A DNA stretch of 64,000 nucleotides from an uncultured Gemmatimonadales bacterium (GCA_963821525.1 CAWGED010000019.1:160001-224000); one strand, 5' to 3'; positions 1 to 64,000 are shown, counted from the stretch's first letter. The notes: a model not told the origin generated them from the sequence alone. Program-made: numbers and translations.

Positions 1-698
1 CTCTTTCGGCGGAGCCCTCTCATCGCGGCGGTGAGCCGCCGAGATTCGTCCTCGTCTCCAGCATGGCGGCGGGCGGCGCTTCGGAGCGGGGGCGGCCGCT
101 CAGGGGAGACGAACCTCCCCGTCCAGTGACCGCGTATGGCCGGAGCAAGCTCGCCGGCGAGGCTGTCGTTCGGGTTTCAGCGCTTCCATGGACCATCATT
201 CGTCCGCCGATGGTCTATGGTCCGCGCGACACAGAGGTGTTCAAGGTCTTCAAGCTGGTTCGCAGTGGACTGACCCCGGTGTTCGGAGATGGGCGGCAGG
301 AGCTTTCTGCGGTGACCGGCCCCGACCTAGCGCAGGCCTTGATCCTCGCCGCCAGCAGCGCCGCGACCGTGGGTAAGACCTACTACGCCTGTCACCCTGA
401 GGTCTTTACCAGTGAGCAATTCGCCCATGCCGTTGCCGCGGCGATGCATCGCGAAGTGCGGGTGATCAAGCTGCCCAACTGGCTCGCCGTCGTTGCCCTC
501 GGCGCGACCGGCGCCTGGGCCTGGGCTACTCACAAGCCCACCATTTTGACACCGGACAAGGCGCACGAGTTCTACCAGCCGGCCTGGACCGGAGATCCAG
601 CCGCTCTGATGCGCGATACCGCGTGGAGGCCGGCCCAGAATCTGGCAATCGGGCTCGCGGGCGCGGCGCAGTGGTACCGGGACGCAGGATGGCTTTGA
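1..698 (+). CDS. NAD-dependent epimerase/dehydratase family protein (5' truncated by window edge)
   Basis: SS before the ORF start, YGRSK (YxxxK) and RPPMVYGPRD motifs of extended SDRs. Confidence 0.85.
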   Translation, partial: LSAEPSHRGGEPPRFVLVSSMAAGGASERGRPLRGDEPPRPVTAYGRSKLAGEAVVRVSALPWTIIRPPMVYGPRDTEVFKVFKLVRSGLTPVFGDGRQELSAVTGPDLAQALILAASSAATVGKTYYACHPEVFTSEQFAHAVAAAMHREVRVIKLPNWLAVVALGATGAWAWATHKPTILTPDKAHEFYQPAWTGDPAALMRDTAWRPAQNLAIGLAGAAQWYRDAGWL

Positions 699-1631
699 TG
701 CAGGCAGAAGACGGGGCATCGCGTCCGTCCGGTCGAGTACCTGGTCGGCGGTTATCTCGTGATCACCAGCGTCCTGGCCTTGATCCGACTCGAGAATCAG
801 CCGGCGTGTGCGTGGGTGCTCCTGGCCAATGCGCTCTACCTCCTGCTTATCGTGCTGTTCGTGCGGGCGGAACTGGGGGCGATCGGAAAGGGACTCCGCG
901 AGATCTTCCCCTTGGTCCTGCTCACCTCCACCTATGGTGCGCTGGATCTCCTCAACAATTTCGGAGCTATCCCGACCCACGATCAGTGGGCCATGCATGC
1001 CGACCAGGTGTTGTTCGGCGGCCAGATCTCGCGGGAGTGGTGGCAGGCCCACCCCAGTCCGTTTCTCTCGGCCCTATTCCATGCGTCCTACTTCGCCTAC
1101 TACCCGATCGTTGCGTTACCCGTGCTGTACTTCCTGTTCACGGGTCGGATCGAAGCCTGCCGCCGCTCGGTCCTGTGGCTCACGGGGACCTTCCTCGGCT
1201 GCTATCTCCTGTTCCTTGCCGTTCCGGTAGCCGGACCGTACTACGATTTTCCGCGACCCGACCCCGTGATCATGGACAATCCAATGGCCAGGCTAGTCTA
1301 TGCGACACTTGCCCGGGGGAGTTCCTACGGCGCGGCGTTCCCGTCGTCTCACGTGGCAGCCGCACTCGTGGCTACGGCCGCCGGATTTCTCGGGGTCCGA
1401 TGGATCGGATGGGTACTGACGGTGCCGTCGATCCTTCTTTGTATCGGAGTGGTCTACTGCCAGATGCACTACGGAGTGGATGCCTTGGCCGGAGGAGCGG
1501 TTGCGCTGCTGGTTATCGGCTCAGGCTGGTGGGCGGAACGCGGCAGGGAGGGAAACGAATCGAGGACCGAGGCGAGGCGTCGCGCCTCACACTCGGTCCT
1601 CGATTCTCAAAACCTCAGTCCTCAGTCCTGA
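698..1631 (+). CDS. PAP2-family membrane phosphatase/phosphotransferase (Aur1-like); probable indel near the 5' end
   Basis: Multiple TM segments, AFPSSH and HYGVD motifs; ATG overlaps the upstream TGA but lies in another frame. Confidence 0.8.
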
Positions 1632-1645
1632 CTCCTCGTCACACC

Positions 1646-2134
1646 CTACTGAACGGTGATCGTGCCCCGCATGTTGAAGGCGAGGTGAGGAGTGCAGTGG
1701 ACGTGGTATACTCCCGCCGGAGCGCCCGCGAAGGAGATCTCGTAGGTCTGGTCGGGCTGGACCAGCATCGGACCGGTCAGCGGAGCGATCACGTCCTTCA
1801 TCGCCTTATCGAGAACCGGCCCCGCGCCGGCCGGGATGCTATCCTTATCGAAGGCGACGTTGTGCGGGCCGCCGGTGTGATTATGAAAGCGCACGACGTC
1901 GCCGGACTTGATGGTGACACTCGCGGGATCGAACTTGCCGACCTTGCCGTCGAAATCCATGTTCACGTCAACCGTGTTGCCGGAGCCGGCCATCGCCTGC
2001 TGGGCCGACGGGGTGGCAACAGCGGCACCCGTGTCAGCCGCGGCGGCCTGCTCCGGGGCCTTCTTTTCACCACCGCACGCGGCAACAGCGAGCAGCAGCC
2101 CCGCCGCGAGAGAAGTCACACGCATTGCGACCAT
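1646..2134 (-). CDS. Plastocyanin/azurin-family blue copper lipoprotein
   Basis: Lipobox LAVAAC, Ala-rich linker, PHNV plus CTPHLAFNM type-1 Cu ligands. Confidence 0.9.
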   Translation of the reverse strand: MVAMRVTSLAAGLLLAVAACGGEKKAPEQAAAADTGAAVATPSAQQAMAGSGNTVDVNMDFDGKVGKFDPASVTIKSGDVVRFHNHTGGPHNVAFDKDSIPAGAGPVLDKAMKDVIAPLTGPMLVQPDQTYEISFAGAPAGVYHVHCTPHLAFNMRGTITVQ

Positions 2135-2161
2135 CCTCCATCAGAGTGTTTGAGAGCGGGC

Positions 2162-2179
2162 TTGTGAATTCGGGCACAA
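2162..2179. promoter_or_regulatory. Rex-type operator upstream of the cupredoxin gene
   Basis: TTGTGAATTCGGGCACAA versus consensus TTGTGAA-N4-TTCACAA (2 mismatches). Confidence 0.55.
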
Positions 2180-2211
2180 AGATAGCGCGCCGGTCTGAAA
2201 ATGGGAGGGCC

Positions 2212-2979
2212 GTGCCCTCGTGTTCCGGCCTGGGAAAACAGTGCCGTGAGCTCCCTGTGCTCCTCAAGATAGGAAGCCTCGAAGAAGGCCCCGACTCGCT
2301 GGATCATGAATCAACCTGGCTGCTGGGGCATACAGCGCAGGTCACCTTCGGCGACCTTCGCATAAAGGGGCAGGATTTGCTCGTCCCGGCAGTGCTCCAC
2401 GTCACATGCAAGCACCTGAAGGACGGAATGACCGGTGAGGCACGCTGCCAGGTCCATGGCTTCGAGGGATTAGCGCCTCCGGTCAGCACCGGCGCTCAGC
2501 AGCCCCGCCAGTTGGGCCCCGACCGGTTTCAAGTGATCCAGGACCACAAGCCGGTCAGAAAGGTCCTGCCAAATGTCCGACGAAGCCTTCCCGTGCTGCA
2601 GGGAGACAATCCGTGCGCCACAGCGCCGTGCCGCACCGCGGACAACCGGATAGGGGCTGCCTGCTGTCGCGATCTCCAGGTCGAGATCATGTGCGAGCGG
2701 GACGAGGTGGAGCTGGAGGCCCTCGTTCGTTCTCGTCGCTCCCCCTATCTTTGTAAGGTCACCAGGGAGGGGGATCACTCTCTGGAGGCCGAAATCATCT
2801 CGGCCTGCGGGTATCTCGAGGCCGGCACCCGGAATTGCTCGCTCCACGGCCGCACCAGGGAGGATGGCCGTCCGGCCAAACCGGACCTGTGCAGCGACTG
2901 GCCCCCAAAGGGAAAGGGGCTGCATCCGGGATGTGTTTTCGGGGCCTCCTCGGGCCGGAAAAGAAAGAAAAAGTTGTAG
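2212..2979 (+). CDS. Cys-rich protein, YkgJ/CxxCxxCC cysteine-cluster-like, apparently with two related domains
   Basis: C..C..CC, CGYL..NCSLHG..KPDLCSDWP; N-half TCKHL..RCQVHG; GGAGG before GTG 2212. Confidence 0.65.
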   Translation: MPSCSGLGKQCRELPVLLKIGSLEEGPDSLDHESTWLLGHTAQVTFGDLRIKGQDLLVPAVLHVTCKHLKDGMTGEARCQVHGFEGLAPPVSTGAQQPRQLGPDRFQVIQDHKPVRKVLPNVRRSLPVLQGDNPCATAPCRTADNRIGAACCRDLQVEIMCERDEVELEALVRSRRSPYLCKVTREGDHSLEAEIISACGYLEAGTRNCSLHGRTREDGRPAKPDLCSDWPPKGKGLHPGCVFGASSGRKRKKKL

Positions 2980-3058
2980 CAGCAGGAACAGGCAAGTGTG
3001 TGGGTTAAGCGGAGTTCCGCGTCAATGATGAAGCCGCGGGACTTCCGGAGAAAAGCCG

Positions 3059-3571
3059 ATGGCGGATGAACTGGAGGAACTCTACCGCACTACCTATCCC
3101 ACCGTCGTACGTTTTCTGTACCGACGGGTCTGGGACGCGGATAGAGCACAGGATCTGGCCCAGGAGGTCTTCATGCGGCTCATGGCCCACCGGCCGGAGA
3201 AGCCGCGGGCCTGGTTGTTTGCGGTGGCGGCGAACCTGGCGCGGGATGAAGCTCGCGCCGCGGTGAGGCGCAAGCGGCACCTGACGCTGTTGAAGGACGA
3301 CCCGGTAACCCTCCCGTCGATTCAGCCCTCGGCGGAAGAGACGGTCGAGCAGGACGAACGGCGCTCGAAGGTGGAAGCGGCGTTGGGAGCTCTTACCAAG
3401 CGGGACCGGGAGGTGCTGCTGCTATGGGACGCAGGTATGAGTTATCCCGAAATCGCCCAGCAAACTGGCCTTGCTCTGGGAGCCGTGGGCACGACGTTGG
3501 CCCGGGCCCGGAAGCGGTTGGTCGACGCATATGATCGAATGGAGCAGCAGAGCCGTGCGGCACATTCCTGA
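3059..3571 (+). CDS. ECF RNA polymerase sigma factor
   Basis: AQDLAQEVF, WLFAVAANLARD, and region-4 SYPEIA..GAVGTTLARARKRL. Confidence 0.92.
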   Translation: MADELEELYRTTYPTVVRFLYRRVWDADRAQDLAQEVFMRLMAHRPEKPRAWLFAVAANLARDEARAAVRRKRHLTLLKDDPVTLPSIQPSAEETVEQDERRSKVEAALGALTKRDREVLLLWDAGMSYPEIAQQTGLALGAVGTTLARARKRLVDAYDRMEQQSRAAHS

Positions 3572-4577
3572 CGAAGAATTGCATGCCTATCTCGACCAGG
3601 CGCTGAGCCGTTCTCAGTGCGTGGAGATCGAGAGCCACCTCGCCGAATGTCCCGGCTGTAGCGCGCGCCGGGATGACACGGCTGCGCTCAGGGACCGCAC
3701 TACCGCCCTGCTCGCCCGTCTAGGTCCCGGACCGATTGTGCCACCAAGCTTCGCCATATTGAGCGACCGCTATGAAGCGGAACGCCGGTGGCGCCGCCAG
3801 TGGACGGTACGGGCGGGTTGGGCTGCCAGCCTGATCGTGGCGGCCGGCCTCGGCTGGAGCGTGAATCAGCGGGTTCACTCCCAAGTGGTCCGACTCGACA
3901 CGGAAGCGCCGATCGCCATCGCCCCGGTCGCGATTCGCCCGCTCCCATCCGATGCCCGACCCACCGCCCTTCCTGCCGTCCAGACCACCAAGCCTCAGCC
4001 GACCCGTCCCAGGCAAGCCGTGGCACTCCGCGAGCCGACTTCGGCCCGTCTGCCGGTGGCAGCGTTCCAGGTCGCGGACGAATCGGCCGAGGTGATGGTG
4101 GCGTCCTACGCGCCGGCTCCGGAGGGAACCGACCAGGCGTCTCAGGAAGTGTTCTCGGTGGAGAGCCAGCCTGCGGTGAGCGGGGGCAACCTGCAGGGCT
4201 TCTGGCGCAACGTCGGCGTAGACGGGCTGGAGCCGTCGACTCCCGGCCAGCTCGCTCGCGTCCCCGGGTTGCCGGTGATCCAGGTGCAGGTGCAGCCCGG
4301 CGAGGCCGGTGCCGAAGTCACCGCGGTTGATCAGCAGTTGGAAGACGGTCAGCTCATCCGGACTATCGAGGGTCCGGCCGCCAAAGTCTCCTCGCTGATT
4401 GCCAACCAGGAGGCGGAGGACGCGTCAAGCCGCCAACCGGACGCTGCGAACGGAAACCAGCCGGACAAAATGACCCTGACTTTGCGTCAGGGAGACCGGA
4501 TGCTCGCCGTGACCGGGCCCTCGAAGGTGCTCGGGAACCTGATGATTTCGCGTGGGGGCGTGCGGAGGCGATACTAG
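3555..4577 (+). CDS. zf-HC2 (ZAS) transmembrane anti-sigma factor
   Basis: HLAECPGC motif, one TM helix, overlaps the sigma gene. Confidence 0.85.
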   Translation: MRHIPDEELHAYLDQALSRSQCVEIESHLAECPGCSARRDDTAALRDRTTALLARLGPGPIVPPSFAILSDRYEAERRWRRQWTVRAGWAASLIVAAGLGWSVNQRVHSQVVRLDTEAPIAIAPVAIRPLPSDARPTALPAVQTTKPQPTRPRQAVALREPTSARLPVAAFQVADESAEVMVASYAPAPEGTDQASQEVFSVESQPAVSGGNLQGFWRNVGVDGLEPSTPGQLARVPGLPVIQVQVQPGEAGAEVTAVDQQLEDGQLIRTIEGPAAKVSSLIANQEAEDASSRQPDAANGNQPDKMTLTLRQGDRMLAVTGPSKVLGNLMISRGGVRRRY

Positions 4578-4581
4578 ACTC

Positions 4582-4690
4582 GCGGGGAACGGGGAACGGG
4601 CCAGCCGAAAATATCACAGCCCTCCTTGGCGAAGCGCCAACGGAGGGCTGATTGTTTTACGATCAACCGTTCCCTGTTCCCTGTTCCCGC
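4582..4690. repeat. Inverted heptamer arms (GGGGAAC / CCCTGTT) enclosing a GC hairpin between convergent genes; possible bidirectional terminator
   Basis: ggggaacggggaacggg ... cagccctcc/ggagggctg ... ccgttccctgttccctgttcccgc. Confidence 0.7.
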
Positions 4691-4691
4691 T

Positions 4692-6053
4692 TTACCGCTG
4701 CTTGTGCCTCCGCTCGATCACGTCCGCGGCCACATAATCGCCCGACGCCTCTTCATGCTCGAACTCGCCGGTGATTTCCTGATGTGAATGTCCGCGTTCC
4801 CGATCCAGCGTGATTTCGGCGAGCCGCGGGGAGACCATCGGGAAGGTGCGAGCGAAGATCCCATAGCAGAGCAGGAACAGTCCCAGGAATGCGGCGGTCG
4901 AGGCGAGCTCCGGCATGCCGAACACCGGACCCGGCTCTCGAGTCACCGAGGGCATCACGTCGAGATAGCGCTCCAGCCAGAGCGACACCAGACTGATCGA
5001 GGTGAAGAGTGCCAGGGTAAACGGCACCTTCTTGGGCAGCACACCGAGCAGGCCGAAGAAGGGAATGACGAACATGCCGAGGAACACGGTGCTGCCGATC
5101 GGGCGCCAAGGACCCCAGAGCCTGGCAAACAGGAATCCGGTTTCCTCGGGAAGGTTGCCGTACCAGATCACCAGGAACTGAGCCCACATGAGGTAAGCCC
5201 AGAATACGGTGAAGCCGAAGCAGAGCTTGCCCAGGTCGTGCCGCTGCTTGGGAGAGACGAGAGCGGCGATTCCCACCTCGTTGCGCCCGTAGAGCATCAG
5301 TAGCGCGAGAAGGGTATGGGCTCCCAGGAACGCGCCCATGAAGAACCAGCCGCCGAACAGGTTGGAGAACCAGTGGGGCTGCAGACCCATGACCATGTCG
5401 AATGCCACCAAGGTAAAGACGATGGCATAGACCACCACATACGCCGGAGCGAGGGTGTAGATGGTGTGATCGTTCCGCGCCCTGGCCTCGGGGGAGTCGT
5501 CATAGCCCGCGGTCCAGCGATCGTACATGGTGCGGCGCCGGCCGGTGAGCAGGGCCTTGGTCTCGAACATGTCGGGGATCAGGTCCGCGCGGATCAGCCG
5601 GTAGCCCAGGTAGTAGAGCAGGCACAGGCCGATGAAGAGCCGCCAGAACATGAAGCTGTGCGATAGCCAGAGCTCTTTCGCGTGCCCCAGCCCTTCCATC
5701 GCCGGGAAGATGTGGCTGTAGCCGACGGTGAAGATCAGCAGGAATCCAATCAGCGATACCGGGAAGAACAGGAAGGCGGCGGCCTCGGAGAACCGGATCA
5801 TCAGGCCCGACCACTTGGCCTTGGTCACCTTCTGCACCGCCACGAAGGCCATGCTGCCCCCGGTGAGGCTGGTGAAGAAGACCCAGTTCACATGAAAGAG
5901 GTGCCAGGCTCGATCGGCCTGAGCGCCGGTAAGCGAGATGCCGAGCAGGATCAGACCGGCCACGCTCAACACCGCTCCGAGGCCGACGAACAGGCTATAG
6001 CGCGCCGAGAGAGCCCGGATCGCGAGGGTTTCCCGTACGACTGTGCTGGCCAT
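4692..6053 (-). CDS. actF: Alternative complex III subunit ActF
   Basis: NrfD-like polytopic membrane protein with PHWFSNLFG and QFLVIWYGNLPEE; last gene of the act operon. Confidence 0.85.
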   Translation of the reverse strand: MASTVVRETLAIRALSARYSLFVGLGAVLSVAGLILLGISLTGAQADRAWHLFHVNWVFFTSLTGGSMAFVAVQKVTKAKWSGLMIRFSEAAAFLFFPVSLIGFLLIFTVGYSHIFPAMEGLGHAKELWLSHSFMFWRLFIGLCLLYYLGYRLIRADLIPDMFETKALLTGRRRTMYDRWTAGYDDSPEARARNDHTIYTLAPAYVVVYAIVFTLVAFDMVMGLQPHWFSNLFGGWFFMGAFLGAHTLLALLMLYGRNEVGIAALVSPKQRHDLGKLCFGFTVFWAYLMWAQFLVIWYGNLPEETGFLFARLWGPWRPIGSTVFLGMFVIPFFGLLGVLPKKVPFTLALFTSISLVSLWLERYLDVMPSVTREPGPVFGMPELASTAAFLGLFLLCYGIFARTFPMVSPRLAEITLDRERGHSHQEITGEFEHEEASGDYVAADVIERRHKQR

Positions 6054-6652
6054 TATTGGGCTCCTCCCGGGGCGGGAGCCGGCCCGGATCCCTGGAGCTG
6101 GCGGACGAAGTTCACGATCTGCCACCGATTTTCGCCGCGGACCTTGTCGCCGTAGAGCGGCATGACCCCTCGTCCGTAGCGGATGATGCTGTAGATGTAG
6201 CCGTCGGTGTATGCCTTGGCTCGATCGGTGAGCAGCGACAGCGCACCCATCTTGACCCCTACCAGTCCATCGCCCGCGCCGATCGGTCCGTGACAGACGC
6301 TGCAATAGGTGTGATAGAGCGTATCGCCCACGGCAGTAGCCGGCTGGCCCGCGAGCGGATTCACCACTTTGTCCGCCACGGCCGGATCGAAACCGTAGGC
6401 CAGCTGCAGCGGGTCTCCAACCTGCCAGCTCTCCTCCCCACCACTGACCGGCACCGTGCCCGGGACGGTATTCCGCGGGATGTCGCCACGCTGATAGGGA
6501 GAGATCGAGCGCTGGAAGATCATCGCGTCGAACCAGGGCACCAGGTGCAGGGCATCATCCGGCGAGGGCACGTCGTTGTAGTAGAAGTCGCAAGACGCCC
6601 CGAGGCCCACCAGCAGGACCAGTGCGGAAGCGCGCAGAGTCTTACGTCGCAT
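6053..6652 (-). CDS. actE: ACIII monoheme cytochrome c lipoprotein ActE
   Basis: Lipobox LGASC, CSVCH, GRGVMP. Confidence 0.85.
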   Translation of the reverse strand: MRRKTLRASALVLLVGLGASCDFYYNDVPSPDDALHLVPWFDAMIFQRSISPYQRGDIPRNTVPGTVPVSGGEESWQVGDPLQLAYGFDPAVADKVVNPLAGQPATAVGDTLYHTYCSVCHGPIGAGDGLVGVKMGALSLLTDRAKAYTDGYIYSIIRYGRGVMPLYGDKVRGENRWQIVNFVRQLQGSGPAPAPGGAQ

Positions 6653-7151
6653 TGCGCACCTCCACCGCACCCGCGTCCCGGACGATCCGCTCGATCTCCG
6701 AGCCGGGATCGGCCCCGGCCGGCACGAAGATGCCGATCCGGTCGTCCGAGAAGGAGGGATCATAGGCCAGGCCGGTAGTCCGCTTGGCGAGACTGAGGAC
6801 CACCAGGCCCACGACCGTGCTCAGCGCCCCGATCAGGACCATCAGCTCGAACATGAAGACCACGTAGGGCGGGACGGTCGCGATCGGTTTGCCGCCCACC
6901 AGGAGAGGCCAGTCGAGCGACATCCAGAAGGTCATGCCGACACCAGCGAGACAACCGGTCACACCGCCGACCAGAGTAAAAAGGCGTACCGGACTGTTGG
7001 TCACGCCGAGGGCTTCCTCCAGTTCATGGATCGGCGCCGCGGAATAGACCGTGAAGTTCCGCTTGCCCTGAGCCCGTAGCGACCTGATGGCGTCACAAGC
7101 CGCGTCGATGTGCTCGAAGATTGCCAGGACGCCGGGGACGGGTTTGGCCAT
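6642..7151 (-). CDS. actD: ACIII subunit ActD (DUF3341)
   Basis: DWPLLVGGKP, FELMVL, two TM helices. Confidence 0.88.
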   Translation of the reverse strand: MAKPVPGVLAIFEHIDAACDAIRSLRAQGKRNFTVYSAAPIHELEEALGVTNSPVRLFTLVGGVTGCLAGVGMTFWMSLDWPLLVGGKPIATVPPYVVFMFELMVLIGALSTVVGLVVLSLAKRTTGLAYDPSFSDDRIGIFVPAGADPGSEIERIVRDAGAVEVRNAT

Positions 7152-8502
7152 CAGTGGCCTCCCTTTCTCAACCGCGGCATCGGAATCATCTCCTTCAGCT
7201 CCTGAATCGCCACGACCGGGAAGGTCCGGGCAAAGAGGATGAACCACATGCTGAACCAGCCGAAGGAGCCGAGCAGGATGCCCCAGTCGGCCCAGGTCGG
7301 GGTCATCTGGCCCCAGGCATACGGGTCATAGTCGTTGCTGAGACTCGAGACGATGATGACGTACCGCTCGAACCACATTCCGATATTGACGAAGATCGAG
7401 ATGACGAAGAGCGCCGTCAGGTTGGTGCGGATCTTCCGAAACCAGAAGAGCTGGGACACGAACGCGTTGCAAATGATCATGGTCCAGCCGGCCCACCACA
7501 TCGGGCCGAAGGCACGGCGCCAGAACGTCTCCTGCTCGAACGGGTTGCCGCTGTACCAGGCGATGAAGTACTCCATCGCGTAGGCGTAGAACAGGATCGA
7601 GCCGGTCAGCAGGGTCAGCTTCGCCAGATTATCGAAGTGGTACTCCGTGATCATGTGCTCGATCTTGAGCGCCTTGCGGAGCGGGATCAGGATCGTCAGC
7701 ACCATGCCAACGCCGGAGTAGATGGCCCCGGCGACGAAGTAGGGAGCGAAGATGGTCCCGTGCCATCCCGGGATGATGCTCATCGCGAAATCCCAGGACA
7801 CCACCGAGTGCACCGACAGTACCAGCGGAGTCGCCAGCGCCGCCAGGTAGAGGTAGGCACGGGTGTAGTGCCGCCACTGGTTGTCGGTGCCTTTCCATCC
7901 CAGCGAGAAAAACGAATACACCTTGTGGCGCCATCCCCGCATCTTGTCGCGCGCCGCGGCGATGTCCGGCACCAGTCCCACGCACAGGAAGGTGGTGGAG
8001 ACCGTCAGGTAGGTGGAGATCGCGAAGACGTCCCAGATCAGGGGCGACTTGAAGTTGGGCCAGAGGAACGCGGCATTGGGATACGGAAGCAGCCAGTAGA
8101 AGAACCACTGCCGGCCAATGTGGATGATCGGGAAGAGGCCCGCCGTCATCACGGCGAACACCGTCATCGCTTCGGTGGCGCGGTAGACCGCGGTGCGCCA
8201 CGGACGAGCGGAACAGGAACAGGATGGCCGAGATCAGCGTTCCGGCGTGGCCGATACCGATCCAGAACACGAAGGTAGTGATGTACACCGCCCACATGAC
8301 CGGCGGTGCGTAGCCCGCCAGCCCCAGCCCATCCTTGAGGAGCATCGTGAACGTGCCGATGCCCGACCAGGAAGCAGAGCACCGCCACGCCGAGCGCGAT
8401 GAAATAACCCCGATCCGCGGTCCCCAGCGTGTTGACGACGTCGCGAGTGACCTCGGCGTGGGTCTGATTCGAATGGTGCGGTTCGTGCGCGATGGCGGCC
8501 AT
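7151..8502 (-). CDS. actC: ACIII quinol-binding subunit ActC (NrfD/PsrC family); indel-split
   Basis: [42 protein letters not shown] across frames. Confidence 0.9.
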
Positions 8503-8505
8503 CGC

Positions 8506-11500
8506 TCAGGCCTCCGTCCGGTGGAGAACCTTGGCCAGATAGGTAATCGCCGGCCGCACGTTGATCTCTTCGAAGACATGGTAGCCGCGGTGGTTGGTCT
8601 TGAGCGCCATCACCTTGCTGCCGGGATCCTTCATGTTGCCGAAGACGATGGCGTCCGAGGGACAGGCCTGGGCGCAGGCGGTGATGACATCGCCGTCCTT
8701 GAGCTGCCGGTCCTCCAGGCGGGCCTGGTGTCTGGGCTCCCGGATCCGCTGGACGCAGAAGGTGCACTTCTCCATCACGCCGCGGGCCCGGACCGTGACG
8801 TCGGGATTGAGCTGCAGGTTGAGCGGTTCGGGGAACGCCTTCTTCGCGTAGGCGAACCAGTTGAAGTACCGGACCTTGTAGGGACAGTTGTTGGAGCAGT
8901 AGCGGGTGCCCACGCAGCGGTTGTAGACCTGGCCGTTCAGCCCGTCCGGCGTGTGGTAGGCGGCGTAAACCGGGCAGACCGGCTCGCAGGGCGCCGTGTC
9001 GCAGTGCTGGCAGAGCATGGGAATGAACCCGCGCCTCGAGCGGATCGCCGGTATCACCCCCGCCCTCCCAGAACCGCTCGATGCGGATCCAGGTCATTTC
9101 GCGGCCCCGCCGGACTTCATCCTCGCCCACATAGGGGATGTTGTTCTCAGCGTAGCACGCGGTGACGCAGGCCGAGCATCCGGTGCACTTGGCGAGATCG
9201 ATCGCCATGCCCCACATGGGCTGATCGCCGGCGTAGGCGCCGTGCTTCCGTCTTCTCCAGCTGGCTCTCCCGGAAGCCGTGGATCGCTTCGACCTCGCGC
9301 TCGGTATTGATCTCGTGCTCCTCGTGGCCCTGTTCCTCGAGCGCGAGGGCGGGGGTGAGGCCCTTCTTGGCCTGCTCCAGCGTCATCGCGTCTGCGATGC
9401 CGCGACCCAGCTGGCGGGTGCGTGCCTTCGGTCTTCGCCAGCTTCTTGTACTGCCCGGTCTTGGTCAGGGTGACGCGAGTCGCGAGGTACGGCAGGAATC
9501 CGTTCCCGTCCTTGGCATCGAGCAGGTCCAGCGCGTTGACCCCACGGTCCTTGGCGAAATCGCCGAAGGCGGTGTGTCCCAGGCCGAGCGGAACCGCGAC
9601 GACGTCCGGATGGAGTCCGGGATAGATATAAGCCGGAGCCTCGATGTTTCCGTGGGGAGAGGTGAGCCGGAGGATCTCCCCTTCCCGCACGTCGAGGCGC
9701 TTGGCCAGCTCGGGGTGAATCTCAACCCACGAGTGCCAGGTGATCTTGGTGACTGGGTCAGACAGTCTCGAGCAGCCAGGGACGGTTGGCGAAGCGGCCG
9801 TCGCCCAGAACCGAGGCGTAGGGCGCGAACCAGTAACTGTCTCCCCCTCGCTGCCATCGAAAGACGCCGGGGTCGAACCGATCTGACCCGCGCTGGCTGC
9901 GAGGCGGACCGGTGTCACCGGCGCTTCGGTGTACACACCGCCGCGCTGCAACGCGGCGCGCCAGAAGCTCTCGGTATCGGTCGCACCCTGAGCTCGGCGC
10001 CACTGTCTGCCACTGGGTCTTGAGATAGGCCTCCCAGGACGGAGCATTGAAGCGGCTGAAGGCGCCACCGGCCTTCTGCGCCGTCTTGAGCAGGACATCG
10101 CCGGTCGCCATGCCGTTGAAGACCGGCTGCATTACCGGCTGCATCAGGCCGATCACCCCCGGCGCGGCCGGAGATCGTCCCAGCGCTCCAGGGCGTGCAA
10201 GCCGGGCAACAGCAGGTCGCAGAGAGCGGCGGTCTCATCCAGGTAGAGCGAGGTCGAGACCTTGAAGGGAACCTTGTTGAATTTCGCAGCGAAGCCGCCC
10301 TTGGCTGGCAGCGAGTAGACCGGGTTGGCCTCGTGGACGAGCACCAGCGAGACCCGCCCGCCATCCATGTCGGAGCCGAGGGCTTCGAGGGCGCCGTAGC
10401 CTTCACCACCGTCGAGGTCGGAGCCGAAGTTGACCGTGGTCCCGACGTTGCCGGCGATGTAGTTGAGCAGATTGACCGCGGCGCAAAGATCAATGGCGCC
10501 GCGATGCTGGTTCCCGATCCCGCCCGCTACGGCAAGGCTGGGCTTGGCGGAGGCGAACTCGCGCGCTACTCGGCGAATCACCTCGGCGCCGACACCGCTC
10601 GCTTCCTGCGCCTTCTCCGGGGTGAACGCCGCGAGCGCGCCGCGAAGCGCGTTGGCATCGGCCGGATTGCCGCTCCGCTCGCTCAGCAGCACGTTCGCCA
10701 TCGCTAGCACGATCGCGGTGTCTGCGCCGGGCTTGGTCGGGTGCCACTCGTCGGCGTTCATCCCGGTGAGCGACATCCGCGGAGCGAAGGCGACATGCTT
10801 CGCCATGTTCCCATTGTCGTAGCCATGGGACTTGGCGAATCCGCGCTGGTTCTCGAGCGGGGAGAGCCAGTTTTCCAGGAAGTCGGCCCCGAAGGAGACG
10901 ATGTACTTCGCGGCCGCGAAATCGTGGGCCGGCAGCTCGTTGGTGCCGAAGGTGCGGAGATTGGCCGCCCGCAGCGCCTCGTGAGCGAAGGGCTCGTAGC
11001 GAACTACCCGGCCCCCTGCGGCGGCAGTCCACTCGGCGAGGAAATCGGAGAAGGTGCCGCGGCCGGCGCCCGAGATCACCGCCACCTTGCCAGCAGCGCC
11101 GCTCAATTTCCCGGCGAGTGCCGCGATCGCTTCATCCCATGTCACATCCTTGAAGCTGCCGTCCGGCTGACGGGTCTTGGGCCCGGTGAGCCGTCCCGGG
11201 TTGTAGAGTCCCTGAAGTGCTGATTCGCCGCTGGGAACACATCTTCCCCGCATTCACCGGATGCTGGGGATTCCCTTCCAGCTTGATCGCCCGGCCTTCG
11301 CGAGTCTTTACGTGCAACCCGCACCCCGCCGAACATTCGGTGCAGGTGCTGGCGTAGTAGGTGGGAATGCCCGGCACCTGGTCCTCGGATTGAACCAGGT
11401 AAGGAACCAGCTTCTCTATCCGCTCGGTCGAACAGCCGGAAACCGCCATCGCCCCAGCGCCCGTCGCCCCGAGGACGGTGAGGAAGCGACGGCGATCCAT

Positions 11501-11527
11501 GCCTTCCTTCGGAGTTTCGTCTGACAT
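8506..11527 (-). CDS. actB: ACIII subunit ActB (molybdopterin-oxidoreductase-like domain plus Fe-S domain); several indels
   Basis: Tat signal [48 protein letters not shown]. Confidence 0.9.
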
Positions 11528-11550
11528 TCGTGCTCCGAGTAGCCGTCAGG

Positions 11551-12157
11551 CTAGTGATGACACGCCGTACAATCCCGATTGACTTTCCGTTCCACATGGC
11601 AGGTGACGCAGAAGCCCATGTTCGTCACGTTGTTCACCTTGAAGACCTGCGGCATGCGCTGGACGTCGCCATGACAGGTGCTGCAGGCGTTGGGTCCCAT
11701 CGCCTGAATGTGCCGACTGTGCGGGAAGTGCACGTGCCTCGCCAGCGCATGAATGCGGGCCCACTCCAGATGCGGTTTGGCGGGATCGCTCTTGTCGGCC
11801 CAGAACTGGCGCAACTTCTTGATTTCCGTCTTGCCCCCGCTGTCGCTCCCCGAGATGACCAAGTGGCAGCCCATGCAGGTCTGAAGGCTCGGGATGCCCG
11901 GCTCATTCGATACGCCCACGCTGTAGTGGCAGTACTGGCACTGGATCTTGTACTGGCCGGCGTGGATGTCGTGACGGAAGAAGATGGGTTGGCGGGGACC
12001 GTAGAGGTCTGACGGTGTCGCCGGCAGCTATGGCCGTTGCGGTCACGGAGTCGGGGGCAGGTTTCCCCTGCTGAGCACCCCCGGGTCGTTGCAACAGGGC
12101 CGCCGCGCCCAGGGCGAGGAGAACCGACCCAGCTCCGAGAATGGCCAGCTTGCGCAT
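11551..12157 (-). CDS. actA: ACIII pentaheme cytochrome c ActA; indel near 12000
   Basis: Five CxxCH motifs (CQYCH, CMGCH, CSTCH, CVTCH, CTACH) after an N-terminal hydrophobic anchor. Confidence 0.88.
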
Positions 12158-12226
12158 GATCGCTCAGGAACGGGAGAGGAGTCGCCCGCCGACCGGTTCC
12201 AAGTCCAAGTCAGCGGAGGCAGAAGT

Positions 12227-12244
12227 TTGTGAATTGTTTCACGA
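12227..12244. promoter_or_regulatory. Rex-type operator of the act operon
   Basis: TTGTGAATTGTTTCACGA, 1 mismatch to TTGTGAA-N4-TTCACAA; lies downstream of a minus-strand TATACT -10 at 12271-12276. Confidence 0.7.
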
Positions 12245-12312
12245 ATTTTCAAGGGCCGGCATGCGGGCCAAGTATAGCTCGTCCAGCCCCTTCAACAACC
12301 GGCACTTTGGTG

Positions 12313-12807
12313 CTAGCCGGTCAGCGTTCTCCGCGCCAGCACAGCGGCGGGCGTCTCGGCCGTGAGCCACGCCAGCTTGCGCCGGGCAAAGCCGACGAAA
12401 ACCTCAGCTGCCTTCTGATCGGTAATCTCGATGCTGCACCAGCGAAGCGGGCCGGTGCGGTGACCGCTCTGAATCGCGTCGCTGATGACCGAAGGGAGCC
12501 GGGAGATGGCGAGAGCCTTCCGCTCTTCTCCATCACTGAGGGTGAAGGTTCCCCCTACTCCGTTCTGCATGACGTGGAGCCAGCAAAGCTTCCGGCTTCC
12601 CGCCGCATACTCCCAGGCCCAACGCCAACTCGGGCCCATGAATTTGACCGATTCGGATACGCCCGGAAGCGCCAGGAGACCTTCCCTTACCTTGCGAAAA
12701 CGCGCGCCGATCGGACCGGGGAGGTCCCGGTACGGGGCGGAAGGCTTGGGTTCTTGGCGGGATTCGGGATAGAGATTGACGGCCCAGTACGCGGCGGATC
12801 GGCCCAC
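12313..12807 (-). CDS. Hypothetical protein, DUF3788-like
   Basis: Coding-like C-terminal part of ORF 12313..13626; GTG with GGAG upstream; WAWEY..RKLCWL, GPLRW. Confidence 0.55.
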   Translation of the reverse strand: MGRSAAYWAVNLYPESRQEPKPSAPYRDLPGPIGARFRKVREGLLALPGVSESVKFMGPSWRWAWEYAAGSRKLCWLHVMQNGVGGTFTLSDGEERKALAISRLPSVISDAIQSGHRTGPLRWCSIEITDQKAAEVFVGFARRKLAWLTAETPAAVLARRTLTG

Positions 12808-12851
12808 GTGGTTCTCTCCCGGTTGGCTTAGGTGAATCTTCGGCGAGAAAC

Positions 12852-13626
12852 CTAATCGGGGACCGGTGGGTGATCCAAGGGCGGGACCTGCACACCGCTT
12901 CGTTCGAGAAAACGGACTACCTCGATTCCCATCGCCCGGATCAGGGCCGCCTCCCGGCCGTCCAGGTCCGCCCGGTAGATGATTTCGCGGAAGGACCGCA
13001 TCACATGCTCGGCCTGGCGGGTCTTGAAGAAATCGATGCCCCAGAGGGCCCGCTCCCAGTCGGCGAAGAGCCGCTCGAGCAATCCGGACTCCGGGGCGCC
13101 TACCTGTTTGCGGGGCGGCTTTAAGGGTTGGCGTTCGCCGCCCGCCGCCAGGCGGATCTCGTAGCACATGATGGCCACGGCCTGGGCCAGGTTGAGCGAG
13201 CGGTACGCCGGATTGGTGGGGATGGTGACCAGGGCGTGACAGCGGTCCAGCTCGTCGTTGGTGAGCCCCTTGTCCTCGCGACCGGCCACGATCGCGACGG
13301 TGCCGCGATCCGCCCGGGCCATTAGCTCGGCAGCCGCCAGCGCCGGGGCGAATTACGGTGCGCTTGGCCGCGCGCTCCCGTGCGGTAAGAGCGACGACGT
13401 AGACACAGTCTTCTATCGCTTCCTGCAGCGTGTTGTGGATGCTGATGCTGTCCACGTAATCGGCCGTGCTATGCGCGATCCCCTCGATGCGGTACGGGTC
13501 GAAGATCGCCGGAGCAACGAGGCGCACCTGGCTCAGGGCGAAGTTCTTCGCCACCCGGACCGCACTGCCGATATTCACCACGTCCTGAGGCTCGACCAGC
13601 ACCAGCACCGGCGCCTGCAGGCTCAC
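12852..13626 (-). CDS. TrmJ/TrmH (SpoU) family RNA methyltransferase; indel near 13335
   Basis: LVEPQDVVNIGS, GREDKGLTNDEL, SLNLAQAVAIMCYE. Confidence 0.88.
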
Positions 13627-13632
13627 GCCGTG

Positions 13633-15120
13633 TCACTCCCCAAGAAACGAGGTGTCGAGCCGCTTCGCCTTGAGCGCCGCGGCAAATCCGGTCTTGTCGG
13701 CCGACTTGGCATACGCGTCTTTCGGCTCCACCATCTTTCTTCTCCACCAGCTCGATCAGCGCATCATTCAGGGTGACCATTCCCGCCTTGCGATTGGTCT
13801 GCATGATCGAGGGAATCTGGAAGGTCTTCCCCTCGCGGATCAGGTTGGCGATGGCCGGAATCGAGAGCAGCACTTCCTTCGCGGCAACCCGCCCGCCCCC
13901 GATCTTCGGGCAGAGCACCTGGGCGATGACGCCTTTGAGCGACTCGGAGAGCATCACCCGGATCTGCGACTGCCGGTCGGCCGGGAACTGGTCGATGATC
14001 CGGTCTACGGTCGAAGCGGCGGTGGTAGTGTGCAGAGTTCCGAAAACCAGGTGTCCGGTTTCGGCCGTCTCGATCGCGATGGAGACAGTCTCCAAGTCGC
14101 GCATCTCGCCCACCATGATCACGTCGGGATCTTCCCGAAGAGCGGCACGCAGCGCCTGCTTGAAGGACTTGGTATGGAACCCGACTTGCCGCTGGGTCAC
14201 GACGCACTTCTGCGGCGAATGGACGAACTCGATCGGGTCTTCGATGGTCAGGATGTGATCGGTCCGGGTACGGTTGATCAGGTCCACCAGTGCCGCAAGC
14301 GTCGTCGACTTGCCGGAGCCGGTCGGGCCCGTGACCAGGACCAGTCCCTTCGGCAGGTAGCAGAGCTTCTGAATCTCGGCGGAGATGCCGAGCTGCTCCA
14401 CGGTCTGAATCTGCGAGGGAATGACCCGGAAGACGCCCATCGGGCCGCGGCGCTCCACCGCCGCGTTGGCGCGGAACCGCGCGGTGTTCGGAAGCTCATA
14501 CGCCCAGTCCGCGTCACCACCCTCGCGGAATTCGTCGAGCTCTCTCGTGGCCATGATGCTGGTCAGCATCGCCTCCACTTCCTCGGCGCGGAGCTCCGGG
14601 CCCTCGTGACGCTCCAGCTCGCCGTCGCGGCGGAAGATGGGAGGTTCACCGGTGCGCAGGTGCAGATCGCTCGAACCAGTTTCTACAGTTCGGCGGAGCA
14701 GCTCCTCCATGCGTGCGCGCGCGTCAGACGCCGGTTGAGTTCGGAGCGAGGGAGTGATTTTCGGCTCCGGTGCGGGCGCTGCCGCACGGCTGATCCGTTG
14801 GTCGGCGTCGTGATAGAGGGCGGAGCCGTCCCGTCAGGGGGCCGGATTGTGGCGCTTCCCTTCGCCAGTTCGACGTCCACCTTCCCGCTCGGCGAGAGAT
14901 AGGCGAAGGCGGCGCTCGCCCCGTCGGTAAAGTTGGGTTGGAGCTGGCTCGGCGCGATTTCCTTGACCAGCATGGTCACCTGAGCCGCGGTCAGCGGTTC
15001 TTTGGTGACAGGACGAGTCGAGTCTCCCACCAGCAGGGAGGCCGGCTTGCCGGCGTGGAGCGCCAGGCTTCTGGCGCCGTGTTCATGCATGGCCTGGATG
15101 AACTTGTCGAGACGGGGCAC
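13633..15120 (-). CDS. pilT: PilT/PilU type IV pilus retraction ATPase with extra N-terminal domain; indels
   Basis: SDLHL, GPTGSGKSTT, TIEDPIE, ALREDPD..GEMRD, TGHLVFGTLH, AIANLIRE. Confidence 0.9.
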
Positions 15121-15128
15121 TGAAATCC

Positions 15129-15593
15129 TCAGCTCAGGGGACGGGCGGCGCGGACATGGCTACGGTTCAGACAAACCGTGGTCTCGCCGACGACAAGACT
15201 GAAAAAGCGTTCGGGTGCATTCAGGTAATCGGAGGCACGGCTCCGGTTGGGCGGAAGCTCGGTCGCGGCAAAGCCGCGATACTCGTCACCGCCGCTCATA
15301 ATGACCTCGAGCCCAATGTGGAGAGCGGCGGATTCCCGCTCCGGATCCTGACTCATCGGACCCTGGTAGGCGAGAGCCGCGACCTGGGCCTTCGCCAGAA
15401 AGACGACCTCGCCGCTGGGCAACGAGAGGGGGAAGAAATTCTCCTCCCGGTTGAGCAGTTCGAGCGGGGTCTCCCGCGACTCGTGGAGCGCGGTGCTGGG
15501 CTGCAGGTGGAGGTCTCCATCGATGGTCATCCCCTCAACCATCAGAACCCGAACCTGCAGTCTTTCCGTTGCAGCCCACTGAGTAGATGCCAC
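15129..15593 (-). CDS. Hypothetical protein with two similar halves
   Basis: Internal repeat (ELLNREENFFPL / DYLNAPERFFSL); co-oriented and tightly spaced with pilT. Confidence 0.7.
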   Translation of the reverse strand: MASTQWAATERLQVRVLMVEGMTIDGDLHLQPSTALHESRETPLELLNREENFFPLSLPSGEVVFLAKAQVAALAYQGPMSQDPERESAALHIGLEVIMSGGDEYRGFAATELPPNRSRASDYLNAPERFFSLVVGETTVCLNRSHVRAARPLS

Positions 15594-15602
15594 TGTCTCC
15601 TC

Positions 15603-16490
15603 CTAGCCTCGAATCTCGGCGCCCGCGTCCTGTTCCTGCAGGCGGATTGCTTCCATATAGTCAGCACCCTCGCCCAGACGGGCACGGGCTTCATTCAGCA
15701 GCTCGGACGCCCGGTGCAGCAGCGGAGATTTGATCCCCTGCTCCTCCAGGAAACGGCAGGCGATATCCACGTCCTTGGCCAGGAGTGCGAGGCGAAACGT
15801 CACCGGCCATGCTCCGGTCATTACCCGGTCGGGAACCAGCACCTCGCTCACGAAACTGCGACCGCTCGATGTGTTGAGGACATCGAGTGCCTTCCTGGCC
15901 TGAACACCAGCCTTAACCAGCCCTACCATTCCCTCACCGAACGCCAGGATGCCGACCGCGAGAAGCGCATTGTTGATCGCCTTCATCGCGTGGCCGGTAC
16001 CGACTGGCCCCATGTGTTCGATGCGCTTGGCAAACTGGGCCAGAATCGGCTTGGCCCGCTCGAACGTGGCATCGCTGCCGCCCACCATCACCGTCAGAGT
16101 TCCCGCCTCGGCGCCGTTGGTACCACCGCTCACCGGGGCATCGGCGAAATCCACCCCTTGAGCCTCCAGCTGCGCCGCGATCCGCACCGAAGCAGCGGGC
16201 TCGCCAGAGGTACAGTCAAGAAATAGTGCGCCTGTTCTGATTCCAGACAGTATTCCCTCGGGGCCTTCGAGGATCTGTTGCACCTCGCCCGAGTTTGGCA
16301 GGCAAGTGAGAAGGACTTCGGCATTCTCGGCCGCCATCTGCGGGGTTTGTGCCACGCGGGCTCCATGCGTCTGGGCAAATTCGACCGCCCGCCTCGCGGT
16401 GCGATTCCATACCGTAAGCTCATGGCTGCGCGCCAAATGAGCCGCCATGGGACGACCGATGGCACCCAGACCGAGGAAGGAGACTCGCAT
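15603..16490 (-). CDS. 3-hydroxyisobutyrate dehydrogenase-family NAD(P) oxidoreductase
   Basis: FLGLGAIG, DAPVSGG, GTLTVMVGG, MKAINN. Confidence 0.9.
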   Translation of the reverse strand: MRVSFLGLGAIGRPMAAHLARSHELTVWNRTARRAVEFAQTHGARVAQTPQMAAENAEVLLTCLPNSGEVQQILEGPEGILSGIRTGALFLDCTSGEPAASVRIAAQLEAQGVDFADAPVSGGTNGAEAGTLTVMVGGSDATFERAKPILAQFAKRIEHMGPVGTGHAMKAINNALLAVGILAFGEGMVGLVKAGVQARKALDVLNTSSGRSFVSEVLVPDRVMTGAWPVTFRLALLAKDVDIACRFLEEQGIKSPLLHRASELLNEARARLGEGADYMEAIRLQEQDAGAEIRG

Positions 16491-16603
16491 AAGTGGGCTA
16501 AAGGCTAAGTGCGGGGGCCCCGGCGTGGTAGCCGGGCGAATGGCCGAGGGTAGATTTCCCTGTCCGAGGAACGGAATTCACCCGCTATTCGCGTGGAGGA
16601 AAA

Positions 16604-17600
16604 GTGAGGTCGTCAATTTTGAGCGGCGGGACGGTGCTTGGGCTGCTGGCGTTTGCCCTGGCCTGTGCCCCGAAGCAGCAAGCCGGCAGAGAAAGCAGAA
16701 AACAAGGAGCCCGCGGATTCCAACACCCGGACTCTGGCCGTCATAGGGGGTCCCGGTTCCCATATCGAGGGAATCGCCGAACATGGCGGGAAACTGTACG
16801 TGGCGGACTGGAAGGACGCGGCGGTCTATCGCATTGATCCAGCGAATCCGGCGCCCACCCGGGTCGCCGTGCTTCCCGTACCGGGAGTCGGCATCCTCGG
16901 CGTCGCGGCCGATGACGCCGGGAATCTCTATTTCGCCGTCCCCGATTCAGGCCTTGTGCTGAAGGTCGCCGCAGACCGGATTGGCGCGTCGGACTTCAGC
17001 GCGACCAGTGACGTTACGAAGTTCGCCACCGGCGCAAAGGGAGCCAACGGTCTCGCATTCGATCATTCGGGACATCTCTGGATTGGTGGAGGAGAAAGTC
17101 ACGCCCTCTACCATGTAGGACCGAAGGGTGGAAAGGCGCAGGTCTTTGCGAAGGATTACTCCCCGATGAATCCCGACACCACCGTAGGCGTCCGGCCCTA
17201 CACGGTGAACGGTGTGGCGGTGGACTCCAAGGGGCTCGTCTACACAGTGAATACGGGAACCGGCGAGGTGAGCCGGCTCGAGGTCAAGCCCGACTACAAG
17301 CCGGGCAAGATCGAGAGTTTCGTGAAGGATGACCGGCTGATGGGCGCCGATGGCGTGATCGTCGACGGGCAGGACAACCTCTGGATCGCCTGCAACATCC
17401 GGAACGCACTGGTGAAAGTGACCCAGGCGGGAGAAATCAGCGAGATCGCGGTCAACGGACCGGGAGGCCCGATGCACTTCCCGGCCGAGCTCAAGGCGGC
17501 CGGCAACGCGATCTATCTGGCGAACCTCAACATGCCTATGGGGGCGAACGCCGGAACAACCGACTCGAGCGCGAGCGTCGTGGAAGTGAAGCTTCCGTAA
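16604..17600 (+). CDS. SMP-30/gluconolactonase-family beta-propeller lipoprotein; indel near the 5' end
   Basis: Lipobox ALAC; EG, ANGLAFD, VNGVAVD, ADGVIVD repeats. Confidence 0.8.
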
Positions 17601-17622
17601 GAAGTCGGAGCATGGAGGCCTG

Positions 17623-18816
17623 ATGGCTGCACGAACGCTGCATTTGGACCTGGACGCCTTCTTCGTCGAGGTGTGCCGGCAGCGTCACCCGGAGTTGCGG
17701 AACGTCGAGTTCCTCGTGGTCGGAGGACGGCGAGAAGAACGGGGAGTCGTGCAGTCAGCCTCCTACGCGGCGCGGAAGTTTGGAGTTCGGGCGGGAATGC
17801 CGATCGCGGAAGCCGCGCGGCGCTGTCCTCAAGCGACTTTCTTTCGTGGTTCCTTCCGGCACTACCGCGACGCGTCGCGGGCGGTGCTGGCTGTCCTTCG
17901 CAGATACTCGCCGACCGTGGTGATGGCTTCGCTGGATGAGGCGTATCTCGATTTCACCGGGACCGAGCGGATGTTCCCCGTTTCGCTGCTGCCGGAGGCG
18001 GAGCGGATCCGGGATGCGGTGAAGCAGGAGACGGGACTCGATAGCAGCATCGGGATCGGCACCAACCGGATGATCGCGAAGCTGGCCTCGGATCAGGCGA
18101 AACCGAGAGGGCTAATGGAGATTCGGGCAGGCTGGGAAGAAGGATTCCTGGCCGGACTCCCGCTTCGCGCGTTGCCAGGTGTAGGACCCAAGACGGCCGA
18201 GCGCTGGGCCGGCTTGGGTCTCACCGAAGTCCGCCAGATCCAGGAAATGGAGCTGGAGAACCTGCAGCGGATTCTGGGAGACGGCGCCCGGGAACTCAAG
18301 CTCCGGGCGCACGGACATGGGTCCTCTCGCCTGAGCGCCGATCGGCTCCCCCGCTCGGTGAGCCGGGAGACGACCCTGTCGCGCGATGCCACCGATAAGG
18401 GCCGGCTGGATGCGCTGCTGGCGCTTTTCGTGAGCCGGGTAGCGGGTCAGCTGCGGGAAGAAGGGCTCGCCGCGCGCACCGTGGTCCTCAAGTTGCGGCA
18501 CGGCGATTTCTACACCGTTACCCGCCGGCATACGCTGGGCGAACCGACCTCTCTGGACAAGGAGATTCTGGTTGCGGCCCGGGCATTGTTCGATCGCGCG
18601 TTTGAGGATGTGATACGGAGGAAGAAGGGCGTCCGGCTGATCGGTGTCGCGGCGACCAATCTCGTAGAATCAGCCACCGAGGATCTCTTTGAGCCGGTCG
18701 AGCGTACAAGATTGCGGGAACTCACCACCGCGATAGATCAGGTGAGGAAGAAGTTCGGGTTTGATGCGGTAGCGACAGCGGAAACGCTGCCGCTCAGGAG
18801 ACAGGAGCGGGAATGA
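17623..18816 (+). CDS. dinB: DNA polymerase IV
   Basis: HLDLDAFF, SASYAARKFGVRAGMP, SLDEAYLD, AKLASDQAKP. Confidence 0.93.
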   Translation: MAARTLHLDLDAFFVEVCRQRHPELRNVEFLVVGGRREERGVVQSASYAARKFGVRAGMPIAEAARRCPQATFFRGSFRHYRDASRAVLAVLRRYSPTVVMASLDEAYLDFTGTERMFPVSLLPEAERIRDAVKQETGLDSSIGIGTNRMIAKLASDQAKPRGLMEIRAGWEEGFLAGLPLRALPGVGPKTAERWAGLGLTEVRQIQEMELENLQRILGDGARELKLRAHGHGSSRLSADRLPRSVSRETTLSRDATDKGRLDALLALFVSRVAGQLREEGLAARTVVLKLRHGDFYTVTRRHTLGEPTSLDKEILVAARALFDRAFEDVIRRKKGVRLIGVAATNLVESATEDLFEPVERTRLRELTTAIDQVRKKFGFDAVATAETLPLRRQERE

Positions 18817-19519
18817 GATGGATTCTGGCGGCCCTGGTGCTGGTGGCCGCGACGACTACAGAGGCGCAGGCACAGCTCGCGCTGACACCGCAGGAGATTT
18901 TGCAGGCCTGTCAGGCTGGGGATTACCCGGAATGCGTCCACTATGCGGATTTGCTCTCGGGCGGGCGCGGAGTGACCCAGTCGAACGACGAGGCGGTGCG
19001 AATTCTGACCGGAACCTGTGACAAGGGCTACGCACCTGCCTGCACTCAGCTGGGGATCTGGAACGAGTCCGGCGTTCAGATGAACCCGAACCGGGAACGG
19101 GCCAACTCTTATTTTCGCCGCGGTTGTGAGATGGGCTCGGCCGAGGGATGTGCCAGGCTCGGCACCTCCTACGAGCAAGGCACGGGGGTAATCCAGAACT
19201 CCACCAACGCGGTTTCCTATTATCCCAGGCCTGCGGACTCGGCCGCCAGTCATCCTGCGTGAAGCTGGGTACGCTCTTTGAGAATGGCCAGGGAGTGAGT
19301 CAGGATCGGGGTCGAGCGGCGGCGCTCTACCTCCAGGCTTGTCAGGAGCTCGACGCCAACGGCTGTGTGCTGCTGGGGAACATGTACGAGAACGGGCGGG
19401 GAGTAGATCACGATCCGGATCGGGCGGCAGCGCTGTATCGCCGCGCCTGTGAAATCGGAAACGTCCAGGCCTGCCGGGTCCCGCTGCCGGGAGATCGCAG
19501 TACCTTCGAAAACCCCTGA
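18813..19519 (+). CDS. Secreted Sel1-repeat protein; indel near 19225
   Basis: Signal peptide and repeated C-x2-LG-x2-Y-x2-G-x-GV units. Confidence 0.85.
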
Positions 19520-19525
19520 GGCAGG

Positions 19526-21231
19526 TTAGCGGAAGTCTTTGTCCTCGAAACGGAGTCCCACGGTTCCCGAAGTCCGGTCCGCCTCGGGCCCCAGGTTCTG
19601 GAAGGTGGCGCGGGTTCCGGCGGGCGTGTAGGCCTGCACGGTGCTATTGAGGAAGAGCGGCCAGTAGCCGACGTGAGCTCGGGTGGTGCCGGGAGGTATC
19701 GAGCAATTGCAGTCGGCCGCGCCCGCCAAACCTGAGTTGATGGTCACACCGAGAGCACCCGAAGTCATATTGGTCACGAGCGGGGCGAACACGGGCATCG
19801 CTCCGGCGCCCGCATCGACCAACCGATTGAGCCGGCCGCGAGGCCGCGCCTCTGTGATCGTTCCCTGCACATCGACGCCCATCGGCTTCCCGGACGGCGA
19901 TTGAGGACGCACCAGGAACCACTGGGCCGCCAGTGGTCGCCCGCGGCGGATTCTGACCGACGAGATCTCACCGGGGGCAATCTTGTAGGTCGCGCCATCT
20001 ACTACGAGGTTGATCGGCTCGATCAGCTGGTTCTCGACCGCGAGGACCGGCCCTCCGCGCGCAATCACCAGGAGCGCCGCTACACCAAGCAGCAGCACCA
20101 GGAGCAGGAGCGCTGGCCACCGCCGGCCACTCTTCGCTGCGGGAGGTTTGCTGACCACGGTTGGGGTTCCTGCCGCCGGCCGTTCGTGGCTGGTGAGTAG
20201 TACGGTTGAGTCCTGATTCTGAATCTTCTTGGCGACTCGTTCGGCACTCACGGTGCCCTGTGGTCCAGTGCTCCGTCCGCTATGGAGCGCCTCGGTCATG
20301 TCCTTGGCCGACTGGAAACGCTCGACTGGACGCTTGGCCATTGCCCGCACGATCACGTTGGACAGCCACATCGGGATCCGGGCGTTCTTGGTCGTGGCGA
20401 TCGGCACCGGCTCGCTCAAGTGCTTGCCGACGATTTCCTGGGACGATTCCCCTTCGTAGGGCGGCGCGCCGGTGACCATCTGGAAGAGCACCGCGCCCAT
20501 GGCATAGAGATCGGACCGGGCGTCCACGTCACCCTGCCCCAGCGCCTGCTCCGGACTCATGTATTGCGGCGTCCCCACGACGAAACCGGTCTGGGTGAAG
20601 TGCGCCACCTCGCCGTCCACCCGTTTGGCGATCCCGAAGTCCACCAGCAGCGGGCGGCCGCTCGAGGCCTCGATCATCACGTTGTCGGGCTTGATATCCC
20701 GGTGAACCAGGCCGCTCTCGTGAGCGTGAGACAGGGCATCGAGCAACGGCCGGGTCAGGGCGAGAGCGCGATCAGAATCCAGCGCCCCACGGGTTCGCAA
20801 CAACTCGGCGAGGGACTGCCCCTCGACGAAGGGCATGGCGTAATACACCAACCCTTCGCCATCTCCCACGAAGTGAATCGCCAGAATGTTCGCGTGATTG
20901 AGCCGAGCAATCGCTCGCGCCTCGTGCTTGAAGCGGTCCAGCATGCCGGCGGACCATGCGATGTCGGGCTTGAGTACCTTGACCGCAAGCCGCCGCTGGA
21001 GGTCCTTGTCCCAGACCTCATACACCTCGGCGAAACCGCCCTGCCCCAGCAGGCGCCGGACTTCGTACTTCTGACCCAGTGCCCGGGCGAGGCGGTCCTT
21101 TACCGGCACGTCGGTCGCGAACGACGTCGCCGCTGCAGCCGCCCCTGAATGCTCCTTGCCACAGCCGGGACAGAAGTTGGCCGTCGCAGGGATAGGAGTG
21201 CGACAGGTAGGACAGAGTATTTCAGGGGCAT
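19526..21231 (-). CDS. Hanks-type Ser/Thr protein kinase with N-terminal zinc ribbon, TM helix and extracytoplasmic domain (start approximate)
   Basis: CPTC/CPGC, LGQGGF, AVK, HRDIKPDN, DFG, GTPQYMSPEQ. Confidence 0.9.
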
Positions 21232-21362
21232 AGCATGAATCTGGGGGCGGGCGCGGGTCGGTGGTAGGGAGGGAGGCCCGTCGCCCCTGTCCCCGGCTCC
21301 GTCGCCTGTCGCCTGTCACCGGTCGCCTGTAATTTGAAACCACTTCTCCAGTGGCTCACGAT

Positions 21363-21886
21363 ATGACCGCAACTCGCCCGCACCGGATTACCCTCCATTC
21401 CTCGCCGAGCCGATCCACGTGAACTTTGGCGGCAAGGTTCACGGCGGCGCCGTCATGAAATGGATCGACCAGGCAGGCTACAGCTGTGCCGTCGGGTGGA
21501 CCGGGGACTACTGTGTGACCCAGTTTGTGGGCAGCATCTATTTCCTGCGGCCAATCCATGTAGGCGAGCTGGTGGAGATGCGGGCCCAGATCATCAGGAC
21601 CGGCACCACGAGTCTGCACATCGCGGTGGATGTTTACGCCGGAGATCCAATGGGGACTACCATGCAGCGCGCGTCGCACTGCGTGATCGTCTTCGTGGCG
21701 CTGGATCACCAGGGCAGACCAAAAGAAGTCCCCAAGTGGACACCAAGCTCGGCGGTGGATGGAGCGCTCGAGCAGTACGCCGTCCGCCTCCAGGAATTCC
21801 GCAAGCAACTCGATCAGGAAATGGAAGCTCGACTCAAATGGCTCGATGAACAGCGGCCAGACAACCTCTCGCGGGTCCATGCCTGA
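21363..21886 (+). CDS. Acyl-CoA thioesterase (hotdog fold); indel near the 5' end
   Basis: VNFGGKVHGGAVMKWID, FLRPIHVG. Confidence 0.88.
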
Positions 21887-22501
21887 CCAGCGTCACGTGG
21901 GTGTGCTCGTCTTCGACGAGGCCGAGGTGCTCGATGTGGCCGGACCGTTCGAGGTGTTCTCGATTGCCGGCCGCCGGAGCGGCATTCAACCGTTTCAACG
22001 TGTCGCTCGTCGGAATCGGCAAGGGACCCGTCGCCATGCGGAGTGGGTTCATGGTGGAGCCGAAGTACACGATCCACACGGTTCCTCACATCGATGTGCT
22101 GCTGATCCCTGGGGGATATCGGCACCCGACGCGAGCTCGATAACCACGCGCTGCTGGGATGGATCAGAGGCCGCGCGGCCGAGGCCGAGTTGTTGCTCTC
22201 GGTGTGCACCGGGTCGCTCTTGCTCGCAAAGGCAGGATTGCTCGACGGGCTCGCCGCCACGACTCATCATGGTGCGCTCAACCTTTTACAGGACCTCGCC
22301 CCTTCCACCAGGGTAGATGGCCGCGAGCGTTTCATCGACAACGGCAAGGTGATCACCGCAGCCGGAGTCTCGGCCGGAGTGGATATGGCGCTGCATGTGG
22401 TGGAGCGGCTCCTGGGCGAGGAGCTGGCGGTGGAAGCCGCGCACTATATGGAGTGGCATTGGGACCGGAGCGTTGACCAATTGACCGATCAGGGGGTCTA
22501 A
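21879..22501 (+). CDS. DJ-1/PfpI family protein; indels
   Basis: EVLDVAGPFEVF, SVCTGS, ATTHH, TAAGVSAGVD. Confidence 0.88.
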
Positions 22502-22571
22502 CGGATGTAACGCATTGCGGCGCCACGATTTATTCGATGGCCCATGGCAAAGTTGGCCTCCTATGACCCCG

Positions 22572-22599
22572 AAACCGCACCGGCATCCGGTGCGGTTTT
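22572..22599 (+). terminator. Probable intrinsic terminator
   Basis: aaaccgcaccgg-cat-ccggtgcggtttt. Confidence 0.6.
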
Positions 22600-22686
22600 G
22601 TCATTTGAAGCATTCAACAATTGTGGAAATATTCAATCAAAAGTGCATAAGTGCTGATAAAACTTTGCAAAATCTGCACATTCTTC

Positions 22687-22715
22687 TTGACACTTTGCAA
22701 ACCCAGCATTAGTCT
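22687..22715 (+). promoter_or_regulatory. sigma70 promoter of glnA
   Basis: TTGACA-17nt-TAGTCT in an AT-rich region. Confidence 0.7.
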
Positions 22716-22790
22716 AACACCCAGGCGGCCGGAAGAGGGTCACACCCCGAGATTTTTCTCCTGAGCCGTGGGACTTTCACTCCCGCGCCC

Positions 22791-22847
22791 GACCTTCGCA
22801 TCGAGGTCACCACCCAACGATGCTGGCTGGGGCGAGCATTCTTTTTT
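22791..22847 (+). terminator. Leader terminator with competing antiterminator upstream of glnA
   Basis: gatgctggc-tggg-gcgagcatt followed by cT6; gcatcg 22798-22803 is complementary to cgatgc 22818-22823. Confidence 0.55.
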
Positions 22848-22894
22848 GTAGATCGGCGAACGATTCCGCGTACCCTCACCTCTGGACGACATCC

Positions 22895-24357
22895 ATGGCC
22901 GCAACCACCAAACCCACAGCCGCCAAGCCTCGCTCGGCTGGCGAGCTGAAGCGCATCACCGACCTGATCAAAGAGCGCGGGATCAAGGTCATCGACGTCA
23001 AGTTCACCGACCTTCCGGGCACCTGGCAGCATTTCTCGATTCCCGCGGAGACGCTCGACGAGGACATGGTAAGGGAGGGGCTGGGTTTCGACGGGTCGTC
23101 TATTCGCGGGTTCCAGGCGATCAACGAGAGCGACATGCTGCTCATCCCGGACCTCTCGACCGCGTTCGTCGATCCGGTGCTCGAGGTTCCCACGCTCTCG
23201 ATCATCTGCGACATCTACGACCCGATCACGCTCGAGCCATACTCGCGGGATCCGCGCTTCATCGCCTTCAAGGCCGAGGAGTACCTGAAGACCACGGGGA
23301 TCGCGACCGCCTCGTACTGGGGGCCCGAAGCCGAGTTCTTCATCTTCAACTCGGTTCGGTTCGACCAGAACGCGCACGAGGGCTATTACCACATCGATTC
23401 GGATGAGGGCATCTGGAACTCCGGCCGGAATGGGACAGCCCAACGCGGGCCACCGGCCGCGGCACAAGGAAGGCTATTTCCCGGTCCCGCCGGTCGACCG
23501 GCTGCAGGATGTCCGCAGCAAGATCATGCTGGCGCTCATCGCGGCGGGCGTCCCGGTCGAGGTGCAGCACCACGAGGTGGGTACCGCCGGCCAGGCGGAG
23601 ATCGACTTCCGCTTCGGCCCGCTGGTGCAGACCGCCGACCGGCTGTTGACCTACAAGTACATCGTGAAGAACGTCTGCCACAACCTGGGCCTGACGGCGA
23701 CGTTCATGCCCAAGCCGCTCTTCGGCGACAACGGCTCCGGGATGCACTGCCATCAGTCGCTCTGGAAGGACGGCACGCCGCTGTTCTTCGACGAGAAGGG
23801 CTACGCCCTGCTTTCCGACACGGCGCGCTGGTATATCGGCGGCCTCATCGCCCACGCGCCGGCGCTGCTCGGACTCTGCGCTCCCACTACCAACAGCTAT
23901 CGGCGGCTGGTGCCGGGCTTCGAGGCGCCGGTCAACCTGATGTACTCGCAGCGGAACCGCTCGGCGATCTGCCGGATCCCGACCTATTCCGACAGCCCCA
24001 AGGCGCGGCGGGTCGAGTTCCGGGCCCCCGATCCCTCCTGCAATCCCTATCTCGCCTTCTCCGCCATGCTGATGGCCGGACTGGACGGGATCAAGCGCAA
24101 GATCGAGCCGCCCAAGCCGATCGACGAGGACCTGTACGAGCTCCACGACGAGCGGAAGTCGACCATCAAGATGGTTCCCGGCTCGCTCTCCGAGTCCCTG
24201 GACTGCGCTGGAGAAGGATCACGCCTTCCTGCTCGAGGGCGACGTCTTCACGCCGGACGTGATCGATACCTGGATCTCGATGAAGCGGACGAAGGATGTG
24301 GCACCGGTGTCACTGCGGCCGCATCCGTACGAGTTTTTCCTGTATTACGATGCGTGA
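22895..24357 (+). CDS. glnA: Type I glutamine synthetase; indels near 23435 and 24205
   Basis: [52 protein letters not shown]. Confidence 0.96.
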
Positions 24358-24362
24358 GGGTG

Positions 24363-24511
24363 GTAGCTGTTAGCCGTCAGCCGTTAGCGGTTAGCGGTTA
24401 GCGGTTAGCGGTTAGCGATTAGCGACGTCAGAAGAAGCCGTAGGTCATAAGCTCAGAGCTCATGACCTACGGCTTTTGGCTAACAGCTGGTGGCTAACAG
24501 CTAACGGCTGA
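24363..24511. repeat. TTAGCGG heptamer array and inverted GCTAACA/G arm around a hairpin between convergent glnA and P-II
   Basis: About 8 tandem units; inner hairpin aagccgtaggtcat..atgacctacggctt. Confidence 0.85.
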
Positions 24512-24525
24512 TCTCCGCCGCCTGC

Positions 24526-24888
24526 TCAAACCTCAAGCGGAACCGCTGGCGTCACCGCCGCCTCGTCGCGCTCGCCGGTTCGGATGCGATGCACCTGCTC
24601 GACGTCCAGGACGAACACCTTCCCATCTCCCACCTCTCCGGAGCGGGCGGAGCCGAGGATAGCGCGGGTGGTGATGTCCACGAAGGCATCGGATACTCCG
24701 ATCTCCAGTCGGACCTTCTCCTGCAGGCCCAATTTCACGGTGGTTCCCCGGTAATTCTCCACCCGCTCGGTCTCCCCGCCGTGTCCCATGACTCGGGACA
24801 CGGTCAGCCCGCGGACTTCGGCGCGGTAGAGCGCCTCAAGGACGCTGTTGAGACGATCGGGGCGGATGATGGCGATGATGAGCTTCAT
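24526..24888 (-). CDS. glnK: P-II nitrogen regulatory protein (amtB-linked, GlnK-like)
   Basis: [14 protein letters not shown]-loop, [15 protein letters not shown]. Confidence 0.88.
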
Positions 24889-24904
24889 GGTTTGGCCTCG
24901 ATGG

Positions 24905-26229
24905 TCAGCGTGCTGCAGGCTGAGGAGTGAGTTTGGGAGCCGGCATGGGGACCTCGACTTCGGGCAGCACCAGAATGGAGCCTTCGCCGCTGCTGTAGGC
25001 CTCTTCCCCGTGCTGGGTCACGTCCAACCCGAGGCCCTCGAGAGGAGTCGCCACCCGGAGCGGAGCCACCAGGGCCAGGAACTTCAGAATGACAAAGGTC
25101 ATGATGCCGGCATAGGCCATGGACGCGAACGCCGCGATGGCCTGAATGCCCAGCTGGGCAGGATTGCCACCGAGCAGTCCGTCGGTTCCGCCCCAGGCCT
25201 TGAGCGCGAAGACGCCGGTGAGAAGCGCGCCGGTGAGGCCACCGATGCCATGGCCGGCAAACACGTCGAGCGAATCGTCGAGCCGGGTACGGGAACGGAG
25301 CACGATGGCGAAGTAGCTCGGGAATGCCGCGATCGCGCCGAGGGCCAGTGCGCCCAGCGGGCTCACGAATCCCGCGGCCGGCGTGATGGCCACGAGGCCG
25401 ACGACGATGCCGGTCGCGCCACCCACTGCGGTGGCATGGCCAGTCCGGAAGGAGTCGAGCGCCAACCCAGACCATCAAGGTGGCCATCGGCGCCAGGAAG
25501 GTGTTGATGAATGCGAGTGCAGCCGAGCCGTTGGCGGCGAGGGCGCTGCCCCCGTTGAACCCGAACCAGCCGAACCAGAGCAGGCCGGCGCCAAGTAGCG
25601 TGAAGGGCACGTTATGCGGAAGAATGGCCTGTCGGGCGTAGTCCTTCCGCGCACCGAGCACGCTCGCCGCGACAAGGGCCGAGATACCGGCGTTGATGTG
25701 CACGACGGTACCGCCGGCGAAGTCGAGGGTGCCCAGCTTGCCCAACCAGCCTCCGCCCCAGACCCAGTGCGCCACAGGACCGTAAACCATAAGTGTCCAG
25801 ATGCAGAGGAATGCCACGTAGGGACCGAACCGCATCCGCTCGACGATGGCTCCGGAGATCAGCGCCGCAGTGATGATCGCGAAGGTTCCCTGGATACGCC
25901 ATGAAGAGCACGTGCGGAATTGTCCCCTTCGGCTCGATGCCCACTCCATCCAGAAAGGCGTTCTGGAACGAGCCCAGGAATCCACTGCCCTCGGCGAAGG
26001 CCTCGCTGTACGCCACGAGAGCCCAGGTGATCCCGACGGCACCGAGGGCCACGAAGCTCATCATCATCGTGTTGAGCGAGTTCTTGGAACGGACCAGGCC
26101 ACCGTAGAAGAAGGCAAGCGCGGGTGTCATCAGCAGCACGAGCGCGGTGGACGTCAGCATCCAGGCCGTGTCGGCCGGAACGATGGTTGGCTGCGCATCC
26201 TGCACCATGGCAAGCAACGGGAGAGTCAT
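24905..26229 (-). CDS. amtB: Ammonium transporter; indels
   Basis: [47 protein letters not shown]. Confidence 0.95.
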
Positions 26230-26274
26230 GGCGGTGGGCCTCGAAGGGTGGCGAGAGGGTCGGTAACCGGGCGA

Positions 26275-26336
26275 CTGCATAATTAATACGGTTCGAAGCA
26301 GGGCCGCGCAAGAGCCGTGATCACCTAATTATGCAG
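26275..26336. promoter_or_regulatory. Inverted 11-bp operator-like repeats bracketing the probable amtB promoter
   Basis: CTGCATAATTA (26275-26285) and TAATTATGCAG (26326-26336). Confidence 0.6.
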
Positions 26337-26534
26337 AAGTCGCAGAGTAACTTAGGCACTACTGCAAGTATACAGGCATTCTTGCATATTCTGCCTTTAA
26401 TTCCGTGCTAGAATTACAGAGTTCTCAGGTCATCATCACGTAAACGCCGGGCGACTTACCCGCCCTGTCCAAGTGGAGTAGTAGCTCGTATGTTTATGCG
26501 GTTGAGTACTTTAGCTCCACGCTCCCCCGGACCC

Positions 26535-28235
26535 ATGACCGAGACACCCGAACCCCAGAACCGCCGCTCCCGCCTGATCACCCAGGGCGTCCAACGGTCC
26601 CCCAACCGCGCCATGCTCCGGGCGGTGGGGTTTGGCGATGCCGACTTCGATAAGCCCATCGTCGGTATCGCCAACGGCTATAGCACGATTACTCCGTGCA
26701 ATGCCGGCTTGAATGTCCTGGCGGACAGGGCGGACGAGGCGGTCAGGGCAGCGGGCGGGATGCCGCAGATGTTCGGGACGGTCACTGTGTCCGATGGCAT
26801 CTCCATGGGCACCGAGGGCATGAAGTATTCCCTCGTCTCCCGTGAAGTCATCGCCGATGCGATCGAAACCGCCTGTGGCGCCGAATCGATGGATGGGGTC
26901 GTGTGCGTCGGCGGCTGCGACAAGAACATGCCGGGCGCCATGATCGCGATGGCCCGGATGAACATCCCGGGGATCTTCGTCTACGGTGGCACCATCAAGC
27001 CGGGACATCTCCACGGGCAGGATCTCACCGTCGTGAGCGCCTTCGAGGCGGTGGGTCAGCACAGCGCGGGAAAAATCGGAGACCAGGAGCTGCTCGACAT
27101 CGAGCGGCACGCCTGTCCCGGCAAGGGCTCGTGCGGCGGGATGTTCACCGCTAATACCATGTCGTCGATCTTCGAGGCGATGGGGATGAGCCTGCCCTTC
27201 TCCTCGACCATGGCGGCGGAAGACGGCGAAAAGGCGGAGAGTGCCGCGGAATCGGGTCGCGTCCTGGTCGAGGCGATCAAGGCCCAGCTGCTGCCCCGCC
27301 AGATCCTCACACGACAGGCGTTCGAGAACGGGATTGCCGTATGCATGGCGCTGGGCGGTTCGACCAACGCCGTCCTTCACCTGCTCGCCATCGCTCACGC
27401 GGCGGAAGTCCCGCTCTCGCTCGACGATTTCGAAACGATCCGGGCGAAAGTGCCGGTGCTGTGCGACCTCAAGCCCTCAGGCCGCTTCGTCGCGACCGAT
27501 CTGCACAAGGCGGGCGGCGTCCCCCAGGTGATGAAGATTCTTCTCGCCAACGGGGTGCTGCACGGCGGCGAGCGAACTATTACCGGGAAGACGGTCGCAG
27601 AGGTCCTGGCCAAGGTTCCCGCCGAACCTCGGGGCGATCAGCAGGTGATCCGCCCTTGGAACCGACCCATCTACCCGCAAGGCCACCTCGCAATTCTGCG
27701 CGGCAATCTCGCGGCCGAAGGCGCGGTCGCGAAAATCACCGGCGTCAAGCAGAGCAAACTGACCGGGCCCGCTCGGGTGTTTGAATCCGAAGAGGATTGT
27801 CTCGAAGCGATCCTCGCCGGTCACATCAAGGCCGGAGACGTTCTGGTGATCCGCTACGAAGGCCCGCGCGGCGGGCCGGGAATGCGAGAGATGCTGTCTC
27901 CTACCTCCGCCATCATCGGTGCGGGTCTGGGCGACTCGGTAGGGCTAATCACCGATGGACGATTCTCGGGCGGCACCTTCGGCATGGTGGTCGGACACGT
28001 GGCGCCAGAGGCGGCGATCGGTGGAACGATTGCCCTGGTCCAGGAAGGCGATTCGATCACCATCGATGCCGAACGGCGAATGCTCAGCCTGAACGTTCCG
28101 GAACCGGAAATCGCTCAACGAAGGAAGGCGTGGACTCCTCCAGCACCACGATACCGGAGAGGCGTCCTGGCCAAGTATGCCCGGCTGGTATCCAGCGCCA
28201 GCGTCGGCGCGGTGACGGACAAGCTGGAGACGTGA
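26535..28235 (+). CDS. ilvD: Dihydroxy-acid dehydratase
   Basis: [45 protein letters not shown]. Confidence 0.96.
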
Positions 28236-28400
28236 GAGGTGAGACGTGAGAGGTGAGAGGTGAGAGCGCGCAGCGACGGTGGGACAAGGGGCGACAGGGA
28301 CAGCAAAGTATTGGGACAAATGACAACGGGGCATCCTCTCGGACGCCCCGCTGCTTTTTCCATGTCACGACCCAAGACTCACGACTATCGACTTCACGAC
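28228..28400. repeat. GTGAGAG/C and CACGACT-type heptamer arrays around a terminator-like hairpin
   Basis: gacgtgagaggtgagacgtgagaggtgagaggtgagag; cggggcatcc..ggacgccccg; cacgacccaagactcacgactatcgac. Confidence 0.7.
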
Positions 28401-28639
28401 CGAATCGGCAACATCACCGTAAACTTCAGCATCTGGTCCGGTAGGCTCGCCAAGTCTTCGTCCGTCAACTGTGGAGCCCGCTCGGCCACTGTACGCCGCA
28501 GCTCCTCCTCGTAGGGTCGCTGAATCTCCCGCGCGCACTCCTCGCAGAAATAGCCTTCGACGGTGCCGAACAGGCTCAGGAAGGCGGGACGACCGTCACG
28601 CTCGAGGGCTGGACGCTGGAAACATTGCTGGCACTTCAT
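28394..28639 (-). CDS. Small zinc-ribbon hypothetical protein (McsA N-terminus-like)
   Basis: MKCQQCFQRPA...FCEECARE; GGAGG upstream. Confidence 0.6.
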   Translation of the reverse strand: MKCQQCFQRPALERDGRPAFLSLFGTVEGYFCEECAREIQRPYEEELRRTVAERAPQLTDEDLASLPDQMLKFTVMLPIRS

Positions 28640-28722
28640 TTCAGGACCTCCGGTATCGGTTGACGCTCCCGCGGAGGAGCGGCGCCGACATGACGAAGTC
28701 GGAGTCCTAAATGTTGCAGATT

Positions 28723-29796
28723 TCACCGCGCGGGTGTTTCGGCGAGCTCCAGGGCCTCCAGGATCCGGTCCCCCATCTGTCGAGTCGAAAGTGGTTTACG
28801 CCCCTTCGCCGCGATGTCCCGGGTCCTGGCCCCACCATCCAAGACCCGGGAGACCGCCGCCTCGACGCCCGCCCCCGCCTCATGAGCACCGCCCGAGTGC
28901 CGGAGCAGAAGGGCGCAGGAGAGAATGGCCCCGATCGGATTGGCGATGCCCTGCCCTGCGATATCTGGGGCCGAGCCGTGGATCGGCTCGTAGAGGCCGA
29001 CTCCGTCGCCCAAGGATGCCGAGGGGAGCATGCCGAGGGATCCGGTGAGGACCGCGGCCTCATCGCTCAGGATGTCGCCGAACATGTTTTCGGTGACCAG
29101 CACGTCGATTGAGGAGGGGTTACTCACGAGACGCATCGCGGCGAAATCCACGTACGCGTGCTCGAGCGAGACGTCCGGGTAGTCGTGGGAGATCTCGGTC
29201 ACGACCCGCCGCCAGAGCTGTGAGGTCTCCAGCACGTTGGCCTTGTCCACCGAGAGGACCTGGCGACGACGGAGTCGGGCCGCCTCGAACGCCAGACGAG
29301 CGATTCGCTCGATCTCGCTCCTGGTGTACCGCAGCGTGTTGATCGCTTTCTCCCCATCGAGACCCCTCGGCTCTCCATAATACAAGCCGCCGGTCAATTC
29401 CCTGACGATGAGAAGGTCGGTCCCTGCGAGGCGTTCCGGCTTGAGTGGCGAATGCACCGCCAAGGCCGGATGCACCGCGACGGGGCGGAGGTTGGCGTAC
29501 ACGCCGAGCAGCGCACGAAGGGCGAGCAGCCCGGTCTCGGGCTTGAGGTGGCGCGGAGCAGAATCGAGTGAAGGATCTCCTACCGCACCCAGGAGCACCG
29601 CATCGGCACGCGCGACCGCGTCGCGCGTCGTTCGCGGAAAGGGATCACCCTCGTCCTGAACGCCGGCAGCGCCGACCGGGTGGTGGGATGTGCTGACGTG
29701 AATCCCGAAGCGCTCCGCCGCGGCAGTCAGCACTCGCTCGGCCTCGGCTGTTACCTCGGGGCCGATCCCGTCACCCGGAAGGATCGCAACGTGCAC
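28723..29796 (-). CDS. leuB: 3-isopropylmalate dehydrogenase
   Basis: [43 protein letters not shown]. Confidence 0.95.
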
Positions 29797-29800
29797 GACG

Positions 29801-30415
29801 TCAGCGTTCCAGGAGGTGGTGCAGTCGAACCCGACGCCGCTCGAACTCCAGGATCTCCGGCTCCAGCTTGAGCGTCCGGCCGATCTCGTCGAGTCCCTCG
29901 AGCAACGCCTCCCTCCGGTACTGGTCGAGGGTGAAGCCGGCGTTGAACCCTGTGTCGTCCCGCACACGCAGGCCGACCAGGTCCACCGTCAACTGGTAGG
30001 GACCCGGCGACGCTGCTTCACGACGGAACAACTCGGCCATCTCGTCGGGCTTGAGGATCACCGGCAGGATTCCATTCTGACAGCAATTGCTGAAGAAGAT
30101 GTCGGCGAAGCTTTCGCTCAGAATCGCCCGGAAGCCATACTCGCCCAGGGCCCAGGGCGCGTGCTCGCGCGAGGAACCGCAGCCGAAATTGGAGCCAGCA
30201 AGAAGAATGGTCGCTCCCGCGGCCTTGGGCCGGTTCAACTCGAAGTCGGGATTGGGGGATCCGTCGGACCGGTAGCGCCAGTCGAAGAACAAGGCCGGCC
30301 CGAACCCCGTCCGCTCAACCCGTTTCAGGAACTGCTTCGGGATGATCTGGTCGGTGTCGACATTGGCCCGCGGAATCGCGGCGACGGAACCGGTGTGGGT
30401 GGTGAAGGGAGTCAT
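29801..30415 (-). CDS. leuD: 3-isopropylmalate dehydratase small subunit
   Basis: NVDTDQIIPKQFL, NFGCGSSREHA. Confidence 0.96.
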   Translation of the reverse strand: MTPFTTHTGSVAAIPRANVDTDQIIPKQFLKRVERTGFGPALFFDWRYRSDGSPNPDFELNRPKAAGATILLAGSNFGCGSSREHAPWALGEYGFRAILSESFADIFFSNCCQNGILPVILKPDEMAELFRREAASPGPYQLTVDLVGLRVRDDTGFNAGFTLDQYRREALLEGLDEIGRTLKLEPEILEFERRRVRLHHLLER

Positions 30416-30417
30416 GT

Positions 30418-30531
30418 GAATTGCAGATTGAAAATTTAAGATTGGCCTGGCGTTTCAGGTCGAAGATTTCTCATCGAAGATTGAGTCCCGACGATCGACC
30501 AATTCTCAATTTGAAATCTTCAATTCTCAAT
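30418..30531. repeat. Degenerate AT-rich GATTGAA / TTCAATT heptamer arms between leuC and leuD
   Basis: gaattgcagattgaaaatttaagattg ... caattctcaatttgaaatcttcaattctcaat. Confidence 0.65.
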
Positions 30532-31957
30532 CGGCTCCCACCAGCTCCTCGACAACTTCCCATTTCCGCACATCCGTAATATGCCCGCTGATCGCGGCCG
30601 CGGCGGCCATGGCGGGGCTCATGAGGTGGGTGCGACCGCCGCTCCCCTGCCGCCCCTCAAAGTTTCGGTTCGAGGTGGCGGCGCAGCGCTCGCCGCTCGC
30701 AAGAATATCCGGGTTCATGCCGAGGCACATCGAGCATCCGGCGTTGCGCCATTCGAAGCCCGCGGCGGTGAAGATCCGATCGAGCCCTTCACGCTCTGCC
30801 TGGGCTTTCACCTGCATCGATCCCGGCACGACGAGGGCCCAAACGTGGGAGGCCACTCGGCGCCCTCTCACGATGCGGCTCGCTTCCCGGAGGTCTTCGA
30901 TCCTGGCATTGGTGCAGCTCCCGATGAACACGCGATCGATGCGGAGCCCATCGAGCGGAGTGCCGGGGTCCAGTCCCATGTAGGTAAGCGCCCGGGTGGC
31001 ATCGCGTCGAGCAGTATCGCTGGTGAGTTTTGAAGGATCGGGCACCGTCTCGGTCACTGAGGCCACCATTCCCGGATTGGTTCCCCAGGTGACTTGAGGA
31101 GCAACCTCGGAGGCATCGATCGTGACCCGAGTGTCGTATTGGGCCCCGGGATCGGTCGCGAGACTGCTCCAGTAATCGACTGCCCGACTCCAGGCGCGCC
31201 CACGCGGGGAGCGAGGGCGACTCATCAGATACATGAAGGTCGTTTCGTCCGGTCCGACGATGCCGGCTCGGGCACCCGCCTCGATGGACATGTTGCACAC
31301 GGTCATCCGGCCCTCCATCGAGAGGGCCCGGATCGCCTCGCCGGTGTACTCGATGACGTGGCCGGCCGCGCCACCGATTCCGATCTTTCCGATCAGGGTC
31401 AGGATGAGATCCTTGGCGCCGACGCCGAGTCCCGCTCTGCCGGTAAACCGGACCTCCATGGTCCGGGGCCGGATGACTCGGACAGTTTGGGTTGCCAGCA
31501 CATGCTCCACGTCCGTCGTTCCGATGCCGAATGCGAAGGCGCCGAAGGCGCCGTGCGTGGAAGTGTGGGAGTCTCCGCAGACGATCACTCGGCCCGGCTG
31601 GGTCAATCCCAACTCCGGCCCGATCACGTGGACAATCCCCTGGTGCGGCGAGTCGAGGCCGAACAGCTCGATGCCGAAATCGGTGGCGTTCCTGAGCAGC
31701 AACTCCACCTGGCGCCGCGATACTGAATCAGTAATCGGCAGTGCCCGATCCGTCGTGGGGACGTTATGATCGACCGTCGCGAGCGCGAGGTCAGGCCGAC
31801 GCACAGCCCGTCCCTCGCGCCGCAGGCCTTCGAATGCCTGGGGCGAGGTGACTTCGTGGACCAGGTGGAGATCCACGTACAACAAGGCCGGCCCGCCGTT
31901 TTCCTGATGGACGACGTGCGAACTCCACACCTTCTCGAAAAGCGTCCTCGGATTCAC
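30527..31957 (-). CDS. leuC: 3-isopropylmalate dehydratase large subunit
   Basis: [44 protein letters not shown]. Confidence 0.96.
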
Positions 31958-31960
31958 GGT

Positions 31961-32088
31961 CAGTACCGAGCACCGAGTACCGCGTAGCGAGCAGTTGACC
32001 GAGGAATCCGGAGGGCGAGTCTCACGAGCGCGTTCCAACCGGGGTTGCTGCGGGTGTACTCGGTACCCGGTACTCGGTACTGGGTACT
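31961..32088. repeat. Inverted GTACCGA heptamer arms spanning the ilvC stop codon
   Basis: cagtaccgagcaccgagtacc ... gtactcggtacccggtactcggtactgggtac. Confidence 0.75.
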
Positions 32089-33107
32089 TTTTCTTTCCCT
32101 TCCTCCGACCACGGCATCATTTCCCGCAGCCGGGCCCCCACCTGTTCGATTCCGCTGTCCCGCTCCTGTTCCCGTAGCTGGGCGAAGTGGGGACCGCCCG
32201 CACGGCACTCGGCCAGCCATTCCTTCGCGAACGCGCCACTCTGGATGTCGGCGAGGATCTTCCGCATTTCCTGGCGAGTCTGCTCCGTGATGATCCGGGG
32301 GCCCCGCGTGTAGTCGCCATATTCCGCGGTGTCGCTGATCGAATGCCGCATGAACTTGAGGCCGCCTCGATACATGAGGTCCACGATCAGCTTGAGCTCG
32401 TGGAGACACTCGAAGTAGGCCATCTCCGGCTGGTAGCCGGCCTCCACCAAGGTGTCGAACCCGGCTTTCACGAGGGCCGTAGCGCCGCCGCACAAGACGG
32501 CTTGCTCGCCGAAGAGGTCCGTTTCGGTCTCTTCCCGGAAACTCGTCTCGATGACACCGGCACGGGTGCAACCGATTCCCGCGGCGTACGCGAGCGCATT
32601 GGCGAGCGCCTCGCCACTCGCATCCTGGTGCACCGCGACGAGCGCCGGGACGCCCCGCCCCGCCTCATACTCGCTTCGTACAAGATGACCGGGAGATTTG
32701 GGCGCAATCATGCTCACATCCACGTTCTTCGGTGGCCCCACCTCTCCGAAATGGATGTTGAACCCGTGGGCAAACATCAGGGTTTTCCCGGCCTCTAACG
32801 CAGGCGCCACGTCCGCCTCGTACACGGCGCGACCGTCCTGATCCGGAACCAGGATCATGATCGTGTCGGCCGCACGCGCAGCATCAGCGACAGGACGAAC
32901 ATCGAGTCCCACCGCCTTGGCCTTCGCCCACGATCCGCCGCCTGGCCGGAGGCCGACGATGACCTTGGCGCCACTCTCTTTGAGGTTGAGCGCATGGGCG
33001 TGGCCCTGGCTGCCATAGCCGATGATGGCGAAGGTCCGGTCTTTGAGTCGGGTGCGATCCGCATCGGCATCGTAGAACACGCGCGGACCCTGCTGGGAAT
33101 CGGTCAT
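32022..33107 (-). CDS. ilvC: Ketol-acid reductoisomerase
   Basis: [42 protein letters not shown]. Confidence 0.96.
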
Positions 33108-33676
33108 TAGTCGTCTCGCAAAGTGAGAACTGATTGGTATCGCTCGGAGTCAATATCAGGTATCGACCGAGTCTCAAACCCGGCCGACGTGGTTCCCGGC
33201 CTGCTCACCGCGACGACGCCGCTGCGAGCCACATCGATGACGCCGCAGGGCTCCAGCGCGCGAATCAGTGAGAGCACCATGGGGCCGGGGCCGGTCACCT
33301 CGAGCAGGGCCTCGTCACGACTCTCCTCGAGCACGGTCGCGCCGAAACGGCCCGCGGTATCGAGCACTTCGGCGTATCGCCCCGTCGTCCGCACCCTGAT
33401 CAAGGCGAGCTCGCGGGAGGCCACCGAAGCCTCGGGTTCGGCCGCCGCACCCCGGACACCGATCACCTTTCGGAGCTGGCGGACCAGCCGGTCGACCGCA
33501 CCCTCATCCGCCCGCACCACGATGGTGACCCGGGCTACTCCGGCCTCCTGGCCCGAGCCGATCGAGAGGCTTTCAATCGCGAGGTTGCGACGGCGCACGA
33601 CTCCCACCAGCCGGTTGAACGCGAGGAATTCGTCTTCCAGGCCGACGCAGATGCTGTAGGCGGCAGACGAGGTCAC
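33107..33676 (-). CDS. ilvN: Acetolactate synthase small regulatory subunit
   Basis: ACT domain ([31 protein letters not shown]); GTG overlaps the ilvB stop. Confidence 0.85.
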
Positions 33677-35364
33677 GGTGAGGCGAGCGGTGCGGGTTCC
33701 GATTCGATCGGCTCGGACAGCGTCGCGCCGGGTGGAATCATCGGGAAGACGTTCGCTTCCTGCTCGATCACGAACTCGACCAGGGCGGGACCAGGGTCGC
33801 GCAGCGCGCGAGCGACTGCCTCCTCGATCTGTCGCGCGTGTTCGACGCGGTAACCGGCGATGCCGTACGCCTCCGCGAGACGTACGTAGTCCGGGCTCCA
33901 GATCGGTGTCGCCGAATAGCGGCGGCCGTGGAAGAACTGCTGCCACTGGCGCACCATGCCGAGGTATCCGTTGTTGAAGATCGCCATCTTCACCGGAATC
34001 TTCTCCTGCACCATGGTGGCGATCTCCTGCATGTTCATCTGAAACCCGCCGTCACCCGAGATGGCCCAGACGGGCCGGTCGGGGCGAGCGAAGTGCACTC
34101 CAATCGCCGCAGGGACCGCGAACCCCATCGTGCCGAGCCCACCCGAGGTGATGTGGCTGTTGCGGGTATTGTAGGGATAGAGCTTGGCCACCCACATCTG
34201 GTGCTGACCCACGTCGGAGACAACGGTGCAATCGGGCCCGCTCATGTCACGGATGCCGCGGAGGATGCCTTCGGGAGACAGTTCGCCGCGATAGGTCTCA
34301 GAGCGCGGCCGAGTAAAGTCGCGAATTTCCTCGCGCCAAGCGTCACAGCGACGGGGGGCCACGAGCGCCGAGAGGCGACTCGTGAGATCTCTGGCATCGC
34401 CGACCAGTCCCAGTGCAACGGGAACGTTCTTCCCGATCTCCGAGGGATCGAGCTCGATGTGAATGATCCGGGCGCGGGGAGCAAATCCCGCCGTGTTGCC
34501 GGTCACCCGGTCGTCGAAGCGGAGTCCGATGCCGATGATGAGGTCGGCGTGCTGGATCGCGCGGTTGACGTGCACTTCTCCGTGCATGCCCGGCATGCCC
34601 AAATGCAGGTGATGACTCTCGGGAAATGCGCTGATGCCGAGCAGGGTAGTGACCACCGGGATGTCGGTCTTCTCGGCGAGGGCCAGCACCGCCTCGTAGG
34701 CACTGGCGAGTATCACGCCGTGTCCTACCATGAGGAGCGGACGCTCCGCTTCACCAATGAGCCGCGCGGCTTCCTGCAGTGCGGCGATCCCTGTGGGTGC
34801 CTCGCGATGCTTCCCATCCGAGGACACCGCGGTCACGCCCTCACTCCAGTCGATCTTCTGGTTCTGGACGTCCTTCGGGATGTCGATCAGCACCGGCCCG
34901 GGCCGCCCTGTAGTGGCGACCGCGAAAGCCTCGCGCAGCTTGGGAGCGAGTTCGGTGACGTCATTGATGGCGGCGCTGTGCTTCGTGATCGGCAGGGTAA
35001 TGCCGATGATATCCGTCTCCTGAAAGGCATCGCGACCGATCATGGCCCGTGGCACCTGGCCGGTGATTGCCACGACCGGCGAGCTGTCCATCTGGGCCGT
35101 GGCGAGTCCGGTCACCAGGTTGGTGGCGCCCGGTCCCGACGTCGCGACACACACTCCCGGCCGGCCGGAGGCGCGCGCGTAACCGTCCGCCGCATGCGCT
35201 GCGGCCTGTTCATGGCGCATCAACACGTGCCGAAGCTCGGGGAACTCCGGCAGGGCGTGGTAGAAAGGCATGATCGCGCCGCCCGGATACCCGAAGATCA
35301 GGTCCACCCCCTGCTCTCGGAGCAGGCGGCAGAGGAGCTGGGCGCCAGTCAATGACTCGGGCAT
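33673..35364 (-). CDS. ilvB: Acetolactate synthase large subunit
   Basis: FGYPGGA, RHEQAAAHAADGYAR, TSGPGATN, GDGGFQMN. Confidence 0.96.
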   Translation of the reverse strand: MPESLTGAQLLCRLLREQGVDLIFGYPGGAIMPFYHALPEFPELRHVLMRHEQAAAHAADGYARASGRPGVCVATSGPGATNLVTGLATAQMDSSPVVAITGQVPRAMIGRDAFQETDIIGITLPITKHSAAINDVTELAPKLREAFAVATTGRPGPVLIDIPKDVQNQKIDWSEGVTAVSSDGKHREAPTGIAALQEAARLIGEAERPLLMVGHGVILASAYEAVLALAEKTDIPVVTTLLGISAFPESHHLHLGMPGMHGEVHVNRAIQHADLIIGIGLRFDDRVTGNTAGFAPRARIIHIELDPSEIGKNVPVALGLVGDARDLTSRLSALVAPRRCDAWREEIRDFTRPRSETYRGELSPEGILRGIRDMSGPDCTVVSDVGQHQMWVAKLYPYNTRNSHITSGGLGTMGFAVPAAIGVHFARPDRPVWAISGDGGFQMNMQEIATMVQEKIPVKMAIFNNGYLGMVRQWQQFFHGRRYSATPIWSPDYVRLAEAYGIAGYRVEHARQIEEAVARALRDPGPALVEFVIEQEANVFPMIPPGATLSEPIESEPAPLASP

Positions 35365-35382
35365 GGACGCTCTCGCGAATCA

Positions 35383-35470
35383 GTCATGGGTCGTGAGTCT
35401 TGAGTCCTGGGGTCGCTGGTCTCCGAGTCCGGGGCGGCCAAGCACGGACTCACGACTCAAGACCCATGAC
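35383..35470. repeat. 25-bp inverted arms built of GAGTCnT heptamers between leuA and ilvB
   Basis: gtcatgggtcgtgagtcttgagtcc versus ggactcacgactcaagacccatgac (23/25 complementary). Confidence 0.8.
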
Positions 35471-35472
35471 CG

Positions 35473-37026
35473 CTAGACTCCCCACAAGTACACCGAATTC
35501 AGCGACGACGCCTCCAGCACCTCAGCGTGCCGCTCCTTGTTGAGCGAATGCACCAGGGCCCGGGCACTCGCCTCCACGATGTCGGTCGAGGCACCCTGAC
35601 CCGTCATCGTCTTCCCACCAATCCGGGCCTGGAGGAAGACCTGACCCACGGAATCCCGGCCCGGAGTGACCGAGCGAAGTGACAGGCTCATCACCTCGAC
35701 CGGGCGATCGAGGATCTCGCTGATCGCGCTGAAGGCCGCCGCGATGGGCCCATCTCCGCTTCCTCGCGCAACTCGCTCCCCCGCCCACGGTCCGGTCATC
35801 TGAACCTCCGCCTCGGCAGGCACGCTCCCGCAGACGACCCGGAGCTTGGTGAGGTGGTATTCCTCCGGCGCGTCGTGGAAACTCTCGTGTACCAGTGCCA
35901 GCAGGTCCTCATCCAGAATCTCCCGCTTGCGATCGGCCAGCCGGATGAACTCCTGATAGAGATCCTGGAGCTGACGGTCGTCGAGCTGGTAGCCCAAGTC
36001 GCGATAGCGGCGTTCGAGCGCGTGCCGACCGGAATGCTTGCCGAGCACGAGGGTCGAGTGAGGTATCCCGACCGCTTCGGGCTTGATGATTTCGTAGGTG
36101 AGCCCGTTCTGCAGGATCCCGTGCTGATGAATCCCGGCCTCGTGGGCAAAGGCGTTGCGGCCCACGATCGCCTTGTTGGGCTGCGGGAAACTTCCGGTCA
36201 GGTAGGAGAGGAGCTGGCTGGTCCGGTAGATCTCCCGCGGATCCACGTTGCAGCGGAACGAGGCCACCTGAGGCCGGGTACGGCAGGTCATCACGATCTC
36301 CTCGAGCGCCGCGTTCCCTGCCCGCTCGCCGATCCCATTGACGGTACACTCGACCTGTCCCGCGCCGGCCTCGATCGCGGCCAGCGAATTGGCGACCGCA
36401 AGGCCCAGATCATCGTGGCAGTGCGCGCTGAAGATGACCCGCTCGCTTCCGGGGACGCGTTCGCGCACCGCGCGGAACATCGAGGCGTACTCCGCAGGCA
36501 GGGCGTATCCCACCGTATCGGGCAGGTTGATGGTCGTAGCGCCTTCCGCGATGGCCATTTCCACTATCTGGCAGAGGTAGTCGAGATCGGTCCGGCTCGC
36601 GTCTTCGGCGGAGAACTCGACGTCGTCGGTGTAGCTCCGCGCCTGGCGGATGGACTGGCGCGCCAGTTCGAGGACCTCTTCGCGAGTCAGCCTGAGCTTG
36701 TGCTCGAGGTGAAGCTCCGAGGTCGAGATGAAGATGTGGAGCCGGGGGCGCGCCGCATTCCGGATGGCATCGCCGGCGAGCGAGATGTCCTTCGGATGAC
36801 AACGCGCGAGCGCTGCCAGTACCGGGCGCCTGATTTCGCTGGTGATCTCCTGCACGCTGCGGAAGTCGCCCTCCGAGGCGGCGGGGAAGCCGGTCTCGAT
36901 GACATCGACCCCCAGAGCATCGAGCTGGCGGGCGAGGCGGAGCTTCTCCTCGGGCGTCATGGTGTTGCCTGGGGCCTGTTCCCCGTCCCGCAGGGTCGTG
37001 TCGAAAATGAGAACGTCCTTCAGCAT
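35473..37026 (-). CDS. leuA: 2-isopropylmalate synthase
   Basis: [41 protein letters not shown]. Confidence 0.96.
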
Positions 37027-37051
37027 TGCGTCTCTCGTCTCCTTGGAGGCC

Positions 37052-37086
37052 AAAAAGAAAACCGCGGACCTTTTCGGGGTCCGCGG
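37052..37086 (-). terminator. Attenuator terminator of the leu/ilv operon
   Basis: Minus strand ccgcggacc-ccgaaaa-ggtccgcgg-ttttcttttt. Confidence 0.85.
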
Positions 37087-37111
37087 CGGGAAGGGCTCGA
37101 TGTTGTATCGA

Positions 37112-37216
37112 CTATGCTGCTTGCCCGTAAACGCCGCGATCCCCGCCGAGGCCCCTAAGGAGGACCAGGACGAGGCTAATAAGGACGAGGAGCAGGACGG
37201 ACGACATGTGAGGCAT
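37112..37216 (-). CDS. Leu/Val/Ile-rich attenuation leader peptide MPHMSSVLLLVLISLVLVLLRGLGGDRGVYGQAA
   Basis: Run of BCAA codons directly upstream of the terminator and leuA; not in the ORF track. Confidence 0.85.
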   Translation of the reverse strand: MPHMSSVLLLVLISLVLVLLRGLGGDRGVYGQAA

Positions 37217-37257
37217 CAGGCTCCGGCGCAGGGCAACATTATGCAATCACTGACTGT

Positions 37258-37286
37258 AGGCTACGGGTCGCCCGGCGATAAGTCAA
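37258..37286 (-). promoter_or_regulatory. Putative sigma70 promoter of the leu leader
   Basis: Minus strand TTGACT-17nt-TAGCCT. Confidence 0.55.
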
Positions 37287-37609
37287 GCGACCGACCTGTC
37301 CTGACCGGAAACTGGCGCCGGTAGTCATCCCGGACGGCCACGAGACCATACTCTATTGAAGGACAAAGCGCCTGGTCACCAGCGCGTTCATTCGGGCAGC
37401 GGCCGAGGTTTTTGGTTACGTAGGCTCGGGCTTTCGGAGCGATATTGATCTTATGGGGGGGCCCCCGCTTAAGCAGGGCCGGGATTCCGGTGATGGAACG
37501 CACATTCCGCCACCAGGCGGACAGCGACACCGATCACTCGTCCCATCACAACCGAACGGTTCCTGCACCGGAACATTCTGACCATCGCCTTCCGCGCCAA
37601 TACCGGCCA

Positions 37610-37638
37610 TTGACCGCCCAACCACGGCGCCGTATAAT
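37610..37638 (+). promoter_or_regulatory. sigma70 promoter of the gltB leader
   Basis: TTGACC-17nt-TATAAT. Confidence 0.8.
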
Positions 37639-37645
37639 TATTCAC

Positions 37646-37720
37646 ATGAGCCGTCGCAGCGTCCGAAACGCTAATCCGGTCGCCATCGCCGCCCTTACCA
37701 AAGGGTGGGGGCCGGGATAG
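37646..37720 (+). CDS. Putative gltB leader peptide MSRRSVRNANPVAIAALTKGWGPG (probably leaderless)
   Basis: ATG 7 nt after the -10 box; 3' end is complementary to the terminator 5' arm. Confidence 0.65.
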   Translation: MSRRSVRNANPVAIAALTKGWGPG

Positions 37721-37747
37721 CGCGCGCGTTTGAACCGAACCTGTCCC

Positions 37748-37780
37748 GGCCCGCCCTCAAAACCAGCGCGGGCCTTTTTT
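37748..37780 (+). terminator. Attenuator terminator upstream of gltB
   Basis: ggcccgc-13nt-gcgggcc-T6, ending 20 nt before the gltB ATG. Confidence 0.75.
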
Positions 37781-37799
37781 CTTGCACCATGGGAGCGCA

Positions 37800-40700
37800 A
37801 TGAACCCCACCAAGTCGAGCCGGACGGTCGGACTCCAATCGCTTCGAGAGCACGATGCCTGCGGGGTAGGCTTCATCGCCTGCGCCACTGGCGAGCGCTC
37901 TCACACCGTGGTGAAGATGGCACTCCAGGCCCTCGGACGAGTGGCCCATCGCGGGGCAGCTTCGACCGACAACTCGGGCGATGGTGCGGGTCTTCTCACT
38001 CAGATTCCCACCCGATTCTTCTATCGCGAGGGCTACCGGCTCGGCCTTGGTATTCAACCCGGATTTCCCTTCGCCGTGGGCGCCTTCTTCCTGCCGCGCG
38101 AAGCCTCGGCACTCGCCGCTGCCATCGCCCTGATCGAGCGGGTGGCGTTTCAGAACGGGCTTCCGCTTCTGGGGTGGCGAGATGTTCCGATCGAACCCGC
38201 AGCACTCGGCCCCCTTGCTCGGCAGACATGCCCGGTCATTCGACAGGTCTTCCTGGGGCGGCCGGCAGTGGACGACGATGACGCCTGGGAGCGAGTTCTC
38301 TATCTCGCGAGGCGGGACATCGAACGGGAGGCGAGAGCGAGGGGACTCAATGACCTTTACGTCTGCTCCCTCTCCTGCCGGACCATCGTGTACAAGGCGC
38401 TGCTGGTAGGCACTCAGCTCGCGACCTTCTACACCGATCTCCGCTTCCCGGAGTTCGAAACAGCGATCGCCGTTTTCCACCAGCGCTACTCGACCAACAC
38501 GCTGCCCAGTTGGCCGTTGGCCCAGCCCTTCCGGATGATCGCCCACAACGGCGAGATCAACACCCTCTGGGGTAATCGCAACGCGATGACGGCCCGGGAA
38601 GCAGACCTGGGTTCGCCCGTCTGGGGGAACAACATCGAACGGCTCAAACCGGTGATCTGGCCGGAAGGGAGCGATTCGGCGGGGTTCGACAACACAATGG
38701 AGTTGCTGGTACGCTCCGGTCGGACGCCAATGCACACAATCATGATGCTGGTCCCTCAGGCCTGGGAGCAGTATCCCGACGTAGAACCGGCGATTCGCGA
38801 CTTCTACCGCTTCCACGCCGAAGTGGTCGAGCCTTGGGATGGGCCGGCCGCGCTGGCGTTCAGCGATGGCATCGTGGCGGGTGCAGCGACCGACCGGAAC
38901 GGGCTCCGTCCTTGCCGCTACAAGGTCACCCGGGATCAGTTCGTGGTCGCCGGATCGGAGGTGGGGCTGGTAGATCTCGATCCGGCGGACGTACTGGAGA
39001 GCGGAAAACTGGGCCCCTGCGAGTTCCTCGTGGTGGATGTGACCCGAGGTCAGGTGCTGCGGAACATGGACGTGAAGCGCGAAGTCGCGTCGCGCCAGCC
39101 GTATGGACGGTGGGCGCGGGAGAATCTGCGGCTCCTGCTCCCCGACCTCGCCGCCAAGTCCGAATCGCCGGAACCCGGGTCGCTGGTTCCCCATCAGATC
39201 AGCTTCGGGTACGGCCATGAGGACTTGAGGTTCGTGCTCGAGTCCATGGCGACGCAGGGCAACGACACCATTTGGAGCATGGGAGACGACACGCCGATCC
39301 CACCGCTCTCCCGGCTGCCACAGTCGGTATACGCCTACTTCCGCCAACGGTTCGCGCAGGTCACCAATCCGCCGATTGATCCGCTGCGGGAGTCGGTGGT
39401 GATGTCGCTGCGACAGCACCTGGGTCGTCACGGCTCCTTTCTGGTGGAGAGTCCCACGCACGCGAGACTGCTTCGCGTCGATCATCCCATTCTGCTCGAG
39501 GCCGAGATGGCCTCGCTCAGGAGCCAGCCCGGATTCCCCAGCCTGACGCTCGACGCGACTTGGCACCGCAGTGAGGGAACCGAGGGCCTGCGAGACGCGC
39601 TCGACCGGCTGTGCGCCGAGGCGGAGCAGGGAGCGAGAACCGGAATTCGCCTCGTGATCGTCAGCGATCGCCAGGCGAATGCGGAGCGGGTGCCGGTTCC
39701 CATGCTGCTTGCCATCGGAGCGGTGCGTCGCCACCTGATGGATCGTGGGCTTCGCCTCAGGGTCGGCCTGGTCGCCGAGGCGGGAGACGCGTGGGACATC
39801 CATCATTTCGCGACACTGATCGGATACGGTGCGGAGCTGGTGTATCCCTGGTTGGCATTGAGGTCGGTCGGCACGATGGTGGAGGGGAAAGCGGACGGGA
39901 CGAACGGGACGGACAAGGCGGACGGCTGTCGCCGCTACAGGACGGCCGCCGAGAAGGGGCTGCTCAAGATCATGTCCAAGATGGGCATCTCCGTGCTTCC
40001 CTCGTACTGCGGTGCCCAGATCTTTGAATCGCTCGGACTCGGCGCCGAAGTGATCGATCGCTGCTTCCGCGATACGACCTCCGCACTCGGTGGACTCGGC
40101 TTCGATGAGCTCGCCGAGGACGCGCTTGCGCGACACCGCCAGGCTTGGAGTCCAGAACCGAGCCGCAGCGTTCCGGACCATGGCCGGATCCGGTTCCGCA
40201 AGGAAGGGGAGGATCACGGCTGGGCGCCGCCGATCGTTGTTGCCCTGCAGAAAACAGTCCGCGCGGAATCGGGTGAAAGGAAAGGAAAGTACCAGGAGTT
40301 CCTGAACAAGAACGCGCTGCGGCCACCGGCCGGGCCGCGGGATCTCCTCACTTTCCGCGAGTCGTCCCCAGTCCCACTGGAAGAGGTCGAACCGGTCGAG
40401 TCCATCCTCCGCCGGTTCGTCAGCTCGGCAATGTCGCTCGGCGCTCTGTCGCCCGAAGCCCACTCGACCATTTCCATCGCGATGAACCGGATGGGCGCGC
40501 GATCCAATTCGGGAGAAGGGGGAGAGGATCCGGCCTTCTACTCGCCGCTTCCCAATGGAGATCGGGCCGACAATCGAGTGAAGCAGGTGGCCTCAGGGCG
40601 ATTTGGTGTGACCACCGAGTACCTGATCCGTGCCGAGGAGTTGGAGATCAAGATCGTCCAGGGTGCGAAGCCGGGTGAAGGCGGCCAGCTGCCCGGCCAC

Positions 40701-42318
40701 AAGGTCACCGAGTTGATTGCCCGGCTGCGGCACGCAGTCGCCGGGGATCTCCCTCATTTCGCCGCCCCCGCACCATGACATCTACTCGATCGAGGATCTG
40801 GCCCAGCTGATCCACGATCTCAAGACGGTCAATCCTCGAGCCCGGATCGGTGTCAAACTGGTGGCCGAGACCGGAGTTGGCACGGTCGCGGCTGGTGTGG
40901 CAAAGGCGTATGCCGACTACGTACTGATCGCGGGGCACAACGGCGGGACCGGCGCTTCACCACTCTCGTCGATCAAGCACGCCGGAAGTCCGTGGGAGCT
41001 GGGACTCGCCGAGGCGCAGCAGGCGCTGGTGAGAAACGGGCTGCGGAGCAGAATCGAAGTCCGGGTGGATGGTGGCTTCAAGACTGGTCGAGACGTGGTG
41101 ATCGCCGCATTGCTTGGCGCGGAATCGTTTGGCTTCGGCACCGCACCGCTCGTGGCGCTGGGCTGCGCCATGGCGCGCCAGTGTCACCTCAACACCTGCC
41201 CCACCGGTGTCGCCACTCAGCGACCCGATCTTCGGGCCAAGTTCAGCGGCACCCCTGAACAGGTGATCGCCTACTTCACGCTGGTTGCCGAGGAAGTCCG
41301 GGCGATTCTCGCCGGGCTTGGCGTCCGCACGATCGACGGGATCATCGGGCGCGCAGATCTGCTCAAGCGAATCGAGCGTCCCGATCTGCCCCGGGCTCAA
41401 ATGCTGGATCTCTCAAACCTGCTGACTCGAGCGGACGAGGGTGGCGGAGCTTCACGGCGTCTCGTCGCCCGGAATGACCGGCCCGGTGTGGTCTCGCTCG
41501 ACCGCGAAATCCTGCAGGAGTGCCGAGGGCACATCGAGGCCGGACTGCCCTTCTCGGGACTCTATCAGATTCGGAACCATCACCTGACCGCTGGCGCGGG
41601 AGTCGCCGGTGCGATCGCTGAGCGATACGGTGACGCGGGACTACCCAACGGTCATCTCCAGCTCCGGTTCCTGGGCAGCGCGGGACAGAGTTTCGGAGCC
41701 TTCGCTACTCGCGGGATGCTGCTGGATCTCGAAGGAGAGGCGAACGACTACGTCGGCAAGGGTCTCTCGGGCGGCACGATCAGCATCCGGCCCTTTCGAA
41801 CCGCTGGGTACGCCGCCGCGACCCACGAGAACGTGATCCTCGGAAACACGGCACTCTACGGTGCAACTGCGGGCAAGTTGTTCGCGGCTGGACAGGCAGG
41901 CAGCCGCTTCGCGGTCCGAAACAGCGGCGCCATCGCGGTGATTGAAGGCGCCGGCAACCATTGCTGCGAGTACATGACCGGTGGGCTGGTCCTGGTGCTG
42001 GGCCCGATCGGCCGGAACTTTGGGGCTGGCATGAGCAACGGCGTCGCATACGTGCTCGATGAATCGGGTGGCTTTCCGTCGCGGGTCAACACCGAGATGG
42101 TCACGCTTGCTCTGTTCGAGGGACGCGACGAGTCGCTGGTGCAGTCGCTCTTGCACGAGCATCTCGAGCGGACCGGGAGCCCTCGCGCCGGCGCGTTGAT
42201 CGCGCGGTGGGACTACTATCGCGGCCTGTTCCGGAAGGTCGTCCCCAACACGCAGCCGGGAAAATCACCGGAGCCGGTCCAGCCCCCGATCCCCGAGGGC
42301 GCGGCAGCCCTGCGGTAG
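37800..42318 (+). CDS. gltB: Glutamate synthase large subunit; indel near 40740
   Basis: HDACGVGF, HQRYSTNT, HNGEINT, EPWDGPA, QGAKPGEGGQLPG, CAMARQCHLNTCPTG. Confidence 0.96.
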
Positions 42319-42376
42319 GTCGGATAGAACGTTGGGGACAGGGTTTTCTCTTGCGGGTACCCGGGGTTTTCATTAA

Positions 42377-42396
42377 CTTGCTGTACGTCAAGCAAG
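42377..42396. promoter_or_regulatory. Palindromic operator candidate upstream of the TetR gene
   Basis: CTTGCT-N8-AGCAAG. Confidence 0.45.
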
Positions 42397-42424
42397 CCAA
42401 AAACTTTCCCAAAACCGATGGCCT

Positions 42425-43099
42425 ATGTCATTGCCGCTCAATGAGAAAGAGCGCAATCCCGCCCGCTCCCGCGAAGCCATTTTGGACGCCGGGGAAGCGC
42501 TTTTCGCCGAGAATGGGTACGAGGGTACCAGCCTGAGCGATGTGGGCACCCTCGCCGGCGTCTCCCGCGGAACCCCGGGATATTTCTTCGGCTCCAAGGC
42601 CGAACTCTACCGCGCCGTGCTGGAGCGCTGCTTCGGAGAAGTGCTGGACGCGGTCCGGGCCGGGCGAGCACGGGCTCTCGCCAGCGCGGCAGAACCGGAA
42701 GCCGTCCTGGCCGGTGCCGTTTCCGATTATTTCGACTTTCTCGCGTCCCGTCCCAACTTCGTGCGCCTGATCGAATGGGAGGCGCTCGCCGGCGGCACTC
42801 AGCTGGAAGAAGTGCCACCGCATGTCGCCGCGGCGCAGGAAGCTCTCTCGGCACTGCGTGATGAGCTGGCTATGGGACCGGGCATGTCGCAGGACGCCGC
42901 CCATCTCCTCCTCAGCATCATCGGTCTCTGCTGGTTCCCCCTCGCTCACGCCAATACCGTCCTCCGCGCTCTCGGCATCGACCCCGAGGATCCCGCCTTT
43001 CTCGAGCAGCGGAAACGGCACGTCATCGATCTCGTCCTGAACGGCCTGCGCGGACGATTTGCCTCCGCCGTTGCCACCGGAGAAACCGACCATGCCTGA
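42425..43099 (+). CDS. TetR/AcrR family transcriptional regulator
   Basis: ILDAGEALFAENGYEGTSLSDV..AGVSRG..YFFGSKAELY. Confidence 0.92.
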   Translation: MSLPLNEKERNPARSREAILDAGEALFAENGYEGTSLSDVGTLAGVSRGTPGYFFGSKAELYRAVLERCFGEVLDAVRAGRARALASAAEPEAVLAGAVSDYFDFLASRPNFVRLIEWEALAGGTQLEEVPPHVAAAQEALSALRDELAMGPGMSQDAAHLLLSIIGLCWFPLAHANTVLRALGIDPEDPAFLEQRKRHVIDLVLNGLRGRFASAVATGETDHA

Positions 43100-44949
43100 T
43101 GTGATGACTCCTCCGGCGCCTGGTGCACCGCCGCAGCTCGCCACGGAGAAGGAAGCCCGCGAAGTCGCGGAAGCCGCACGCGAGAAGGAGTGGCAGGCCC
43201 CAAGCTTCGTCCGCGAGATGTTCGATGGAAACTTCCGGCTCGACCTGATCCACCCCTACCCCGAGCAGGATCCCGCCGAAGTCGAGCGTGCCCGCCCGTT
43301 CCTGGAGCGGCTCGAGGCCTTCATGCGCGACAAGGTGGACAGCGACAAGATCGACCGCGACGGGAAAATCCCGGAAGAGGTAATTCAGGGGCTGCGCGAC
43401 ATCGGCGCTTTCGCCATCAAGATCCCGACCGAATACGGTGGATTGGGACTGAGCCAGACGAGCTACACCCATGCCATCGCTCTGGTGACCAGCCAGGACG
43501 GGAACCTCACGGCCCTGCTCTCCGCCGCCCAGTCGATCGGGGTGCCCAACCCGCTCAAGCAGTTTGGAACGCCGGAACAGAAGAAGAGGTACTTCCCTCG
43601 CCTCGCCAAAGGCGCGATCTCGGCGTTCGCGCTGACCGAGTCGAACGTGGGATCTGACCCCGCCGGCATGCAAACCACAGCGAGAGCTCTCACCCGATGG
43701 ACGGCACTGGATCCTGAACGGCGAAAAGCTCTGGTGCACCAACGGCACCATCGCCGAGTTGATGGTGGTGATGGCGCGGACCGGTCCGAAGAAAATCACG
43801 GCGTTCATCGTGGAGACCAACTGGCCCGGGGTCGAAGTGGTGCAGCGGCTCCATTTCATGGGGCTCAAGGCACTGGAGAACGGAATCATCCGGTTCACCA
43901 ACGTGAAGGTCCCGGTCGAGAACGTGCTCTGGGGCGAAGGTCGCGGGCTCAAGCTGGCGCTGATCACCCTCAACACCGGCCGCCTGACGCTGCCGGCCTC
44001 CTGCGTCGCCGCGGGCAAGCGCTGTCTCCAGATCGTGCGTGAGTGGGGGTCTACCCGGGTGCAATGGGGCCAGGCGATCGGGAAGCACGACGCGATAGCT
44101 CAGAAGATCGGACGGATGGCGGCGGAGACCTTCGCGATGGAAGCGGTCTCCGACCTCGCCTCCGGCATGGCCGATAAGGGCGGCTTCGACATCCGGCTCG
44201 AGGCCGCGATGGCGAAGATGTGGAATACCGAGACCGCGTGGCGGATCGCGGACGACACTCTTCAGATCAAGGGCGGACGTGGCTACGAGACTGCCGACAG
44301 TCTGCGGAGCCGCGGAGAGAAGCCCGATCCGGTCGAGCGCCTCATGCGAGACATGCGGATCAACCTGATCTTCGAGGGATCAAGCGAGATCATGCGGCTC
44401 TTCATCGCCCGGGAGGCGGTGGATACCCACATGCGGGTCGCGGGCGACCTGATCGATCCCAAGGTCCCGGCGGGCCAGAAGCTGGGTGCCCTGCTCAAGG
44501 CGGGAGCCTTCTACGCCTTCTGGTATCCCAAGCTCTGGCTCGGTGTGCGAGGGTGGTTCGGGTTCGGCGAATTCGGCCGGCTGGCTCCGCACATGCGCTT
44601 TGTCGAGCGGTCGTCGCGACGGCTGGCCCGCTCGCTCTTCCATTGTATGGTGCGCTTCGGTCCCATGCTGGAGAAGCGGCAGGCAGTCCTGGGCCGGCTG
44701 GTGGAAATTGGAGCGGAACTGCTCGCGATCGCCGCAGCCTGCAGCCGGGCGCATGCGATGCTCAAGAAGAATCCCCGGGAGACGGGTCCCCGCGAGCTGG
44801 CCGACGTCTTTTCCCAGCAGGCGAGACTCCGGGTGGAGCAGAAGTTCCACGACCTATGGCACAACACCGACACGGCGACCTATACTACCGCGCGCCACGT
44901 GCTGGACGATCACTTCCGCTGGCTGGAAGAGGGGATCGTCCGGGAGTAA
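43092..44949 (+). CDS. Acyl-CoA dehydrogenase (VLCAD/ACAD9-like); indel near 43695
   Basis: SAFALTESNVGSD, NGEKLWCTNG, QIKGGRGY, RINLIFEGSSEI. Confidence 0.92.
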
Positions 44950-44999
44950 GTCTGGCCAAGCGTCGCCGGTTAGTGATCAACGCTCAGGGGAGAGAAGGA

Positions 45000-45392
45000 A
45001 TGGCCATCGCCGAAGGAAAGACCCTGCCGTTCGTGGGTCCCGAGCAGGTGGACACCAAGGTGCTCGAGACCTTCGGTTACGAGGGTCCGGACCAGGAGAT
45101 AGTCACTGAGACCGACGAGTTCAGCGCCGTCTGCCCCTACAGTGGGTTGCCGGACTTTGCCAAGCTCGTCATCAAATACATGCCGCGGAACCGCTGTGTC
45201 GAGCTGAAGAGTCTCAAGTACTACGTGGTGGGCTACCGGAATGTCGGCATCTTCCAGGAGCACGCGACCGCGAAGATAGCGGAGGATCTCTTCCAGGTAC
45301 TGGAACCGCAGTCGCTCGAGGTCACCACGGTCTATAACGTTCGGGGCGGGTTTCTCACCACCTGCACGGTGCGGCTTCCCCGAAACGACTGA
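45000..45392 (+). CDS. queF: NADPH-dependent preQ0 reductase (preQ1 synthase)
   Basis: EFSAVCPYSGLPDFA, VELKSLKYY, NVRGG; GAAGGA RBS. Confidence 0.92.
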   Translation: MAIAEGKTLPFVGPEQVDTKVLETFGYEGPDQEIVTETDEFSAVCPYSGLPDFAKLVIKYMPRNRCVELKSLKYYVVGYRNVGIFQEHATAKIAEDLFQVLEPQSLEVTTVYNVRGGFLTTCTVRLPRND

Positions 45393-45611
45393 TCATTCCT
45401 TCCAACGAGCCGGCTGATCGCGTCGGCTCGCTTGGTCCTGCACGGTTTGGGTTTGCGCAGGACACCCGATTCGTCCGAACTTATTTTTGCGGGGGGGCCC
45501 CCCACCGCATCCGTTGTTTATCGCAGCTGCGCAAACCCTATGACGGCCGGTTGCCAACACCGGGGTCCAATGCCCGATATTGGCAACCGGCCTCAGAGAC
45601 CTCCAGATCGA

Positions 45612-47144
45612 TCAGTTCCCCGCCAGCCCCGGCGACGGCTTGAGCACGACCGGCGGAGTTGCCGGACGCTTGGGCCCCCGCGGTAACAACTGATCCAGGT
45701 TCGCCAGCTCGTACGCCGTCACCGCCATCACCGCCGACGCCTGCATCAGGTCCGGTCCCACCGCGTGCTCGTAGGTGTCACTCTGCGAGTGGTGAGTGTG
45801 GTTATAGCCCCGTGTGATCTGGTCGAAGTTCCAGGCCGGCACGCCGTAGGGAATGAACGACAGGTGGTCGGTGCCGCCCTTGTTCCCCTCTCGCACGTCC
45901 TTGGCACCCATAGACGCGACCGGTGCCAGCAACGCCTCCCACAAGGCCCGATCGTCGTTCCGTCCCTGCAGCGCCTGGCCGGTGATCGCACCGGTGCCGT
46001 TATCGAGAACCAGCACTGCCTGGATGCTGTCCATATCGGCGGCATGGGCCGCGGCGTAGGCGTTGGAGCCGAGCAGACCTTCTTCTTCGCCGGTGAACAG
46101 GATGAAGCGGATCGTGCGGCGCGGCTTGAGGCCTGACTGTGCGATCACCCTCGCAGCCTCGAGGACCACCATCGAGCCAGTCCCGTTGTCGGTCACACCC
46201 GTACCGAGGTCCCAGCTGTCGAGGTGAGCGCCCAGAATCACCACCTGCCCCGGCAGCTCACTCCCCTTGATCTCCGCCACTGTATTCCACTGGGTGACGG
46301 CCGACTTGCCAAACTGATTGTCGACTCGCGCCTCCACCTTGGGCGTCATCCCCGCCTGGAGCTGGCGATCGAGCATCCCGTAGTCCTCGTGCGAGATGAC
46401 GATGTTGGGCAGCGTCGAGACCCGGTTGGGTGAGCCGCTCATGTTCATGAGCGCCTGCTCCTTGGCGCCATCGGTCAGCGTCCCCAGCGCTCCCGCCTTC
46501 TTGAGCATGTAAAGCGCGTCCAGCGCGAACTGCCGCCGCTTCTCCATCGCGGCCTGCGAGGTATCCGCTGGTGGCTGGAAGCGCCGCTGCCGCTCGGCCG
46601 CCTGCGCCGCGGAATCCTCCGCGGTCATGGGAATGCCGTCGGTATTCCAGACCGGGAACGGTGCCGAGGGAAGGATCCACTTCCCTTTCACCTTGTCCTG
46701 GTAGACCGCGAGGCTTTCGGGCGTCGAGAAGTTGGCGCGCATGACGGTACCGGCCAGCGTCTTCCCATTGGTACCCGCGGTCCAGGCCCAGCTGTGCCCG
46801 GTGATCTGACGGGGGAACGGTTCGAGCAGGCGGACCTGGATCGGGCCCCGCTCCCAAGTCACTCCGAAGTTCCATTGCTCGAGCGTCGCGGTGAGGCCGT
46901 AGCCTTGGAACTTGGACGCCGTCCAGTCATTGGCCTTTCGCGCCGCGGCGGAGCCGGTGAGGCGGGGCCCGATGGCATCGGCGAGATACTGCAGGTTGGC
47001 CATGACCTCGGAATGGTTCATGGCCTGATCGATCAGGGCTCCAGCCGGGGTCGTGTCGACCTGGACCTGAGCATGAAGCGGGTATGCGATCACCAGCGCG
47101 GCGGCGACGAGTAGCGAAGATCTCACAGTCGGAAGGCTCCTCAA
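45612..47144 (-). CDS. Secreted M28 metallopeptidase (carboxypeptidase Q-like)
   Basis: GPRLTGS, GAHLDSWD, DNGTG, GEEEGLLGS, TDH, HH. Confidence 0.9.
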   Translation of the reverse strand: MRSLPTVRSSLLVAAALVIAYPLHAQVQVDTTPAGALIDQAMNHSEVMANLQYLADAIGPRLTGSAAARKANDWTASKFQGYGLTATLEQWNFGVTWERGPIQVRLLEPFPRQITGHSWAWTAGTNGKTLAGTVMRANFSTPESLAVYQDKVKGKWILPSAPFPVWNTDGIPMTAEDSAAQAAERQRRFQPPADTSQAAMEKRRQFALDALYMLKKAGALGTLTDGAKEQALMNMSGSPNRVSTLPNIVISHEDYGMLDRQLQAGMTPKVEARVDNQFGKSAVTQWNTVAEIKGSELPGQVVILGAHLDSWDLGTGVTDNGTGSMVVLEAARVIAQSGLKPRRTIRFILFTGEEEGLLGSNAYAAAHAADMDSIQAVLVLDNGTGAITGQALQGRNDDRALWEALLAPVASMGAKDVREGNKGGTDHLSFIPYGVPAWNFDQITRGYNHTHHSQSDTYEHAVGPDLMQASAVMAVTAYELANLDQLLPRGPKRPATPPVVLKPSPGLAGN

Positions 47145-47345
47145 GAAAAAGCGGGTTGAGGTTGGCGGTAAGGCGCGGTTTGGTCGGGCGAAAGCCGCTG
47201 TAGAGTCGCCAGTCGGGTCACCCCGAGCAAGTCCATCTCAGGAATCGAAACGTTCCCCGGCGCAACGGTCGGAGTTGCGGAGGCCTTAGGTTGGCCGTAA
47301 TGTGTAAAACGTCATTTGATCATTACAGCCGCCGGCGAGCCCGCT

Positions 47346-50018
47346 ATGCGCCTCCTTCCGCCGTTAGTCGTCGCCTTGAGTCTGAGTCTTCCTTCTTCAC
47401 TAACTGCCCAAAGCGGCTGCTGGACGGTTCCGGATACGAGCCGCAATCAAGGACAGCGCCCGCGTGGCGCACGCCGCAGGACCGCGGGTCCTCCACGCAA
47501 CCGCGCTAAGCGGCAGTCAGCCGGTCATAGACGGAAGCCTCGACGATGCCGTGTGGTGTGAAGCCCCAGCCGACAGCGACTTCGTGCAGAGCAGTCCCAA
47601 CCCGGGGGCGCTCGCAACTCTGCCGGCAGTAGTTCGAGTGATGTACGACGACGCAGCGGTGTACGTGGCCGTCAGGCTGTTCGACCCGAGTCCCGATTCG
47701 GTGCTCGCTCCCTACCCCCGTCGCGACGACGAGAACACCTCGGATTGGGTGTTCGTCGAAGTGGATACCCGGTTTGACCGGCGATCGGGCTACAGCTTTG
47801 GGCTGAACCCAAGAGGCGTTCAGGTTGACGGCACCTGGTCCAACGACGTCGACTACGACGTCGCGTGGAACGGAGTCTGGAGCGGCGCCGCGCGAATCGA
47901 TTCCGCAGGATGGGCCGCCGAGTACCGCATTCCCTGGTCTCAGGTGGCGCTGGGGCGAAGCACGGTGGGAGCCCCGCTCACTTGGGGGATCAACGTCTAT
48001 CGCTACACCCCTCATCGTGGGGAGTCGGACAACTGGTCGCCACGGCTACCGACGGTGGTGGGCATCGTCTCCCACTTCAATCAGCTGCAAGGGCTGACGG
48101 TTCCTCGGCACTCGGGAAGTCTCGAGCTGGTGCCCTACGGCGCGGCGAGCGGAACCCGCAGCCCCACCGGTTCGAGCCAGGACGCGACCGGAGGCGGTGA
48201 TCTCCGCTTCCGGCCCACGCCGTCAACATTTGTCGGACTCTCGATCCATCCTGATTTCGGACAGGTCGAAGCAGATCCCTCGCAGGTGAACCTCACCACC
48301 TTCGAGACCTTTTTCCCCGAGCAGCGGCCCTTGTTCCTCGAAGGCGCCGACGTCTTTCAGTTCAACTCCCAGCTCGGCTTCACCTCCCGAGGCACCTCGT
48401 TCGACCAGGAAAGTCCCTTCTACTCGCGGCGCATCGGACGTCCACCCCACGGCTCGGTCCCCGACGCTGCGCTGAGCGCCGAGGTGCCTCAAGCCACGAC
48501 TCTGCTCGGCGCGGGGAGGTTTTCGGGCCGAGATGGGAGAATGGTCTGGCGGAATCTTCTCCGCCATGACCGATGAGGAGGATGCCAAGTATGTCGATCC
48601 CACCGGTGTGCACCGTCGGCTCACGGTCGAACCGCTTACCAGCTTTGCGGTCGCTCGGACAACACGCGAGTTTCGAGGTGGCGCCAGTGCCGTTGGAGTC
48701 ATGGGCACCTTCGTCGATCGAGTGAACATGACCTCGAGTCTCGACTCGCTGCTGCCCAAGCTCCGCGATCGTCCTGGGCAGCGACTTCCGCCATCGCTTC
48801 GCGGGAGACCGCTACGAGCTAAGTGGCTTCGCGCTGGGCAGCCGGGTCGAGGGGAGTGCGGAAGCTATCGAAGCGATCCGGCTCGACCCGCGGCATGGAT
48901 ACGGGCGCCCCGATCTGCCGAATCCCGATGACGGCAGCATTAGTCACACGAGTCTCACCGGCGCTTCTGCGCAGGCTCGGATCGCCAGGGTGGCCGGGAG
49001 TCTTCTCTGGGATGTCGCCGGCCGGGTAGTAACACCCGGGTTCGAGATGAACGATCAGGGGTTTCAGCGGAACGCCAACTGGTTGCTGCTCGCCGGAACC
49101 TGGCGGTACCGGGTGTACCGGCCCGGCCACACGATCCGCCGGTGGTCGGTCGGATCGAATCAACTCGGCATCGGGTGGACCTTCGATGGAGAGCAACGTG
49201 CCGCGATCGCCAACCTGAGCGGCTCGCTCGATTTTCGGAATTACTGGGGAGGGTCACTCTCCCTGGATCACGAATTTCCGGTGACTGATCCCGAGGTGCT
49301 CCGTGGCGGGCCGGCACTCCCCATCCCTGCAAGAAATCGGATCACCGCTACCGCATACACCGACTCTCGGAAACGATGGCAGATCACTGTTACCGGGAGC
49401 GGGGAGCGTGAATCGAAGAGCGAATCCCTGGTCGGGAGTCTGTCCGTGGACTTCGGCGGATTCGTGACCGACCGCTTGCAGCTGGGCATCTCGCCCTACG
49501 TGGCGTCCGCCACCGAGGGATGGCAGTACGTCGACCAGCCCATCGATGCCTCCGGAGTGCGCCGCTACTTCCTCGGCCGGCTGGAGCAGACGACCACTTC
49601 ACTCACCGCACGAATGACCTACGCCTTCTCACCGAAACTCACGCTGCAACTTTACACCCAGGCATTCCTGAGCGGTGGGGCGTACGATCGTTTCAAGGAA
49701 GTGGTCGCGAAGCAGGTTCATGAAATCGCGCCGGCGCGAATCACCCACGACGTCCAGGCTGGTCAATACATCATCGATCAGGGGACCGCGACTACCGCGA
49801 CCTTCAGCGAGCCGGCATTTTCGGAGCGGGACTTGAACCTGAATTTCGTGCTGCGCTGGGAGTTTCTACCCGGTTCGACGCTCTACTGGGTGTGGACTCG
49901 ACGGGGCAGCGATCCGACCACTCAACCCTTCGATCTTCACCAGGACCTGAATCGCCTGTGGAATGCTCCTGCCTCCGATGCCCTGCTGGTGAAGATCAGC
50001 TATTGGATCGCGACCTGA
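47346..50018 (+). CDS. CBM9-like plus DUF5916 outer-membrane protein; several indels
   Basis: Signal peptide, IDGSLDDAVW, AEYRIPW, PDFGQVEAD, FPEQRPLFLEG, C-terminal KISYW. Confidence 0.85.
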
Positions 50019-50022
50019 CCCG

Positions 50023-50637
50023 ATGAGCGGCGCCGCGACTCTCGCACTGATCAGCGGGCACCTCGCCCTCGACTTCGCCAACACGGCGGGTTGGCACGCG
50101 AGCGACCACCGAAACGAGTGGCTGAACGACTACGGAGACTTCATCGCCTGGGCGAGACATGCGGCGGGTTTGCCCGCGAAGGAAGCGACCGCCCTGCTGC
50201 AACTCGCGGACAAGCATCCTGGCAAGGCACAACAGGCGTTTGCGAAGGTTCTGCAGCTGCGTGAGGCCGACTATCGGGTGTTCGCGGCGCTTTCGCAGGG
50301 ACGACTACCGACACAAGCCGACTTGGACCAACTCCACACCGCTCGCATCGCAGCACTCGAGGCGGCTCGCTTCGCTCCCGGTGCCGATGGGCGGCCCGTG
50401 CTTGACTGGTCGCCCGGGAGCACCGATCTCCTCCGGCCGCTCCACCCTGTCATGGTCGCCGCGACCGATCTGCTCGGAGCCGACGACCTCAAGCGGCTCC
50501 GCCAGTGTGGCAACCATCCCTGCGGCTGGCTTTTTCTCGATCGGAGCCGGAACGGGTCGCGCCGGTGGTGTTCCTCAAGCGAGTGCGGCAATGCCACCCG
50601 GGTGCGGCGCTTTCGAGCGAAGCAGGGTTCGAACTAG
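50023..50637 (+). CDS. ABATE/CGNR zinc-finger protein
   Basis: LALDFANT; CGNHPCGWLFLDRSRNGSRRWCSSSECGN. Confidence 0.9.
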   Translation: MSGAATLALISGHLALDFANTAGWHASDHRNEWLNDYGDFIAWARHAAGLPAKEATALLQLADKHPGKAQQAFAKVLQLREADYRVFAALSQGRLPTQADLDQLHTARIAALEAARFAPGADGRPVLDWSPGSTDLLRPLHPVMVAATDLLGADDLKRLRQCGNHPCGWLFLDRSRNGSRRWCSSSECGNATRVRRFRAKQGSN

Positions 50638-50641
50638 CCGC

Positions 50642-51301
50642 TCACGTCTTCGGCGAAACGCGGGAACGGCGCCGGCGCGGAAGCGCCATGACATAGCCCA
50701 AGACCACACTGAGGAGAGCGGTCCCGGCGATAAGGGCCACCAATCCCGCAATCGTGTCTCGGCTCGCATTTACCACGCGCAGCGCACTGAAGGTGTGGAG
50801 CCCGCCCATCACGCTTCTGAATCGCTTGAGTCGGTCGGTAACCCGTGCGGCGCCACTGGCATCAATCTCGACCATCGTGGATGCCTCATCGGAGAACACG
50901 ACACGGTATCCGGAGGCACCTTCGCGAGCACCGAGGCGGATGATCTTTGCAGGCGCCGACACTCCCGAAGCCTGCATCGCGATCACGCCGGCGAGAGAGT
51001 CGTTGATCACGACAGGCTCTCCGTTCCGGGCATCGACCAGGACAGTTCCCGAACCAGTCGAGAGCTTATAGACCGGCGCCGTGCCTATTCCGATCAGGTC
51101 AATCTGGTTGACCGTAGCATTGCTCCTGGCCGCGGCCTGGGCAGGCGAGATCACCGCCGCGCTGAAATCCAGTCGAGGGGTTGGCGGACTCGGCGGTCGT
51201 GGGCCCGCCACCATGATGATGCCCGTAAAGAGCCACATCGCGAGGACCACCCCGACGCTGACACCGATCCACTTATGCCACTTGTAAATGAGCCTTAGCA
51301 C
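50642..51301 (-). CDS. PepSY-associated TM-helix protein
   Basis: KWHKWIG..WLFTG, GLHTFS, C-terminal TM helix. Confidence 0.8.
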   Translation of the reverse strand: MLRLIYKWHKWIGVSVGVVLAMWLFTGIIMVAGPRPPSPPTPRLDFSAAVISPAQAAARSNATVNQIDLIGIGTAPVYKLSTGSGTVLVDARNGEPVVINDSLAGVIAMQASGVSAPAKIIRLGAREGASGYRVVFSDEASTMVEIDASGAARVTDRLKRFRSVMGGLHTFSALRVVNASRDTIAGLVALIAGTALLSVVLGYVMALPRRRRSRVSPKT

Positions 51302-52281
51302 GGCGACTCCGCGTCTAGGAGTTGTGAGGAACTTCCCTGCCCAGCGCCCACCAGTCGTTCTGCTAACGCACCGATCTGCGCCGCTCCGGGTACGGCCGCA
51401 ATCCACTCGGCCGGCACCGCCGACTCGCTATCCCGCGCTCCCATGAGGCCGCCGGCAATCGCCGCGTTGGTGTCGGTATCTCCCCCGGCATTGACCAGCC
51501 AGAGTAATCCCCGCCGGAGGTTCGACTCATGGTATGCGAACCACAGCGCGATCTCCATCGCGTGAACCGCATATCCCGCATCGGGGCCCTGGACTGGAAG
51601 GTCGTCCCGAGTCTCGAGCGGCACCCGTCGCGCAGCGGCCAGCAGCTCTTCCGGAGCATCGTTGTTACGCAATGCTTCGATCACGTCGGGGATGAAGTCG
51701 CGCTTCCCGAGAAGAAATCTCGCGGCCGCGACGTTCACGGCCACCGCGGCCCAGGCGCATCGTTCGTCGGGGTGGGTCAGAATCGCGGTGTGATACGTCC
51801 CGCTCACCAGGTTGGCCGGAGCGCGATGGGTCGCGAGCGCAACCGGAAGGCAGCGTGAGAGCGGCCCGTTCCCCGCCTGGCCACCAGTGCTTCCAGGCGG
51901 AGAGTCGTGCTGCGCGATGTGCTCCAGCGCCGTTCGAGTCCAGATCCCGATCCCCCGGCCATCGCGCCGCATCCACTCGATCCAGCGCTGGGCCAGGCGC
52001 CGGAAATCCATCTCGGGCTGAAGCAGCTCCTCGGCGAGCACCAGGGTTAGGGCCAGGTCGTCATCGTATGGCGACTGTTCGGAGTCCCGGCGCAGCACCT
52101 CCCGCAGACCGCCGGGGAATTCCCGGGCAATCCGGTCCGCGGTGCCCAGGAACTCGGTGGGGACGCCGAGCGCATTGCCGGCGGCATGACCCAGGAGAGC
52201 ACCGCGGGCACGGGCGGCGAGCGACAGGGGGTGGGGACCAAAGGGACATTGGCCGCCGAATATACTCAGCCAGGGTGGCAT
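51295..52281 (-). CDS. ADP-ribosylglycohydrolase family protein (start uncertain)
   Basis: GALLGHAAGNALG, YDDD, AGNG, GGDTDTNAAIAG. Confidence 0.88.
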   Translation of the reverse strand: MPPWLSIFGGQCPFGPHPLSLAARARGALLGHAAGNALGVPTEFLGTADRIAREFPGGLREVLRRDSEQSPYDDDLALTLVLAEELLQPEMDFRRLAQRWIEWMRRDGRGIGIWTRTALEHIAQHDSPPGSTGGQAGNGPLSRCLPVALATHRAPANLVSGTYHTAILTHPDERCAWAAVAVNVAAARFLLGKRDFIPDVIEALRNNDAPEELLAAARRVPLETRDDLPVQGPDAGYAVHAMEIALWFAYHESNLRRGLLWLVNAGGDTDTNAAIAGGLMGARDSESAVPAEWIAAVPGAAQIGALAERLVGAGQGSSSQLLDAESPC

Positions 52282-52361
52282 CGAGCCTCCCCATTTCGGA
52301 GATCGCGCGGGGACGGCTATGTTCCCTTCTTCCTGCACGCGACCCAGCCGAGGATTCGCCC

Positions 52362-53658
52362 GTGGCCAAAGACTCACTGACCATTACCGACAACCGGACC
52401 GGCAAGACCTACGAGCTGCCGATCACCGAAGGCACTATCAAGGCGCCCGACCTCCGCAACATCAAAGTGGATGCCGAGGATTTCGGCCTGATGACGTACG
52501 ATCCGGCCTTCCTCAATACCGCCTGCCTGCCGCAGCGCCATCACCTTCATCGACGGCGACCGCGGGATCCTGAGATATCGCGGTTATCCCATCGAGCAGA
52601 TCGCGGAGAAAGCCAGCTTTCTCGAGGTGGCCTACTTGCTCTGTGAAGGCGAGTTGCCCACCCGTGCCCAGCTGGACAAATGGGAGGACGAAGTCCGGTA
52701 CCACACCTACGTCCACACCAACATCATCAAGTTCCTCGAGGGCTTCCGCTACAACGCGCACCCGATGGGCATGTTGCTCGGCGTCGTGGGAGCGCTCTCG
52801 ACCTTCTATCCCGACGCGAAGAACATCGAAGATCCGGCCTCTCGCTATCTCCAGCGGATCCGGCTCATCGCCAAGCTTCCCACTATCGCGGCGTTCGCCT
52901 TCCGCCATTCCCGCGGGTTGCCATACGAATTCCCCCGGAACGACCTGGGCTATATCGCGAACTTCGTCAACATGACCTTCAGCATCGGAGGCAAGCACGA
53001 GCCCAATCCGGTGCTGCAGCGGGCGCTCGAGATCCTTCTCATCCTCCACGCCGACCACGAGCAGAATTGCTCGACAAGCGCAGTACGGGCGGTCGGGTCC
53101 TCCAACGTGGACCCATTCTCTGCCGTGTCGGCGGGAATCGCCGCGCTCTACGGACCGCTCCACGGCGGGGCAAACGAAGCGGTCCTGGTCATGCTCGACG
53201 AGATCGGCGACCGGAAGAACATCCCCGCCTTCATCGAGAAGGTGAAACAGGGACACGGCCGGCTCATGGGATTCGGCCACCGGGTCTACAAGTCCTACGA
53301 TCCACGCGCCAAGCTGATCAAGAAGGTGGCCTACGACGTCTTCGAGCAGACCGGCCTCAATCCCAAGCTGGAGATCGCGCTGGAGCTGGAGAAGATCGCG
53401 CTGGAGGATGAGTACTTCATCAAGCGGAAGCTCTATCCCAACGTGGACTTCTACTCCGGCATCATCTACCAGGCGATGGGGTATCCCACCGATTACTTCA
53501 CGGTACTCTTCGCCCTGGGACGGCTTCCCGGATGGATCTCCCAGTGGGAGGAGATGCTGCTCGACAAGGACACCAAGATCGCCCGTCCGCGGCAGATCTA
53601 CGCCGGCTATCCGCAGCGGGAGTTTGTGCCGATGGCGATGAGGGGAACGGGAGATTGA
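52362..53658 (+). CDS. gltA: Citrate synthase; indel near 52525
   Basis: HADHEQNCST, GPLHGGANE, MGFGHRVYK, YPNVDFYSG. Confidence 0.95.
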
Positions 53659-53688
53659 AGATTGAAGATTTCAGATTGAAGATTGAAA
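53651..53688. repeat. GATTGAA heptamer array spanning the gltA stop and the next start
   Basis: gagattgaagattgaagatttcagattgaagattgaaa. Confidence 0.75.
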
Positions 53689-54706
53689 AGCGCCGCCCCG
53701 CAGACTGAAGAGGACCTGGAAGAAATCCTCTCGCGTCCGACCCAGGGCGTGATGGAGGTTCTCGCCACCCTTCCCGGCGACCTCCTCGTCCTGGGTGCCG
53801 GTGGCAAGATGGGGCCGAGTCTGGCGCGCATGGCCCAACGGGCCTTGGGGGAGCGCCACCGAGTCATCGCCGTATCACGCTTCAGAGATCCCGCGAGCCG
53901 GCAGATGCTGGAGCAGGCGGGAATCAGGACCATCGCGGCAGACCTGCGAGACCCCGCCGCGGTAGCCGCGCTCCCTGACGCGCCCGACCTGATTTTCATG
54001 GCCGGCCAGAAGTTCGGGACCAACGCGGCACCGGCCGAAACCTGGGCCATGAACGCGCTGGTGCCGGCGCTGGTCGCGGCCCGGTACCCGGGTCGCCGTT
54101 TCGTCGTCTTCTCGACCGGCAATGTCTATCCGCTGGTTCCCGCCAGCTCCAAGGGCGCGCGGGAGAACCACCCCGTGGGGCCGGTCGGGGAATACGCCAT
54201 GAGCTGTGTCGCACGCGAGCGGCTCTTCGAGGACGCTGCGAGTCGCGACGGCACCCGGGTCACCATCTTCCGGCTGAACTACGCCAACGATCTTCGTTAC
54301 GGTGTGCTGGTGGACCTGGCGCGGCGGGTCCTGACCGGAGAGCCGGTGGACCTGAGCATGGGACAGGTGAACCTGATCTGGCAGGGCGACGCCAATGCGC
54401 GGGCACTCCAGTGTCTCGCCCTCGCCTCGAGTCCAGCCACGATCCTGAATGTCACCGGGCCCGAGGTCCTGAGTGTGCGAGCCCTGGCGAAAAAGATCGG
54501 CGACTATGCGGGGCGGGAACCGGTGTTCAAAGGAGCCGAGGCGAGCCGACTCCCTGCTGAGCGACGCCAGCCGGTCCATCCAGCTCTTCGGCCCACCAGT
54601 CGTGTCGGTTGACACCATGATCGAGTGGACGGTCTCCTGGCTGAGCCAGGGAGGGCGAGTGCTCGGCAAACCCACCCATTTCGAGGAGCGACATGGGCAG
54701 TTCTAG
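53683..54706 (+). CDS. NAD-dependent epimerase/dehydratase; indel near 54545
   Basis: VLGAGGKMG, FSTGNVY, C-terminal GKPTHFEERHGQF. Confidence 0.85.
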
Positions 54707-54720
54707 TCGGATATCCATCC

Positions 54721-55758
54721 ATGAATGACCTGCGAACCCACCTGCTCGCCGGACAGGTCATTCCCGCTCATCCACTGGCCCTCACCGCCGATCGAAAGCT
54801 CGACGAGCGTCGCCAGCGAGCGTTGTCCCGGTATTACATCGCAGCCGGTGCGGGTGGGCTCGCGGTGGGTGTCCACACGACTCAGTTCGCGATCCGGGAT
54901 CCCAAGCACGGCCTGTTCGAGCCGGTACTCGCTCTCGCAGCCGAAGTCGCAAGAAGCGAACAAGCGCGTTCAGGGCGAAAGGTGGCGCTGGTGGCGGGAG
55001 CAGTGGGCCGCACCGCACAGGCCGTTGCCGAAGCGGAGACCGCCGCGAAACTGGGGTACGACGCGACACTGCTCTCTCTGGCCGCCTGGCAGGACGCGAC
55101 CGACCAGGAACTGCTGGCGCACTGCCGCACCGTCTCCGGCGTGCTTCCCCTCTTTGGTTTCTATCTCCAGCCCGCTGTCGGTGGCCGCCACCTGGGCTAC
55201 CAGTTCTGGCGCGGGCTGGCCGAGTTGCCCGGTCTCGTCGCCATCAAGATCGCGCCGTTCAGCCGCTACCATACGCTCGAGGTAATGCGCGCCGTGGGCG
55301 ACTCAGGACGGCGGGATGTGGCGCTTTACACCGGAAACGACGACAGCATCGTGGTAGACCTCTTGTCTCGCTTCCCCTTCGGCGACGGCGACCGGCGCAT
55401 CGTCGGCGGGCTACTCGGCCAATGGGCGGTGTGGACTCGACGAGCGGTCGAGTTGCTTCATCATCTCCGCCGCCAAGACTCCTCCAACCAGGTCGGGCCC
55501 GAGTGGTTGTCGCTCGCGACCCGTCTCACCGATGCCAACGCCGCGATCTTCGACGCCGATCATCAATTCGCCGGCTGCATTCCGGGCATTCACGAGGTGC
55601 TGCGGCGACAGGGACTGCTCGCTGGAACCTGGTGTCTCGACGCCGAGGAACAGCTCTCGCCGGGGCAGGCGGAGCAGATTTCCCGGGTCATTCACGCCTA
55701 CCCCGAGCTGATCGACGATGCCTTTGTCGCCGAGCATCGGGACGCCTGGATGGCCTGA
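54721..55758 (+). CDS. Dihydrodipicolinate-synthase-family aldolase-like protein
   Basis: GLAVGVHTTQF, FYLQPAVGG, AIKIAPF, YTGNDD. Confidence 0.85.
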   Translation: MNDLRTHLLAGQVIPAHPLALTADRKLDERRQRALSRYYIAAGAGGLAVGVHTTQFAIRDPKHGLFEPVLALAAEVARSEQARSGRKVALVAGAVGRTAQAVAEAETAAKLGYDATLLSLAAWQDATDQELLAHCRTVSGVLPLFGFYLQPAVGGRHLGYQFWRGLAELPGLVAIKIAPFSRYHTLEVMRAVGDSGRRDVALYTGNDDSIVVDLLSRFPFGDGDRRIVGGLLGQWAVWTRRAVELLHHLRRQDSSNQVGPEWLSLATRLTDANAAIFDADHQFAGCIPGIHEVLRRQGLLAGTWCLDAEEQLSPGQAEQISRVIHAYPELIDDAFVAEHRDAWMA

Positions 55759-55815
55759 CGCGAGATTTACAACTCCTGATCTGACGAGCACTTGCGGCGC
55801 CAGAAATGGCGCCGC

Positions 55816-55855
55816 TTGACGTTTTGGTATCATAGTGATATCATAACGATACCAA
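55816..55855 (+). promoter_or_regulatory. sigma70 promoter with overlapping palindromic operator for the SPFH-RHH operon
   Basis: TTGACG-17nt-TATCAT; TTGGTATC..TGATATCA..GATACCAA. Confidence 0.7.
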
Positions 55856-55875
55856 CTCCAAATGAGGGTAGAGCT

Positions 55876-56742
55876 GTGATTCGGGAAATCGAGCACAAGG
55901 CTGTGAATGGAGCCCTGGCCGTGGTTCTCCTGCTGGCCGCGACAGCGTTCCTCGTCGCCGCGTTCATCAACGCCGTGCGGACGCAGCAACCACAGCGACT
56001 GATCGGGATCATGCTGGCCTTCCCGCTGCTGGTGCTCTGCTGGAAGGGGCTACTGGTCGTGCAACCCAATCAGGGCAAGGCTCTGCTCCTCTTTGGCCGC
56101 TACAGCGGGACCGTGCGGGCTTCCGGTCTCTGGTGGGTCAATCCCTTCTTTACCGCGCGAGCCATTTCGCTCCGGGTGCGGAACTTCGAGACCACCAAGC
56201 TCAAGGTGAACGACCACAACTCCAATCCGATCGAGATCGGAGCGGTCGTGGTCTGGCAGGTGACCGATACGGCGGAAGCTCTTTTCGAAGTGGACAACTA
56301 CGAGGACTACGTCAAAGTCCAGAGCGAATCGGCGCTGCGGGGCCTGGCGAACCAGTATCCCTATGATGCGCACGAGGCGGGGCAGATGTCGCTCTCGGTG
56401 AACACCAGCGAAGTGGCCGAGAAGCTCAAAGTCGAGATCCAGGAGCGGCTCGTCAAAGCCGGCGTCAAGGTGCTGGAGTCGCGAATCAGCCACCTGGCCT
56501 ATGCCCCGGAGATCGCCGGCGTGATGCTGCGGCGCCAGCAGGCCAACGCCGTCATCGCCGCGAGGCAGAAGATTGTGGAGGGTGCGGTCGGCATGGTCGA
56601 GTCGGCGCTGGATCAGCTCTCCAGCAAGCAGATCGTGCATCTGGATGAGGAGCGGAAGGCGACGATGGTGAGCAATCTGCTCGTGGTTCTGTGCTCCGAG
56701 CAGGCTACTCAGCCGGTCGTGAACGCCGGATCCATCTACTGA
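55876..56742 (+). CDS. SPFH (band 7) domain membrane protein
   Basis: Two TM helices, [35 protein letters not shown]. Confidence 0.9.
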
Positions 56743-56749
56743 GACCGTC

Positions 56750-56914
56750 GTGGAGCGGAAGCCCTTCCTGTTGCGGCTGGACCCGGCGCTGCACGAGGCC
56801 TTGCAGCGTTGGGCGGCCGACGAGCTGCGGTCGCTGAACGGTCAGATCGAGTTTGTGCTCCGTCGGGCAGTTCAGGAGGCGGGGCGACTGAAGAGTGACG
56901 AGGGAAAGGACTGA
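56750..56914 (+). CDS. Arc-family ribbon-helix-helix DNA-binding protein (54 aa)
   Basis: KPFLLRLDPALHEALQRWAADELRSLNGQIEFVL; not in the ORF track. Confidence 0.85.
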   Translation: MERKPFLLRLDPALHEALQRWAADELRSLNGQIEFVLRRAVQEAGRLKSDEGKD

Positions 56915-56983
56915 GGACTGAGGACTGAGTATCAGTACGTCGAGTACCGAGTACCGAAGATTCGCTCGAGTAAGGAGGATAGT

Positions 56984-57178
56984 ATGCGGCGTTACGTCCA
57001 GATTTCCGGGATCTTTTTCGCGCTTCTCGCGCTGGTCCAGTTGACTCGAACGCTGTCCGGTTGGCCGGTCCAGGTGGCCAGCGTCACGGTACCCATCTGG
57101 GCCTCGGCGGTCGCGTTTGTCATCACGGCAAGCTTCGCGACGTGGGCCCTGCGCGCAGTGACGAGTGAGAGGAGATGA
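56984..57178 (+). CDS. Small two-TM hypothetical membrane protein
   Basis: Strong RBS TAAGGAGG, two hydrophobic segments. Confidence 0.75.
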   Translation: MRRYVQISGIFFALLALVQLTRTLSGWPVQVASVTVPIWASAVAFVITASFATWALRAVTSERR

Positions 57179-57412
57179 AAGTACCTAGTACCTGGTACCG
57201 AGTACCGAGGAACAGCAACGAGCGAGAGAGGAATCCCGAGTGCCGAAGCCTTCGCGGACTGCTAGGCCTCCGGGCTTGTCCTCTCACTCTCAGTCCTCAG
57301 TCCTTTTCTTTCAACTGATCTTGTCCGGGACAACTGCTTCGCGAGCCATCGCCGGGAGCGTCGATACAGGGGAGGGCTTACGCGCTGGACGGGTCGGACT
57401 GCATGGGACCAA

Positions 57413-57430
57413 TACTTGACTAATCAAGTA
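57413..57430. promoter_or_regulatory. MarR operator candidate 1
   Basis: TACTTGA-CTAA-TCAAGTA palindrome upstream of marR. Confidence 0.65.
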
Positions 57431-57449
57431 ATATCCTATACTCTTCACC

Positions 57450-57980
57450 ATGCCTAGACCGGTCACCTCCGTTCAGCGGGAGATCAAGCAGCGGAAGCCG
57501 TTCCGCTCGGCCAGCCAGGAGGCGTTCATCGCCCTCCTTCGCACGGCCGACTTGCTCCGCCGGCGCGTCTCGACCGACATCGAGGCGGAAGGGATCACCC
57601 TGCAGCAGTACAACGTCCTGCGGATCCTTCGCGGGGCCGGGCCTGAGGGGCTTCCGACTCTCGAGATCCCCGAGCGGATGATCGAACAGGCGCCGGGGAT
57701 CACCCGGTTGATTGACCGCCTGGAACGCAAGCGGCTGGTTTCCCGGGAGCGTTGCCCTGAAGACCGGAGGCAGGTCACCTGCAGGATCAGTGAGTCAGGC
57801 CTGGATCTCCTGGGCAAGATGGACGTGTCGCTGGACCACGCGGACGATGCCCTGTTCGCAGCGCTTTCGACCGCGGAGCAGCGGCAGCTGATCAAGCTGC
57901 TCGACCGGGTCCGAGCCGACATAGACGCTACCGGCGTAGTCGAAATGATGAAGCCGGGTTTGTTTTGTGAAATTAGTTGA
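57450..57980 (+). CDS. MarR family transcriptional regulator
   Basis: TLQQYNVLRIL, ITRLIDRLE, DRRQV. Confidence 0.92.
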   Translation: MPRPVTSVQREIKQRKPFRSASQEAFIALLRTADLLRRRVSTDIEAEGITLQQYNVLRILRGAGPEGLPTLEIPERMIEQAPGITRLIDRLERKRLVSRERCPEDRRQVTCRISESGLDLLGKMDVSLDHADDALFAALSTAEQRQLIKLLDRVRADIDATGVVEMMKPGLFCEIS

Positions 57981-57991
57981 CTAGTTATGTA
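57974..57991. promoter_or_regulatory. MarR operator candidate 2, upstream of doxX
   Basis: TAGTTGACTAGTTATGTA, 14/18 identical to candidate 1. Confidence 0.55.
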
Positions 57992-58030
57992 TTAACCAAT
58001 CACGCTTCTCGCAGGAAAGGCAAGGCACAT

Positions 58031-58531
58031 ATGACCACCATCGCCTCACCATCAATCCAGCGGATCGGCGCGGTTCGCGAGCCGGTTGGCCTGGGAGCGT
58101 TGCTGCGGACCAAGGCCGACTGGGGCACCACTCTCCTCCGGCTCACTCTTGGCATCGTGATGTTCCCCCACGGCGCGCAGAAACTGCTCGGCTGGTTCGG
58201 CGGCTACGGGTACCGCGGCACCATGGATTTCTTCACCCACCAGATGCACATCCCCGCCCTGTTCGCCTTTCTGGCCATCATGGCGGAGTTCGCAGGATCG
58301 CTGGGCCTGATCACGGGATTCCTGACTCGGGTCGCCGCCTTCGGCATCGCGATGAACATGATCGTGGCGCTCGTGCTGGTGCATGGCCACGTCGGGTTCT
58401 TCATGAACTGGTACGGGCAGTATCCGGCCGGAACGGAAGGCTTCGAGTACGCGCTGCTGGCGATTGCGGTGGCGGTGTACTTGATCGTGAAGGGGGGCGG
58501 GGAAGGCGTCGGTGGATGGGTCGGTCAGTGA
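58031..58531 (+). CDS. DoxX family membrane protein (3' end possibly frameshifted)
   Basis: PHGAQKLLGWFGG, GFLTR, EGFEY. Confidence 0.9.
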   Translation: MTTIASPSIQRIGAVREPVGLGALLRTKADWGTTLLRLTLGIVMFPHGAQKLLGWFGGYGYRGTMDFFTHQMHIPALFAFLAIMAEFAGSLGLITGFLTRVAAFGIAMNMIVALVLVHGHVGFFMNWYGQYPAGTEGFEYALLAIAVAVYLIVKGGGEGVGGWVGQ

Positions 58532-58617
58532 GGAGTGCGAGTTCGCAGTTCCGAGTTACGAGTGGGAGGACAGGCTTAGACTTCGAAACTCGGAAATCGC
58601 AATCTTCAATGCCCTCG

Positions 58618-60527
58618 CTACGTCCCCGGCAGCTCCTCTCCCTCCAGGTACGTGTACCCCTCCAGCCCCGCCACATAGTCGGCGATGAACTGGTTGGCGT
58701 CCTGCCGGGCGAGGTCCTTCGCGTTGTTGACCTTGCGACGGAAGGTGGAGAGCAGGTCGGAGGCGTGGAACTGGACGTAGTGCAGCACCTCGGTCACCGT
58801 GTCCCCGTGCACCAGGTCGGTCACCTCGTACCCCTGCTCGGTGAGCCGCACGTGCACCGCGTTGGTGTCGCCGAACAGGTTGTGCAGGTCGCCCAGGATT
58901 TCCTGGTAGGCTCCGGTCAGGAATATCCCCAGGATGTACGGCTCGTCGTCCTTGACCGGGTGCAGCTCGAGCGAGGGTTTCCCCTTCCGGCCGCCCACGA
59001 AACGATCAATTACTCCATCCGAGTCGCAGGTGATGTCCTGAATGGTTCCCCGGCGAGTCGGTTGTTCGTCCAGCCGGTGGATCGGCATGATGGGGAACAA
59101 CTGATCGATGGCCCAGTTGTCAGGCAGGGACTGGAAGACCGAGAAGTTGCAGAAGTAGCGGTCGATCAGGGTGGACTCCAGGTCGCCCACGATTTCGGGA
59201 TACGCCGCCTTGTCTTCCTCGATCATGTGCGCCAGGGCGTTCATGGTGCAGAGGTAGAACGTCTCGACGTCGGCCCGGTCCCGCAGTGAGAGCACCCCGC
59301 TGGCGAACAATTCCTGGGCTCGTTCCTTCCCGAACGAGGCGTCGTGATGCGCCTCCTGGAGCCGGTCGGGTGAGAGCGACTCGAAATTCTCCTTCATCTC
59401 CACCAACAGCGGATGGGCGCCTTTGCCGAGCTTGGGCGGCACCGGCTCGATCTGCGATTCGACATCGGTCACGTTGATCAGGAGCAGCGCGTGATGCGCG
59501 GTGATCGCCCTCCCCGATTCGGAGATGATGTGGGGCATGGGGAGGCCCTCGGCACGGCACATCGCGCCGACGGTGTAGATCACGTCGTTGGCGTACTCCC
59601 GCATCGAGTAATTCATGCTGGCGGGCCGGGTGGACCGTGAGCCGTCGTAGTCCACTCCCAGCCCGCCTCCCACATCCACGTGGCTCAGCGCGAAGCCCAT
59701 CTTCCTGAGCTCGACGTAGAAGCGGGCGACCTCCTCGAGCGCCGCCTTGATGTACTGGATGTCGGTGATCTGGCTGCCCAGATGGAAGTGCACCAGCCGG
59801 AGCGCGTCCTTCCGCCCCAGGCTCTCCAGCTTGTCCAGCAGCTTCATCAGCTCGGCGGCGCTCAGGCCAAACTTCGACTTTTCTCCTCCGCTCTTGGCCC
59901 AACGTCCAGAGCCTTCGGCTGCCAGCTTGATGCGGACGCCGACAGTGGGAGAAACGCCCAGCTCGTCGGCCACTTTGAAGAGCGTATCGAGCTCGCTCAG
60001 CTGCTCCAGGACCACGAACACCGTGTGTCCCAGCTTCTGGCCCATGAGGGCGAGGCGCATGTACTCCTCGTCCTTGTAGCCGTTGCAGACGATGATCGGC
60101 TGGATGCTCTCGGTGATCCCCAGGATCGCCTGCAGCTCCGCCTTACTGCCGCACTCGAGTCCCACGCCGAGTGGCATGCCGAATTCCACGATCTCCTCGA
60201 TGACGTGGCGCTGCTGGTTGACCTTGATGGGGTAGACCGTCGTGTAGGTGCCTTCGTAGCCGAACTCGGCGATGGCGTCCTGAACTGGGCGGCGAGCGCC
60301 TCGATCCTGGCCCTGAGGATGTCGGAGAACCGGAGCAGCAGCGGCAGTCCCACGCCCTGCGCGTTGAGGTCCATCGCCAGCTGGTAGAGATCCAGCCCGC
60401 GCTTGGGGTTTCCGTCCGGGTGGACGGTGACCCGGCCTTCGGCATTGGCCCGGAAGAAGCCCAGGCCCCAGCCCTGTACGTTGTAGAGCTTCTCGGCGTC
60501 CTTGACGGTCCAGGAAGTCGGGGAGAT
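58618..60527 (-). CDS. speA: Biosynthetic arginine decarboxylase; indel near 60280; apparent ATC start
   Basis: VYPIKVNQ, CNGYKD, SKFGL, HFHLGSQI, DVGGGLGVDYDG, DITCDSDG, GAYQEILGDLHNLFG. Confidence 0.94.
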
Positions 60528-60570
60528 TGAGCGGACTCCGGTTGGAGGAAGGGGAAGATTTTAATAGAGG

Positions 60571-60780
60571 AAGACGGGAGATGGGAGACGGGAAGGGCGG
60601 GAAGGCGGTTGGGCGGGGAAGGCGGTAGGGCGGATAGGCGGGGCGGACGAGGCGGACGAGGCGGGACGGACGGAGGAGGAGCCGACGGCGGGACGCTAGA
60701 TTCAACGGGAGTACCATGACCATCCGACTATCGACCATCGACCACCGACTCTAGACTCCAGTCTCTCGACTTCCGACTCA
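60571..60780. repeat. Purine-rich 7-9-mer arrays (GGGAGAC, GGCGGACGA) and CGACCAT-type heptamers in the divergent speA/protease spacer
   Basis: gacgggagatgggagacggg..ggcggacgaggcggacgagg; gaccatccgactatcgaccatcgaccaccgac. Confidence 0.65.
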
Positions 60781-60782
60781 GA

Positions 60783-61868
60783 ATGACCTGGTCCTTTCGC
60801 ATCGCACGGATCGCGGGCACCGACGTCAAGGTGCACTTCACCTTCCTTCTCCTCGTCGCCTGGTGGGCGATGAGCGGCTACCAGGAAGGCGGAACCCCCG
60901 GGGCCGTCCATGCGACCGTTCTCCTCCTCTCCCTGTTCACCTGCGTCATCCTTCATGAATTCGGGCACATCCTCATGGCCCGGCGATTCGGGGTCCGGAC
61001 TCCAGATGTGATCCTCCTGCCGATCGGAGGAGTGGCGCGGCTGGAGCGGATCCCCGACAAGCCCAGGGAAGAACTGCTGATCGCCCTTGCGGGACCATTT
61101 GTCACCCTGGTTCTCGCGGCGGTCTTCTACGGATGGCTCGTGCTGACCGGGCAGTCCATCACGACCCCCTCGAACGAACTGGCCCACGCCCCTCTGGCCG
61201 TGGCGCTGCTGGTGATGAACGTGATCCTGCTGGTCTTCAATCTCATCCCGGCCTTTCCGATGGACGGGGGCCGAGTACTGCGGGCGCTCCTGGCGAGCAA
61301 GCTGGGGTTCGTGAGGGCGACCCGCATCGCGGCTTCGATCGGGCAGGGGCTGGCCATTCCGGCCGGCGTCTACGGGCTCTTCAAGCCAGAGCCGATGCTG
61401 GTCCTCATCGCGCTCTTCGTCTTCCTCGGCGCCGCAACCGAGGCCGCCGCGGTGGAGACCAGGATCGCGGGCGAGGGGATCCGGATCGAGCAGATGATGG
61501 TGACCCGCTTCGAGACCATTCCGATCCACGCCCGGTTGCGACTGGCCGTGGACCTGCTGCTTTCCGGCGAGCAGCGCGAGTTTCCGGTGGTGGACAACGC
61601 CGGGCGGGTGGAAGGCATCCTCACCCGAGAAAGCCTGATCAAGGCCCTGGCGGAGCGGGGCCCGGAGTCCACGGTTGGAGAGGCGATGATTTCGCCGGTG
61701 CCGGCGCTGCCGGTGGGCCTCGATTTCGAAACGGCGGTGGGGCGACTTCGTTCCAGCGGCTTGGCTGCGCTGCCGGTGGTGGGACCCTCGGGTGAGCTGG
61801 TCGGTCTGCTCACCACGGACAACGTGTCCGATCTGATAATGGTCCGGCGGGCCGTCAGCAAACGCTGA
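60783..61868 (+). CDS. Site-2 (M50) membrane protease with CBS domains
   Basis: HEFGH, NLIPAFPMDGG, two CBS repeats. Confidence 0.92.
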   Translation: MTWSFRIARIAGTDVKVHFTFLLLVAWWAMSGYQEGGTPGAVHATVLLLSLFTCVILHEFGHILMARRFGVRTPDVILLPIGGVARLERIPDKPREELLIALAGPFVTLVLAAVFYGWLVLTGQSITTPSNELAHAPLAVALLVMNVILLVFNLIPAFPMDGGRVLRALLASKLGFVRATRIAASIGQGLAIPAGVYGLFKPEPMLVLIALFVFLGAATEAAAVETRIAGEGIRIEQMMVTRFETIPIHARLRLAVDLLLSGEQREFPVVDNAGRVEGILTRESLIKALAERGPESTVGEAMISPVPALPVGLDFETAVGRLRSSGLAALPVVGPSGELVGLLTTDNVSDLIMVRRAVSKR

Positions 61869-61884
61869 CCGACCTCACCGAGCA

Positions 61885-62295
61885 CTACGAGTCCTGCAAC
61901 TCCTGCTGCAGAGTCGGTCCCGGAGACTTGGGGACCTGGAAATACCACCAGTTCCGCTCCGGCGTCCAGCCTTCATCCTCGGCGGTGATCGGTCCCCACA
62001 GGCACCGCTCCGCCGGCTCCAATAGAACCAGCATCCGGTGATCCGCGGTGCGTACCCGCGGCATGATTTGGGCGCGCGCCTCGACGGAGGCGAGCTCGAG
62101 CGCGTTCTCCAGCAGCTGGCGCCCGTCCATGTCGTTCAGGTAGTCGTCCAGCCCTTGGGGATAGCCCTTGCTGACCTGGTCTACCACCCGTTCCCAGTTC
62201 TCGACCAGCCCTCGCAGCCCGTTCGCCACGATCGCGTACGACGCGCCTTGCTTCCGCAGGAATTCAGTGATCGGATCGTCCGGCTGCTGAGGCAC
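61885..62295 (-). CDS. Hypothetical protein
   Basis: Abuts the upstream stop; protein-like composition (DDYLNDMDGR, WWYF). Confidence 0.7.
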   Translation of the reverse strand: MPQQPDDPITEFLRKQGASYAIVANGLRGLVENWERVVDQVSKGYPQGLDDYLNDMDGRQLLENALELASVEARAQIMPRVRTADHRMLVLLEPAERCLWGPITAEDEGWTPERNWWYFQVPKSPGPTLQQELQDS

Positions 62296-64000
62296 CTACA
62301 TCCTCGCTTCCATCCACGAATTGTTGCTCCGGTCCACGTCCGGCAGGGCTTCGTGCGGGTCCACGTCCACTCCGATAATGGGCCGGCCACCGGCTGCCCG
62401 ATAGGTGAAGTGGCTCCCCAGGTTCCACATGTCCACCGGCAGCTCGGACGAACTGGGTCTGCCCGTCAGCATAACGGAGCCGGATCTCGGCGGGCATCAC
62501 CATGGTCCCGCGGTTGGAGAGATAGACATTGGCGCCTCGATCCTCGGTCCGGACCACCGAGTCCACCGCCTGGTCGAGCCGCGCCGTCGTGTAGATCCAC
62601 CCCCGCCAGAACCAATCCAGGTCCATCCCGGACTCGTCCCGCATGATGCGGAAGAAATCCGCTGGTGTTGGATGCTTGAAGGCCCAGGCCTTGATGTAAG
62701 CTCGGAAGGCGGAATCGAACCGCGGCTTCCCGAGCACCTCGTAGCGCAGCATCTGCATCATCAGGGCCGGCTTCTGATACGCGGTCCAGAATAGATCGCG
62801 AGACTCGACCGGCCGGGTGATGAGAGGTTGTTCCTGGCCAACGCTTGGAGTGGTCGGGATAGAGATGGAGCGGATGAACCTCGATCGAATCTCCGTAGGG
62901 AGTCCCCTGGAAATACTTTGCCGCGTTGGCCAGATCGATAAAGGTATTGAACCCTTCATCCATCCACGGATAGAGCCGCTCGTTCGATCCCACGATCATC
63001 GGCACCCACTGGTGTCCGAGCTCGTGAGCCAGCACCCATTGCAGATCGATGCGCACCGGGCCGCTGGGGTCGAAGGTCATCATGGGATACTCCATTCCCT
63101 CGATGGGCCCTTCGATGCTGGAGATGTGAGCGTAGGGATAGGGGTACCACTGCTCGCTGTAGTACTTCACCGCCTCCCGCACCATGTGATTCGCCTCGGT
63201 CCAGAGCTGGGCCTGAGGCCGGTAGAAGGTGTGGACGTAGATCCCCTTGTAACCGCTCGCATCCCAACGGAAGTTGGGCGCCGCCGCGAAGGCGAAGTCC
63301 CGCACGCTGTCGGCGCTGAAACGCCAGGTGAGAGTGCCGCTGGTTGAGGGTCGGGTCTTGGCGGCGTCTCCCGCCTCGTCAGCGCTGATGATCGCGACTG
63401 TCGTGTCCGACGTCCGCGCCCTCGCCAGCCGAGCACGCTGAGTGGCGGTCAGCACGGTGAGGGGATTCTGCAGTCTTCCGGTCGCGGCGACGATGTAGGT
63501 GGCCGGCAGCGTGATGGACACATCGAAGCGCCCGTACTCGAGATAGAACTCTCCGGCGCCGATGTAGGGCTCGTGGTTCCAGCCCCGCACATCGTCGTAT
63601 ACCACCATTCGGGGATACCACTGGCCGAACTCATACAGCGTCCCATCGTGTCCCATCCGCCCGCCGCCGTAGTCGGGAACCGGGAACCGCCACCGCACCT
63701 CCAGATCAATCACACCTCCCGGCGGCAATGGCTTCGGCAGGTCCACGCGCATGGTGGTGCCGAAGACCTCACGCGGCAGTTCCCGGCCAAGGTTCCGCAC
63801 CGCTTCGAGCGTGAGCCCGCCCTGGAAGCCTTTGCATGAGAAATCAAAGACCGAGCCCAGGAACACGAGGGGCGGCTGGTTCAGCCGGTTGGTGACACTG
63901 CCGGCTTCGCACATGTTCTGTTCCAGGAACATCCAGAGGTAAGGCAGCGCGTCGGGCGAGCGGTTCACGTAGTGAATCGTCTCGGAGCCCTGCAGCTCGC
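62296..64000 (-). CDS. M1 family aminopeptidase (5' truncated by window edge; indels)
   Basis: GMEYPM, HELGHQW..WMDEG, YQKP, FKHPTPADFF. Confidence 0.92.

Follow-up and report, generated by a model that had tools for sequence, protein, structure and literature searches.

A conserved, probable leader-peptide attenuator before gltB in Gemmatimonadales, with asparagine as the most enriched residue of its control zone

Leader-peptide attenuators are taught as end-product sensors of single amino-acid pathways. What, then, could be sensed by a short translated leader that stands before gltB, the gene for the glutamate synthase large subunit, and has no codon for glutamate or glutamine? This question is raised by a window of 64,000 nt from an uncultured Gemmatimonadales bacterium (GCA_963821525.1, CAWGED010000019.1:160001-224000), in which an earlier note had proposed a trp/leu-type ribosome-mediated attenuator. 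Named close homologues come from Gemmatimonadota, in line with this placement. The window holds a nitrogen and branched-chain cluster (glnA, glnK, amtB, ilvD, leuB-D-C, ilvC-N-B, leuA and gltB); gltD does not adjoin gltB and was not found elsewhere in this 81%-complete genome. The frameshift of gltB near 40750 is seen in this assembly only and is likely an assembly error, since other genes of this genome are broken likewise and the frame is open in genus-mates (1522-1542 codons). RNA contigs from 4 of the 10 listed runs reach gltB and leuA, none of them spanning 37185-37754, and one contig of 260 nt begins at 37787; such contigs are uninformative on transcript ends.

Architecture and conservation of the gltB leader

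The promoter and the leader ORF, devoid of Glu and Gln codons, were found where the earlier note had placed them (Table 1). The promoter is the sole promoter-like site within 36500-38500, where shuffled sequences yield 0.4 +/- 0.6, and the gltB promoters of relatives have the same geometry. With the ATG at 37646, 7 nt 3' of the -10 hexamer, leaderless translation had been suggested; this stands for the organism's own genus and several others (ATG 5-8 nt past the -10) but fails for about nine genera with a leader of 50-70 nt.

Table 1. Coordinates of the features discussed, counted from the first letter of the window
Feature	Coordinates	Strand	Basis
sigma-70-type promoter TTGACC-17-TATAAT (TTGACC 37610-37615, TATAAT 37633-37638)	37610..37638	+	consensus match 11/12; predicted start
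14-bp imperfect palindrome spanning the -10 hexamer and start site; candidate operator, ARG-box-like	37631..37644	+	kept in relatives
leader ORF, 24 codons, likely leaderless (stop TAG 37718-37720)	37646..37720	+	equivalent ORF in relatives
control zone (codons starting 15-42 nt before segment 2)	37661..37690	+	codon statistics, 97 leaders, 21 genera
segment 1, pairs with 37701-37708 (1:2 helix 37689-37708, 8 bp)	37689..37696	+	folding; variable among relatives
segment 2, last codons and stop of leader ORF, antiterminator 5' strand	37703..37720	+	folding, alignment
segment 3, common to antiterminator and terminator	37741..37756	+	folding, alignment, covariation
intrinsic terminator (3:4 stem 37748-37774, T6 37775-37780)	37748..37780	+	folding, covariation
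gltB, glutamate synthase large subunit	37800..42318	+	NF008730 matches both halves; frameshift near 40750
divergent Leu/Val/Ile leader peptide, separate from the gltB leader, before leuA-ilvB-ilvN-ilvC-leuC-leuD-leuB	37112..37216	-	terminator 37087-37061

The palindrome over the -10 hexamer resembles what we take to be the ARG-box consensus. It is the genome's top-scoring site of its kind under a matrix built from gltB promoters, although, as the single ARG-like box of this promoter and overlapping the -10, it is partly confounded with promoter sequence. It persists at one locus (L179) where the attenuator is lost; a similar box lies at the start of argG, and ArgR is encoded in the genome. Another box, first placed before icd, actually precedes an rpiB-like gene. 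A repressor, possibly ArgR, may add initiation control at gltB through this candidate operator; ArgR represses E. coli gltBDF (PMC1784095) and binds nitrogen-gene promoters in Streptomyces (PMC3293853).

Downstream, the 37700-37760 region folds at -35.6 kcal/mol (z -3.3, equalled by 0/200 shuffles) and the terminator with its T6 at -16.2 kcal/mol (z -2.6), the latter having been missed by a simple scanner because of its long loop. Of the proposed three-helix layout, all the helices (1:2, 2:3 and 3:4) fold as described, but in the minimum-energy fold 1:2 coexists with the lower 12 bp of 2:3, so that 1:2 alone would not protect the terminator in the trp manner; because most of 2:3 can form beside 1:2, the model predicts read-through in this genome when the leader goes untranslated. 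Conservation and covariation of the helices in relatives had been set as a check: among 70 aligned sequences both 2:3 and 3:4 stay paired and the terminator covaries. The 3:4 stem has 95% of cells paired and 24 double changes (0/500 shuffles), and 2:3 has 88% paired vs 37-60% when slid, with weak covariation (9 double changes, reached by 29/500 shuffles), these double-change counts being inflated by the relatedness of the sequences.

Within the family, gltB was found in 153 of 401 genomes, and the element precedes it at 104 of 118 anchored loci from 24 genera (98 by motif search, 6 by eye), two of the 129 listed gltB loci (L120, L152) having been left out because the anchor motif is absent. 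The earlier note had staked its proposal on conservation of the leader ORF and helices, which these loci bear out, as they do, together with the covariation, its ribosome-mediated architecture. Of the 14 other loci, 4 show by eye a LysR-like gene in divergent orientation, and the rest have other leaders or an operon-internal gltB. An equivalent ORF of 20-28 codons was found in 97 of the 98 automatically detected elements, and by eye in the 98th; its stop falls 9-25 nt inside segment 2 in 97/98, and one start was re-picked by hand for the later codon analyses. In each of 43 genomes a covariance model finds a single strong match, which lies at gltB in all cases with known gltB coordinates. In the sister family (Gemmatimonadaceae by named loci; 3/20 loci left out, anchor motif absent), an analogous leader and terminator occur at 6/17 anchored loci plus 2/3 others, all before a more distant GltB type, and these leaders are Ile-rich with 1-3 Asn. 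Among 80 related loci from genome contigs, the 6 from Gemmatimonadota have the element in no case. A metagenome pattern scan (80 listed of 122 loci), whose loci were left out of all counts, gave true matches that are mostly gltB leaders, with about a quarter of the matches due to chance. The gltB leader has several hallmarks of a leader-peptide attenuator, namely a positioned ORF, a terminator, an overlapping antiterminator and enriched rare control codons, and we have little doubt that it is a real one.

Control codons and modelled switching

Codon use was analyzed in the control zone of 97 leaders, with percentages weighted by genus, the genera being related, and set against background codon use from this genome alone. 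Asn is the most enriched residue, at 14.3% of the zone vs 2.4% in genes, a sixfold excess attained by 0/20000 resamplings. Leu follows (19.4 vs 10.3%, P 5e-5), and Ile (7.8 vs 4.4%), Val (11.8 vs 7.8%), Ala (15.9 vs 11.4%) and Lys (5.0 vs 2.7%) are mildly raised (P 0.02-0.04). Conversely, ten residues that together account for 47% of codons in genes (E, D, G, Q, R, S, H, F, Y, W) reach 8% in the zone, with Arg at 2.2 vs 8.3%, Glu at 0.5 vs 5.5% and Gln at 1.9 vs 3.3%. Glu codons, which the earlier note had reported as absent from one leader, are avoided across relatives, and the note's suggestion of indirect sensing through other amino acids agrees with the enrichment of Leu, Ile, Val and Ala. 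As its control codons are not those of the pathway end product, the gltB leader is a variant rather than an ordinary member of its class. The first reading had included neither the Asn enrichment nor the sister attenuators described below, whose leaders are rich in Asn and precede nitrogen genes and tRNA-Asn.

Wobble or rare codons are preferred: AAT makes up 71% of leader Asn codons vs 29% in genes, and ATT 53% of Ile codons vs 17%. Asn is present in the control zone of 80 of the 97 leaders vs about 20% expected, and the 17 that have none there (including 7/12 in g13 and 6/12 in g89) carry mostly CTT and ATT. Two or more I/L/V codons occur in all 97 leaders, with a mean of only 1.8-2.9 in the control zone of g1, g4, g27, g56, g60 and g91. 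In this genome the zone holds Asn at 37667 (AAC) and 37673 (AAT), followed by Pro-Val-Ala-Ile-Ala-Ala. The peptide sequence is not conserved, whereas the codon set is; with a dN/dS of 0.93 and common Ile-Asn and Ala-Val swaps, no single codon is required. As an internal control, the divergent leuA leader (48 loci) gave Leu 44%, Val 18% and Ile 7%, or 69% together, with Asn at 1.3%.

The switch was modelled by thermodynamic folding with an assumed ribosome footprint as constraint. At equilibrium, the terminator probability (mean of 97 leaders) is 0.48-0.52 when the A site lies 24-36 nt short of segment 2, and rises to 1.0 once the ribosome has reached the stop. Co-transcriptionally, a ribosome at least 9 nt upstream is predicted to allow capture of segment 3 ahead of the emergence of segment 4 in 97-99% of leaders, against 36% for a ribosome at the stop and 86% without one; in this last case, the equilibrium terminator probability is 0.12 for this sequence and 0.80 on average. 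In this sequence, a ribosome placed at the two Asn codons or immediately beyond them leaves an equilibrium terminator probability of 0.70-1.0, against 0.34-0.48 for one at the Ala/Leu codons; antitermination at Asn is favoured by the co-transcriptional snapshot only (0.67-0.81 vs 0.37).

Sister attenuators and the nature of the signal

All sixteen weaker matches of the covariance model are sister attenuators that share the core of the gltB element and differ in their codons: two are Phe-rich, two Cys-rich, three Cys/Met/Asn/His, seven Asn-rich and two unclear. The Phe leaders sit before DAHP synthase and prephenate dehydratase genes and the leuA leader is made of Leu, Val and Ile, from which it appears that leader codons name the signal in this lineage; the three Cys/Met/Asn/His leaders precede a HAD hydrolase of no known role. 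Asn-rich leaders with a terminator precede 17 of 45 copies of a second-type tRNA-Asn gene (15 by script, 2 by eye; 11 genera) and none of 25 copies of the housekeeping tRNA-Asn. Others lie before a GAF-sigma54 activator (7/11 loci), closest to NifA but under the NifA cut-off, and before four porin genes (Gcw_chp, BBP2), of which those checked adjoin polyamine ABC transporter or putrescine aminotransferase genes. A further one precedes a glnK-amtB operon at a single locus (L258); in a survey of 30 glnK loci, none of the 9 starts located, most of which follow amtB, has the leader. This genome carries two Asn sister leaders, one at the NifA-like activator (contigs C8 and C7) and one at tRNA-Asn (C7, near 28255-28380), which has Arg-Asn-Ala-Asn in common with the gltB leader; its amtB-glnK and glnA have no Asn-type leader in front. 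They came with a genome-wide leader scan of 10 matches, two of which, on C19, turned out to be the ends of pilin genes and a further two of which are doubtful.

Asn synthesis needs the amide nitrogen of glutamine, while Ala, Val, Leu and Ile take their amino group from glutamate. The reading that we favour, and regard as fairly probable, is an Asn-led, multi-codon ribosome-mediated attenuator that serves as a proxy for nitrogen and is backed by Ile, Leu, Val and Ala codons. A ribosome reaching the stop would cover segment 2, the 3:4 terminator would form and gltB would be off; a ribosome lagging 15-42 nt upstream would let segment 2 pair with segment 3 before transcription of segment 4, with read-through into gltB. 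Because Asn requires both glutamate-derived amino nitrogen and glutamine amide nitrogen, through AsnB or GatCAB, charged tRNA-Asn should fall early when amide nitrogen is short, and the branched-chain and Ala codons would report failing glutamate-dependent transamination. The leader would then combine, as an OR-gate, signals from products of the GS-GOGAT cycle instead of from Glu or Gln, provided that these tRNAs are, as we infer, the first to uncharge in these bacteria. The genome encodes AsnRS, GatB and several AsnB-like genes, those examined being located among polysaccharide genes; neither GlnRS nor AsnA was found in its 81%-complete assembly. As AsnRS is present, imported Asn could mask the signal. 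Of 70 family genomes, 22 were found to encode GlnRS, most of them without the element, and Gln codons are unused as control codons in gltB leaders although most carriers are without GlnRS. In E. coli under nitrogen limitation, ribosomes stall at Gln and not at Asn codons (10.1101/224204).

The same architecture could work with Leu/Ile/Val/Ala as the effective codons, Asn being secondary, as if an ilv-type leader had been recruited to gltB; this is the transamination-product idea of the earlier note. The raised Leu, Ile, Val and Ala, the I/L/V codons in every leader and the dominance in g13 and g89 of CTT and ATT, which are also the rare codons in the adjoining ilv leader, fit this idea, as does the equilibrium model of this sequence, in which read-through is greatest with the ribosome at Ala/Leu codons. 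We nevertheless consider it unlikely, given that Asn is enriched above any other residue and is so rare in true ilv leaders, that six of the groups named above have few I/L/V codons in the zone and that Asn-only sister leaders exist. A general sensor of translation speed, opened by any starvation or slowing and with AAT, ATT and CTT merely tuning its sensitivity, has a precedent in the mycobacterial whiB7 leader (PMC10274678) and would explain why eight residues are freely exchanged at a dN/dS of 0.93 and why antitermination in the model stays level wherever the ribosome stalls between 9 and 42 nt upstream and is reached in 86% of leaders without a ribosome. Such a sensor would not exclude ten residues, and the sister leaders are amino-acid specific; we accordingly rate it as quite unlikely.

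Far less probable is that the nascent peptide stalls on a metabolite (Glu, Gln or 2-oxoglutarate, in the manner of TnaC or SpeFL) or that Arg codons are the sensor, both of which the earlier note had entertained in some form. A loose hydrophobic-plus-Asn pattern, the ARG-like box at the promoter, and Arg occurring in 92/97 leaders and between the Asn codons of tRNA-Asn leaders speak in favour. No residue is invariant, however, and the reading frame across segment 2 varies among the 97 leaders (frame 0 in 34, frame 1 in 61, frame 2 in 2), so that the C-terminus differs; as the GWGPG motif is moreover confined to the 4 genus-mates, the stall at GWGPG-stop is rejected. Arg does not fare better, being depleted in the control zone and, near the start, standing at 17%, the out-of-frame level (13-16%). 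Scarcely probable at all is a riboswitch-like RNA controlled by a ligand or protein, with an incidental ORF. Segments 2-4 are strongly conserved in sequence, and among the RNAs described at glutamate synthase genes elsewhere are glutamine riboswitches and a gltD riboswitch candidate (PMC8632094); yet no conserved aptamer-like region lies 5' of segment 2 among relatives, and Rfam gave no match in the window in gathering or E-value mode (best Trp_leader, 14.4 bits vs 41), the leader families (Trp, Leu, Thr, His, Phe), T-box and glutamine riboswitches all falling below the gathering threshold. Moreover, an ATG shares the frame of the leader stop in 105 cases, compared with 13 and 15 for the two alternative frames, and the codon bias tracks the ORF frame: 123/130 AAT/AAC triplets are in frame, compared with 44-59% for ordinary genes, and this applies to both frame classes.

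With Asn-led attenuation as the preferred reading, an attenuator conserved at the entry point of nitrogen assimilation, which avoids the products of its own pathway, points to Asn-tRNA as a proxy for nitrogen supply, and the same codon recurs before several nitrogen genes and a gene for tRNA-Asn. We tentatively propose a Gemmatimonadales nitrogen 'ribulon', in which stalls at Asn codons might switch on glutamate synthase, the NifA-like sigma54 activator, porins for nitrogenous solutes, glnK-amtB and a spare tRNA-Asn. If so, the charging of one tRNA would take over the role played in other bacteria by glutamine-sensing GlnD/NtrBC or by GlnR. This offers a testable model of nitrogen control for an abundant and barely studied soil phylum, as well as a short portable part for a nitrogen-responsive switch.

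Comparison with known systems

The E. coli trp, his, leu, thr, ilvGMEDA and pheA attenuators likewise have a short ORF with rare control codons, a stop on segment 2, antiterminator/terminator competition and a U tract, and multi-residue sensing is found in thr and ilv. Unlike these classical attenuators, the gltB leader targets nitrogen assimilation instead of the pathway of the coded amino acid, uses Asn, has no single-codon run and matches no Rfam family. In Bacillus, control of glutamate synthase is exerted by GltC. Comparative attenuation surveys by Lyubetsky's group might contain a prediction of Asn leaders. E. coli gltBDF is regulated by Lrp, IHF, Crp and ArgR (PMC1784095), and glutamine riboswitches and the gltD motif are described at glutamate synthase genes (PMC8632094). 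These known controls of glutamate synthase are promoter proteins or ligand-binding RNAs, none of them a translated leader, and an ArgR-type operator is plausible for gltB here too. In the literature found, there is no report of a gltB leader-peptide attenuator, of an Asn-codon attenuator or of attenuation in Gemmatimonadota, although supplementary motif tables (PMC8632094) or subscription surveys could hold predictions.

Other close parallels lie outside the classical set. Mycobacterial polycysteine leaderless sORFs, the 'Cys ribulon' (10.1101/834739), are likewise leaderless sensory ORFs serving several operons through one control residue, but they gate a ribosome-binding site and sense Cys, whereas the gltB leader would gate an intrinsic terminator with Asn and branched-chain codons. 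The mycobacterial whiB7 uORF (PMC10274678) shares a variable sequence and one enriched residue and, as predicted for the gltB leader, antiterminates upon stalling in several starvations; it is Ala-enriched and controls a transcription factor, while the gltB leader is Asn-enriched and precedes glutamate synthase. Finally, in the two-codon Asn/Glu T-box of Clostridium acetobutylicum (Saad 2013, as reviewed in PMC4052509), tRNA-Asn charging likewise signals amide-nitrogen metabolism by antitermination. That T-box binds uncharged tRNA directly and controls a transamidation operon, whereas the gltB leader, where no T-box was found, would sense charging through the translating ribosome.

Leader attenuators before other genes

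The leuA-ilvBNC-leuCDB operon is preceded at its 5' side by a textbook-type Leu/Val/Ile leader attenuator, and the same arrangement has been found at 48 related loci. Asn-rich leader ORFs with an antiterminator/terminator lie immediately 5' of the second-type tRNA-Asn(GTT) gene, distinct from the housekeeping copy, in 17 of 45 copies, and an Asn-rich leader attenuator also precedes the gene of a NifA-like GAF-sigma54 activator, in whose genome region no nif genes were seen. Leaders with other codon sets stand before a stand-alone HAD hydrolase gene, an M20-like peptidase gene and the prephenate dehydratase gene.

Features in the window, in the genome that holds it (G000; contigs C7, C8, C19) and at fetched loci
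Feature	Position	Strand	Loci
Leu/Val/Ile leader attenuator, leuA-ilvBNC-leuCDB	window 37216-37061	-	
Asn-rich leader, second-type tRNA-Asn(GTT)	C7 about 28215-28456	+	L431-L434, L465, L470-L472, L475, L479, L481, L482, L488, L493, L494, L498, L269
Asn-rich leader attenuator, activator	C8 77100-77290	-	L503-L513 (listed for the C8 and C7 activator leaders together)
Asn-rich leader attenuator, activator	C7 about 5000-5160	+	
Cys/Met/Asn/His leader attenuator, HAD hydrolase			L259, L260, L262, L293, L305, L313, L325, L335, L336
Thr/Ile/Lys/Met-type leader, M20-like peptidase	C19 about 748650-748920		L223
Phe leader, prephenate dehydratase	C19 about 1064450-1064620		
glnA promoter and leader	window 22690-22900	+	
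Palindromic boxes, amtB-glnK/ilvD	window 26270-26500		
Regions cited for frameshifts	window 24905-26280, 22900-24400, 43059-44949		
Alternative structured gltB leaders			L191, L192 (genera g70, g14); L194, L196 (genus g82)

Nitrogen genes of the window and assembly quality

Downstream of a TTGACA-17-TAGTCT promoter, the 180-nt glnA leader ends in a hairpin and T run; no start-led ORF was seen in it and Rfam gave no match, and it is possibly a cis-regulatory RNA. Several palindromic boxes in the divergent amtB-glnK/ilvD interval resemble the candidate gltB operator. Regarding the assembly, contigs C1/C12 and C7/C8 are near-duplicates and frameshifts are frequent (amtB, glnA, acyl-CoA dehydrogenase, aspS), taken as signs of strain mixture and indel errors.

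gltB loci lacking the attenuator

In genera without the attenuator, two different conserved and apparently structured leaders, both candidate riboswitches, are located 5' of gltB. At four further loci (L153-L155, L180), a divergent LysR-like gene, as read by eye, occupies the position of the attenuator, an arrangement that is GltC-like.
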